Part shown: one piece after another, positions 1 through 64,000 of the stretch
Numbering within the stretch: position 1 is the stretch's first letter
Layout of the letters: every line of letters begins with the position of its first letter
Assembly (NCBI GenBank): GCA_001643675.2
Contig: LSRY02000010.1
Coordinates: 62,001-126,000 of the forward strand
DNA: 64,000 nucleotides
Direction of reading: 5' to 3'
Source of the DNA: Monocercomonoides exilis PA203
Taxonomy: Eukaryota > Protista > Preaxostyla
Translations under genes and position numbers: made by a program
The notes under the pieces: generated by a model
Databases searched by the model: none
Told to the model about the DNA's origin: nothing
The model's input: only the letters and a program-made list of their open reading frames with translations

Positions 1-1965
1 CAATTCCTATAATTATAGAAAACAGATGTACTATTCGAGGTAGAATGCAATTGTAAATTTTCCTTTGAAGATGAGCAGTTAGTTCTATCTGAAGATAAAA
101 TAGTTTCAGAAATAAATAGCTGAGAAATGGAATAAAAGGAATAAATGTGGAGAGCACTGACTCAACAGTTCGCGGAATTCCGTTTTGGAGAGGAAGAAAA
201 CTGAACGGTATTTCGCCTGAAATAAAACGAGGGTCAAATAATTGATAAGTTGAATCGTCTGAAGAGAATGCATTTCCATCCGTTTTTGAGTCTCCGCTTC
301 CATTTTCATCATCATTTTCTGTCGTATGTGATCTTTCCTTGTTTATCAGATTCGACATGCTGACATCTTCGTGACTGTGAATCAGCATCCTCTCAATTTC
401 TTGCATTGATAAATTCAGAATTTCCAGAAGGCTGTTCAGTCGATTATGTGTATCATCATTACCTGACTCATCTTTCTCTTCTTCTTTTTTTCCCTGAAAA
501 AGAGACACTTTCAGTGCACATGGCTCTCTTTCCAAGAGATCTATTGCTTTTTGTACAACATATGGAAGAAAAATATAAACGACAGTGTCGCAAAATAATG
601 GAGCAGCCAAATCAATTTGAGCATTAACATTGAATGACACATCAGAATAATGCTCGGCGATCGCGCTGCAAAATGTCATATCCAATTTCTTAAGATATGC
701 TCTTTCCATAAAAATGTCAAAAAGAAAAAAAAAAAAATCAAAATGTCAGAGGAGAATCATCAATCAATAAGAATAAAAAATATTTTCTTAAAAAAAAAAA
801 AAAAAAAAAAGAATTGTTTGATAGCAACATAACAACAGGAACAAACAAGCAATAAAGCATATGTAATATAAAAGATGATGAGAGAGACAGAGACACACAT
901 TTGCAAATCTAATAATAATGGAATCAATTGGAAAGCGTGAAACATAGAACTTTTTCCTTGTACAACGTATTGAAAATAGAAAAGCAAAGTTTTGCGGAAA
1001 AAAGATAATTAATGAATAAATTTAAGTGGTAAAAGAACTATCATACGATATCCAGAACCAAAAAAATTTATGAAAATGCATTCTATAAAAGCCTCATTTA
1101 TGTTATAAATGTGTTCCTTTAAAAATTTTATAACTGCATAAACAACAGGTATAAATTCAACTGGAATTTGTTGTCGGCCTGCCAATAGACAATGCCCCAA
1201 AACATGGGGTTCACATGATCCAGTTTCCATCTTTTTTATATTCTCTAATAATGTTGAGGAAATGCCACTTTCTTGATAAAGAGCTGGAATAAATAAATTT
1301 GAGCCAGCTTCAATTTCTAGTAAATCAATTAAATTGCTTAATATGTTCACCAAAGTTGTTTTCGTGAATTCATCAGAATGCGCTTCTAAAATTTCGGAAA
1401 ACATCAATAAATAGCCTGAACGTCTTGCATCCGCAAAACTTGCCGAAGAATAGATATTACGCTCACTCAGTGCTAGTATACTTTTTGTTTTAATTCTATC
1501 GCTTCCTGTAAGAATGAACTTTAAAAGCTTAAGCGGAATTCGATGCTCCAACAATTTGTGCCAATATTTTCCATTTTGAAAAAGGATGAAAAAAAGATCC
1601 AAGCATTTGCTTAATATTTTCTCATTGGTTTTATCAAGCAACGGAACGATGTAAAATAGCAAGTCTCCCGCAAAAGCTCCGTCAAAGTCTTGAGAAGAAG
1701 AAAGGAATTTGATAAGAAGATTTAAGGCTTCAATGACAGTCTTTTCATTATCTGATCTGAATAAAAAAATATGAAATTTACAAAATAGCAAAAGCTCCAT
1801 TAGCAAACTGAAGATGCCTCAGATGACGATTAAAAAAAAAGCTGGTTTCTTGATGTGATGATAGCAATAACATTGTATTTGCTAAAAAATTTATAAGCAT
1901 TAATGTGTATTTTAAAGCGCATATGAAACAAATTATTAATGCAATATACATAAAGAAATATCCAT
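1..1965 (-). CDS. Multi-exon ARM/HEAT-like helical protein of unknown function, 3' end outside window
   Basis: Manual splicing with GT..AG introns keeps one frame: MDISL|SNTMLLL...RHLQ|SDNEKTVIEALNLL (ORF 1009-1806)...GY|RKSSMFHAFQLIPLLLDLQ|IAYLKKLDMTFCSAIAEH... The last exon (~700 to 1) is open to the window edge, so the ORF track misses it. The sequence is Leu-rich and helical. Confidence 0.6.
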
Positions 1966-2044
1966 TTTTAATTATTTCGTTTTTTGAAAAATTTTGTTAC
2001 AACTTAATGATCACCAATTTTTAATATTTAAATTTCAATTTTCG

Positions 2045-5000
2045 ATGACCTATTCTTCATTGGCAGATTTACTTCAAAAAAACTCGGGCATGATTATGCT
2101 TACACTTGTTTAAAAATTAACATTTAGTTTCTTTTTCACTTTTTTCCAAGGTTCAATTGATATTTCAATTTTAACAACTTGGATGCACTCTGTGCTTGAA
2201 ATTCTTTTAGACATGCACTCAAAAAAGGAATGCTTTCAAGCTCTTCACCCAAAAAATATTTTTATATCGAGTTCTGGTTCAGTTAAGCTTGATGTTCGAG
2301 AAAAAATATGTTTACCATATTATTCGCCAGAAATAATATTAGATCTCGAAAACAATAAATCTACAATTACTTTTACAGCTAAAAATGATATGTGGGCCTT
2401 CGGCTCCATATTTTTTGAATCTGCTCTTGGATACTCAACATTATCTGCTCATTCGTTTAAAGATTTTTTAAGGGAGCAATTTGCTCGGTTCAGAAATCCA
2501 AAGCGTTCTGATTTAAAGTATCTAACAGACAGAGTTTTTAATTCTCTACCATTTTATCAGTCAGACATTGTTCCACCTTCGTACGAAGTTTTTGATCCAA
2601 ATAACGCTATAAATGTGAAGAAGCACACTGGAATTCTTTCAAGTCTACCAAACGACTTTGCTCCTCTTTTCTGTAGCCTAATTCAAAGGACGCTGGATTT
2701 TAATCCTGAGACTCGTATTACTGCAGAACAGTGCATCGAATTACCAATCTTCAAACAAATAAAAAGAAAGAGTCAAATGTCTTTTTTATCAAAACAATTC
2801 TCTCATCAAAATATTCTTCCCACTTCTTCGGCATCATCAAAGCGTTTTTTGAGTGATCATTCACGTTCTTCTGTGGACTCTCTTCAGCCAACTACTGAAT
2901 ATTCGTTTCATAAATTGATACTCGATAATGATGAAGAAAAGAAAAGAAAATTTGAAATAAATGAACTTTTAAGTCTGAGCGAAGCGAGTGCAGCTGCGAG
3001 CAAAAGAAATATTGCGGAAGGTGCTGATTTGAAAAGAAAAGAAATGCCAAGTGCTTCTTCAACGAACATCACTCTTGTCCCTTCAATTACTCCTCGCTAT
3101 ATTGTCCCTTCACAAAAGCAGAACTTTCTGGTCAGACAGAAGCAGGCAACTCAACAGCCTGCGCCTTCTAATTTGAGCACCTGCAATTTTGATTCCCCAT
3201 CTGTTCCGCTTCAACGTCAGCACTCTCATTTTTCGTTCCCTCCAGCAGCAGCCATTTCTTCAGATTCTTCTCAGACTCCTCCTCATTCTCATCATTCCGA
3301 CTTTTCTGCCACACAAAAGCAATCTCATTGTAATTTGCTTTCTTCAGGCGATAAAAGCTTTCCCTCGCTTTCGAAATCATTCGACTTCGCACCTCCATCA
3401 AAGCATGTTGCTGCAAACTCATCTTCTTCAATGCCGCCATTCCCAATTTCAGATAACAGTAACTCTTTATCTTCATCCTCTTCCTCTTCCATTTCTCCAA
3501 CTTCATCTTTGAGACCTTCTTCTCCCTCCTCTCCTTTTCAATCTTCTCTTCCTTCTTCTTCTTCTTCCTCCTCTTCCTCTTTTCCTCTTCCTCTTCCACT
3601 GCCACTGCCTCTTCCTCTATCTTTTTCTGTCTCACCTTCTTATCTGTCTTCTTCTGCTTCTATTTCTTCTCATCCATCGCAGCCTCTCACTCTCCTCACA
3701 CACGAAGTGGTCAAAGAAGAAGGAAATGGATTTGTCCGAACAATAACACGACAAACATATCAAGTTCAGAGAGAAGAGAAGACGGAACAAAAGAAAAAGA
3801 AGAGGAGAAAGAAGAAGAATGCATATGACAACGACAGTTCGAATAACGATGAAGCAAAGCCAATTGAATCTGTTGATAGAAAAGATGACGTGCCTTCAGT
3901 TGAGTCAAGTGGAAGTATGGTCACTTCAACAGAAAGGAAAAAAGGAGAAGCAGAAAACGAAGATGATGGCAGAAAAGGAAAAGAAAATGAAATGAACAGC
4001 AATCCTTGTGAAGACAATCAGAAATTAGAAGATAAAAAATTGAAGGAAGAGAATGAAGATGTTTGTGATTCCGAACAAAAAGAGCAGAAAGAAGAAGAAG
4101 AGATAAAAGAGGAGAAAGAGGAGAAAGAGGAAAAAGAAGAAAAAGAATTTAAAGATGAAAAGGAACATGTTTGTGATTACGAACAAAAAGTCGAAAAAGA
4201 AGAATGTGCTGATAGTTTTGTGCATTCCGAGGCATTAACTGATCACCCGACACCATCTGAACATAATGAAGATGAAATTCCAATTGAAGCATCTGAAATG
4301 AGATGTGAAAGCGAAGACCAAAAATTAGATAATTTTGATCAAACAGAAGGGAAAGAAATGAGATATGGAGAAGAAGATGATGAATGCTGCTTAGATGCAG
4401 ATGAATGCGAAGAGAACGAAATTAAACAGCAAGACAATCCTTCTTCTGATGCATTTTTTGATAAAAATGATATTTCAGAGAAAACAAAACCCGAAGCAAA
4501 AGATGAAGATACAAAAGATAAAGATGCAAAAGATGAAAAAGATACAGAAGAAAAAGAAAATGAAACAGAAAAAGAAAAAGAAGAAAAAGATAAAGTTGAT
4601 GAAAGCGAACGAGAAGACTCGTCAGAAGACAGTTCAGATGGACAGAACGAAGACATCGAGCAAATCGAAGTGGTCGATGAATTTTATGACACGAATGTTC
4701 TGCCGGCAACTGTGCTGTCAGCGCTCAGCTCGTCTTCTCCACCCGTCTTTGTTGGAAACACACACCCTGCTTCTTCTTCTTCTTCTTCTCCTTCTCCTTC
4801 TCCTTCATCATTTTCATCATCATCATCATCATCTTCTTCTTCTTCTCATCCTTTTCCTTCTTCATCATCTTCATTGAACACTCCTCAAACTGCTCCATTG
4901 AATGCTCAATTGCCTCAGCCTCAATTTCCTTCTCCTTCTCCTTCTTTGTCTTCTCCTCGCCTTCCTTCAGATTCTTCAGTCTTCGTTTATCGGCCACTTC

Positions 5001-5638
5001 ACTACAAAACATTTTCTCCTTCTGCTTCTGTTGCTTCCTCTTCTTCACATACACAGAAATTATCACCTTTCCTTTCGGAGTCTGAAGTGACAGAAACACA
5101 TTTCATGCCAAAAATTGCTCTTGACTCGTCTTTGCCTCCTCACTTCCAGGCAAAACAAGAGCAGACTGCTTTCAGCACTCCCCATTCGTCTGCTTCCTCA
5201 TCATTTCCTCAGCCTTATTTGTCTCAATCATCTTCCACTCCATCTCATTTTCCAAATGCCACTCCAACTTCTTCTCATTCTCTCAAACGTTCTTCTGCTG
5301 CTTACTCCCCTTCAGACTCTCCTCTTCCTTCTCCTGTCCCTCCTTCTCTGACAAAGCCATCGCCAAAAAACGAACACAACAAGAATTCTTCTTCTCATCA
5401 TAATCCTCCGGCCTCTTTCTTGCTAACACCAACACACAACTCATCTGAATTTCCTGGTTCATCATCATCATCTCCATCATATTCTTCTTCTTCTTCTTCT
5501 TCTACAACTACTTCTTTATCATCTTCGTTATCATCCTCAATTCAGTCTCCATCAAATCTTCCTCCACATCGCTGTTCTTCTCAACAAACACCTGGACTGT
5601 TGAATGCTGTTTCTTTGATTCATTCTCCTTTTTCTTAA
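2045..5638 (+). CDS. Protein kinase-like (pseudokinase, C-lobe only) with long S/P-rich and E/K-rich disordered tail
   Basis: Kinase-like subdomains are visible: MHSKK-FQALHPKNIF (VIb), YYSPE (VIII), NDMWAFGSIFFE (IX), LDFNPETRITAEQCI (XI). GxGxxG, VAIK, HRD and DFG are absent. Predicted first exon 2045-2087 joins through a GC-AG intron (2088-2150) in frame with ORF 2183-5638. Confidence 0.7.
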
Positions 5639-5993
5639 AATAACAACTAATTGTTTGAAAATATGACAGATATTAATTGTTTGTCTTTTTGTTTCATTGT
5701 TATAATAATTATTGTTTGTTTCTTTCTGTTTGAAGCACTGGAATATTTTTTGAAATGTGTTCAAATTTATTGCTTTGAATGAATTTTTTTATTTGTTTTT
5801 CAATTTTTGCAAAAAATTTTACTTTTGTTTAACACTTTGTTTCGATGAGAATTGTTTGAAATGAACAGTTTTTATCGAATCAATAATAAAATGAAAATGA
5901 ATTGATCTTAACCACAATCTGACGAGTTAAAAAAAGACTTTTAATTATTTCCCTCTGCGCAGGGATATATTGAGAGATATCATCTAATTTTTC

Positions 5994-8900
5994 ATGGCAA
6001 AGCCTATTTTTTGCTTCATTTGCGATGGAACAGATAACTGTATGGAATTGATTCATTTTGAATTTTTTCAGTGTTCAAATATTTCATTTTTAAGACTTCC
6101 AAATGACAATGAATGCAATCATCTCCTTAAAGAATAGCACGCCTTCAGCCGTAATTGGAGTTATTATACCACCATATGTTGATTTTATTGCTACAAGTGA
6201 AAAAATTGAGAAAGCTCTTCCAGATATTTCAAATATCATTATGAAGTCTGGAAACATTCATTTTCCTCGTTGGAACCCAACACAAGTATGAGTCATTTAT
6301 TTAATTGTAGCAATGAAGAACGGTCTTTTTTTGATTCTTTTTTGATTTCAGTTCAAACTTGACATTGAATTGTTTTGTGATGATTATGATCCTGTCTGTT
6401 GGATAGACAGCGACGTTACCGTTCTAAAGGACATTTCCCCATTTGCAGAAACTTTTTATAACAGCGGGAAGAAGTTTGCATTCCTCTCGGATCATGTTAA
6501 CCATGATTCTTCATTTCTTGCACTTTGGGAAGACGGTCCTGAGCATTGTTTTGTTCCTCAAGCTTGCTACATGTTGTTTCGTTCTGAATATGTAAAGTCG
6601 TTCTTTAATTTGTGGAAAAAAATATGGAATGATTGGATTAGTCCTTCACCTTTTTTTAATCATTCTGATCCAGCTCCTGATTTTTCTGGATCTGCGTTTT
6701 GCATAGAGCAATATGCTCTTGGACAAGCGCTTATCAGATATGAGTTAGGGGCTGTTACTAATCGTTCACATTTATCTGAGGAAGCATCTCCTTCTTCATT
6801 AGACGAAGCAACATCTTCAATTCATTCATCAAGAGATGAACGTGAAATTTCAATCTTAACTTCTTCCGACATTCGTGAACATCCAACAATTTTTAATGAA
6901 CTTAATCCGCCTCCATCTGTGCTTGTGATTAACAGATCACAGCTGCTTGTCCATCAAGAAACTGTTGCACTTGCATTGCAAATGGCAAATAGAGCAAGCA
7001 CTTCGCAACGATCAAATCATTCTCAACGAACTACAGAGGCTACTTCAGATTATCACTCAAATCAGCAGCGTTATTTAATTTTGTCACCATCGTCTCATCC
7101 ATCAAGTATTCCATTGAGCCAAGTTGATTTTTCTCCTTCATTTTCGACTAACGGAGAGAATGGGCAGATACAAATATCTTCACTTCGACAAGCGTATCCT
7201 TCTTCTTTAGTTTTGTCTTCTTCCTCGGTCATTGCATCCGGAAGTGTTGATATTCAAAAACATATAAGTTCTGCTCCATCAACTGTTTCTTTACCAACTC
7301 ATAATTCACTTTTCGTTGGGTCAGTTATTTCAATACCAAATAATCAAGAAATTGGAAGCTATTCACAAAGCGTTGAAATTGTTACTTCTTTAATACCTTC
7401 CTTGGTACCTTCTTCATATCAATTACCGATAAATGCTGGAGTCATCGAAACTGGAGAAACATTATCATCATTAACTTCGTCATTCCGTGGATTGTCGATC
7501 GGAGAAACTTCTACAAACATACAACAGCAAAAGCAGCTGCAAACAGGAGAACTTGTAAGCTCCTACAGAGGCATCTCGAGCAAAGGAGAAATCAAAACAG
7601 GTTCATCTGAAGTTCAACAAGAGCTGGGAGAGATTACCTCTTCTTATCGAAGAATTTTGTCATCAGGAAATATTGAAACGCAGAGCGCACAACAACAGCA
7701 GCAGTCAGGAGAATTCTTGACATCGTATAAAATGATCGGGGCATCCGGACAAATACAATCGCAAATTTCTGCAAAAGGATTGCAATCTGGTGAGCTGTTA
7801 ACATCCTATTCAGGACTCCAATCTTTGGGTGGTATTGAAACTTCTGCGCAAAGCAAGCAACAAACACAACAAACTGGAGCCATTTTTACATCATACCGTA
7901 AAGCAGCATCGTCTGGAGTAATTGAGACAAAAGCACAAACACAACAGAAGCAGCAGCAGCAATATGGAGAATTGACTACGTCATATCTTGGTGCTGTGAG
8001 CGGAGGATCAATAGAAACAGGAATGAAACAAAAACAAAAACAGCAAATAACTCAATTGCAACAAGGATTGCTGTTAACTTCATATCGTGCAATCGGAGCA
8101 TCAGGTCAAATTCAAACAGGAGTCACTCAGCAACAGAAGCAGCAAACTACTCAACAATATTCTGGAGAATATTTAACATCGTATCAGTCTGCTCTGTCTG
8201 CAGGGCAGATAACAACAGGCGTGACTCAATCCATTTCTCAGAAACAGCAGCAAGTCGGAGGGATTGCTACGTCTTATCGAAATGTCGGTGCGTCTAGGCA
8301 AATACAAAGCGGAGCGATTCAAAAACAGCAGCAGTCGTCTCAGCAGCAGCAATCGGGTTCTGTACTTACATCATACAGAACAGCAAGTGCAGCTGGAAAA
8401 GTCGAAACAGGAATCAGTCAAGGTCAGATTCAGAAGCAACAACTGCAACAATCCGGAGAATTTACAACTTCTTATCAAAAATTTGGTGCTTATGGACAAA
8501 TATTGACAGCAACAACAAAGCAAACTCAGCAAAAGCAATTGGGCGAACTTTTAACTTCATACAGCACAACAGGTGCAACTGGGCAAATCACGACAGGAGT
8601 GAAACAACAACAGCAGCAGCAGGAAACGGGAGGTATTGTAACTTCGTATGGAGCACTCGGATCATTTGGACAGGTTGAAACACAATCAAATTTTGGAAAG
8701 CTTTACTTCCTTTCCGTTTCAAAAACGGCTGCTGGAAAAGTCATTCAATCGAGCATTGTCTCATCATACGGTTTTCAAGGAGCTTTGGGGATGATAACTT
8801 CTGGAGTTACAACTCAATCGCAACAGCAGCAGTCTCAACAGCAAGTGGGGGAATTTTCTTCTTCTTATAAGGCCATCTCTGGTAGCGGGGCATTTGTTAC

Positions 8901-11751
8901 TGGTGGAAAGCAGCAGCAGCAACAACAACAACAACTGCAAAGTGGAGAAGTGCTGACATCTTACAGAGCTGTTGGAGCATCTGGGCAAATACAAAGCGGA
9001 GTATCTCAGCAACAGCGACAGCAGCAATTCGGAGGGTTAACGACTTCGTATCAAGGCATTGGTGCTTCTGGGCAAATTGAAACAAAAGTTTCGAAGTTGC
9101 AGCAAGTGAAGCAGTCAGGCGAAATAGTTTCATCATATCAATTGCAAACATTGGGGCAAATACAAACAGGATCTATTCAAAAGAAAGAAGTTAAGAAGCA
9201 GAAGCAATTAGGCGAAGTTCTGAGCTCATACAAAGGAATAGGGGCATCAGGCTCGATTGAAACTCAGTTTGTTGTGCAGAAGCAGTCGCTGCAAGGAATT
9301 GGAGGAGTCTTAACATCATATTCTGGGCAGAAATCGTTTGGTCAAATACAAACGCAAACAGAACAGCGACAACAACAAGTTGGGGAATTTACAAGTTCCT
9401 ACAAAGGAATTACAAACACTGGAGAGATCAAAACAGGAGCGGCTCAAAAACAACAAGAAGTCGGAGAATTGACTTCGTCTTATCGAGGAATTTCGTCTAC
9501 TGGCAACGTTGAAACGCAAATTGCACAGCAGCAGATACAAACAGGTGTGATGCTCTCTTCTTACAGAGCATCTTCAAATGCTGGACAAATTGAAACAAGT
9601 TCTTATCAACAAGCCTTCAAGCAAGGTGAGGTGCTTTCTTCCTTTTCTGGGCTGAAGGCAATTGGAGGAATAGAAAAAGAGATGTCAGTTAGATCGATTG
9701 AGCTCACTCAAGCAGTTGCCTCCTACAGACCTGTGCCAACACTCTCTGTAGGAGAGATTTCTTCGACTTCTGCTTCTTCTGCTTCTTCCTTTTATCCTGT
9801 GAATGTGGTCAATTATCCTTCGTCATATGTGCCTCCTTCACTCACTAGAACAGAGAATATTGAAACGCGTTCAACACAAAGTGGGACAATTAATGTGTCT
9901 TCTTATGGAACATCATTTTCATCTTTAAACACTGAGAACAACGCTTTACAGGGCGAAATTATTTATTCTGCAGCAAATAGACGATCAATACAGAACTTAA
10001 ATTATACTCTTCAAACATCAAGTGCTTCAAATAATCAACAAATAGAAGATATTTACAACATTTCCGATTCTTCGCGATTTAATGAAAATTCATATCCTTC
10101 TTCAGATAATTTCTACTCGCATGTTGTAACATCTTACATACCTTTGGTTCCTTTGGCTGAAGTATTCTTCTTTGAAAACTCATCTGCATTGCCTGAATCA
10201 ACTTCTGAACAGCATCAGAATTCTATCAACGACAACAGTTATGCATTGCAGTTTGATACCCGATCTCAATCGCATCATCAAAGATCGTCAGACTCCGATT
10301 CTCAGCACATAACTTCTCATCATCATCGCAATCTGACTCGCCACAGTCACAGGCACAGCCATGGCAGCGATCATAGTCACAACCATGGGCATCATCACAG
10401 CCACCACAGCCACCACAGCCATCACTCCAGCCACAACACCTCCAATCTCTCCTCTTCTCATTTCGCTGCTCCAACAATTCCTAAAGTTGTCGAATCCTCT
10501 CCAAAACTGGTGTATTCTGAAGCATCAATAACTGCACCGGCTCCTCTTCCTCCAATTTGGCCTCTGCCTTCTCCCACACCATCACCTCCACCGCTTCCTC
10601 AGTACATTCACACAAAGCCTCCTCCTTCTCCTTTGCCAATCATCTTGCCTTCTGATTCATTTCAACTGTCATCTTATTCACAACAGATGCATCTGAATGA
10701 ACACAATTCTCATTTTCAACAACAAGCTGAGCACTCATCGCATTCCCAGGGAAATCAGACTTCTCATTCCACTTCGCAAAGACATTCGTCTCGCCAGTCC
10801 AATCTTTATCAGAGCAGCACAACACAGCAACATTCACAAGCTGCCGATTTTTCATCAGACGAACGCTTTTCAGTTCTGGAAAGCGCAAACAAGGATGCTT
10901 TTGCAGCAAACAGCGAGTCATTAAAAGATGATAATGAGACAAAAGAAAGTCAATTGGTAGAAGAAGAAAGCGAAGGAGAATTATCAGCTTCTTTCTCTTC
11001 GTCTGAAAGTGATGACGAATCCGAAGAGAAAAAAGATGGAATGAATAATGTTCTGTCACATTCAAACATTTTGCCTGTTCCGTCAAATAATCTGTTAACG
11101 TTAAGCAATCCTTCATTATCTTCCTCATCCTCTCAAATTCCGTCTGCAAGATTGCTAAGCACAGTTGATCGAAAAATCTTTATTTTTGGGCCTCCTTTAA
11201 ATGCTGCGAATGACCAGGCATCTTCCATCTCAGAGCCTTCGAATGCACTTCAGAACTCTTCAGCTCAATCTTCGGAACCTGCCCCTCCAATTTTGAGAGA
11301 CGAAGAATACGACCCATTATTGACACCTGTCCATGAACATGCATTTAATACATTAGCTGCATGTTCTAATTCGCAAAATAATACAAATCGTGCTTCTTCT
11401 GCTAGCTTATCAATATCCTCTTCCTCTTCCTCTTCTTCTTCTTCTTCTTCTTCTTCTTCTTCTTCTTCTTCTTCTTCTTCTTCTTCTTCTTCTTCTTCTT
11501 CTTCTTCTTCTTCTTCTTCTTCTTCTGAGTTCTCATTCCATCAACAGCCTCCTTCTGTCCCTGCACAACCCTCACAACCAACTCCTTCTTCAGCAAGCTC
11601 TCACATTATGGTTGATCTGCTCCAGGATGCATCAGTTGCACATTTTTACAATACAAATTATTCAACAATGAGTGTATTTATGGATGGCTTGAAAGACACA
11701 ATTATTAAGCTTGTGGACAAAGATGAACATGAAAAAATAGGAAAGGAATGA
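5994..11751 (+). CDS. GT8 / glycogenin-like glycosyltransferase with a very large internal repeat insertion
   Basis: Introns 6040-6094 and 6286-6351 give MAKPIFCFICDGTDNYFQMTMNAIISLK...QFKLDIELFCDDYDPVCWIDSDVTVLKDI (DxD motif)...FCIEQYALGQAL. The GT8 C-terminal motif VAHFY appears only ~1600 aa later, near the stop. Confidence 0.75.
7405..9760 (+). repeat. Coding tandem repeat: ~24 clear plus ~3 degenerate units of G-E-x-x-[TS]-S-Y-x6-G-x-I-[EQ]-T separated by Q-rich linkers
   Basis: Examples: GELVSSYRGISSKGEIKT, GEFLTSYKMIGASGQIQS, GLLLTSYRAIGASGQIQT, GEVLTSYRAVGASGQIQS, GELTSSYRGISSTGNVET. The units are diverged at DNA level and conserved at protein level. Confidence 0.9.
11416..11526 (+). 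repeat. (TCT)n microsatellite encoding a poly-Ser tract in the GT8-like gene
   Basis: A near-pure TCT run of over 30 units, in frame. Confidence 0.95.
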
Positions 11752-12225
11752 AAAAGAATTTGGAAAAATAGATTAAAAAAAGATGGAGTTGACAAGCAAA
11801 AATTTCATTATTATAAAAATATGGCAATATTGCTATGTCGGATTATTCTTTAATTTGCATAACCTTAAAAAGTCGGTTAAAAAACGCTTTTTACATTATA
11901 CGATATCTGGAAAATATTCTGACTTTCGAAAAATTAATAATTTCAATACATTGAACAAAAATTATTTTTGTGTTTTATAAAAGTTTGCTATTTTACGTTT
12001 ATTAATTATTTATTGCATTCATTGTAAATAATAAAGTTTATTTAACATTTTATTGACAAAGAATAAATAATGTTTGAGTATTTTTTTTTTATTTTGAATT
12101 GAATTTTTTGTGTTTACAAAAAGAAAAATGGCTTTGATCATATTATTTGCTATTATTTGACGCTACTGCATTTCATAACATCTTTTTTCACCATACCATT
12201 TTAAAAGAATTGCTTTTTAAATACA

Positions 12226-15200
12226 ATGCCGCTTTTGCTAGTGCTAGCAATATTGCAGATAATTCGGAATGATTTTTGTAATTGTTCAAATGCTTTTCTT
12301 ACCAATGGTGAAGACGGAGCTTTCATCAATAACGCGCCTGAAAATAATTATAAAAGTACAGACTATATAAAGCAGCTTAAGCAAATAGGGTTTTGTTTCT
12401 TTTATTGTTTTTTGATTTTGATAAATTATTAAATTATTTATGTCAATTGCTTGAACTATTTTTATTCTACCGTTCAAAATAACTTATTCAGAAAACCGTT
12501 TATTTCAGGTTTTTCAGAGTTCAAACGAAATGAAAATTACAGCACTGTTGTTAAAGAGCGATTGTTCGAACATCATCCTGCCACATTGATTAAGTCTGAA
12601 GTTGTGCTTCTGAATTCATCCGCAAAATTTTCGAGTCTTATTGTTTCTCCTGTCCATTCACATGTAAATGCTATTTTCATGAAGCAATCTGCACTGACTA
12701 TGTCTTCAGTGATATTTGATTTACCAAGCGAGAACGCTGTATCTCCATTGACTTTTGAAAATGGAAATTCCGTTCTAGACAACATTTCGTTATTGCACAG
12801 GAGTTCAGATAGGCTTATTCCTCCACTGTTTTGTGGGTCAGCATCGACCGATGGAAAGTTGGGAGCTTTTTGTGTTTTAAACTCGGAGTTTTCATCATTG
12901 CAACTGTTGCACACTCCATTTTTTGGCGCAACAGCTGCATGCTCAATTACTGTGAGCTCATCTTCTTTTTTCAATGTCACATCTGCCTCAAAGGCTAAAA
13001 TTAGTTTTCAAAAGGGATTTTGCTATTCATTTCTGAGTAACTGCTATTTCGACCATGTACCAGATGCCATCTATGGGGGAATTGTGCGTTCAATAAATGT
13101 GCCTTCAATATCTCTCAGGGTATTCAATTGCTCGTTCAAAAACTGCCGTCACTCTGCAAACAACAACATCCAACACGAAGGCAACGAAACAAATCCAAAA
13201 AGGATGGAGAGTCTATTAATAACAGAAAAAGGAAATCATTCGTTTCTGCTATGCGAATGGCAGAATGCAAGCGCAGCAAATGGCGGAGCAATATATGTTT
13301 CATATGCGACTGAAGCCACAGTCTCGATTCGGAGATGCACTTTCAATTCGTGCATCGCAACAGAAAGTTTTGGAGGGGCATTGTATTTTGGAGGCATAAG
13401 TTCATTTATATTGGAAAATTCTTCTTTCAATGAATGCCAAGCTAAATTAGAAGGAGGAGGATGCTATGAGCGTTATATGTCTGCACAGCCATATATTTTT
13501 GGATGTGATTTTAGTATGTGTTCTTCAAATCGAGCTGGTGGAGGTGTACGAATTCAACTCGATGTTTCATCCAACATTAATTTGTCACAAAGAGAAAACA
13601 ACATTGAAAGCCAGTCAGATATTATTGATTGCAGCTTCATTAGATGCACAATAACAAAAGATGCAGGCGGAGGATTATGCATGGCTCCTCCTGGTTTAAC
13701 TGAAGTAAGAAGCTGTTTATTTTATCAATGTTCAGCATCATTCAGAGGAGGATCATTTCATTGGAATGGAGAAACTTTAAAATCAACAAACTTGGTATTA
13801 TTTTATTTTCATTTCTATTTTGAAAGTATCTGCACACGTGAAGATCCGAATGGTATAGATGTTGAAATTACAGATAACTCGAGTCATTTGAGACAAAATC
13901 CGCCTCCATTTGTGGAATCTTTCACAACGTGCACAACGCAATCTGTTTATCTCAATTATGCTGAAGGAGTTAGATATGCAACAGGATGGATGGAGCCATT
14001 TTCCTTGAATCAATTTGTGGGGAATGATGGTCAAGACTTGATTGGCTCTGTTTGTAATGACGAATTTTCTCCATGCAGAACAGTGCAAAAAGCTATTTCT
14101 TCACTTCATTCCATTTCTTTATCAACAATTACTCTTTTGGAGGGATTAATTTCGTCAGAACCATCTCCACTCCATCTCGATTCCAAGACACTGAAAATAA
14201 CGGGATCTTCTAGACAAAATGTGCAGCTTGCAACAGACTTGCTCCCAGCTGACTCATCTCTGTTTTCAATTTCTTGTGGAACGCTTTATGCGCTTTCCTT
14301 CAGTGTTGATCAGAACTCAACAACTGTTCCAACTCCGACTGTATTCCAATCTGATTCGATTTCTTTGCTCACAATCAGCAATGTTGCAATTTTTTCATCG
14401 AATTTCAAAGAAGAAATAGAGGTTTCATCACATGTATTTGATGTTTGTCTCAAGAAAGTAGAAATTAGAGATCTTCTTATCTGTAATATAACAACATCTG
14501 AAAGTCTATTCCATCATTCTTCATCTTCGGAGGCAGAAGATAGCCATCTGAGCAATATTACTGTTGCGAATGTTACTCTCTTAACAGGAAGTGGACTCAT
14601 TCTATCAATTCGCACTGCTTTAAACGAACATCTGAAGATGATGAACAACACAATTGAGAATTGTTCATGTATTTCTGAAAATGGAGGAGGGATAGCAATC
14701 TTTCTCGATCATGAGAGTAGCTCGCTTCAGATTGGATCACAAAGTTCTTCCACATTATTCACGAGCTGCCATTGTGGTGGATTTGGAGGAGGGATATATA
14801 TTGAGATGGCTGAAGGTGCAACTGACTTCTGTCTGTCTGACATCACATTTTGCAGGTGCAGCGCAAATAATGGAGGTAACAATGTTTTCATTAATGGAAG
14901 TACTTTGTCATCTGTTTGGCTGAACAATGGAACATTGAATATATCATTTGAGGAATCCTCATCAGATGATCTGATGTGTTTCGATCGACTCATTCCGATT
15001 TTGAATCCATTTTCACTGAATGCATTTCTCGTTCCTTTTAATGCGCCTGCACATGTAACTGGAGATCCATCGCGAGGATTGGATTCATCATTCTGTGGAC
15101 TTTCCTTTTTGCCTTGCCTGACCATAATGCACACCGTTCGCACGTTATTCCCAACATCTTCACCATTGATTGTCATTGATGACTGCCTGCAAGTTGATGA

Positions 15201-18200
15201 GCAATTAATTGTGTCACAACACCCATGGAATATCTCTGCGATCGAGAAGGGATTACAGGTTTCAATTCTTGCTCCTTCAGATTTTTCTTCTTCATCTTTT
15301 GTGACTGTGACAGCAGGTGCTTCGTTTAACAACATTTGTTTTGGGCTTCCTTCTGCATTACAATCAGCCTCTTTCTTTATCAGTTGTTCAACATCTTCAT
15401 TGTTATTGATTAATTGTTCCATAGTATTCGAAGTTATCTCACAAGGCTCCGCTGTGGAATATGGATTTGCAGATATTGAAGAAGGTGGAATAAAAGTGGA
15501 GAACTTTGAGACAAAGAACGGAGCGGTAATACAATCAAAATCGTTCATAAAGTGTCATGGATTGAATGGATTTGCATATTTCGAGAATTGTAGATTTTCT
15601 GGATTCAAAAACATAAATGGAAATGGAGGATGCATATTCGCAGGATGGAACGGAGGGCAAACTGGAGTAGCGAGTGAACTTATGATAGACAATTGCAATG
15701 TGAGTGAGTGTTGCACAGAAGGAAGTGCAAAATGCGGAGGAGGAGCACATATTTCACTAGGAGCTGGCGATGGTCTTGTCGTGAATGGAAGCAGTGTGTT
15801 CGAAGGGTGTTGTGCAGGGAAGTTGATTGAAGACAAAGGAAAAGGAGGAGGATTGATGATTGGGATAGAGAGCGAAGAAAGTATTCTAAAGTTGGATGAG
15901 GGTGTGGTATTTTCGAAAGTTAAGAAGAACTGGGCATGGCTGGGGAAAGATGTGTTCGTGAAGTGTGAAAATAATATTTTGCTGAAAGATATTGTGAATA
16001 GTTCGACGTTTATGTTTTTTGACGGAAGGGTTACGTCACCTGAAGATACGATGTTATATGGAAGTGAAAATGGAGCAGAGGATCACGCAATTCCTCTTTT
16101 CGTGTTTTTTGCTTCGCTTTCAAGTTCAGCATTTGTCGATGGAGCAGAAGGGGCAGATCACACGCATTGCGGATATGAGCTATTTCCTTGCGGTTCTGTG
16201 AGTTATTGTGTGAACAATCGAATATCGAATGTGGTTGGTCTGGTTGAAGTTTTATCTTCAACGTCAATTTCTGAAGAAATGTCGATTTCTGCAATTCCGC
16301 TCATACTCATGATTTCGCAGCACATCGAAAAAGCAACAATTACAGTTGTTGAAGGAGATAAATTTACTCAAGATGCATTTGTTGATTGCTCGACAGCTTG
16401 CTCTTTTTCAAATTTTTCGTTTCACCTTCCGTCTGCGTTTGATTCATCAAGAAAAGCATTTCTCCATTCCACTTTTTCGCTTGCTCTTTCATCGTGCTCT
16501 ATTTCGTTTGCATTTTTGAATAATGCATCTGGGACTTCGGTTGGGTACTGCATTATCTGCGCGGAAGGAGGTGAAGTGGAGCTTGCAGGGTTTGAGATAA
16601 ATCAGAACATTTCATTTTCGTTATCATCATCATTTATGCTTTTTGAAGGATGCCACTCGGTAAAGATGATTGATTGTCGGATTTTGGGAGTTGAAAAGAA
16701 AGAAGGCGATGGAGGGAGTTTGTATTTAGGAGGATATGGAAGCAGAGAAAGAGAAGGAAGAGAGGAAGTTTTCGAGGTGCTGATTGAGGGTTGCACATTT
16801 TCATCGAGCTGTACAGGAGGAGATGGATCGAGAGGAGGAGGAATTTTGTTAGAAGTGAATAAGGAAAACAAAGTGAATATAAGTGGTGTTGCGTGTGAGA
16901 GGTGCACAGTTCCTAGCGGAAACGGAACTGATGAAGGGAAAGGGCTCGGAGGAGGGTTGTTCTTGGAACTGGAGAATGGAGCAACAAATTTTGTATTGGA
17001 ACAATTGAGATTTGACCAGTGTTTAGCATGGAAAGGAAAGAATATTTTTGTGAATGGAGATCACCTGAATGAAATTGTCAATGAACAACACTTTTGCTGG
17101 AATTTGAGTGGTGATGAGTTATCGTCACTAGAAGAAATATGCGGATGGGAGAGATCGACGACTGGGGTGGGATATGTGATTCCTATGGTTGTGTTCTTGT
17201 GGAATAATCTGTCTGGAAATGGGTTTGTGGATGGGACAGCTGGAGCAGACTTCAGTGGATGTGGATATGAAGTTACCCCGTGCATGACAGTGGATCAGAT
17301 ATTTTCTGTTCAATTCCCTCCAAATTCACTCACTTCACCAACTTCTATAACACTCATTCAGTCAGCTTCAATCAATAACCCGATTTCGTTTTCTGCATTT
17401 TCCGATGCGCCTTCATTGACCACTCCATCGGTATTGATGGAAGGACTATCGAATAATACAAATGTTTTTGCATGCAGTGCAAATGTCACTGATGCGGCAA
17501 CCATTTGTTCAACAGTTCAACTATCGTTTTCTGATCTGAAATTTATTCTTCCAACAATGTCAGCTGATGGCATATCTTTTGTTTTGTTTTCTGCTGCAAC
17601 ATCTTCACTGTCAGTTTCTCACTGCTCTTTTGTATCTAATGCGACAGTTTCCCAGGTGGCAGTCTATCCAACTGTTCTGAATGTTGTAAGTGGTGGCGCA
17701 ATGCTTAATCATGTATTTATCGCTGGCTTTTCGCTTTCAGGAGCATTCCTGCTTCTTGGATCTTCTGTATCAGTTGTAAGTGTGGAATTTCTCAGTGCTG
17801 CTTCAATAAATGTGACTGGAGCAAGTATTATAAGCACGAATTCTGATTCAAGTGTTATCATTCCATTGAATCATCGAGGCAATTCGGGAAGGATAAATAG
17901 CAAAACAGCAATCACAATCAGTTGCTCGAATTTTTCATTTATTACTCGGGAAGATGAAGGAGCAGGAATTATAAGCAGCAGTGGGTTTGGGGAGATAGAA
18001 TTCATTGTGAACAAAAGCAATCTGGAAAAGTGTGTGAGTGAGGGAAGCAAAGAAGGCGGAGGAGCAATGATCTGCTTGGAACATGAATATTCCCATCTGA
18101 CAGTGGAAGGATGCTCATTTGTTTGGTGTGCATCCTCGACAGTTGAGGGAAGGGGAGGAGGAATGATGATCAACTGCCAGAGCGAGGATGGGATATCGAG

Positions 18201-21200
18201 TTCAGGAATTGGAGAGATTGGACTTCTGATAAAGAATGATGTGTTTGTTGTGAACAATGCATATGTTGGAAAAGACATTTTCATCCAATGCGAGTCAATA
18301 ATGGAGCAGATCAATGAAACGTTGTTCTCACTGGACTTCAATCAGACAGCGCTTCAGAGCAATAACTCAATCTGTGGAAGTGACAGAGTGGTATTTGATG
18401 TGGACTTAATGGAATATATTCGGTTTTTCAAGGGAGAAGCCATCTTTGTATCGGAAGGGTTCGAGGACAGTCGTTTGTGTGGATCGCAAACCAATCCGTG
18501 TCGTTCTATTTCGTGCGCATCCTCTCATGTTGAACCAGGATTTAGAAATAGCATTTGGATTAATGGCTCGGCAGCTGTTGATGAAGAGACTGCACTTTCG
18601 AATTTGCGATTGGGCTCATCACTGAAAGATGATGCTCTGTTGAACTTTTGCGAATCAATCCCCTTCAACAATGAAAGCAGAGGAATTATTTGCTTTTCCG
18701 AAGAGTGTGTTGCTGAGAGGTGCAAGTTTTTGTTCAACATTGAATTTGCATGCAAGCACCCGGCAATTTTGGAACAGATAAATGGCTCTTTGTTGATTGA
18801 TTCGTGTTATTTTTCATGCCAGTCCTCAGTCTGTTTGAATTCAAGTCTTGCTATTGTGAAAAGCGGAGTATTTGTGATGAATGAAGGATTTATCAACGGA
18901 GTTCAAATGATGATAGCTCCTTTGTTGATTTTTGAGGGAGCTTGCTCAGCTGAACTGATAAATGTCACTTTTGGCGATCTGAAACTCGCGAGTAGTGCGA
19001 TTGTTTCAAGTGTTTATTCGCGTGTAATTATATCAAATGCTGTTTTTGAAAATTCAACAGTTGCAAGCGGATGCTTTATTTGTCTTAGCAACAATGAAAT
19101 TTCAAGTATTTTTGCTACAGATTCTCTGGAAAACAACAAATTGAGCGACTTTGCAAAGGGATCACAATCAATTTTTATTTCCTCATTTGTGAACATCACC
19201 TCTGATGGGATGGATGGAAGTGTTGTAAAATGCGAAAGTGGCTGCGACGATCTTCAGTTGACCAACTGCACATTCAGCCAGTGCTTTTTGAATACACCAA
19301 AAGGATCTGCTGTTAGCTTGAATAACTTGAAGGAAGCGTTGATTGATTCATGTTGCGTTTTTGGAGATTTGGATGATGAAGGAAACAAGAAGAATGAAGA
19401 GTCCAAAAGAACAAAAATAAAAGAAGAAAATGATGTGTGCAAATGGAATGGATCTGTCATCGAGATAATAAACTGCAGCGTTTATGTGAAAGATTCAACA
19501 ATCGCAAATTCGTCGAAAGGCGGGGTGGGAATAGAACGTTCAAGTGTGAAGCTCGAAAAAGATGAGTTTATGAACAACGACGGAAGAATAGAGAAATTCC
19601 GATCAGCAAGGAGGAATGTTGTGTGCCAAGGCAGTGGAGAACTGAATGTTGTGAGTTTGAAGGGAGGAGATGGATGGGAAAGAAATACGTCGCTGTGGAT
19701 ATTGGACGAAGGATGCACGCTGGAAGGAATAGCAAAAGAAAGAGAATCACCATTTTTCATCCCGAAGGTGGAGAGTGTGTCGTCGGAAAAGTCAGGGGAG
19801 AAGGTGGACATTATGTTCAGAGGATCGATTCTCCTCCCTTGCAACCTCTCATTCAAAACAGTTGCAGCAGTTGGGGATGAGGAAGTGGTTGAAAAATATT
19901 CGTTTGTTGCAAGCGGTTTCATATCAGAGGAAGAGGTGCATGGGTCTGTTCCTGCCAAGACTATTGAAGATGTGCCAAGTGAAGCAGATGTGAAGGTGTG
20001 TATTTTATTTGGGAAAGTTGATAAACCATCAGCCACTGATTCTTTCATTCTGAAGAACAGAAGTGCAATTGAACAAAGTGGAGATGAACAACTTGTTGAA
20101 GGAGGAAAAGAAGGGAAATCTTATTGGTTGCTGATTGTTATTGTGCTCGTTGTGATATTATTGATTGTTCTTGTTGTATCAATTATTTTTGCTGTTCGAT
20201 GGAGGATGGCAAAGAATGAAGCGAAAGATCTGAGAGAGATTGTGAATGATACAGTGAGGAAGGATCCGAAAGCATTTGAGATGGTGACGATGGAGATGTC
20301 ACCTGAGGAGCAGTGGCAAAGAGCCGAAAGAGAGGCAGAGAAAAAGAATGAGGAAAGAATCAAAAAGAGGGTGTATGAGAAAAGCTTGGGTCACTCTGAG
20401 TCATCAGAGCACCTTCTTTCTGAGAGTGGATCGACCGAATACATTCTGGGAAAGGACTCAGATAATATTCCCGATTGGGCATTAGAAAAAGAGGAGGAGG
20501 AAGAGATTCAAAAGAGAACTCCTTCACCATCCATTTCATCCACTTCAACAACAGACACTTCAGACACTGACACAACGTTTGTTCGATCTGAAAGTCTGTG
20601 CCCAACCACTTCATCCATGTCGAATCTGGTGGATGCAATGGCCTGCTCATCTCCTCATGAGAAATTGATTGTGGATTTAAGAGATTCTCTGTTCATGCTG
20701 TTGCACGGAAGGAATGCGAAGAAAGAGATGACGATAGGCACTCTTCAGGAGAGAGAAGTGACAGCTGCTCAGATCCTGTTCTGGGTGGCCAATCTTGCAA
20801 TCCACTCCTTTGATGAAATGGAGAATCCTCTATCTTCTCTGGAAAATCTCAGTCCTCACATTGTGCTGTTTTCAGAACACATGGTTATCTGCATTGCCAT
20901 GCACTCCGACTGCTCGTCAGATGATAGTTCAGACTCATCATCCATCTCATCATCGACCGTTGTCACATCTACCAGTGATGACGATGATGACAGAGACTCT
21001 CTGCCCTCATCCGCCTTTGAAGATGAGGATAGTTTCAAAAAAGAGTGTCTGAGGTGGAAGGCGCCAGAGTTGTTGATAAACAAGAAGATGGGAGCAACAA
21101 AGGCTTCTGTTTCGTTTTCCATTGGGATGATGTTGTTAGAATGTTTGATACTGGAGATTCCATTTTCTGATTATGAGGCTGAAATGGCTGGAAGGAAAAT

Positions 21201-21441
21201 AAGTGAGGGGCAACTTCCAAGTTTGATGAAAGTGAACGGATCAACTTATTTAGGGGTTGTTCAATCGTGCTTGTCGCCAAATCCGTTTGATAGGTGCACA
21301 TTGATTGGGCTTAAGAGGGAGTTTATCCAGCGTTTTCCAGCAGGCGCTGTCATGCCAACAGTGTCAGATGCTCTTGACTTTGAAGAAGATGCAAATGTCG
21401 ATGGAAATGAAAGCAGTTGCACTTATTGTTCATCGCTATAG
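12226..21441 (+). CDS. Giant type-I membrane protein: signal peptide, Cys-rich right-handed beta-helix (Pmp/pectin-lyase-like) ectodomain, single TM, TKL-like pseudokinase tail
   Basis: Signal peptide MPLLLVLAILQII; intron 12390-12491 joins in frame to ORF 12451-21441. GGAI/GGG and FxxC motifs recur, with five C-x5-PC-x-[TS] modules. TM is WLLIVIVLVVILLIVLVVSIIFAV. The tail contains LRWKAPELL...SFSIGMMLLECLILEIPF. Confidence 0.8.
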
Positions 21442-22090
21442 ACAAAACTCCATTGATGATTGGCAAGATCAAAACCGATTTAGAAATTTTGAAAAAATGA
21501 ACAACAGCAAAATATTATGTTGTGATGAAGTGTGTGAATTATAGCTATTGATTGTTTTGTTGAAGTTTATACATGTATATTTGATAATATCTATTTGAAA
21601 GTTGAACTTTCGTTGGCTGTCACAGTTTTTTTTTCATTAGACTTCTTGCATTCGCGATTTCTTTTATGATATCGTTTTAGCACCATATTTACACTTTGAA
21701 TTTTTGATTTATCTTTTATTTTTTAAAACATAATTTCAGAATTATTTTTGTTATGTATGTATTTATCACCTTTATTGAGCATTAATCTCATTTTTGATCG
21801 GATTTCTAATCCGCTAATTATTATTTCCAACTGACTTGTTATTGTTTGAGTGTATAATAAAATATAAATATTTATCTTATTTGCACTTTATGAAATCTTT
21901 TTTTCAAAGCAACTGGATATTCTTATTTAAGATTCATTTATTGAAAAATGACAACATTAAAATAAGGCGTCAAATTTTGATTGAATTAATTCTCATCTAT
22001 CCACTCCTTTTAAAGATTTTTAAATGCTTTTTTTATGAAAGAAAATATTAACTCAAAAATAATGATCAATATCATCAGAAAAATGAGATA

Positions 22091-22254
22091 GTTGGGACTT
22101 CATATTTTACTTTTTGTATTTTGTTCCATTCTACTCCTACAAATATTTTTCTCTCAATTTATGAATTTTTCTGTGTTTTTTTGACATGGGAATGAAAGAC
22201 TTATAATGATAAGGTTGGAGGAAAAAAATTGGAACAAATCATTGTTTTTTTCAT
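22091..22254 (+). repeat. Dispersed ~160-bp intergenic repeat, copy A
   Basis: Colinear similarity to 45191-45346: tgggac..ttttgttccatt..caaatattttt..tttgaca.gggaatgaaaga..ataatgataaggttggag.aaaa..ttgg.acaaatc.ttgttttt. Confidence 0.8.
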
Positions 22255-22534
22255 TCTAGAAAAAAATTTGCCATAGTTTCAATGGATATTTTTTATTTCA
22301 GAAATTTTCTTCATAATGTCAAATTTCAATTTAATGAATATTTCAAAATGATGCGATAAATAGAGACGATACACGACTTATGGAGATGATCATTCTTTAA
22401 GCCTTATTCAATATTTCGATAGAAAAAGAAAAATGAAAACCTCATTTTGATCAAGTTGATCATAAACGCAATTAAAGAATCACAGATCAACTTGTTGGAA
22501 TTTGAAGAGATTACAGTTTACATTTGAAGTCTCC

Positions 22535-23530
22535 ATGGAGGATAGAAAGATTGACACGAAGATGACTATTCTTGAAACCGAAAAGGCAATAAAACAGGTT
22601 AAAGACTTGTTTGAAGTTGAACTTGCCACTGAACTTCATTTGATTCGAGTTTCCGCGCCGATGTTTGTGCAACCTGAATCAGGACTCAATGACAATTTAA
22701 ATGGATTTGAGCGTCCTGTGTCTTTTGATGTTCCATCTTTGTCAACATCAGTTGAAGTTGTTCATTCTTTAGCGAAATGGAAACGTTATGCAATTAAAAA
22801 ATACGGAATTTCAACCGGATTCGGATTATATACTGATATGAATGCAATAAGAAGAGACGAAAAGCTTGATGAACTCCATTCCATTTATGTAGATCAATGG
22901 GATTGGGAAAAGGCAATTGACCATTCTCAGCGTACTTTTGTAACATTGAAGGAAACTGTATTGGCAATTGTTCGAGCAATAAAAAGGACAGAGGAAACGT
23001 TAAAGCGCCTATATCCGTCGTTGTTTTCAGTTGTTTCAAATGATGTTTATTTTATTTCATCTCAAGAATTGGAAGATTTGTATCCTACATTAACGCCAAA
23101 ACAAAGGGAAAATAAGATATGTGAAAAATATGGAACAGTTTTCTTAAGTCAAATTGGCTGTTCGTTGAAAAGCGGAAAGCCTCATGATTCAAGATCCCCT
23201 GACTATGATGACTGGGAATTAAATGGAGATTTACTCATATGGTATCCTCCTTTGGAGGCTGCTGTGGAGTTGACATCGATGGGAATAAGAGTTGATACAG
23301 AGTCACTTGAAAAGCAACTAAAAATTTCTGGATGTGAAGATAGAAAGAAGAGAGAATATCATCGACTTCTCCTCGAAGGTCAACTTCCTTCTACAATTGG
23401 AGGAGGTATTGGTCAGTCTCGTTTATGTATGGTTTTATTGAATAAAAGGCATGTTGGCGAAGTTCAGGCATCAGTTTGGCCAAAGGCAATGATTATTGAA
23501 TGTGAAGAAAAAGGAATACAATTACTCTAG
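22535..23530 (+). CDS. asnA: Aspartate-ammonia ligase (asparagine synthetase A)
   Basis: Diagnostic motifs: LIRVSAPMF, GLNDNLNGFERPVSF, EVVHSLAKWKR, GLYTDMNAIRRDE, HSIYVDQWDWEK, HDSRSPDYDDW, TIGGGIGQSRL, HVGEVQASVW. Intronless; first ATG at 22535. Confidence 0.97.
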   Translation: MEDRKIDTKMTILETEKAIKQVKDLFEVELATELHLIRVSAPMFVQPESGLNDNLNGFERPVSFDVPSLSTSVEVVHSLAKWKRYAIKKYGISTGFGLYTDMNAIRRDEKLDELHSIYVDQWDWEKAIDHSQRTFVTLKETVLAIVRAIKRTEETLKRLYPSLFSVVSNDVYFISSQELEDLYPTLTPKQRENKICEKYGTVFLSQIGCSLKSGKPHDSRSPDYDDWELNGDLLIWYPPLEAAVELTSMGIRVDTESLEKQLKISGCEDRKKREYHRLLLEGQLPSTIGGGIGQSRLCMVLLNKRHVGEVQASVWPKAMIIECEEKGIQLL

Positions 23531-24382
23531 TTTTGTATAGTTATTCATATTTTTATTGAGAAATATGAGATCTTCAGTTGAACATAGTCTGTAAATGTAA
23601 GTATTTTGATTTCATATTTTTGCTTTCTTTTTTTTTTCAAATAATAGAGGAGTTTGCTTTTTATTTTATGAAAATTTTGATTTGAATCAGTGTTTTTTAG
23701 TGAACAAATGTGTTCTTTAGTATTTTGCTTTTGGCATTCCATTGACTTATTATCAATGAAGTGATGATATGCCTCAATACAAATTCATGTATTTGTTACG
23801 ATCTTCTTTGTAGCAAAATCATTATTGAATTTGAAAGACTAACTAATTTTTTTATTTTTATTTTTATTTTTTATTTTAAATTATTTTCCTTTTATAATCC
23901 ATTATATATTTAAATCTCAATATACTTGTTCTGAAGAATATTATAATATTTGATGCGAGTGTATTGCTCAAAAATTACCAAAAGTTGACATTACTTATGT
24001 TCCCTTTTTTCTTTTTGTTTTAACTGATATTCAATAAGTATAAAAGATTATTCATTATCATTAATTAATCACAATAATCCTTATTAAGTGCTTATCAATG
24101 TTAATAATTTTTCAAGTGAAAATCATCGCACACTCGATGTTCTTATTTCAAAAATAAAAAATAAAAAACATTTTCCTTCATCATTGAAACTGGAAAATAA
24201 AATGAAAAAGAAAAAATTATTATTAGTAATAAACAAGTTTTGATTATTCAATACATTGGAAAGATATTGTTTGAAAAACTTGAATAGTAAATAATTAAGG
24301 AAAGATCTCAATATTTGGAAGTGTTTTCGAAATTGGAATCAATATTTCTGAACAGTTTTGCATTTTAAAGTTGCAAAAAAAA

Positions 24383-26791
24383 ATGCAAAGCATAAACGGG
24401 TATCAAAACTGCACATCTTCGGAACATCAATTTCAACAAGAAATGGAAATTATAAAACGAATGTTTTCCGGAATTGACGAAGATTTCGCGATGGAAGTCC
24501 TTCTTAAACATAAAGGGAAACCTAACTTTCTAGATGATTCATTGGATGAATTGATAGCAATGAATGGAGATTATCCGAGACGCACTGAAATACAAGAAAT
24601 ACATGATAAAGCTTTTTACATGGACATACATCGTGAGATATCTCCTTCATACAAAAAATTAGCATTTAGCTATATTACGAATTCATTTCCGTTTTACGGA
24701 CCCCAACTACACATCAAGCTACTTCAAGGATTTTTGTATCATCTATATCCATCATGGAAGTGTATGTTTGCTTTACAGACACAGCACGAAATGTTTCTTT
24801 TAGACAATCAACCACCATTTTCCGATGAACCTCCAATTTCCTTGTCGTCATTTGAACAACCAAAAAATTCGCCAATTAACCTGAAAGATCTTGTTGATTA
24901 TTACTTGCCGATACCTCTCAATTCGATGGAACTTTCAGAGAAAGACGAACAATTTGAAGAAGAGCTTCTTTTTGTTCTCAAAGAAGAAAAGCGAAAGCTC
25001 GTTTCAAAGGAACGAAAGTTATCGATTATTCGCGAGAAAAAAGCAATTTTGTCTGGTGATAATAACTCATATTTATGGGAATGCCCCTGTTGCTACAGCG
25101 AAGTTGTCGCAAGTGAAGAAGTACAGTGCAGAGCAGGACATTCAGTCTGCCGAAACTGTATAAAGGAAATGATAAAAAAATGCGTAACAGAATCATCTCC
25201 TTACTTTAAATGCATGTCAAATACTGAATGTGAAGAAGATTACACCGAAAACTCAATAAGAATTGCATTGAACGATGGGAAGCTATTCCACAAATGGTCC
25301 GATCTCATGATGTTCTACAACATTCGCATGTCAAAATTGCCAACTATAAACTGTCCATTCTGCATTTATTCTGAATATTTGATTACTCAACATCAACTTC
25401 GGCTTCACATCAGCCAGCGAAAGGCAAATGCATCAGACAAAAATGACATTAGCCCCAGAATAGAAGAATACGATGACTTGGATGACGATCTTATAACTTC
25501 ATCTGATGAATCTGAACAAGAAACAGATGATGATGACGATGAAGAAGAAGATGATGATGATGACGAATACAACGATGGATATCCAAATGACGACTCTAAT
25601 CCTCAACAAGCATCATCATCATCATCTTCTTCTTCTTCTTCTGCATATGTTTCTTCCACATCTCCTTTCCATCCATCTGCTTCTCCAAACTCCTCCTTTG
25701 TCCTCGTCAACCAGCCATCAACACACCCTTCTGAAGCTTCAACAGCTCAGCCCAGAATGAGCGGAGCAGAAATTGTGGCTCAGCGTGTCTCTTCGTTCTT
25801 CATCGATCTGTTTCATCTGGTCATCGGTGCAGACAAACCTCAGCCAGCCCAGTCGCATTTTATTGCCCCGCCACAGCACACTCCTCCACATCCGCCGAAT
25901 CAGCTTCTTTATCCTTCTCCTCCTCAACAACATCAGCAGCATCAACAATTGCAGCAGCAACAACAACAACAATATCATCATCAACAGCAGAATTCACAGC
26001 ACTCGGCTCAGCCACCGCTTCACACAACAGACACTTCAGAAGAAAAATTTATGGAAATTCCTCCATCGACATCGTCTTCATCTTCATCTTCATCTTCATC
26101 TTCATCTTCATCTTCTTCATCCACTTCTTCCCTTTCTTCGACTCCGCTGACTTCTCTTTCTTCGTCTCAGCTGTATATTTCCAAGCTCAAGCCCAGAATG
26201 CCCAATTATCCTCCTCCGCCGCCACCGCCTTCAAAGATGCACCAACATGGAAGACACACCTCAACATCGCCAGAAGCTTCTTATACGTCTCATTCTCCTT
26301 CTTCTTCCTTATCTTCAGCATCTTCTATATCTTCCTCATCAGAATTACAAAGCCCGCCTTCTCTTTCTGTTCCTTCGTCTCATAATGTCATTCCAGTTCC
26401 CTCTGAAATTCGATCAATGTTTGTATTTTCTCCTCCTCCCCCACCTCAATCTTCTTCCTCTTCCTCTTCTCCTCCCTCTTCTTTGCCATCTGCTTCAGCT
26501 TCTGTCAGTGCTCAACCACAAAATGCAGATGTTTTGCATCTTTTGAATGAGAATGAGAAAAGAATTGTTTCAAATACATCTTTCGCTAATTCTCTGCTAG
26601 CACAGCAACATCCTCCTCATCCATTCCAAAGCGGTGCCTCAAAAGCGAATGGGAGTTCTTCTTCTGTTTCATTTCACATTGATCCACCGACTCAAACATC
26701 TTCTCACAACACACAACTTGTCTATCCACCTCATCCACATGTTCCTCCTCCACCTCCTCCAACTTCACCTCCACCACTTCCATCATCTTCA

Positions 26792-26822
<31 letters not shown>

Positions 26823-26891
26823 CTTCGTCTTCTTCGTCTTCTTCGTCTTTCTCTTCTCCTTCATCTCTACCTCCTCCTCCTCATTATCTTC

Positions 26892-26925
<34 letters not shown>

Positions 26926-27853
26926 TGCATCTTCTGCTTCATTGTCATCTCACTTTTCTTCTGTTCATATTCTCCCTCCGCCAAACATTTCCATCAAAAC
27001 TCATCCTTTTCAAATATCCACAACAAATTCTCATTCTCATACTCACTCACATCCATCTGCTAACATTCCAAATGAAGCTGATGATTTGCCTTCTTCTTCT
27101 TCTACTCCTTCAACATTCTCATCATCATCATCTTCTTCTTCTTCTTCGTCGTCGTCATCATCCACCTCCTCTTCTTCATCCACAAAACCAGCCATCAAGT
27201 TTACTCTTCCACCTGTGTTTCAGTGCCAAAATCCCGAATGTCGCAAAGCCAGCTGCACGTATTGCTGGAAAGAGGCACACAAAGAAGGAGAAATATGTCC
27301 TGTTCTGCAGAAGAAGAGACAACGGCGAAAGGAAATGAAGGAAATGGCCAGAAAACAGAAGGAGGAGCAGAAACGTGCAAAGAGAGAGAACAAAGAAGAA
27401 GGCAGAGAAGGCGAAGAAGACACATCTGAAACGAAGCAGCAGCAGCAAGAAAAGAGAGAAAAGCGAAAGAAGCTGAGACAAGAGAAAGCCGAGGCGTCTC
27501 TGATGAGGGTGGTGCTTCTGTCGATGAATGAGGCGATGATAAGGCATTGCCCGTCGTGTGGGCTGCCGTGTATCAAAGACGGCGGGTGCAACCACATCAA
27601 GTGCCCCTGCGGCCATCACTACTGCTACTCGTGCAGACAGTCGATGCCCAACCAGAAAAGACCTTATTCGCATTTTGGGCAGCCCCCAACGTTTTGCCGG
27701 CAGCGCGGGGCGTCCAAAGAGGAAGACAGGGCAGCGCTGGTGGCAGCGGCGAAGGAGGCAGAGAAGACGTGGAGGATGAAGCACCCGAAGTACAAAGGGA
27801 AGGGGATCGATGTGGAGGAGCTGGTGAGACAGGTGGAGAGGACGACGAATTGA
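24383..27853 (+). CDS. RBR-type E3 ubiquitin ligase (RNF216/TRIAD3-like)
   Basis: RING1 is ECPCCY..QCRAGHSVCRNC..CMSNTEC. IBR is CPFC...FQCQNPECRKASCTYCWKEAH..C. RING2 is CPSCGLPCIKDGGCNHIKCPCGHHYCYSC, with the catalytic Cys in GCNH. The N-terminal helices look CUE/UBA-like. Confidence 0.88.
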
Positions 27854-28866
27854 GATGGAGGATGATGAGGGGGAGGAGGAAATGGAATTGTTGGCTTTGA
27901 AATAAGATATAAAGAGTTCTTTTTATCCATTATTATGATAGAATTTGATGAATTGCTTTTCTTTTTGTTTTTTTATTCATTATGAATTTTGTTATTTTAA
28001 GCAACTTTTGTTTTTGTTGTTTATTGTGAACAACTTCTTTTTGAGCTTTAATGTTTTTGTTTTGATTTTGTTATAATTTTTTTGAGGATATAGATTTGTT
28101 AATGAACTGCACAAATTTTTGCTTTCAAAAAAAGAAATAAAATATCACCAAAAATACCTGAACATCATTCAAACACTCCTCAATTCTGTTACAAATTTCA
28201 TTATTTTTAGGAATAAAAAAGAAAGATAGAAAATAGAATAAAAGCATATTATTATAAGAAGATAACAAAAAAATTAAATACGACTGGCTTGATTAATCAA
28301 GTGCCACACGAAGAAATGGATGATTATAATAGAATATCAGCAAATCTGTAAAAAAATAACATTATAATGTAGATAGGAAATATCAACAACAGTTGTGTTG
28401 TTGCTGCAAGTGAAGGGCTTAACGCTGTTAGAAACTTAAAGGAATTAAAACAACAAAAGCAGAATAAATTTGACACTTGCTTCAAAATGAACCCGAAGGA
28501 GAAAAGTGAAGAGGTAATTTAAATACCTTGCTAATAAAACATAAGATATCTTATATTCAACAAAATACAATTAAATAAAACAAAGCAAAAATGCAAACAA
28601 ACCAAAAGGCTTCGAAAATAAACATCTAAACCATCCTTCATACCACAAATGCTTTTAAATTGTCAGAAAAGAAAACAAAATGCTGGACAACAAGTGAAAC
28701 AAAGATAAAAGCAAATTGTATATGCAAAAGTGTATGTAAAATGCAAAAACATAAAATAAAATTAGAAAAAAAAAAAAAATAAAAATAAAAACAAGCAAAT
28801 TGAATGTGACTTCACAAGGAGTGAATGCCACATCGATTTCAAATTTATTAATCAGCAAAATCAAAT

Positions 28867-31800
28867 TCAAAATTCTATGTTTGTCTTCAGATTCGCTTCA
28901 TCGCCTTGCAAATAGCTTGTCTCGTTGTTGTCGAGGCTGCCCTCAAGCACATGCTGCACGTGTGCAAAGAGCTGGTCGTCTTGTGTGAAGTGCTTGTCAA
29001 ACAGCCTCACCAGCGCCCTCTTCGACGCCACCCGAACAGCCTCGTTGTGTGAATGGAGCTGGTCATACAGCACACTCAGCCGCTGCCGAATGAGCAGATG
29101 TTCCAGTTTGTGTGCATTCAGCTCTTCAGCTGTGAGCAGCTGCGACTCCTCCATCTCTGCCTCTTCCTCTGCAAACACCTTCTGGCACAGCTGGAGAAGA
29201 GACAGATGAGACTGCGTAACAGACGAGGTGCTTTCTCCGTCTTTGACAGCATCTACCACACTCTGTGCAGCATCCATGATCTTCTGGTGGTTGGCGTCCC
29301 ATCTGATCAGCCCTGTCATCATCGACGGCAGCAGATCCATCTCCTTTTCGTCCTCATCCACCGGCAGCAGCAGCTTCAGTCTGTCTGTGTTGCGATGCAC
29401 TTTCATCACCGACCGCCGCAGCGGCAGGACGAGAAAGAGCAGCGAGCCAAAGGCAATCACACAGCAGACGCTGGTGACGATGGTGAGGATGTCATTTGCG
29501 AGAGAGACCCAATCGGCTGACTGCTGCACAAGATCATCTGTGATCACCTGTGTTCCCTGGAGCAGGTCGTTTGCGAGAGCCGTGTTGATAAAGCGGAAGT
29601 AAGGCGACTCGTTGTCGATGGGCAGCGGATAAGATGTCATCTCTTCTGTCTGCAGATACTTAATGTACAGCCTCATCCGCGCACTCAGTGCAGTTATTCC
29701 GAAGAACTCATAGTAAATTCCTGATATCCTCTCTGAAATTGTCGATGAGGTGCACTTGCTCTTGTCTTCTAGGAGGCAATAATGAGGAGACAGCAGCATG
29801 TCTGCATTGATCTCTGAGGGCAGTCTTTGTGTGGATATTCGATTGAGCGTCTCATCATTCGACTTCGAGTCAGCGCTGTCGCCAAAATGAGCTGCCATCA
29901 GCATTGTCTGGTAATACACTGATGCTTCTTGTGTCAGCTTCTGCAGGAGCTCCCTGTTGTTCGACATGTGCGACATATTCTTCCACATGGGGTTGGTTGA
30001 GCCTTCGAATGTGATGTTCTGGGGGCAGGTGATGCTGGCAGCACCGATGTGGACAAGGCGCATGAAGAAGTAGCGTATGACTGTCAGCACAGTTGGGCGG
30101 AGGGAGGAGACGAGGATGGTGTAGTTGCGCTGGTTGTGCTCCGGAAGGCCGATCAGAAACGCTGCCATCATCGCTGCACTCAGCACGAGGAAGAGGAGGA
30201 TGCTTGTCAGATACCTCACTCTCATCCCAACTGTGAAGGGAGAAGGAAATGCCTTGTACATCGAAGACAGATGGTTGATCTCTTCCTCAAATGCTGCATC
30301 CCATGCATCATCACGGAACACATTCCTCACCAGCCCTGTCCGCTCTTCTTCTTCTTTCTCGTCCTCGTCCATCTGAAGCACTTGCTCCACATAGCCAGAC
30401 ATCGACGGAGAGATGTGTGCCATTGAAGACGCTGCAGACGAAGCAGAAGAAGAGTTCAGAGCAGGAAAGATGGTCATTTGAGAGGCAGAAAAAGCAGGTG
30501 TCTTTGGCTCGCCCAACTGACTGGGGTATTTGATGAGGGTGGAAGCAGAGGGAGTGAGTGGGGCATTTGATGGAGGATTCCTTCCTTTGAGAAGATGGAT
30601 GTGTTTGGAGGACTCGATGTGAGATGTTGACTGGGTGATCTTTTTGTGTGGGGAAGAGCATTGCGATGAAATGGAGGAAGCAGAAGATGTTACAGAAGAA
30701 GAAGAAGAGGAAGAAGAGAAAATGTGTCTTCGTGTGGGTGTTTCAGAAGGAAAGAGATTGGAAGAGATTTGAAGGAATGTGTTGGGTTTCTGCTTCTGAT
30801 GATGTGAAGAAGGCTGATTGATCTGATGTGAATGTGAAGTGGCTGTGGTGTGTGCAGCAGAGCGGGTGTAGTCTGTGGGAATGAGACGAGAAGTGGAAGA
30901 GGAATTGGAGAGAGAAGGAGAGGAGGAAGAGGAGGAAGGGAAAAGAGAAGGAGAAGGAGTGGGGGTGAGCGAAGGAGCAGGAGATACCATAAACGAAGGA
31001 GTAGAAGTGAATTGATTGGACATTGGCGAGTTGTGTCTTGAGCTGTTTGACTGAGTGGCAGCAGAACGTTGAGAAATCTGCTGAGAAGTCTGCTGGTACA
31101 ACAGCTGTGATTGAGCATTGATTGGCGGGGGCTGCGGAGGAGGTGGGGTGTATTGTGGATAGAACATCATTGAAGACATCTGAGGAGTAGATGAGGCGAA
31201 GGGGAAGGTCTGAGGGGGAAGAGGTTGTTGATGATGCTGTTGTTGTTGTTGCTGTTGAGTGAATGAAAGCATCGTTTCCTGAAGACGCAGCTGTTGAAGC
31301 TGGTTTTGTTGCTGCTGCTGTTGCACTTGCAGTTGGAGCTGTTGAATCTGCTGCTGCAGAATGAATGCGAGTGAAGATGCATCATTTGCAGGAAGAGGGG
31401 CAGAAGAAGGTGCAAAGGAAGAAGGCGAACCTGCAGGAGATGAATGGATATGTTCCTCTTTCTTTTCAAAACCCCTTCTTTTTGAAGAAGAAGAAGAAGA
31501 TGCTGATGCTGATGCTGATGCTGATGCTGATTGGGCAGAGCTTGCCTGTGTGCTGACAGAGGAAGCATGAGAAAGAGAGGAAGCATTGACAGGCAAGTCA
31601 TCAATGCCGATGATGTCTTCTTGTTCTCTTTCTGTCTCTTTGCTTCCCATTTCACTGTTGTTCATCGCATGCTGATTGACATTCATCTCTTGCTGCTGCT
31701 GATGATGAGTATGCTGCGAATGATGCGAATGTCTGTTGGATTTGAGGGAGTTGGCTGTGATGGATGTTTTGTGGGTGGAATGAGAGTAAGAAGAAGGTGT

Positions 31801-32113
31801 CGATGGAGGTTCAGTTGTTTGCGAGTGTGTTCCTGTCTGAAATTGCATCTGGTTGTATTCTTCACTTTTGCCCTCTTTTGCTTCTTTGCTTCTCTTTTGC
31901 CTGTTGTGCTCGTTCGATCGCCTTTCTCCTTCCTCATCACCTTCAGAAAACTCTTCTTCTCCTTCTCCTTCTCCTTCTCCTCTTTCTTCGTAATGTACTG
32001 ACTGAATGGAAGCTGAGTCTGTCAGAAGCTGCTTATTCGTTGATTCATTGACAATTCCATTCATCTGGTTTTTGTGTCTCGGTGAAGATCTGTTTGTGAT
32101 TGCATCATCCCTT

Positions 32114-32144
<31 letters not shown>

Positions 32145-32627
32145 TTTGCCCGCTTCCTCTTCTGCTTCCACTTCTGCTATCTTCCACTTCATCATCATCA
32201 TCTTCTTCTTCTTCTTCTTCTCTCGTCTTCTCGCTGTATTCCGATCCAGCATCGCTTTTATCTGCGTTCTGTTCATCTTTCTGATACAATACTTCCCCTT
32301 CAATTTCTTCGCTTCCTTCGTCATCTCTTTCACTCTCTTGCACACTCACTCTATCCAATTCTTCTATCTCTTCCTCTTCTCCTTCTTCTCCTTCCTCTCC
32401 TTCTTCTCTTCCTTCCTCATTCTCATCTTCCATTAAATACTCTTCATTGCCTTGTTGATCTCTCATTGACATCAGGTCATCTCTCACTCCGTCTTCATAC
32501 TCATCTCCATTCTCATCTCCTTCTCCTTCTCCATCTGTTCCTCTGTCCCTTCCTCTCTCCAGATCTGTCATATCGCTGTCACCCATCATCTCATCTCTCT
32601 CCTTCCCTTCTCTCTCATTCTCCCTCT

Positions 32628-32659
<32 letters not shown>

Positions 32660-35600
32660 TTCTCATTCTCCTCCACCATCTCTCCCATGTCCTGTGACGT
32701 GAATGTGTCCATCGTGCCCATCTGCCTCTTCGAGTCCTGCAGTCTGTCTGTCGACGAGTCATCTTCTGCCCCTTTGTCTGTGTGCAGCAGGCGGCGTATC
32801 ACACTCTGCATCTTCATCTTCGGCACCTCCACCAGCTGCACCATCGCTGTGTGCCTCGACTGGGACACGACATACGCCAAGTGCGAGTGGAGGATGATCA
32901 GACTGGCAATACACACAAGTGACAGCACCTCAATCGCAATGATTTCTGTCAGCGCTGCCGTCCTCAGCACCTTCAGCGTCTGGTCCAGCTGCTCAATCAT
33001 TGCTGCCTTCTCAGCATCGATGAGGGGGATGAGTGTGTTCACCATGATGGTCATGAGATGCTCGTGGAACTGGATGATCTCGTTCTGTGGGTTTGGCGTC
33101 TGTCCCAGCAGCCGGATGTTCTGGGTGATGTACACAATGCTTGACAAGAGGGACTTCGGCTGCAGAATCATCTTCGTCACCTCCTTCGTGGTGGAGTTGA
33201 AGGACACCACGTAATACGGCAGAGCTGTGTCTTCCCAGATGCTGGTGCTGATGTAGTTGGAGTAAGTGGACGTGATCAGCTGTGAAGTTGACTCTGCCAG
33301 CTGCTTCATGTTCTTCTGCAGCACCGAAAAGCGGTCGATTGTGAGTGTCTCGTCTTCCATGCGCTCAAATTCATAGTCGAAGCTATGGATCATCATCTGC
33401 AGCGCATCCACTGCATACATCGCTGTCGACGAGGCAATCCTGCCCATGTCGCGCAGCGTCTTCAGCGCACTCACAAAGTTGGCTGTGTCTTTGATGTAGA
33501 TGCACAAAAACACCACCATAAACACAATGTACAGCAGAAACACACACACAAGCAGGATGGTCGAGATCACGTTGTGTGAATGCACAGATATCTTCCCACT
33601 CACCACGATGTCTGAAAACTGTGTTATCCCACTTTTCTTCTTCTTTTTCTTCTTCTTCTTGTTTTGTTCATCCTTCCAGTCTCTTCTCCCTCCCTTTCCT
33701 GAAACATGTGGCTCATTCGCAATGTCCATTTCGATCAGATCAAACTCATCAGCTGTCCCAGCCGACGAGTTGGCACTTGTCATCTTCTCTCCTTTGTCTC
33801 TATCATCCTCTCTCTCTCTATCCCTGTCTCTCTCTCTATCTCTCTCTCTATCTCTCCCCCTCTCCCCCATCCCTCCTTTCCCACTCCTCTCGTTCTCTGA
33901 CCTTGACTCGTCCGACGTCACATTCGGAATGGACAGCGACACCGACTGTGGAAGTGTTGTGATGTCTGTCGAGTTCTCTTCGATGAAGTCAGCGCGCGCA
34001 AATATCAGCTCAGCTGTCTCCTCGTCGTTGTAGATGTCCAAGATGAGCTGCCCATACATCCTCAGCACCTGCACATTCTGCGGGTGTGTTCTGATAAGCT
34101 CCTCAAAATGCATCCTCGACTGCTCCTCACACTCCACAATGCGCGCTAGTTGCGACGCCACAATCGACATGTTCGGGTGCTGCAGCGTCATGTTCTCCCA
34201 GAACTCCCTCAGCGTGTTCTTCGCCTCCTTGTGCATCTCATCCGCCCGCGTCAGAAGAGACTTGAACGACATCGACGTCAGCTCTGACCCTCCCCCCGCT
34301 GCCCCTGCCTCGCTACTGCCTCCGCTTCGTCCTCCTTCCTTCGAGTTGCAGAAGAGCACAAACTTCAGAAAGATCGACGGGTTCCGCAGACGCGCCTGCC
34401 GCAGCACGACGCCTGCTTTGACGGCGTTCTTCACGTAGAAGGCGAGGAAGAGGCCGTAGTCGAAGCACAGCTGCGCATTCTGCCTGTGCCGGTTGAGGGC
34501 GTATTGGTACACATAGTCGGCATAGTTCAGCATTTCTGGCGTGCGAAGAGATCGTTTTTGGAGGAAACGCAGAGACGGCTCAACAAAATGGGCCTTCTTC
34601 ATCTTCGGCAGCTGGGTTTGTGAGGGAAGTGCTGTTGGGACATTGGCTGAGGAAGAAGAGGACGAGGATGAGGATGAGGAAGAAGAAGATGATGATGATG
34701 AAGATGAAATACCTTGTTGTTGCTGTTGCTGCTGCTGTTGTTGTTGTGATTGTTGCGGTTGAGGCGGAAGCGATGATGGCGGCTGTTGCTGCTGATTCTG
34801 ATTTTGATTTTGGTATTGGTGTGGAAGCATCTGCGGATGTGCAGGAGGAACACTCTTTTTCTGAGGCATAGAAGCTTCTTGAGAAGCATACGGAGATGGC
34901 TGACTTGGATGGAAAGCGCCCGAACGAGAAGGGTGTGCGAAGTGCACCAGAAACGAGTTGATGTTCACCAGAGGCTCGTGCTGAGGCGTCAGAAGCCAGA
35001 GCTTCTTGCGCCGCCAGTTGAATACGAGTGACAGGACGATGCTCAGCAGCGCAGCCAGCACTCCTCCACCCACAAATGCATACAGGAGGATGATGTCGTG
35101 TGTTTCTCCGTCCTTTTCAGACAGCGAGGCCTGAATGGCATCTCCAATCTCTTGCACCAGCCTCAACGTACCAAATGAAGTGTAGCGAATTATCATTAGC
35201 ACGTTACTCTGTATTGAATAATATGGCTGATAATAAATGATATATACGATGAGATATATCGACGTACCGACTGTAACAAAGCCCCTCCAAAAGGGCCAAG
35301 CTATGAGCATTCGCATTGCGAATACTAATCCAAATTGCAGAAACGCTTCCTTCTCTGCAAAAGAACAATTTGAAGTTGCAAATAAGCCGCCATTTTTTGG
35401 ATTGTGAGAATAAAGAAGCGAATCATGGATGACGTGAAAGAATAAAAACGTTAGCATTTCAACAATTCCTAGAACGAATGATGTTATTTGTAAAGGATCA
35501 TGATCAAAGCAACGAAGATGGCCAAATCTTGTTATGTAACCATCTCCATATGGGTAGCAATCAAAAGGTGTTATGCAAAACATCAAGCATGGAATAAAAC

Positions 35601-36102
35601 ATATTTGCTGAAAAATCATATCCGAAACTCTCATCATTGTAAGAATCCAAGGTTGAGACTCAGAAATACTTCTATAAAAAAGTGAGCACAATGTCAGCAA
35701 AACAAGAAAAACAATTTCTATTCCCAGCGCTGTGAAAACAAGATGTGAAAATTTATCGTCAACTAGCATCGAAAATGAGTGTCCATCAATAAAACCTAAA
35801 TAATAAGACAAAAAAGTAGTTTCTTGAGTTTTATTATTTACTCGGTAAAACGACATCGCAATCAACTCTAACGTATTGTAAAACCAAAGAAATGATAAAA
35901 ATACGGGCCAACGTCGTTTTTTCTGATTTTTTCATTGTTTTAAATTTATTAAAATATTATATAAAAGAAATAGACTCTTTTCGCGAACCTGAAAGTAAAG
36001 AGGATAGTAGAACGTAAAAATAGCTTCCTCAAATTTTGTAAACGTTCTATCTTTCTTTGATTCAATTGCAGCAGACGCGTCTGTTTCAAAAAAAGCGTTC
36101 AT
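28867..36102 (-). CDS. Large multi-pass membrane protein (TmcB/TmcC-like: N-terminal TM bundle, TPR-like region, further TM pairs) with C-terminal hemerythrin-like domain
   Basis: Exon 1 (36102-35989) plus intron 35988-35923 is in frame with ORF 28867-35865. There are many hydrophobic segments and a TPR-like region (YADYVYQYALNRH..., HPQNVQVLRMYGQLILDIYNDEETA). The C-terminus reads TGLIRWDANH...VFAEEE...AHKLEH...KHFTQDD. Confidence 0.75.
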
Positions 36103-36207
36103 TTAAATGTCATATGTTACAAAAACATTCATAATGGGGAATCACAAATTCTGGATAAAAAATGGTAAGCAACCATACTGTTACAGTTATAATTTTTAAA
36201 GTTGAAA

Positions 36208-37751
36208 ATGCAAGCGGAGAGAGGCATGCTCACTATTTTGAATTCATGTGACATAAGCAGTCTAACATGTCTTTATTTTTATTGTGATGATTTTTTAGTT
36301 ACTCCAAACAAGACTTCAGCAAAATCGAAGTCACTTTCAAACTCTTTTTTGAAGAAAAAAGCAGCTCACACTCCACTTAAAACTCCTGTTAAAAAAGGGG
36401 CAATAGTTCAATCAGAACAAACGAAGCCTCTCCCGGAAATTCCTGAATTACAAAACGAAAATGAAACTATTGCAAAAGATGAAACTACGCCTTTGCAGCC
36501 AGAAGTTTTAACTGAAACCACAACAGAAGTTAGTGCAGAAAATGCATCTTCTGATGTTAGCACAAAAACTCCCATGGATTTGGAATCGAAGTTCGCCATT
36601 TGAAGTTTTTTCGAAAATATATCTTTTATTTAATAATTGAAACTTATTTCTCAAAATATGCAGATTAGAACAAATTAAAAATTCTATGCCTACATTTTTA
36701 GAATCTTTTCGTGCACAAGCAGAAAAGAAAAGGAAAGACGAACATTTACGATTTAAGTGCTTCCAGGAATGTGTTGTTCAACTTTCAAGAAACCTTGAAT
36801 TGGAAAAACAAAAGCGTGAAGCAACTTTAAAACAGCTTAGTGAACGACTTGAAAAATCTTTTGAAACTGTTCTTTCTTCATCCACTGCAGAAGCATTAAA
36901 GCAATATGAGAATGTTACTCAAGTGTTGGATGCTTCAGCATCAAGACTATCAATTATTGGTTTGAACGATTATTATTTTTTTGTAAACGTTGATTTTTTT
37001 TGTTTTTTCAAATCCATCACTTTTCTTTGTTATTTTGTAGAAGGAGATTTAGCAGTGAAAGATGAGAGAATACTTAAGCTAAAGACAGTGTTTGAAAAAT
37101 TGACTGCTTCAGCTTCAGAAACAGCTGTATGAATATTTCATGTCATTATTTTTTGCTGTTAAATATTGAGGCTTTGATTCTTTGATAAAAATTGAAAAAA
37201 TATTCTTTATCTTTGATAATTGTGCATTCTGACAGAATCTTCTTGAGAATTCGCTTCGAACTGCACAAGAGAATGGTACAAAGCTCCTTTCTTGGTTGAC
37301 AGAATCAATGAAACAGATAGAAACAAGAATGGCCTCATTTTTTGCTGAGATGAAAAGAGAGATTCATTCACTTGAAGTTGAAATCAGTGGATTTGATGCA
37401 ATGAGCACAGAAAGCGAAGAATCGATGAAAGGGAAATGGAGCGATAGCGTCGAATCGCTAAAGCAGCAGCTTGATGAAGAGGAGGAAGAAAGAAGAACTC
37501 ATATTGAGAAAATTGTTGAGACAATTGAAATGGTTTGTCAAATTGACTGTTATATTTCATTCTGGGGATGTTAGAGAACGAATGCCATATTTTTGCTTAA
37601 ATTTTTTTTATTTAATTGGTGTTTTGCTTTATATTTTTATTCTTTACACTTTTAATTTATTTGTATGTTTATCATTATGTTTATTAAATTTTTCAAAACA
37701 TAGATTTCACAAAAAATACAAACCGGTTGCCTTCTAACGACTGCTTCATGA
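36208..37751 (+). CDS. SF-assemblin / beta-giardin-like coiled-coil cytoskeletal protein (multi-exon; start uncertain, alternative ATG 36134)
   Basis: A P/K-rich head is followed by coiled coil FLESFRAQAEKKRKDEHLRF..LSRNLELEKQKREATLKQL. The C-terminus reads LKQQLDEEEEERRTHIEKIVETIEM|ISQKIQTGCLL. Intron 36591-36663 and a last exon at 37704-37751 are frame-consistent. Confidence 0.6.
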
Positions 37752-38025
37752 TCAATTTTTATCACTTTGTAAAATTTTTCTTTGAATCGCTTTTTCTTAA
37801 ATTGAGTTTTTTACAATCAATATTTTTATGTCAAATTTTTTTATCCCATTTATCACTTCAATTTTAAGTTTCTTTTCATTCTTTGTGTAAATTATCATGC
37901 ATTCGTGTTTCATCAGTTTGCTAAGGGATAGTGACTTCATCTCGAAAATAGCAAATTTTGATCATTTTCTTAAAAAAAAAGTTAAGAGATGATCTATTGA
38001 CTTGAAGATCAAAGACAGTTCGCGA

Positions 38026-39456
38026 ATGTCGTCTGCATGTTTAACTGAACAAGATATCAAGGAGCTTGTAGATAGATTTATTAGATATTGCAAAATTGAT
38101 TCTCAGAGTGCACATGATGTTGAGAAAGTCCCTACAACTGAAAAGCAATTTGAAATGGCGAAACTATTAGTAAAGGAGCTTTCTGAACTGGGATTAGAGG
38201 CTAAATTGTCTGATAAATGTTCTGTGTGCGCTATTATTCCTGGAAATGCAAAAGCAAGCAAAACTATTGGATTAAATTCTCATGTTGATGTTTCCCCAGA
38301 TGCTCCAAGCCAAAACATTCAGCCAATGATTCATCACAAAATTTCTGGTAAAGATTTGAGACTTCCAAGTGGCACTGTTATTCCTGGAGCAGATCTTTCT
38401 TTTTATGAAGGACAAGATATTATTACAAGTGATGGATCAACTCTGCTTGGTGCAGATGACAAAGCTGGTGTTGCTTCCATTATGCAATTTGTCACAATTA
38501 TACAAAGAGCTGGAACTGCAATTCCTCATGGAGATATTTATATTTTATTCACTTCTGATGAAGAAGTTGGAAAAGGAGCCGATTCTGCTGACATGAATGT
38601 TTTCAAGCCTGACGTAGCATTTACTGTGGACGGTGGACGAATTGGTGAGTACGAATGTGAAACATTTAGTGCATACGGATGCACACTTCGCGTCACAGGC
38701 GTAGACATTCATCCAGGGAGCGCGTATCAAGTCATGGTGAACGCTGCAAAAGTTGCAAGTGAATTCACAACTCTTCTTCCTCAAGATCAGGCTCCTGAAA
38801 CAACAAAAGAAAAGGAAGGTTTCATTCACGTAACGTCAATGGAAGGAGATGTCTCAGAAGCAACTGTTCAAATGATTATTAGAGATTTTGAAGATGCTGT
38901 ATGTTTATTTTTTTTTTTCAATTTTGACAGGAAAGTGTATATGCCATATTTTAATTTATGATTTTATAATTAAAATTGCATGTGTAGGGGCTGCAAGCAA
39001 AGATTGAAACAATTAATTCAATTGTGAAGTCTTTGAAAGAAAAACATCCAAAAGCTGTCATTGAAGCAACATTTAAAAAACAGTTTGCTCGTTCTGTTCA
39101 ATTATTTCCATTATATATTGAATTTATCAATTCTTTTCTTCTTCTTCTTCTTCTTCTTCTTAATTTTAATTTTTGTCGCAAGATACTCCAACATGATAAA
39201 GTACATTCTCCCTGAGCATGCATATCTCTTGGAGCATCTTGAAGCTGCCATCCGTGAAAGCGGAGTGACTCCCAACAGAAAGCCAATCAGAGGCGGCACA
39301 GACGGCGCACGCTTTTCTGAGTTGGGAATACCCACACCAAACATTTTTGCTGGCGGAGAAAACTTCCACAGCAAGCGAGAGTTTGTGTCGATTCAGTCTC
39401 TTTCGAAGGTTCCAGAGGTTCTGCTGAGGCTGGTCCAGAAATTTGTGATTGCATAA
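38026..39456 (+). CDS. pepT: Peptidase T (tripeptide aminopeptidase, M20B), 2 introns
   Basis: Motifs: RFIRYCKIDSQS, SHVDVSPD, IITSDGSTLLGADDKAG, FTSDEEVG, TVDG, FSA, IHPGSA..MVNA, PETT..EGF, IIRDF, PIRGGTDGA, PTPNIFAGGENFH. Introns at ~38899-38987 and ~39083-39182 restore the frame. Confidence 0.93.
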
Positions 39457-39842
39457 GACTGTAGTGAGGAAGTACCAACATCGTTACAGGATTACATTTC
39501 CTGAGTATATTTTCGTTTACAAAAAAAAAGAATTAGAAAAAAATATTTTATGCATTTTTCGTTATAATTTCAGTTTTATTTAGCACTTTTATGCAACAAT
39601 CAAACACTGAAACATATTCAAAACAACTTCATATTTTGCTAAAATTTGCAACCGCGAGTTACAGATAAATGAATATAAACAATGACAGAAGAAGATGAAG
39701 GATGTGTAGAAGAACTGAACGATGACGTGCAGTGGAAATGCGAAGTGATTTCTGAAGAAAGAAAGATGGAATAACAAATGCCAAATGATGAGTGGATGAA
39801 TTGATGTGTTATGATACACAACGAAGATGATGATAAGTTTGA

Positions 39843-42434
39843 TTAAGACTGTGAGGAAAGTGGAGAGCTTTGCTGTGGCAGTGAAGAAAGCGGCGTCTGC
39901 TTCATAAACTTCTCCTCCATGTTCAGCAGCACGTTCCTCAGCGCTTCATAGAAAGACAGATCAGGATAATGCCTCGTGGCCAGAATGAGCACAGCTGAGC
40001 AGAATTCTCCATATCCCATTACACCCAACCCACCACCAGATCCTCCTCCACCACTGCTGTATGAAGAATACCTTTACAAAAACAAAACAAATTAATAAAT
40101 AAATAAATTAATAAATGAGTTAAATATTAAAAATATCACCAAATCGCAAATAAAAAATTATGTTTCAATTGATTTCATTTTATAACAAAAATTCAAATTT
40201 ATAAATTTTTCTGTCACAAACATTCCGACGCTGGTACTTGATGATGAAGAAGAGGAGCCCGTGCTATGCCTTGTGACTTCTCGATACAACAAGTCAAGAT
40301 CAGCCTGAGTCACCGTCTTTCCGTCTGACAAGCCCGCATTTCGTCCAAACTGGCAGAACTTGCTGCAGCTGATGGCATGTCTCTTCATTGACGCGTATGA
40401 CAGTGAAATCGGAGCAGAGGAGGAAGAAGACGAAGGGGCGCGTGCAAACATGCCTGTCCTAATCGGAGCAGAGATGCCAACGCTTCCTCCACTTCCTCTC
40501 CGCTCCACTCTCCCACCAAACCGAGAAGGCGCAGTTCCTTTTTGTCTCCCTTTGTCTCTTGAACTTGTTGCAGAAGACGAGCTGGAGTTTGAACTTGAAT
40601 TGGAAGAAGATGATGCATAAGCGTTTGCATAGCTCAGCCCTGCGCCAATCTTCGAGCCTCCATCTGCAGTTCCGCTTGTAGCTCGTTCTGCATACTCCAA
40701 GAAATACCTCTGAAACTCAGTCGAGTTTGTTGCTCCGAAGCTTGCAATCATTTTCAGCCCCGTCAGCCCCCTCACCCCGCATGCCTTGTAGAATGACTCG
40801 TGCAGCACAGCAGAGTTGAAGATGCGCATTCTGTTGAGATCTGAACGCTTTTTGAAAGAAGGGTGTGATTCAGAATAAATCAGACGATAGAACCCATCTG
40901 GAGACTCGATTGGCTCCGTTTCGTCGACAATTTCCGCCTCTCCACTCTCTCCACTCTCTGCTTCGCTCTTTCGGTATCTCTCTTCACCTTCTCGATCACT
41001 TCTCTTCAACTCGCTCTCCTCTCTTCCCTGCCTCTTCTTCTTCATCCGTTCGAGTCTTTCATTGCTTGCTTGAATCCTCTTCTTTTCAAAAGCCTCATTT
41101 TCTGCCGCCAGGCGGAGCGCCGAGCAGATCACCAGAAACTTAATCTTCTGATCGAGAGGTGAGTCGCACACAAATGATGGTGAATGGTTGATTTCAACAA
41201 TCCACGGGCGCAGGCGATAATCCAGAAGAATATCAAAGCCAATGATGTGAAAACATTGTGATGTGTGTGAAAATGTAGCCATTTGATCAGATGAGAATTG
41301 TGTTTGTGTCATCGATGCTGATGATGAGGCAGTAGAAGAAGATGTTTCTTTCTCTTTCTCTTTCTCTTTGAGCCTTTCTTTTTCTCCCCACAACGTTATT
41401 GGTGGAGATGCATGCAAAGCGTATCCAGATAGTAGCGACGGTTGTATAGCAAGCATTGTCTTCACTATCACGTTGATAATCTGTTCCCACATTTCATCGA
41501 CATCGTAACCCTTTTGCTTGAGAAGTCTTGTAACTGATGATAAGCTCCGTTTTGATCCTTTATCATCGTCTTTGGCATCTTCGTTAGCAATGAAATCCTT
41601 TGAACGCTTATTCACTGCATAATTTGTTAGATGCATAAAAACATTGCTCATATTTTCCCTTGTTACACTTCCTTCATATTTCTTTGTGCAGAATCGTGCT
41701 AAGCCTTCTCTTCCAAGCCATATCCTTAGCGGTGCAACAGACGTTACCAACACATAGATACGGAAATCAAATTTGTATCCATCGATCAAAAACGGCTTAT
41801 CAACGTATCGCTGTACAACTTGCGCATTTGGGAGGATATCTGATAACGTTTGAGCAAGATATATTCCTTGTCCTTGAGAGCCAGCAGTTGGTTTCACAAT
41901 ATACGTTCGAGGACGTTCTCCGGGTTGTGCTAAGGCAAATTCTTCATTTAATTCTGCTGAATCCTGAGGAAGAACCCACGTTCGAGGAACAAACCGAAAA
42001 TCGCTTGGAAACGTCAGTCTCATTCGATTTATATTCTGAAAGAAAATTCCCTTCCGAGAAAGTTCATTCATCATTGGGAAGCGGGACATAACCTGATATA
42101 TATTCATTCTAGACAAAGTATCAAAAGAAGGTGGTGAATCTGTCCAAATAACTTTGCAATGATCAAATTTATCACAATCTCGATAATCAAGGTATTGAGC
42201 CGCAAAACGCACTATAAAGCATTCATTACCAAAAATAGTTTAAAGGTGCAATAGAAGCAACATCAACAAAGTCATAATTTGAACATTTTTCAAACCAATA
42301 TCATATCTACACTCCTCAAGAAGTATGCATTTTTTTCCAGCTTTCCTTGACTGAGGGGTGCAAAGCTTAATATAAGGGTCGTCATCGTCTTCTTCTTCCT
42401 CTTCTTCAACCTTTATTGAACCTCGACGAGACAT
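39843..42434 (-). CDS. TTLL11: Tubulin-tyrosine-ligase-like tubulin polyglutamylase, TTLL11-like (multi-exon)
   Basis: TTL core motifs: FVPRTWVLP, YIVKPTAGSQGQGIYL, QRYVDKPFLIDGYKFDFRIYVLV, ARFCT, HLTNYAVN, CFHIIGFDILLD, EINHSPSF. The C-terminal region CGVRG...KFCQFGRNAGL..QADLDLLYREVTR...GMGYGEFCSAVLILATRHY resembles the TTLL11 tail. Family is confident; subfamily is less so. Confidence 0.8.
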
Positions 42435-43506
42435 TATTTTCTTATCTTTTCAATAAAACTTGAAATTTGATTATTGGATTATAGTTTTGATCAATATTCT
42501 GTTGAATTTTTTCAATAATAAATAGAAAAATGGAAAAAGATTTTTTTTCGAAAAAGAAAGAAAAGAAATATGCTTTTTGTAAACATGTGTTACAGATTAA
42601 AATATTTTTGACTCGTCCGTCAGTAATAAAAAATCCACGTCAGTTTTGGTATTTGAAAAAAAAAGAAATTTTCTCTGATTTTTGGACTTTTCGTAATATA
42701 TATCAAATTGCTTTTTAACATTCATTTTATTCTATTTTTTGAACTTTTCTTTTTTTCATAAATTAATTTAAAATTACTTCCCTGCAGAATACTGACTTTA
42801 TTAACAGTCACTGACTTCACTGACTTCACTGACGGTCCGATGATCAATTCATTTCAAATATGATTTTTTGTCAATATCCTTTTTTGAGAAACGCATTTTC
42901 ATTCTTCTTTTATTTGAATTAATATTTATCAATATTTGCACATGCAATTATTTGTTCTTATAGTTGAAGTTCTGAAGTGAACATTATAACTCGTTCAGTC
43001 AGGAAACCAATTTTGTCAGCCAATAGTCACAAAGTCACACATGATTAGCTTTTTGTAGAAAATATGGGGGAAAATATGAACTCTCAAGCCTTTTTTGTAC
43101 AAGGCATTGAAAAATTGCTTCACTCATAACTTTTCTCAACTTTCTCAGATTTCAAAATAAATTTGATTTCCTCATCCGAAAACAGGCATCGTTGAAATCG
43201 AATCATAAAGTTTTCCAACATTTCACGAAAGTCAAAAAAAGGAACTATATTTTTTGTGTTTTTTGATCTCAAAAAGTCAATGAAAAGTACATAATTTATC
43301 AATGAAATTGTCTGAAGTGATATATTTTACCCCATATGAGCAAAAAGACAATTCTTTTGCGCAAAACTTCTTTCTGTAATTTTAAACAATGTTTGCAAAA
43401 ATTTTCACTATATTTTTTCGATTCGAATTTTGATAACAAGGATGATTCTTTAAGAAGTCATGTTCTTTTCTATCAAGAATTTAAGTTAAAATTTTCTTTA
43501 TGAAAA

Positions 43507-43652
43507 TGGGACGAATGTTTTTGCTTTTTGAATTTTGTTCCATTCAATTATTTCCTGATTTTTCCTCTAATTTTAATTATTATCTTTATAATTATTCATG
43601 TGAATGTTGGACATTGAATGATACGATACAAAAAATTTTTTGGAACAAATCT
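43507..43652 (+). repeat. Dispersed repeat, degenerate copy C
   Basis: tgggacgaatgtttttgctttttgaattttgttccattcaa ... ttggaacaaatc matches both ends of copies A and B. Confidence 0.6.
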
Positions 43653-43689
43653 TTGATTTTTTATTGATATTCGAAATCTGCATTATTAT

Positions 43690-43716
43690 CGATGTGACTA
43701 TTTCCGGTTTTGACTG
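43690..43716. mobile_element. Solo terminal inverted repeat of the neighbouring MITE family
   Basis: cgatgtgactatttccggttttgactg followed by TA closely matches the right TIR at 44501-44527. Confidence 0.7.
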
Positions 43717-44077
43717 TATTCGAGGATTCATGGTTATCTCAAAAACCGAGCTCTTTATTTATTTCTTTTCTTTTCCAATCAGCTTATTTTGTCAATGCAT
43801 AAGTCAAAGAAAGAAAGAGATTTTTTCTTGTGAAAAAGTCACTGAAACCTGAGTAATGGTGGTAAATCATTGAAATTGATGGAAGGTTTCAAAAAATTAA
43901 AATTAAAATTAAAATGAAAGAATATAAAAGAAAGAAAGAAAAGAAAAGAAAGAAAGAAAAAAATATTTTATGGAGAGGGGAAAAGTTAATTTGATTCTTT
44001 GTCAGGGAGAAAATGAAATCTGGAGGAGGTTAAAAATTTTTCATCATTTTTTTTGTTAAAAACTGAAAAAAGGAATA

Positions 44078-44527
44078 CAGTCTAAACCGGATATAATCAC
44101 ATCGGTTTTTGCACAACTTTTTGTGACTATATCCGATTGTGATAAAATACGATGCTGCTTAACGCAGAAAAAAATAAAAATTAATTAATTTATTAATTTG
44201 TTTTGGGTCGATTTTTTCATTTTTGAAAATTCTTCATTAAAACGCATTTTTCACTTGCGAAATTAATTTTTTGCGAAAATGCATATTATTTTAACTTCAT
44301 TGAGCACATTTTCGAAAAATCAAAAAATAAAAATTTTTGATCAAAAAATTGATTTTTCATTGAAAAAGTCACACATTATAATTAAAAATGTGATTATATA
44401 TTTTCATCCCTGTGATTATATGCGATGAAAAATGAATGAAAAATAGGCCAAAAATGTCGGTGCATCGAAAAATGTGACTATAAACGAATGTGATTATATT
44501 CGACGTGATTATATCCGGTTTTGACTG
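44078..44527. mobile_element. Non-autonomous Tc1/mariner/pogo-type MITE, 450 bp
   Basis: 27-bp TIRs cagtctaaaccggatataatcacatcg and the reverse complement of cgacgtgattatatccggttttgactg differ at 2 positions. TA flanks both ends (44076-77 and 44528-29). Internal GTGA(C/T)TATA repeats are present and there is no ORF. Confidence 0.88.
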
Positions 44528-45190
44528 TAATTGTCTTCATTTCAAATAGCAAACATGAAACGAAGTTAAACAATTTTCTTGGACGAATTGAAGGCTCTCA
44601 CAACATTGAAATCAAAACGAATCAATCACAATGAATCAATCATGAGACCATATATCAAAAATATTGACACAAAATGATAAAATGGAATGAGTGGACAAAT
44701 ACTTTTAAAACCATTTGGAGTTATTTTTGAAATTCTTTTCCTTCTCGTGGAATACAAAATTGATACAAAAATTCAAAACAATTGCAGAATCAATGACTGC
44801 AAAATAAAATAAAAAAAAAGAAAAGAATAAAGAAAAAGAAAAAGTGAATTTTCTTTCGATGAATCAGAAGAATCTGATAAAGATGATGATTCTTCTTTGA
44901 CTGTAACAGAAGAAATATCATCAGTTGGTTTTTCTGATAGCAATCGTGTTGATGAATAATAAAAAAAAAATCAATCCCTGGACAATATTTATAATCACCC
45001 CACTTTTCTCTTCAAACAACATTACACTTTTCAATTGCACAAAACATTGATATCTTCCACAATTTTTATTATTCATTTTTTTTTAGGAAAAAAAATTTGG
45101 AGATAATTGAATGAAGATGCATTGATTATTTCCAAATGCAGTATTTATTTGTTAATTTCTGAATTCCAATTTTTCTGTGAAAATATTATA

Positions 45191-45346
45191 TGGGACGAAA
45201 TATTTTGCTTTATGAATTTTGTTCCATTCAACTCAAACAAATATTTTTCTCAATTTTAGAATTTTTCTGTATTATTTGACACGGGAATGAAAGAACAATA
45301 ATGATAAGGTTGGAGAAAAAGTTTGGTACAAATCGTTGTTTTTTCA
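45191..45346 (+). repeat. Dispersed ~160-bp intergenic repeat, copy B
   Basis: Colinear similarity to copy A at 22091-22254. Confidence 0.8.
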
Positions 45347-45478
45347 TAAATGAAATAATTATGCTCCATTTCCGAAACCAGAAACTTTTTTTAAAAAAAT
45401 ATTATGGGTATTCATTTTTAGAAATAATTATTAAATTAACAAACATTTATTTATTTCGATTGCCACATTTAAAAATAG

Positions 45479-48400
45479 ATGTCGCTATCATGGGTATGTG
45501 CTTAAAAATTATATTCATCAATATGGTGTTTATTATTATTATTATTTTAAAGTTACCGAAAGAAATTTGCAGATTGGATGATATTTCAAGAGAAGAATTA
45601 TATCCATATTGGGAATATCTTCAAACGATGCATAAAATTGTTTCAGAAGGTTAGATCTTTTTTTTGTTATCTTGGTAACTATATAAATGGATTTTGATTG
45701 ATAACTTCATTTTGAAATATTCAGATCCGTTATGGCGGCTTCCAGATTTTATAAACAGCTCATTCATTCGATTTCTTGTTGATTCAATGTTTTCAAGAGA
45801 GAATAAAGAACTTTCGGTAATTTTTCCAACATTTTTCCATTTGTTTTTTTATGTTGTAATTTATTTCAAGAACGCATCGATTGAAATTTTAGTGGACCTT
45901 ATTAAAATTTTTTGTCCAAATTCATTGCCTCTTAAGCAAAAAGCAATTGCTTTCGTTTTCAATGCTCTTGTTGATGTTTGTTTTATTATTAAATAATTCA
46001 TGAAATGATTGTCCTTTTTGCATTTTTATGATATTAACTGCAGTTTGACAATCCAATTTGTGCAATTGAGGGAATACGTGGGATTGGGTATGATTATTTT
46101 GCATTGGAAATAAGATTAAGACTTACGAACTTCTATGTTCATTTAGTGTGTTAATTGAATCAACCCCAAGATTTATTCCAGGAGTGATTCAAATTGGTTT
46201 TTTCGAAAGACTTGCAAGACGCATAGAGAAAGAGATGAAACGGACGCATTATTTTGAAGAAGAAATAAGGATGCAGCAGAGAAGGAGGGGAAGATCTCCG
46301 CCACCAGATCAAAGCTCATTTGCCTCACGTTCATTCAAGTGCTATTCAAAATCTCGCTCTCCACCTCCAAAATTTTCTCTAACTGCGTCTTCAACATCAC
46401 CACCTGCATCTCCTCCTGTTTCTCCGTCTGAATCTGCCTCGGCGTCTGTCATGGTTTCCTCAGGAAATCCACAAGAAAAGTCTTCAAAACAGCAGAAAGC
46501 ACAAAAAGCTTATTTACAAGACATCAACCAGAAAAAGCTAGAAGAAACCGAACAGAACGTGAAAAGAAAAGAGAACACCACAAACGCAATCAAAAACGAA
46601 AAGAAGAAGCATTCTGTCTCACCTCCACCAGCACAGCAAAAGCAAAAGCAAAACAAAGAGAATGGCAAAGGCAAAGGAAAAGATGACAAAACATCAAAAT
46701 CTCAATCACCTCCGCCTGTTGCATCGAATGAAAGAGGAGTCAGCTTGTCTCCCCCGCCTTCTGCAAAGACTTCGTCTTCGTCGTCTTCTTCTTTTTCTTC
46801 AGTCAGAAAAGCAGCATCCAAATCACCTCCTCCGAAATGCACTGCTTCTGTTTCTGCTTCTGCCTCAGTCTCATCTGTCTCATCTTCAAGCAATAAAAAA
46901 GAATCATTTAGTTCTTTATCACAAAATTCAAGTAAGCAAAAAGCTGAATCAAAAGCATTTTCTTTATTTGAATCCTCCTCCTCCTCATCTTCTTATGCGA
47001 GTGACAAAGAAATTGAAAGGAAAAAGAGAAAAGAAGAAGAAGATGATGATTATAATGAAGAAGAAGAAGAAGAAGACGAAGATGAAGACGAAGAAGACGA
47101 AGAAGAAGAAGAAGACAGCGATGCTATTGATGATAATGATCATTATGAAGATAATCTACAGATAGCAAAAGCAGCACGAGCTGATAAGTTTGTATCTAAT
47201 GATGCAGTTGCATTGAAAACGAAAACGAAAACGAAAAGGAAAAGAAGGAGAAACAAGGAAAAGATAGACAACGATCGTGATGGCTCAAAGAAAAGGATAG
47301 AAGCCTTAATACAAGACACAATGAAAGAAGAAGAAGAAAAGGAAGAAGAATGGAAAAAGAACTATGCTCAGTTTTATTTGTTTTGTGAGACTTGTTTGAA
47401 CACAATTGAAAGATTTCTCCCTGAAGACGAATTTGGATTTGAAGAAGGAGACGAAAAGATTGAAAAACAAACGAAAGAAAGTGAGACAAAAGAAGAAACT
47501 GAGCTAAAGGAAGAAGAGGTGAAAGAGAAAAAGGATCAAACAGATAAAGCATTAAATGATCAGACAGAAGAAAGAGAAAAAGAAAAAGAAAGAAAAAGAG
47601 AGTTGAAAGAAAAAAAAGAAAAAGAAAAAGAAATTTTCAAAGAAAAACAAAAATATAAGAAAGAAATAGATGTCAATGTGTTTAAATGTCTGCAGTCATT
47701 TTTCGGATTTGCTTTGACAATGAAAAATAAAGAGATAAGAAGAAAAGCACAAAAGATAATAGATTGGATTGCTGTTTGTAGTCAGAATAATGAAATGGAT
47801 AAAAAAGCAGGCAAAGAAAATGAAACAAAAGAAAAAGAAAAAGATGAAGAAGTTAAAAAGTCTTTGCCAAAATCGTTGAAAGAAAGTTGGTCACTTTCAG
47901 AAGAAGTGACAAATGCTGTTTTATTGTTGAGGCTTGCCTTGTCTTCATTTTTATTATCTTTCTATTTTTTGCTTCTCTTTATTGAAAATTTATAATTCTA
48001 TTCATTTTGTGTTCATTCTTCTTTCAACTTTCTTTGATATTCAGTGAGCCACAAACAGCTCAGTCAGGTTTGAATCTTCTTCTGTGGCTGTTCCGCCACG
48101 CACGCAGCATTTATGTCCACCAGGCCATCTGCTCTTTTCTCTTTCATTCGCCTTTTCTCTTTATCGTTTGCCGCATTGTCAAGCAGCATTTGTCCATGCC
48201 ATCGAAAGCATTGTTGTCCAGCAGCAGCTTCTTGAAAGATCTGCTGAGGGTGCTCTGGTGGTTTGCGAGAGGGCGAAAGGAGGCAGCGCTGAAAGTGGCG
48301 CGGATGGGGATTGCTTCTGACCTGGTGCTTGCTATTCCACAAGTGCCAGAGGAGTTGATTATGCCTTGCTTGGCTGTGGTTGCTGAGTGTGTCCGTTGGA

Positions 48401-50304
48401 GAGAGGCATATTGGATTGTGCAGCTTACATCGCCGTTTGTTGAAACGCTGATAAATCTTTGTACTTTGCATCCTCACTCGTTTTCTTCATCGTCACCCGC
48501 AACAACCGCAGAAATAACAAAGACAGAACCATATCTTATGCCTTCCATTTATCTCCTGATGCGCTATGCTTCTGAACCAGATAAGTTTTGCGACACGTTT
48601 AATGATACTTATTTCAGAGCATTTGAAGATAAAAGAAAATTTCGATTTCTGCAGGAATTCGAAAGCAATCCAAAATACTTTGGCTCATTTTTGCGCAAGT
48701 TGGCAGCTTCTGCTGTGGATGATAGTGTTGCTGATGCAGCTGGAGTGCTGTCTTTGCTTCTGTGCGGAAGATACCCGTTTGAATGGACAGAGCAGGAGAT
48801 TCAAGAGAAAAGAAAAGCAGAAATGAAGGAGCGAACTTTGAAGGACAGCAGATATTATTATTGTTGTATTAGTTTCTCAACTTGGGGTTATTTCGGCAGT
48901 TCAGCTTCAGAAGACGCTGAACCACCTGTGCTGATCTATCCCTCTGAAACACATCCAATTGTTCAGTCATGTATTTCAATGCTATTTGATGATGATGCAG
49001 ATGTGTGGAAGATTGCATTCGAGCAGAAGCTGGAAGAGCTGAAGGAAAAAGACACAGAAAGCAATGAAGAGGCATCATCATCATCATCATCTGCATCAGC
49101 CATTGACTCAGAAGAAGACTGGAGCGAATACGACGTGAAAGAAAATAGCAGTGTTATTTTTGAAGAGCTTAAGAATGAAATGAGACGTATAGAAGGCCTT
49201 AAAAGAGAAGCTGACATCAACATTCGTCAAACATCTGCGAATCAAAGTTATCTGCAAAGAGATCAATTCTCAAGTGCACAAGCAGGCAGCAGTTCAAATG
49301 GGGATCAGAAGATTAAACAAGGAAGTGCTTTGTTCAAAGAAGTTGGTGCTTCTTCTGAATGTGGTGAAGAAGACAAAGAAAAAGCTTATATGGATAATAT
49401 TATAAACTCAGTTGAGCTGTCAATTCCTGTTGATCCTTTAGTCAAAGTTGAAAGTGGATTAACTGCCATGTCAATTTTTGTGGGACAAAATGGAATTGAT
49501 TTCAGAATGCGTCCGCTTTATTCGCGTGCCACATTTATAAGAGCACTTGAGCTTTCTTCGTTCCCACACCCACGAATCATCCTGTCTGCGCTGTATGCAA
49601 TGGACAGCTTTACGTTTTCGGCTTTTGGCTTTCGGGCAGCTGGAGTGGATAACCTGCGCTCGGCTGCTAAGCGAGCGGTAGAAATCATCACAGAGATTTA
49701 CAATTACCAGCAGAAAATGAAAAAGATATCCACAATTTTTGAAGGAGGTACTTATTATTTAAAAGCGGATGATGTAATGCCTTCTTCAGTTCCCTCTTGC
49801 TCCGCTTTCCCTTCCTGCTATGCATTTGCAGGATGTGAAAACGAGATCCTTTATGCAGCAATTTGTTTGTATCTCGACATTCTGAACAGCAAAGCAAGAG
49901 ACGACTCCTTAATGCCCGATAAGCCAATCTTCCAAGCCTGTTTCGAACTTCTCTTCAGCCGATCTGATTTTGCAAGATGTTTTATTTCAAACGAGATTCA
50001 CTCTCCTCTCCTTTATGTCCCATTGACTTCCTTCGATTCGCCGTCTGCTTGCTCACTGCCTCAACAGATAAGCGACTGCCTTTGGGTGCATTCAAATAAA
50101 AACGACCAGCAAATTGACTACCCATACAAATATGAAGACGGGAACAGATATCAAAAAATAGCTTCAAGGAATTTGATGTCTTTTCTTAATGATGCCACAT
50201 TCTCACCTCAACTATCCAAAGTTCTATATTCGATTGGATTTGACCAGAAAGCTTTACAAGATCTCAAATATCAACAGTATTCAAAAGGCTACGGTTTTCG
50301 CTGA
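45479..50304 (+). CDS. Multi-exon ARM-repeat-like protein of unknown function with S/P- and E/K-rich insertions
   Basis: Small 5' exons (MSLSW|LPKEICRL...SE|DPLWRLPDF...) lead into ORFs 46148-47995 and 48007-50304. Each ORF end has AT-rich intron-like sequence. Helical ARM-like segments include LLRVLWWFARGRKEAALKVARMGIASDLVLAI. Confidence 0.55.
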
Positions 50305-52299
50305 GTCAATATGTTGATATATGAGGCAAGAAATCTGCTCTTTTCTCATAAAAAGGGAAACTTTCAACAACGCAAGAAATGATTGAGAGCGGATTGGGAA
50401 ATATTAAAAGAAATTTAAAATGCTTGATATATTAGAAAAATTATTCTCCATTGAACGAATTTATGCTCACCAAAAAGAATGATCTGTTGACTTGCTTAGC
50501 GCTGTAATGATAGAATATAAATTTGCTTTGCATTTTGCAAAGAGTTATCTATTCACTTTGTGATTATTTTATGTTTTGAATTTTCAAATGAGTTAATACA
50601 GATTTTTTTTTTCTTTTTTGTGGAGGAGGAAATGTATTAGAATTTCCGAGTTGTTGAATATGAGAAATGTCTGTGAAGAAGATTTGACTCTGTTATGTAT
50701 TTATTTTTGGTTTTTGTGATATATTTTTTAAAATACATTTTTTAAAAAAATTTCTTTTTTTTTTAATTGAGATTGTATTTCCCTCTCTCTTTTAAATAAT
50801 TTATTGGATTTTTCGTTGCCTTTTCTTTTGAAAACTTTTCAATATCGAAGGAAAAAATTCCGGAAAAGTTTCCTTATTTAGTACTGTAACTTTAAGTCAT
50901 GCAATTATTCAAGTTTTGTTTGAACTATTATTTATTAGAAAATTGTTTTGAGAACTAAACTTCTTGATATTTGTGAAAAGAATTTTGAAAAATCAAACAA
51001 CTATGAGTTAATTTACAAGTATTATTTTTCCTTCAGGTATAATTTTCACAAATTCAAAACCCGAAGTTCAAAAATAATTTGAAAAAACAAAAATTATCAC
51101 AAAAAAAGTTAATAAATGAATAAAAAGTTTTTAAAGAAAAATAACATACATTTCCCATCCATTTTTCAGTTTTATCTTGTGCTTGATTGTGTTCAACAAC
51201 AATAGTTGAATCAAAATTATTTTCTGATCACAAATGAATAAGTTCAAGAGTAAATGGATTCTTTCAATACAAACAACTTGTCCAATTATGAAGATTGTTT
51301 TTGTTTGAGCTTTTAATAAATAAATAAATAAATAAATAAAAAATCTCAATCCATGATACTAAATATTTATCAGTATTCTCTCTCTCTTTCTTTTTTCCCC
51401 GCAAACCCCTTTGATGTGAACATTAATCCTTATTTAATGTTAATCTGCACATCAATTTGCTTTTTCTTTCTGGAATATTTCGGCAAAAACCTTTATAATT
51501 TGAAATGAATGTTTAATAACTTGAATAAATACTTACACGTGATTCTGCGAGCAGCTCTTTTGAAAAATGAAATAGATCATAAATAATTAATCAAAGAGAA
51601 GCGCTGGCAATGAATTATATGGTCTCTTTCATTCTTTTTCTTTCTTCTTTTCCCTTCTCTTTCTTTCTTTTTTCCTTCATTTTGTTCAACATTATTGTTC
51701 TTCATGTTTTTTGAATCGTTTGTCAATTCACTAATTCATCTCTTGTGCTTTCATATTTCTTTGTTTTATTCAGAAGAACATTCTCTCTCACACAATTTCA
51801 CATTTGATTTTTTGTCTTCCATTTTTGTTTGTTTCCCACAAAACATTCAAATCACCTCAGAAGATTCTCTGAAAGATGTTGATTGGCAAGCACTTGGCGA
51901 AAAGCGTTTCTGTGCAATATTTCTTTTTTTTGAAGATATCTTTGATAGAGAAAGGAGCAAAAACCAACGCCAAGAATCTCTCAGAATCAACTGTTTTGCT
52001 TTGAATCTGTTTGAAATAAGACAAAAACAAACAAACGAAATGCCAACAACAACAATAAAACAAAATAAATCAACAAATGTCCTCTGAACAGCTTTCACAG
52101 TTTGTTTCTCTTTCTCTTTTCCTTCTTTTGCACATTTTCCATTTTCCCCTCTGATTGAATTCCATTCTCCATTTTTGTTATCATTCTTCTCAAAAAACAT
52201 ATTTTCCTTTTTCTGACTTTTTTAGAAAGTTTCATTCGGTTCTCCTCTGATATTTCTGGGCTGTTGGATGCACAACAGTTTTTGCAATGGAACGCAAAC

Positions 52300-55200
52300 T
52301 CAAGCAGTCAGCTCCTTCAACAGCCGCTGGGCCTCCTCTCGAGCGCGCGAGCTGATCTCGACTGTGCTCCTTTTCTCCTCGCTTGCCGACTCCTCCAGGC
52401 TTATTGCGTCTGATGCTGTGAACATCACAGCGCCTGCCGGCATGCGGCCCAGCAGCTCTCTCTTCACCCCCTCCAGCGATGGCCGTTTCTGCCAGTCGTA
52501 CCACAGCAGCGCCTCCACAAACTCCGCAAAGTCTGAGCCTCTCACCAGCTTCAGATTCGGCCTCTCCCCGCTCGCGATCTTCTTCCCTGCAATCACTGCC
52601 TCATACTCCCCAAATGGCACATCGAGCGTCAGACACTCCCACAGCATCATCCCAATCGAGAACGCAACTGTCTTCTTTGTGGCATGCTTCTTTGCCCCGT
52701 TCATCAGCTCCGGCGCCTTCCATCGCAAACACTCATTTCTGTTGTCTTCATCATCCTCAAACGCTGATGAAGGTGGGGGAGTGCGTGTGTATCTCTTGCT
52801 CCTTCTTGAGCCATCAGACGAAGATGTTACAATCGTGGATGATGAAATTGAAGATGAATAGGAATCATCAGATGAAGAACAGTCAGAGTGCATGGCGATG
52901 CAGATGACCATGTGTTCTGAAAACAGCACAATGTGAGGACTCAGATTAGCCAACGATTGAAGTTTGTTTTCCATCTCATCAAATGAGTGAAGTGCTCCAT
53001 TTGCCACCCAGAACAGGATTTGGGCAGCGGTCACTTCTCTCTCCTGAAGAGTGCCAATCGCCATCTCTTTCTTCTCATTCCTCCCATGAAGCAGCATGAA
53101 CAGCGAATCTCGCAGATCCACAATTAGCTTCTCATGAGGCGATGAGCATGCCATTGCATCCACCAGATTCGACATCGATGAGGTGGTTGGACACATGCTC
53201 TCTGGTCGAACAAATGTTGTGTCTGTATCTGAAGTGTCTGTTGTTGAAGTGGATGAAATTGAAGGTGAGGGTGTTCTCTTCCTTGTTTCCTCTTCCTCTT
53301 CCTCCTTTTCCAGTGCCCAATCGGGAATCTTGTCTGAATCTCTCCCCAATATGTATTCTGTCGAGCCACTTTCACTCAGCAAATGCTCTGATGATTCGGA
53401 ATGTCCCAAGCTTTTCTCATACACCATCTTCTTTATCCTCTCTTCGTTCTTCTTTTCTGCTTCCCTCTCTGCTCTTCTCCACTGCTCCTCAGGTGACATC
53501 TCCATTGTGATCATTTCAAATGCCTTCGGATCCTTCTTCACTGTGTCCTCCACAATCACTTCCAATTCTTCTGCTCGTCTCTTTTGTTTACTCCACCGTA
53601 CAATAAACACAATCAAAGCGATTAACAGAATAACGACAATCACAATACACACTATGAAAGGCCATGCAATTTCTTTTTCTTTCACTGTTTCAACAACAAT
53701 TCCATCTCCACTTGTCTGGCTTTTGCTTCTGTTCTTCAACACCACAGAAGAAGTGGATGCCGAGCGGATTGGCCCAAACAGAATCGAAACAGTGACTTCT
53801 GCCTCATCTGGCGAGCCTTCGAGTATTGACGAGGGAATCGCGCCATGAGCTTCTGTCTCCGAGACAAACCCGCTCTCGGGGAATTCGTATTTCTCCACTG
53901 CCTCCTCATCGCCAAGTGCTGTGACAACCTTGAACAAGAGGTTGCAGGGCAGGAGAAGCGCCCCACAAAACACAAGCTGTGTGGTTGTGCCTGTCTGTGC
54001 CATGGTCACGTTCGTCAGCTGTGGGATGAACAATGGAGATGCCCGGTCACTTGCCAAACCCCCCAGCTCGCACCCTTCGCTGGAAATCCACAGAGACGAG
54101 TCTGGCAGCATTCCATCTCCTCCCTTCACACTCACCAGCACCAGCTTCCCGTTTGCCTTGCACAGCACGTTTCTTCTGGCTGACTGGTAGTTCGGGATCG
54201 AAGGCGCATTGCCTGTGAAGTTGGCAGCCTCTGCACTCACACAACCCCCCGACACACTCAGTCCACCCTCAGCCGAGTTTGCAACGGTGGTGTCTGCCAT
54301 CGCCACCTCGCTCTGTTCTGCATCCACAACTGATCCATTCCAGCCGCACAGCTCCTCCGCTCCACCAGCTGCACCTGAGCTGGAAAGTGACGAAGAGGAG
54401 CCGCCAGTGCTACCATCAAACAGGCATGTGCACACCCGAGCAGCCGAGCAGCGCAATATCGATCCAGCACTTCCTCTTTCAGCATGCGACTGGCAGCCAA
54501 CAAACGAGCAGTTTTGCATGACAACAGGATTCTCCAGAGAAATCAAAGAAACAGCAGCCGACGCATCTGACTGGACAGAAATGTTGCTGAACTGGATCAA
54601 TGACAATGACATCTCATCGCTGCCTTCGTTGTCTGCCAACACCTTTCCACTCATCTTTTCCACAACAACCAATGTGCTCTCAGCCCTGATCTCCTCGAAT
54701 GAGACTTCGTGAAGAACAAACCCTTTTGTGCCCTGCGAAAGATCGAAGCAACGCTGACCCAATTCAACTGACGACAGGCTCAGCCTGTTCACTGACAGGA
54801 AGCAGTCCACACCAACAAAGAACGAGCGGAAGCCCACCGAGCGCACAGCACACTTCTCGATTGTGCATTCCCCGCTGCTGCACATGATGAGGGTGGGGAG
54901 GCTTGGAAGGCTTGGAAGGCTGCTGGGGCTGCTCTCTTCAGCAGGGCAGATGGCCGATGAGATCATTTGGAATTCAGCATTTGCGGCTGAGAACACAAAC
55001 GAGTGGGTCAAGGAGAGATCCCTGCCAGGCGCCAGCTGGATGCCTTCCACATTCACACGCCCAGCTGCCTCGACCAGAGCATCGCGTGTTTGCACAATCG
55101 GCTCGCTGAACGAGACCACTGCCATTTTGCTTGTCTTCGAGGTGAGCGATATGTTCTCGAAATCAGCCTCGCACTCGAGCAATCCCACACTCTCCACCAC

Positions 55201-58200
55201 AACAGCACTCCCATACTCAATCACAACATGGCCCAGCCCATACCCGATCGAGGCACACGGCTGCCTTGCCGAGCCGCACTGCCGGCTGTTGCTCCCGCCA
55301 CCCGCCTCGCCCCCCGCCGACGACACAAACACCACAGCCGCCTGGTATGTGGTGATGAACGAGATCAGGTCGACCACCCCTTCGCTCAGATCGTCCAGCC
55401 CGCAGATCGCGTTGATCCGGTTGTACACCCCTTCTCGCAGGTCAAACCGGAACTGCGTCTCGTTGATCTGCCCCGAGATGTTCCGGCACACAACAAAGAT
55501 GTCCCGCCCGTGCCTCGCTGCGTTGCTGTCAAACTCCATCTTCTGGAACAAAAACCCCAGCTCCCCGTCCATGCTCGTCTCCAGATACACCCCGCCGCCC
55601 ATCCCTGTTCCCGTGGAGCAGCTGCACTGCATCAGTGTCGAGTTCACACAGGCGAGCCGTCCTCCGCTGCTCAGCAAATAATGCACAGCCCCGCCCTTTT
55701 CTGTGCTGCTCGACCGGCACCCTTCCACATCTGTCTCGTTCACAACAACCTTCACCACGCCTTCTCCCCTGCTCCAAACAACACACGACTTGTTCGCTGT
55801 TTGCACAATATCCACCAACGTCGATCTGAAGATGGATATTGAGGAAGGGGAATTGGGAGAGCGGTTGGTGCTGCTTGCTGCTTCGACAAGGGAGCAGTTG
55901 GACAGGCTGCATGAAGAAATGTGGATGGCATCGAATGTGCCTGCTGATCCTGCATGCAGCAGAAACATCGAGCACACGAGATGGGCGTTTGTCGACTCAA
56001 ACTGTGTGCAGGTGAGACTTCCTGCTTCCACAACCGCAAAGGAATAAGCACCCAGCTCTGCGACACTTGTGTGTGGCTCAAAAGCACACTTGTCCAGAGC
56101 CAATGAACCCTGCTTGTTGAGGATGATTGCGCTGACTTCGTTGCTGAACCCGTTGACAGCTTGGAGGGAGATCCCTGAAAGGGAGAGGCTCCAGCTGTTC
56201 AGGAGGAATGGGTTGGATCCCTGGCTGTCTTCCTGGAACAGCAGCACTGACCGCGCTGCTTCCTCGCTGGGCAACGACTGGCAGGTGAAGTTCGACAAGT
56301 CGGCGGGACGGCTGATGGCTGTTGAGCAGCCGATGCTGATCGTTTTGTGTGCAGCCGAGGCGTCGATGTGCTCGAAGCCAGTCACAAATGATCGGCAGGG
56401 ATCGTTCGGCGATCCACACCGGGCAATGTCGAATCCGGCATTGGACAGGTGGATCTCGCTGGAGGTGTACGGAACAAGGAAGCGGAACAGATCAGCATCG
56501 ACAAATGTTTGGTCGCTCCCCACAAGCGCATTCGGATCATCGACAAACGGTTCATACGGGAAGTGGAAGGTGGCTGGGGTGACACTCGCATTGATGTCGA
56601 AGCAGTCCACATATATGTTTCTGCCTTTGGCTGCATCGTTGCTCGCAAAAGTGACTGCCTCCAAAAGGAATGGCTGCCCAGCTGCATCTGCTTCTGTGCT
56701 CTTCACATACAGCGCACCTCCTCTGCCTGTCTTCTTGTTGCACTCGCCGTGGCTGAACTCGCACCCAGCAGCACTCAGATGGCACCCGCTCCCCAGACTC
56801 ACACCAACCAGCCCGCCTGCATCGCATCCCAAGGCACGGCTCCCTTGAAATGCAGTTGTGTTCATCTCCAGAGAGCCGTTGATGCACAGGAGAGACGAAG
56901 AGGGAGCAAAAGCACCAAACACACACCCCTCCATCTGCACACTGCCTCCTTCAGCACGAACAAGTGTGCCTTCAATCTGAGGAGTGCCAGCTGGGGCAAA
57001 CGAGCAGTTGCCGAACAGAAGCTGGCCTTGAGGCGTGGAGGAGGAGATGAGCTCGGAGTGGCGAAGAAAGGCTCCTCCAGCAACAGAAAAATCGAGGCGG
57101 TTGAAGCTCAGCCTGCCTGTGCTCAGAACAACACAGCTGCGGGTGCTGTCCAGAATGGCTGATGCAAATGTGATTGTTGCCTTTTCGGTGCTGCTGCTGG
57201 AGGCGACTGTGCTGGATGTCAGGTCAAACTCGTTTTGGATGAGCGCCGATGCCTTGATGGACAGCGTCTTGTCGGCTGAGCCCGGATTGATGTTCAGCAT
57301 GCCTCGCCAGAGCGATGCACAAGGATACGCCTCTGACCCGCACCCCAGGATATCGAAGCCGCTGGGAAAGATGCAGGAGCTGGAGGCCTGGCGCTGCTGC
57401 AGGAAGAGGCGCAGATCGTGCACACCACCCGAGAAGAGCCGTTCGTCTGTTCCTTCGAGATCGTGTGGTGCATCTCCCGAGCTGATGAGATCCACCAGTC
57501 TGGCTGGTGTTGCTGTTGTGTTCAGGTCGGCACACTTCAGAAACAGGTTGTTTCCGAAGGCTGCTTCATTCCCTCCAAATGTCAGATGCGACAGCTTGAA
57601 GCTGTTTGTCGAGCTCTGGTCGATCCCGAGGAATATCCCTCCGCCTTTCCCTTTTCTTTCGCTGTTGTCATTGTAATTGCCATTGCCTTTGCCATTGATG
57701 TTTCCATCCAGCACACACTCCTGGAACGAGCAGTCAGACATATTCAGCTTTTGCGACCCAGCCAGGCTGCACCTCAGCGCTGCCCCATTCCCAGCAGACG
57801 ACCGACACCTGCTCCACGAGCAGCTCCCAGACAGCTCTGCATCCACTCCGCTCCCAATGCTGAGTGTGCTCCCGCCATTCAGCACACAGTCCTCAAACGA
57901 CGATGCCTTCAGCTCCAGTGCCCCGCTCCCTTCTCCAACAACCAGCCCAGCCCCACCTGCTGAGACCGACTCCACACTGATGCGTGTGAGATGCGCGCTC
58001 CCTCCACACATCCAGACAAACCCGCCACTTGCTGCAAAGCACATGCCCCGCACCCCAACCGCATCCAGCTGCGCCTTTCCACCCCGGATGCACAGCGCCC
58101 ATGCTCCTGTGCCTGTGTGACTCTGCTCCTCGTCTGCTGCTCTGAACTCGCACTGCCGCATCAGCAGCGTGCCTTCTCCCACCAGAACAGCTTCTGTGTG

Positions 58201-61200
58201 GCTCAGCTCTGCCGGCATGCTCAGCACCAGCTTGTGGATCGTCAGCGTGACTAGCGCCTCGCTTGGGCTCACCACCAAGTGCCCACCTGCGCCCAGCACC
58301 AGCAGCGATGTGGTGTTCCGCCCAGCAATCGTGAGTGCCTGGTTGTCTCTGCGGATCTCTGTGGCGAGTGCTGCCGAGCTCACAACCAGGATTGTTGTCT
58401 GCTTCGTGCCCATCCTCAAATACCCTTCCGACACACTCTCGCACGGAAACAGGTCTGACCCGCATGTGGGTGTGTCGCTCCCGCTCGCCTTGTCGACAAC
58501 CACAATCTCCTCGCTCGACGAGAACAGATACCGCTTCAGCGTCTCGTCCACCACTGCCCCTGAGCTCCCGTCGTGCACCCACAGCTCGTCATCCTCCATC
58601 TCTGCATCAAACGAGTCTTCGAAGTCCAGCGGCCGGATCGTGTTGCGAGGCGATGGGCACTCCAGATACAGATGCCTGCCCTTCCATGCCCTGTTCGCCA
58701 CAAATGTGTTTGACTTCATCGAGATGGCCGATGTTCTCCCCAGCATCGACACATACAGCCCCCCGCCAAGTCCGCTGTCTCCATCCACCCCGCTGCTGCT
58801 CACCTTGTTCGTGTCAAACACGAACGTGCCTGTCTGCTCCACACTCGCAAACACACTCCCTCCTTTCATGCTCGCGCTCATTATCTCACAGCTCACAAAT
58901 GTGCAGCGCTCGAAGCGTGCTGTCTGGCTGGCGCCAATGGCACAGCTCACCACCCCTCCAAACCCGGTGTGTCTGTTCAGATTCTCAAATGTGACGTTGC
59001 TCACTTCGCTGCTCCCAACCTCGCTCATCGCCACCACCGGGCAGTACTGCTGCGCCGAGTTCGAGATTGTCGAGTTCCCCAGCTTCCACACCCCAACCCT
59101 GCTGACACTCAGCGCCCCGCTCTCCGACTCTGTTGCCACATCCTCCAGCGTGAGGTTGTGGATGGCAGCTTTCTCGATCTCCTGAGCATCCCCCTCAAAC
59201 ACAAATGGCCCAACAACCCCAAAAGGCGTGCCTCTGATCTCGAAGCTGCTCATGCTCAACGACCCCCTCACAACACGCACAATCGCAAACCCACACTTCA
59301 GCCCAGCTGTTGCCTGCAGCACCGACTGGCAGCTGCTCAGCCCAAGCACCCCACCGTTGCACACAATCAATGCCTTCCTGTTTGTCAGCACAGCCGGATG
59401 CGCAAAGCACACAGAAACAAACGCCACCTCACATGATGTCTCAATCAGCCCTGCCTGTTCTCCTCGCCCACCATTCACAACACCCATCGTGCCCCCAACC
59501 TCCCCAGCCGATATCACTGTGGGACAAACCTCGAGATGCACCTCGTCTTTGAGGGTGAAGGGGCTCAGGATCTTGATCGCCACCGACTGCTGTGCCACTA
59601 GCGGGCTTGCTGCTTGCGCAATTGTCTCGCAGGGATAGTCCGAAAACCCGCACACTGCATTGTCTGCCCCGCCATCAGCCACACACCGCTCTGCCGGTGG
59701 AGCGCGGAAGAACACAACAAGGGGGATGGGTGCCTGCGTGCCAGCGGTGTCTGTGCTGCACCCACACAGATCGTTCAGATCGGCAACTCCCTCAGCAATG
59801 TCGAACACAAACCCCAGTGTTCTGTTATTGGCCACTGATGCCAGCTGCTTTGCCTGCAGGAAGAGGTTGTTCCCGCTGTCAGCTGTGCATCCGCTGAACG
59901 CCACACCCCCAACCACAAAGTCCACTGCCCCTTCCTGAAGCACACCAAACAACCCCCCGCCAAACCCTCCACTCCCGGCTCCTCCTCGATGCGATGTGCA
60001 TTTCGTGAATGTGGATGGAGCAGCAGCAGATGCTGTTGCTGAGCCTTCAGAGCTGGTGATTTTGGCTGTTCCGCCTGCCTCCATCGCAACACACACCCCA
60101 CCTCCATTGCCATCTGTCGCGCTGCACATCTCGAACGAGCATCCCTGGATCGCCAGTGTCTGCTCGCTCTTCACAGTGCACTCGACACAGCTCCCATGCC
60201 CAGTGTTCCGAGACTGGTTGATGAACGAGGTATTGGCGATCTCGAGTGAGAGCGCTTGGTCAGAATGCACAGCCTGGCAGGGATGCTCCTGCGATGCCAG
60301 CTCAAAGCGCGCATCCTCCATGGAGGCTGCTGCGCCTGCAGACCACACCCACACCAGACCCTTCGGCGACGATGTCCACGTTTCCACAAAGGACACATTC
60401 CCCATCACCAGCACACTCGTCCCGCTCATGTTTGCACACTGCGTGTCGATGAGCCTGATCCCCTGCCACACCACATCCTCCACCACAACACGCCCAGACA
60501 GCGCGGTGAACAGCGTGAATGTGTGCGAGGCAGCTGACTGGTGAGGGATGAAGGAGGCACTCGACACAGCAAGCGTGCCCTGCGAGGCCTGGCAGAACAG
60601 CGAGCGGTGCTGCTTGATGGAGAGCGGAAGCACAAAGCACAACGAAGAGAATGCGGCTGTCGACGATGGCAGCTCTCCCGAGAGCACAACCAGCCCCTCA
60701 CCACCAGATTCCTTGCCAATCACAGTGCACTCTGCTCCTGGTGCTGCTCCGCCAATCTGCAGATCTGCTGGATCAGACAGGCCCAGTGCCTCTTCCATCG
60801 CGAACGGACCTGCCACTTCAACACGCTTGGGCCATCCTGAAAGGCGCCTCACAGCCTGCGAAAGCGTGTGGCACGGATACGCTGCAAACCCGCATGCATC
60901 AACATCCAGCCCAGCTGCCGAGTCTGCATGAGCCGTGCTCCCCATTTCTCGAACGAAGAATATGAGCGGGATGGCATGTGCCTTGTCGCTGCCATCGTAC
61001 CCCTCAAACGCGTGGACAGCTGTGAGCGGGCTCTCCACCGCAAAGGGGAGCGTCTGTGCGGTGGCGACTGATCGCAGCCTCGGTGCTTCAATGAAGAGAT
61101 CGTGCCCAAACGATGCTTCGTTCGGATTGTCTGCCGAAAAGACTGGATCAGACACCACAAACGGAGCAGCCTCGCCTGCAAAGCGCACCAGCATCCCTCC

Positions 61201-64000
61201 TCCCAGACCGTGCATGCTGCCTGTTGGAGCTGCACATCCCACGAATGTGCACCCAGTCACTCTCAGCTGTGTGCACTTCCCCATGCTCAGTGCCAGTGCA
61301 CCCCCACCTTCGCTTGCTCCACCCACACTGCACCCTTCAAACCAAGTGTTCTCCATCACCACCATCCTCCCGTTCTCTCCCTCCACACACTCGCCATCAC
61401 CACACTCAACATCCACACACGATCCGTTCCCACTCGAGCGCTGCATCGACACAAACGAGCAGTTCATCACTTGCATTGTGCTCAGCACTCCTGCCTTCAC
61501 AAACGGAGACTGTGCCTGTGAGACATCTGAAATATTCGAGTTCTGCAGAGTGAGTGACCCACACAAAGACACCCCAATCACTCCACCTGCCCCACCTGTG
61601 GTGGTGTTCGTGCATGCCAGCCCATCCATCACACATTTGCTGTGCTCTCCTTCCACACCCACAAGGCACCCAGACCCAAATCTGATCCCACTCACAGCAA
61701 ACGAGCTCACATTCACTGTTCCCTTCTCAACACGCACAAACACACACCCAAACACTGTGTCTTCTTGCTGCTTCTGCACCCCACACCCTGCCATCGTGAG
61801 CATGCTGCCTCGGCAGACCACCACACTCGCAACACCCACCCCAACACCCGACCCCATCCTGAACACAATGTTCGACAGCGTGTTCCTCTTCTCTGACACA
61901 ATCACCCCATCCCCACCTGCTCCACTGCTTGTTATCTGCCCCATCCCAATCAGCGTGTGCTCCTGCTCACACCCGACTGCCCACTCCTCTCGCTCCATCT
62001 CCACCTTCTCCTCCCACACAAACCCTTCCTCCAACACAATGTTCTTGTTCAACCCCCCAAACCGCAGTTGAGCAATGTGCGCCAGTGTGCTGCACCCATA
62101 CCCGCGATATCCACACCCGCTGAAGTCCCGGCTGTTCGCTCCCCCCACAAACCCTGGCCCTCCAAACTCCTGCAGATACAGGCACAGAGGGATTGCATAC
62201 GATTCGTCTCCGCCTTCAAACCCCATCAGCTCCTTGTGATTCTCTGCCTCAAACTTCACCTCAAACTGCATGCTCGAAACACTCACCGACCAATTCAGAT
62301 TTTTCACATCCACAAACACATTCTTCCCCCTCCACCCCTCGCACCCTGAAAACACAACTTCCCTCCCAAACACAAACCACCCAGACTGTCCTGCCTGTCC
62401 TGCCTGCCCTCCACCCTCCACAGCCTTCACATACACCCCGCCTCCTTTCCCCTTCTGCTCCCCCTCAGCACCTACACTGCATCCATCAAACCTGACACAC
62501 GAATTGTTCCCAATCGCCACCCCGCTCTCCTCCCCCAGCCACACTGCAACTGCCCCGCCATTCCCCTTCCCACACATGCATCTCTCAAAACTCACATTCC
62601 CCAGCTCCACCACCTCCTGCCTCCCCAGTCTTTTCTCAAACACACTCCCATCCCCTTCCACTCGGCTGATATCCCGAAACACTGAGTCTGCCACTCGCAC
62701 CTGCCCTGACGCTGCCCACTCCACCAGCGGCTTGCCCTTCAGCACAAACGACGAGATCGTGCTCAACTCCAGCACCAGCACCCCATCTTCAACCACAAAC
62801 ACACTCTCCACATATTCTGTCTGTGGAGCGCAGTTGCATGCTATTTCTGCCTTGCTGAACACCAACAACCCCGAGTCTCCCACTCTCACCAGCGATATCT
62901 GCTCGTTTGTGCTCTTCGTTATTGCCACACTGCTCACATTCACCAACCCCCCTGATATGTCCACAAACGGTCCTCCCACTCCTGCCGGAACTGCAATCCC
63001 TGGCTTCTCGCTCCCTTTCCCACACACATTCACCACCATCCCACTGAGCACCAAAGCCTCATTCGGATTGAATGCCGAAGGCAGCAACACGATGTCTCCC
63101 CCATACGGGTTCTTCAGCTCCTGCAGCGCATAGTGGATTGTTGCACATCTCTCCCCCTCCACTTCCTCTTCGCCACACCCAGCCCCATCAGACCCATTTG
63201 ATGCATGCACATATCGCACTGGATATGCCAGCCAGAAATCGTATCCAGTGGCAGAATTATTGTAGAACACCCTATTCTGCCTGTTTGTTGATGATGACTG
63301 CTCAAACGGTGTATCTGTCAGCACAAGCGGCACAAAATACAAATCATGCCCCTGCTTATCACTTGCCACATTGTTGTGGAAATGGCAGAACAGCATGAAT
63401 TTTGGCTTTGGATTATCAGCTGGCGGAGTGTAGGCTTCGAAGTACAATGCCCCGCCATATTTTGCTTTGTTGTTCACAAACTTGCATTCACTCATCCTGA
63501 ATATTCCTATCAATCCATCTCGTGTTCCAAATGCTCCTGCATACGCATCTCTTGCAATGTTATTTTCAAAATCACAGTCGATCACGCTTAATGTGTTCAA
63601 CGTTGAAGCGTTCTGCCTGTAATAATATAAGGCTGCAATTCTCGATGCATTATTGTTCATAAACACACAGTGAGATGTACTCACCCCTTCTGAAAAAGGT
63701 CCATAACACATGATTCCTCCAACATGATATGGATTTGCAGTTCCGTTAATTATTAATGAATTGTTGACGGATATAGACTTTATATTGCTTGCCAAAATGG
63801 TGGAATGATATTTTGCAGTTGAATTGATAAATGTGCATGACTCAACATCGAGTTCACTCGAATAACCTCGAATACTAATGGCAGCTCCTCCATTCGCAAT
63901 TTCATCTCCTTCAATTTCGGAGATGCAATTTGTGAAAGTGTCATTCATAAAGGAGCAAGAAATAGATCTGTTAACTCCTGTTCCAATGTATTGCTCATTC
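52300..64000 (-). CDS. Giant type-I membrane beta-helix surface protein with TM and TKL-like pseudokinase tail (paralog of 12226-21441); 5' end outside window
   Basis: A 3882-aa ORF whose frame stays open to base 64000. It has eight CG-xn-C-x-[TS] modules and GGA(I/L/V) and FxxN/FxxC motifs. TM is WPFIVCIVIVVILLIALIVFIV. The tail contains LRWKAPELM...FSIGMMLWECLTLDVPF. Confidence 0.85.
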   Translation of the reverse strand, partial: NEQYIGTGVNRSISCSFMNDTFTNCISEIEGDEIANGGAAISIRGYSSELDVESCTFINSTAKYHSTILASNIKSISVNNSLIINGTANPYHVGGIMCYGPFSEGVSTSHCVFMNNNASRIAALYYYRQNASTLNTLSVIDCDFENNIARDAYAGAFGTRDGLIGIFRMSECKFVNNKAKYGGALYFEAYTPPADNPKPKFMLFCHFHNNVASDKQGHDLYFVPLVLTDTPFEQSSSTNRQNRVFYNNSATGYDFWLAYPVRYVHASNGSDGAGCGEEEVEGERCATIHYALQELKNPYGGDIVLLPSAFNPNEALVLSGMVVNVCGKGSEKPGIAVPAGVGGPFVDISGGLVNVSSVAITKSTNEQISLVRVGDSGLLVFSKAEIACNCAPQTEYVESVFVVEDGVLVLELSTISSFVLKGKPLVEWAASGQVRVADSVFRDISRVEGDGSVFEKRLGRQEVVELGNVSFERCMCGKGNGGAVAVWLGEESGVAIGNNSCVRFDGCSVGAEGEQKGKGGGVYVKAVEGGGQAGQAGQSGWFVFGREVVFSGCEGWRGKNVFVDVKNLNWSVSVSSMQFEVKFEAENHKELMGFEGGDESYAIPLCLYLQEFGGPGFVGGANSRDFSGCGYRGYGCSTLAHIAQLRFGGLNKNIVLEEGFVWEEKVEMEREEWAVGCEQEHTLIGMGQITSSGAGGDGVIVSEKRNTLSNIVFRMGSGVGVGVASVVVCRGSMLTMAGCGVQKQQEDTVFGCVFVRVEKGTVNVSSFAVSGIRFGSGCLVGVEGEHSKCVMDGLACTNTTTGGAGGVIGVSLCGSLTLQNSNISDVSQAQSPFVKAGVLSTMQVMNCSFVSMQRSSGNGSCVDVECGDGECVEGENGRMVVMENTWFEGCSVGGASEGGGALALSMGKCTQLRVTGCTFVGCAAPTGSMHGLGGGMLVRFAGEAAPFVVSDPVFSADNPNEASFGHDLFIEAPRLRSVATAQTLPFAVESPLTAVHAFEGYDGSDKAHAIPLIFFVREMGSTAHADSAAGLDVDACGFAAYPCHTLSQAVRRLSGWPKRVEVAGPFAMEEALGLSDPADLQIGGAAPGAECTVIGKESGGEGLVVLSGELPSSTAAFSSLCFVLPLSIKQHRSLFCQASQGTLAVSSASFIPHQSAASHTFTLFTALSGRVVVEDVVWQGIRLIDTQCANMSGTSVLVMGNVSFVETWTSSPKGLVWVWSAGAAASMEDARFELASQEHPCQAVHSDQALSLEIANTSFINQSRNTGHGSCVECTVKSEQTLAIQGCSFEMCSATDGNGGGVCVAMEAGGTAKITSSEGSATASAAAPSTFTKCTSHRGGAGSGGFGGGLFGVLQEGAVDFVVGGVAFSGCTADSGNNLFLQAKQLASVANNRTLGFVFDIAEGVADLNDLCGCSTDTAGTQAPIPLVVFFRAPPAERCVADGGADNAVCGFSDYPCETIAQAASPLVAQQSVAIKILSPFTLKDEVHLEVCPTVISAGEVGGTMGVVNGGRGEQAGLIETSCEVAFVSVCFAHPAVLTNRKALIVCNGGVLGLSSCQSVLQATAGLKCGFAIVRVVRGSLSMSSFEIRGTPFGVVGPFVFEGDAQEIEKAAIHNLTLEDVATESESGALSVSRVGVWKLGNSTISNSAQQYCPVVAMSEVGSSEVSNVTFENLNRHTGFGGVVSCAIGASQTARFERCTFVSCEIMSASMKGGSVFASVEQTGTFVFDTNKVSSSGVDGDSGLGGGLYVSMLGRTSAISMKSNTFVANRAWKGRHLYLECPSPRNTIRPLDFEDSFDAEMEDDELWVHDGSSGAVVDETLKRYLFSSSEEIVVVDKASGSDTPTCGSDLFPCESVSEGYLRMGTKQTTILVVSSAALATEIRRDNQALTIAGRNTTSLLVLGAGGHLVVSPSEALVTLTIHKLVLSMPAELSHTEAVLVGEGTLLMRQCEFRAADEEQSHTGTGAWALCIRGGKAQLDAVGVRGMCFAASGGFVWMCGGSAHLTRISVESVSAGGAGLVVGEGSGALELKASSFEDCVLNGGSTLSIGSGVDAELSGSCSWSRCRSSAGNGAALRCSLAGSQKLNMSDCSFQECVLDGNINGKGNGNYNDNSERKGKGGGIFLGIDQSSTNSFKLSHLTFGGNEAAFGNNLFLKCADLNTTATPARLVDLISSGDAPHDLEGTDERLFSGGVHDLRLFLQQRQASSSCIFPSGFDILGCGSEAYPCASLWRGMLNINPGSADKTLSIKASALIQNEFDLTSSTVASSSSTEKATITFASAILDSTRSCVVLSTGRLSFNRLDFSVAGGAFLRHSELISSSTPQGQLLFGNCSFAPAGTPQIEGTLVRAEGGSVQMEGCVFGAFAPSSSLLCINGSLEMNTTAFQGSRALGCDAGGLVGVSLGSGCHLSAAGCEFSHGECNKKTGRGGALYVKSTEADAAGQPFLLEAVTFASNDAAKGRNIYVDCFDINASVTPATFHFPYEPFVDDPNALVGSDQTFVDADLFRFLVPYTSSEIHLSNAGFDIARCGSPNDPCRSFVTGFEHIDASAAHKTISIGCSTAISRPADLSNFTCQSLPSEEAARSVLLFQEDSQGSNPFLLNSWSLSLSGISLQAVNGFSNEVSAIILNKQGSLALDKCAFEPHTSVAELGAYSFAVVEAGSLTCTQFESTNAHLVCSMFLLHAGSAGTFDAIHISSCSLSNCSLVEAASSTNRSPNSPSSISIFRSTLVDIVQTANKSCVVWSRGEGVVKVVVNETDVEGCRSSSTEKGGAVHYLLSSGGRLACVNSTLMQCSCSTGTGMGGGVYLETSMDGELGFLFQKMEFDSNAARHGRDIFVVCRNISGQINETQFRFDLREGVYNRINAICGLDDLSEGVVDLISFITTYQAAVVFVSSAGGEAGGGSNSRQCGSARQPCASIGYGLGHVVIEYGSAVVVESVGLLECEADFENISLTSKTSKMAVVSFSEPIVQTRDALVEAAGRVNVEGIQLAPGRDLSLTHSFVFSAANAEFQMISSAICPAEESSPSSLPSLPSLPTLIMCSSGECTIEKCAVRSVGFRSFFVGVDCFLSVNRLSLSSVELGQRCFDLSQGTKGFVLHEVSFEEIRAESTLVVVEKMSGKVLADNEGSDEMSLSLIQFSNISVQSDASAAVSLISLENPVVMQNCSFVGCQSHAERGSAGSILRCSAARVCTCLFDGSTGGSSSSLSSSGAAGGAEELCGWNGSVVDAEQSEVAMADTTVANSAEGGLSVSGGCVSAEAANFTGNAPSIPNYQSARRNVLCKANGKLVLVSVKGGDGMLPDSSLWISSEGCELGGLASDRASPLFIPQLTNVTMAQTGTTTQLVFCGALLLPCNLLFKVVTALGDEEAVEKYEFPESGFVSETEAHGAIPSSILEGSPDEAEVTVSILFGPIRSASTSSVVLKNRSKSQTSGDGIVVETVKEKEIAWPFIVCIVIVVILLIALIVFIVRWSKQKRRAEELEVIVEDTVKKDPKAFEMITMEMSPEEQWRRAEREAEKKNEERIKKMVYEKSLGHSESSEHLLSESGSTEYILGRDSDKIPDWALEKEEEEEETRKRTPSPSISSTSTTDTSDTDTTFVRPESMCPTTSSMSNLVDAMACSSPHEKLIVDLRDSLFMLLHGRNEKKEMAIGTLQEREVTAAQILFWVANGALHSFDEMENKLQSLANLSPHIVLFSEHMVICIAMHSDCSSSDDSYSSSISSSTIVTSSSDGSRRSKRYTRTPPPSSAFEDDEDNRNECLRWKAPELMNGAKKHATKKTVAFSIGMMLWECLTLDVPFGEYEAVIAGKKIASGERPNLKLVRGSDFAEFVEALLWYDWQKRPSLEGVKRELLGRMPAGAVMFTASDAISLEESASEEKRSTVEISSRAREEAQRLLKELTA

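Follow-up and report, generated by a model that had tools for sequence, protein, structure and literature searches.

The question raised by this locus is why an enzyme of the GT8 type should carry a long repetitive insert inside its catalytic domain. The gene lies in the window, which is the whole 64,000 nucleotide stretch of Monocercomonoides exilis PA203 DNA that was analysed (contig LSRY02000010.1, positions 62,001 to 126,000). A sequence-only reading had proposed a glycogenin whose self-glucosylated tyrosine has been multiplied, so that one polypeptide could seed many glucan chains, and gave as its alternative a built-in glycosylation substrate or scaffold; that alternative is now the best reading. 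The features, numbered from the first letter of the window, are as follows.

5994-11751, + strand: whole gene; three exons, ATG at 5994, product of 1878 aa
5994..6039, + strand: exon 1, first strand and D-G-x-x-x-Y nucleotide-binding loop; family profile positions 8-26 align
6040..6094, + strand: intron 1; 55 nt with GT..AG ends, in phase 1 within a Tyr codon; 22% GC
6095..6285, + strand: exon 2, helix 1 up to the family motif WNPTQ; 48% identity to residues 17-79 of relative P0003, E 5e-19
6286..6351, + strand: intron 2; 66 nt, GT..AG, phase 0, carries an in-frame stop, 27% GC
6352-11751, + strand: exon 3; single open frame of 1799 codons
6352..6738, + strand: catalytic core in exon 3 (KLD, DxD, DHV, PQAC, Trp/Pro-rich subdomain, IEQYALG); Pfam GT8 E 7.6e-4, below cut-off; family profile 191 bits; 86 homologues
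6400-6414, + strand: WIDSD (the DxD), aa 96-100, with DSD at aa 98-100
6553-6573, + strand: PQAC motif, within the exon 3 core
6703-6723, + strand: IEQYALG, aa 197-203
6919..6954, + strand: further core strand with the near-invariant Arg of the family; matches orthologues P0001 and P0003
6955..7464, + strand: Ser-rich leader of the arm insert, assigned by composition
7465..9762, + strand: repeat array, 26 units of G-E-x-x-[TS]-S-Y-x6-G-x-I-x-T, separated by Gln-rich spacers and recurring every 27-40 aa; Tyr in 24, Phe in 2
9763..11595, + strand: non-repeat low-complexity rest of the insert, His-rich, Pro-rich and acidic, with poly-Ser at 11419-11526
11596..11751, + strand: closing GT-A segment: conserved Asp (11614), VAHFYN with the predicted Mn-binding His (11641), then the C-terminal helix and stop

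The spliced N-terminus has all the motifs from which the GT8 layout was first named, and the closing VAHF, estimated then at about 1600 aa downstream, lies 1630 aa from IEQYALG. The Blattamonas orthologue, KAK2961338.1 of 540 aa, has the same N-terminus, with intron 1 at the matching position and phase and intron 2 at the matching site, a position also common to Streblomastix. The closing segment is the top match of the family C-motif profile within the window and is 44% identical over 41 aa to the end of relative P0004 (E 6e-9); its fold-completing His segment spans 11596-11670, and family profile alignment places VAHF near aa 1841-1844 with the His at aa 1843. No signal peptide and no membrane helix were found. 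The neighbouring gene at 2183-5638 is likewise inflated by low-complexity sequence.

Around 140 eukaryotic homologues are split at the matching position, and come from oxymonads, a malawimonad, amoebozoans, bdelloid rotifers and many unassigned transcript contigs; no prokaryotic or viral member turned up when GTDB genomes and IMG/VR were scanned with exact patterns. Every complete member has the closing His motif and the same insertion site; the inserts measure 59-482 aa, as against 1630 aa here. Pfam and NCBIfam hold no model specific to the family, and literature searches (glycogenin with Monocercomonoides; self-glycosylating serine-rich GT8) found no description of it; these are apparently undescribed eukaryotic sugar-transfer enzymes, distant cousins of glycogenin. 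A motif array is present in 29 of 63 de-duplicated members and undetectable in the other 34, all of which have the His segment, and so the array is dispensable for the role of the family. The array-less members, about half of the family, often carry BTB, BACK, RING, SHOCT or CBM48 domains, the glycogen-binding CBM48 being in one member. Five relatives with a broken DxD have neither His segment nor array, although the correlation is weak because these degenerate relatives make up one or two clades. The family tree is a quick, midpoint-drawn version with eight rows skipped, and for that reason supports no claim about the order of events or about a donor.

The exon 3 part scores 19.6 bits against PF01501 (Glyco_transf_8), below the curated cut-off of 24.3 bits, and 26 of 65 family members match that model weakly (best E 2e-6); NCBIfam gave no match, a search with the whole of exon 3, restricted to matches of like length, was empty, the core alone gave only chance matches to PDB sequences, and glycogenin was not matched in sequence or profile searches of PDB. 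Full-length relatives P0010 and P0003 were folded, and the window exons were searched one by one. A short member is modelled at pLDDT 89, and in the Blattamonas orthologue the post-insert segment is modelled at about 89 and the insert (241-464) below 50, the latter a predicted disordered loop. Structural alignments of the relatives' models reach across the post-insert segment, in both models the tail makes up a single helix of the domain, and the top nine rows are all GT8 or GT24 (Z 14.9-16.5), with Z reaching 17.0 for the Blattamonas model. GT34 and GT77 were considered as well and rank lower (xyloglucan xylosyltransferase Z 11.7). The relatives' models bear out the proposed GT-A/GT8 fold and show that both halves of the chain belong to a single GT-A domain, which the His segment completes and in which DxD and His are the ligands. 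The ligands are well kept in the family alignment (DxD D54/55 and D50/55; His H43/45), and so is the Arg of the further core strand (55 of 56 rows), which in this gene is separated from the preceding core by a private insert of about 55 aa; joining the halves at 6735, as had been suggested, would omit that strand. In the donor-sugar pocket the N-[SA]-G motif is replaced, the family PQAC aligning with LNSG of a GT-A structure (Q58/60, C48/60). After the His the consensus is [FYTC]-Y-[NS]-x-[NF]-Y, with Tyr at +6 in 70 of 92, and the window chain ends 36 aa past the His (family median tail 27 aa). The enzyme is predicted to be a cytosolic, metal-dependent nucleotide-sugar transferase of the GT8 clan, and is probably retaining.

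Between core and VAHF about 25 units had been counted. There are 26 and they do lie there (spacing 27-40 aa, mean 30), but only 9 fit the exact motif and 19-20 a relaxed form, and the array accounts for no more than about 770 of the 1630 aa, with the remainder being Ser/His/Pro/acidic low-complexity sequence. The form G-x3-[TS]-S-Y-x6,7-G occurs 20 times against 0.03 in shuffles (2000 shuffles, max 1). Fourfold-degenerate sites among units are near saturation (63% differ, 66% expected) while G, S, Y, G, I and T stay conserved, a comparison of codons that supports selection on the repeats at the amino acid level. The near-invariance of Tyr holds up in this respect (24 of 26), but Ser is at least as invariant: where in-register units are set by the flanking G/G/I/T alone, S is found in 20/20 and Y in 19/20. 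The array has a coding-like GC of 43% (introns and intergenic DNA 20-27%), the frame of exon 3 has one weak donor-like site only, and arrays are also found in relatives' intronless contigs and transcriptome proteins. Searches with the array gave no Pfam match and only noise-level matches in Atlas (0.81).

Across the family it is Ser/Thr, and not Tyr, that stays constant. Array types are TSY, SSF/W, [YF]SG, [YF]TG, NLSG and VASSG, Tyr giving way to Phe, Trp, Leu, Ile or Ala; of the 29 arrays, 27 have S/T in the top trimer, whereas 16 have Tyr there and 13 lack it. The nearest relative alternates SSY with SSF, sister sequences swap [YF]SG for [YF]TG with the hydroxyl kept, and other arrays are N-[LIVAT]-S-G or VASS[GA] without any aromatic residue. 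The N-x-S of one clade was tried as an N-glycosylation site and dropped, the Asn being missing from a sister sequence. In a pool of 42 representatives, [ST]-S-aromatic is seen 237 times where 45 are expected (z 35) and S-aromatic is enriched (z 19), whereas T-aromatic (18 against 46) and Gly-aromatic are depleted and aromatic-S is unenriched, so the Ser/aromatic motif is directional and Ser-specific. Some Ser in the top motifs is to be expected, since Ser is the commonest residue in these loops. Long arrays with 0-3 Tyr occur in members with an intact DSD, and many relatives' arrays have none, where the arm of this gene holds 24. Yet the lineages of SY type, the commonest array type and the widest spread on the tree, strongly favour Tyr over Phe (24:2 in this gene; 14:1, 17:2 and 27:1 elsewhere). 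By eye, no core column was seen to follow the difference between SY and non-Tyr arrays in both of the clades without Tyr.

The loop bulges out at the position of the glycogenin acceptor arm, both ends tethered beside the active site, and these observations would be accommodated if it acts as a built-in acceptor. The enzyme, or a partner in an oligomer, would recognise a short sequon, here [TS]-S-Y, with the aromatic as recognition residue and the serine hydroxyl receiving the sugar; each lineage would have amplified its own sequon, and therefore many sites would sit on one chain (26 here). Multi-site self-O-glycosylation on Ser of the enzyme's own loop is the explanation to which we lean, tentatively. 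It is favoured by the constant insertion site, the fold completed across the insert, the directional Ser motif, the constancy of S/T over Tyr, the broken-DxD relatives without array and the SSY/SSF alternation of the nearest relative. Against it stand the 34 of 63 members without array, the retention of Tyr over Phe in SY-type lineages, the abundance of Ser in these loops, the insert of Gat1, which does not self-glycosylate, and a residue equivalence to the glycogenin arm that relies on motif order and residue numbering. In the SY-type lineages, this gene included, Tyr may be the acceptor. The fuller proposal, of a self-priming family with up to dozens of Ser acceptor sites within the catalytic domain and lineage-specific enzyme-sequon pairs, priming glycogen or another cytosolic polysaccharide in glycogenin-lacking metamonads, malawimonads and amoebozoans, seems unlikely as a whole.

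A less probable account, though the nearest competitor, has the motifs as stickers or docking sites, aromatic or aliphatic, among Ser/Gly/Gln spacers, by which the enzyme gathers in condensates or fibres, attaches to glycogen or another polymer, or brings in a partner, and glycosylates a separate substrate. In composition (Gln 19%, Ser 15%, Gly 13%, Thr 10%) the array resembles prion-like low-complexity domains, the hydrophobic residue is interchangeable as in stickers, and the accessory domains of the array-less half suggest that targeting or oligomerisation can be had otherwise. Such an array does not predict the strict Ser-then-aromatic order with its Thr-aromatic and Gly-aromatic depletion, arrays without aromatics, or a constant seat inside the catalytic domain and never at a terminus.

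The originally proposed glycogenin analogue, with repeat tyrosines glucosylated and many alpha-glucan chains seeded per polypeptide, now appears improbable. The acceptor Tyr195 of glycogenin sits in its acceptor arm (PMC12267440), and the insert is supported by motif order as occupying that interval, a placement that agrees with the first proposal. Tyr is kept here despite saturated synonymous sites, one member has a CBM48, and among fold matches to the Blattamonas model glycogenin shares first place (Z 17.0). Probable glycogen granules occur in M. exilis (PMC6759080), and glycogenin is reported only from fungi and animals (10.1101/764241). But there are intact-DSD members whose arrays are nearly or wholly without Tyr, the nearest relative puts Phe in alternate motifs, and the fold matches LARGE1, LgtC, Gat1 and UGGT as well as it matches glycogenin (Z 15-17, 10-16% identity). 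Since the NSG motif, the post-His Lys and the synthase-binding tail are all absent, the window protein is not a glycogenin, and the exchange of Tyr across arrays that keep Ser/Thr tells against Tyr as the general acceptor.

Less probable still is a regulatory role, the motifs being pseudo-substrates of the acceptor site, or sites at which a kinase or a nucleocytoplasmic O-GlcNAc or O-fucose transferase switches the enzyme; a seat next to the active site and constant Ser/Thr suit this reading no less than self-glycosylation, but an outside enzyme would need to track many lineage-specific sequons, and a switch would hardly need 26 copies. That the insert is neutral inflation typical of the genome, as the inflated neighbour and the non-repeat half of the insert might suggest, or is spliced out, is very improbable given amino acids conserved over saturated synonymous sites, coding-like GC, a single 1799-codon frame with scarcely a donor, and arrays in relatives' intronless contigs and transcriptome proteins.

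Few self-modifying glycosyltransferases are known, and in glycogenin only one Tyr serves. A deep-branching eukaryotic family in which different Ser/Thr motifs have been repeatedly amplified at one spot of a GT8-like domain offers a natural series of enzymes and sequons. Were the array an acceptor, it would be a new type of cytosolic multi-site O-glycosylation, and if the product primes a glucan it would bear on how glycogen granules start in protists without glycogenin.

Among known systems, glycogenin (GYG1, CAZy GT8) shares with the family a cytosolic GT-A fold (rmsd about 3.5 A over about 200 residues), the DxD plus His ligand set, and hydroxyl-bearing motifs between the D/E-Q helix and the His strand. 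It differs in identity (10-14%), in having NSG where the family has QAC, in lacking the extra Trp/Pro-rich subdomain, and in using one Tyr where the family has many motifs with Ser/Thr constant. Six residues past the His the family has Tyr and glycogenin Lys, within a Lys-Pro-Trp whose Lys is phosphate-binding. Nor does the family have the linker and C-terminal 34-residue glycogen-synthase-binding region of glycogenin (PMC9188544). Gat1, the GT8 Skp1 alpha-galactosyltransferase of Toxoplasma and Pythium, is likewise a cytosolic protist enzyme with a single catalytic domain (Z 15.7-16.5), interrupted in Toxoplasma by an unstructured insert; the Toxoplasma enzyme is described as glycogenin-like, with a 90-aa insert and no self-glycosylation (10.1101/764241). 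In contrast to the family, Gat1 acts in trans on Skp1, its insert is unconserved, identity is 14-15%, and it is reported from SAR and archaeplastids but not amoebozoans. Gat1 profile matches to the family reach only E 0.09-0.18. The bacterial GT8 enzymes LgtC, GlyE and WbbM, the LARGE1 xylosyltransferase domain and UGGT (GT24) have equal structural scores (Z 15-17), and GlyE, which acts on a serine-rich repeat adhesin, is the best sequence-profile match (E 0.007). Their targets, however, are glycans or proteins in trans, and none of them is known to carry an internal array resembling an acceptor. FUS-type [G/S]Y[G/S] prion-like low-complexity domains are similarly disordered Ser/Gly/Gln/Tyr-rich repeats, whereas here the motif is directional, Ser before aromatic, and located within an enzyme; in this gene it recurs with a regular 30-aa period and is accompanied by a second element, G-x-I-x-T.

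The glycosyltransferase (GT) gene has short, AT-rich introns at positions identical to those of its Blattamonas orthologue (exon 2 is 48% identical), and exon 3 is a single open frame of 1799 codons. Blattamonas and Streblomastix supply its closest named relatives. The features are as follows.

5994-11751, + strand: GT gene, three exons, 1878 aa
6919-6954, + strand: extra core strand with a near-invariant Arg, from the family alignment
7465-9762, + strand: repeat array, 26 units, mean period 30 aa

The C-terminal 60 residues align with the end of a close relative (E 6e-9), and so the distant VAHF proposed in the sequence-only reading is indeed the true closing segment. Neither gene nor family has a signal peptide or membrane helix and the enzyme is therefore probably cytosolic. 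A conserved Cys pair lies in the active-site motifs PQAC (6553-6573; Cys in 48 of 60 across the family) and FCIEQ (6694-6723; 55 of 59). Within the window no link was seen between the gene and its neighbours, a kinase-like protein swollen by low-complexity sequence (2183-5638) and a giant surface protein that spans the membrane once and has a kinase-like tail (12451-21441).

Searching with the exon-3 core against representatives at 50% identity gave 86 proteins (E < 1e-10 for 68), and a profile search and metagenome scan added further members. Those with names come from Blattamonas, Streblomastix, Gefionella okellyi, Protostelium nocturnum, Stenamoeba stenopodia and bdelloid rotifers, and most others from taxonomically unassigned, intronless contigs of 1-2 kb; pattern scans found no prokaryotic or viral members. 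Every complete member ends with an Asp-x6,8-His-x-Tyr closing motif, and the insert behind EQYALG runs from 59 to 482 aa in complete members and to 1630 aa here. Searches of the literature, Pfam, NCBIfam and Atlas found no description of this GT8-clan family, of which the gene is the extreme member, the family being eukaryotic, seemingly undescribed and marked by an amplified Ser/Thr motif arm.

The nearest relative (locus L002:70-978, 74% identity) is from an organism in which TAA/TAG encode Gln, and P0001, its protein in the database, is an incomplete piece broken off where such codons occur. In Streblomastix (L004:1813-12758, TAR-Gln code) a Gln/Asn/Ser-rich open frame of >3300 codons lies behind the orthologue on the same strand and runs off the contig end, with SSY nine times against 1.6 expected; at 195 aa the annotated protein is probably incomplete. 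The bdelloid proteins P0026, P0117, P0121, P0128 and P0131 (Adineta, Rotaria, Didymodactylos) are BTB-fused, and those placed on a quick-search tree without a true root group with amoebozoan sequences; gene transfer is possible. Proteins P0010, P0022, P0027 and P0060 have the domain fused to RING, an N-terminus judged by eye to be F-box-like, SHOCT and pentapeptide repeats, and several of these partners are ubiquitin-ligase modules. Within the oxymonad-containing group P0045 (L042:44-3802), P0043, P0050 and P0033 form a clade of apparently dead relatives, with DxD broken and the His segment absent; P0045 runs EF-hands, dead GT, C2 and caspase-family domain, and P0043 dead GT and two C2 domains.

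The array reported earlier is real, although the exact motif then given for it fits just nine of the units, and the array covers less than half of the insert. A relaxed motif is found 20 times where shuffles give 0.03, and when the surrounding Gly, Gly, Ile and Thr alone define the units, Ser is present in 20 of 20 in-register units and Tyr in 19. Fourfold-degenerate sites differ between units at 63%, where saturation would give 66%, while six positions are conserved, and so selection acts on the repeats at the protein level, as had been supposed.

Of the 63 members that remain once sequences are de-duplicated at 80% core identity, 29 have a motif array; a Ser or Thr stands in the top trimer of 27 arrays and a Tyr in that of 16. 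In a pool of 42 representatives [ST]-S-aromatic was counted 237 times where 45 were expected, whereas T-aromatic is depleted and aromatic-S no commoner than chance would give. The unit varies with lineage: oxymonads and two further groups have TSY or SSY, a 19-member clade has SF and SW (with no Tyr in the insert of one member), Gefionella has GSL, Protostelium has [YF]SG (and a very similar sequence [YF]TG), one other lineage has N-[LIVAT]-S-G, and yet another has VASS[GA], without an aromatic residue. When TAR is translated as Gln, SSY and SSF alternate within one array of the nearest relative. Five broken-DxD relatives, from just one or two clades, lack both His segment and array.

Each lineage would seem to have expanded a motif of its own at a single point within the enzyme. 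Such a motif would most simply be read by the enzyme itself, and Ser/Thr appears to be the sole side-chain hydroxyl common to all arrays. On these grounds we tentatively favour multi-site self-O-glycosylation on Ser, at somewhat under an even chance; Gat1, which is glycogenin-like and has an insert but does not modify itself (10.1101/764241), urges caution. A sticker or docking array, with the enzyme acting on a separate substrate, is rather unlikely but carries real weight. Tyr-primed glucan synthesis, as first proposed, is improbable: 13 of 29 arrays lack Tyr in the top trimer, and the strong preference for Tyr over Phe in SY lineages is the main remaining point for it. That the motifs are regulatory sites has a slighter chance still. 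Coding-like GC, the selection signal and arrays in relatives' intronless contigs argue that the array is translated, and make neutral or spliced sequence very hard to credit.

The case for a link to glycogen is circumstantial. Probable glycogen granules are present in M. exilis (PMC6759080), which steps up its synthesis of glycogen in old cultures (PMC12308965). Reports of glycogenin are confined to fungi and animals (10.1101/764241), although a glycogenin is listed for a cryptomonad. A CBM48 glycogen-binding domain is present in one family member, the intact, short-insert P0028 of Protostelium nocturnum, fused there also to BTB and BACK; the same species has an array-bearing paralogue, P0015. 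The CBM48-bearing gene two genes downstream of the Blattamonas orthologue (L003:15096-16473) is probably there by chance.

Structures were predicted for two full-length relatives. The short-insert P0010 gave pLDDT 89 and pTM 0.87; for the Blattamonas orthologue the core and the segment after the insert were modelled with confidence, and the insert itself (241-464) came out disordered. The best PDB matches of the former were LgtC, GlyE, UGGT, Gat1, LARGE1, WbbM and glycogenin (Z 14.9-16.5), and the latter matched glycogenin (17.0), LARGE1 (16.9), LgtC (16.8), Gat1 (16.5) and UGGT (16.3); both sets are ties at 10-17% identity with the post-insert segment inside the alignments, and Pfam GT8 matched only below its cut-off. 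Glycogenin carries an acceptor arm (PMC12267440) and a C-terminal synthase-binding tail (PMC9188544). In contrast, the family chain stops after a single helix and lacks such a tail, reads QAC for the NSG motif and has Tyr for Lys at +6 from the His, and with the tied fold scores these differences led us to reject the identification as glycogenin; by sequence and model the family appears to be a separate one of the GT8 clan. DxD and His are conserved across it, as in the Mn site of Gat1. The enzyme has a split GT8-like domain with an intact metal site, and its loop, whose Ser-centred motifs are under selection, occupies the interval that holds the acceptor arm in glycogenin, an equivalence that we assume from motif order and residue numbering.
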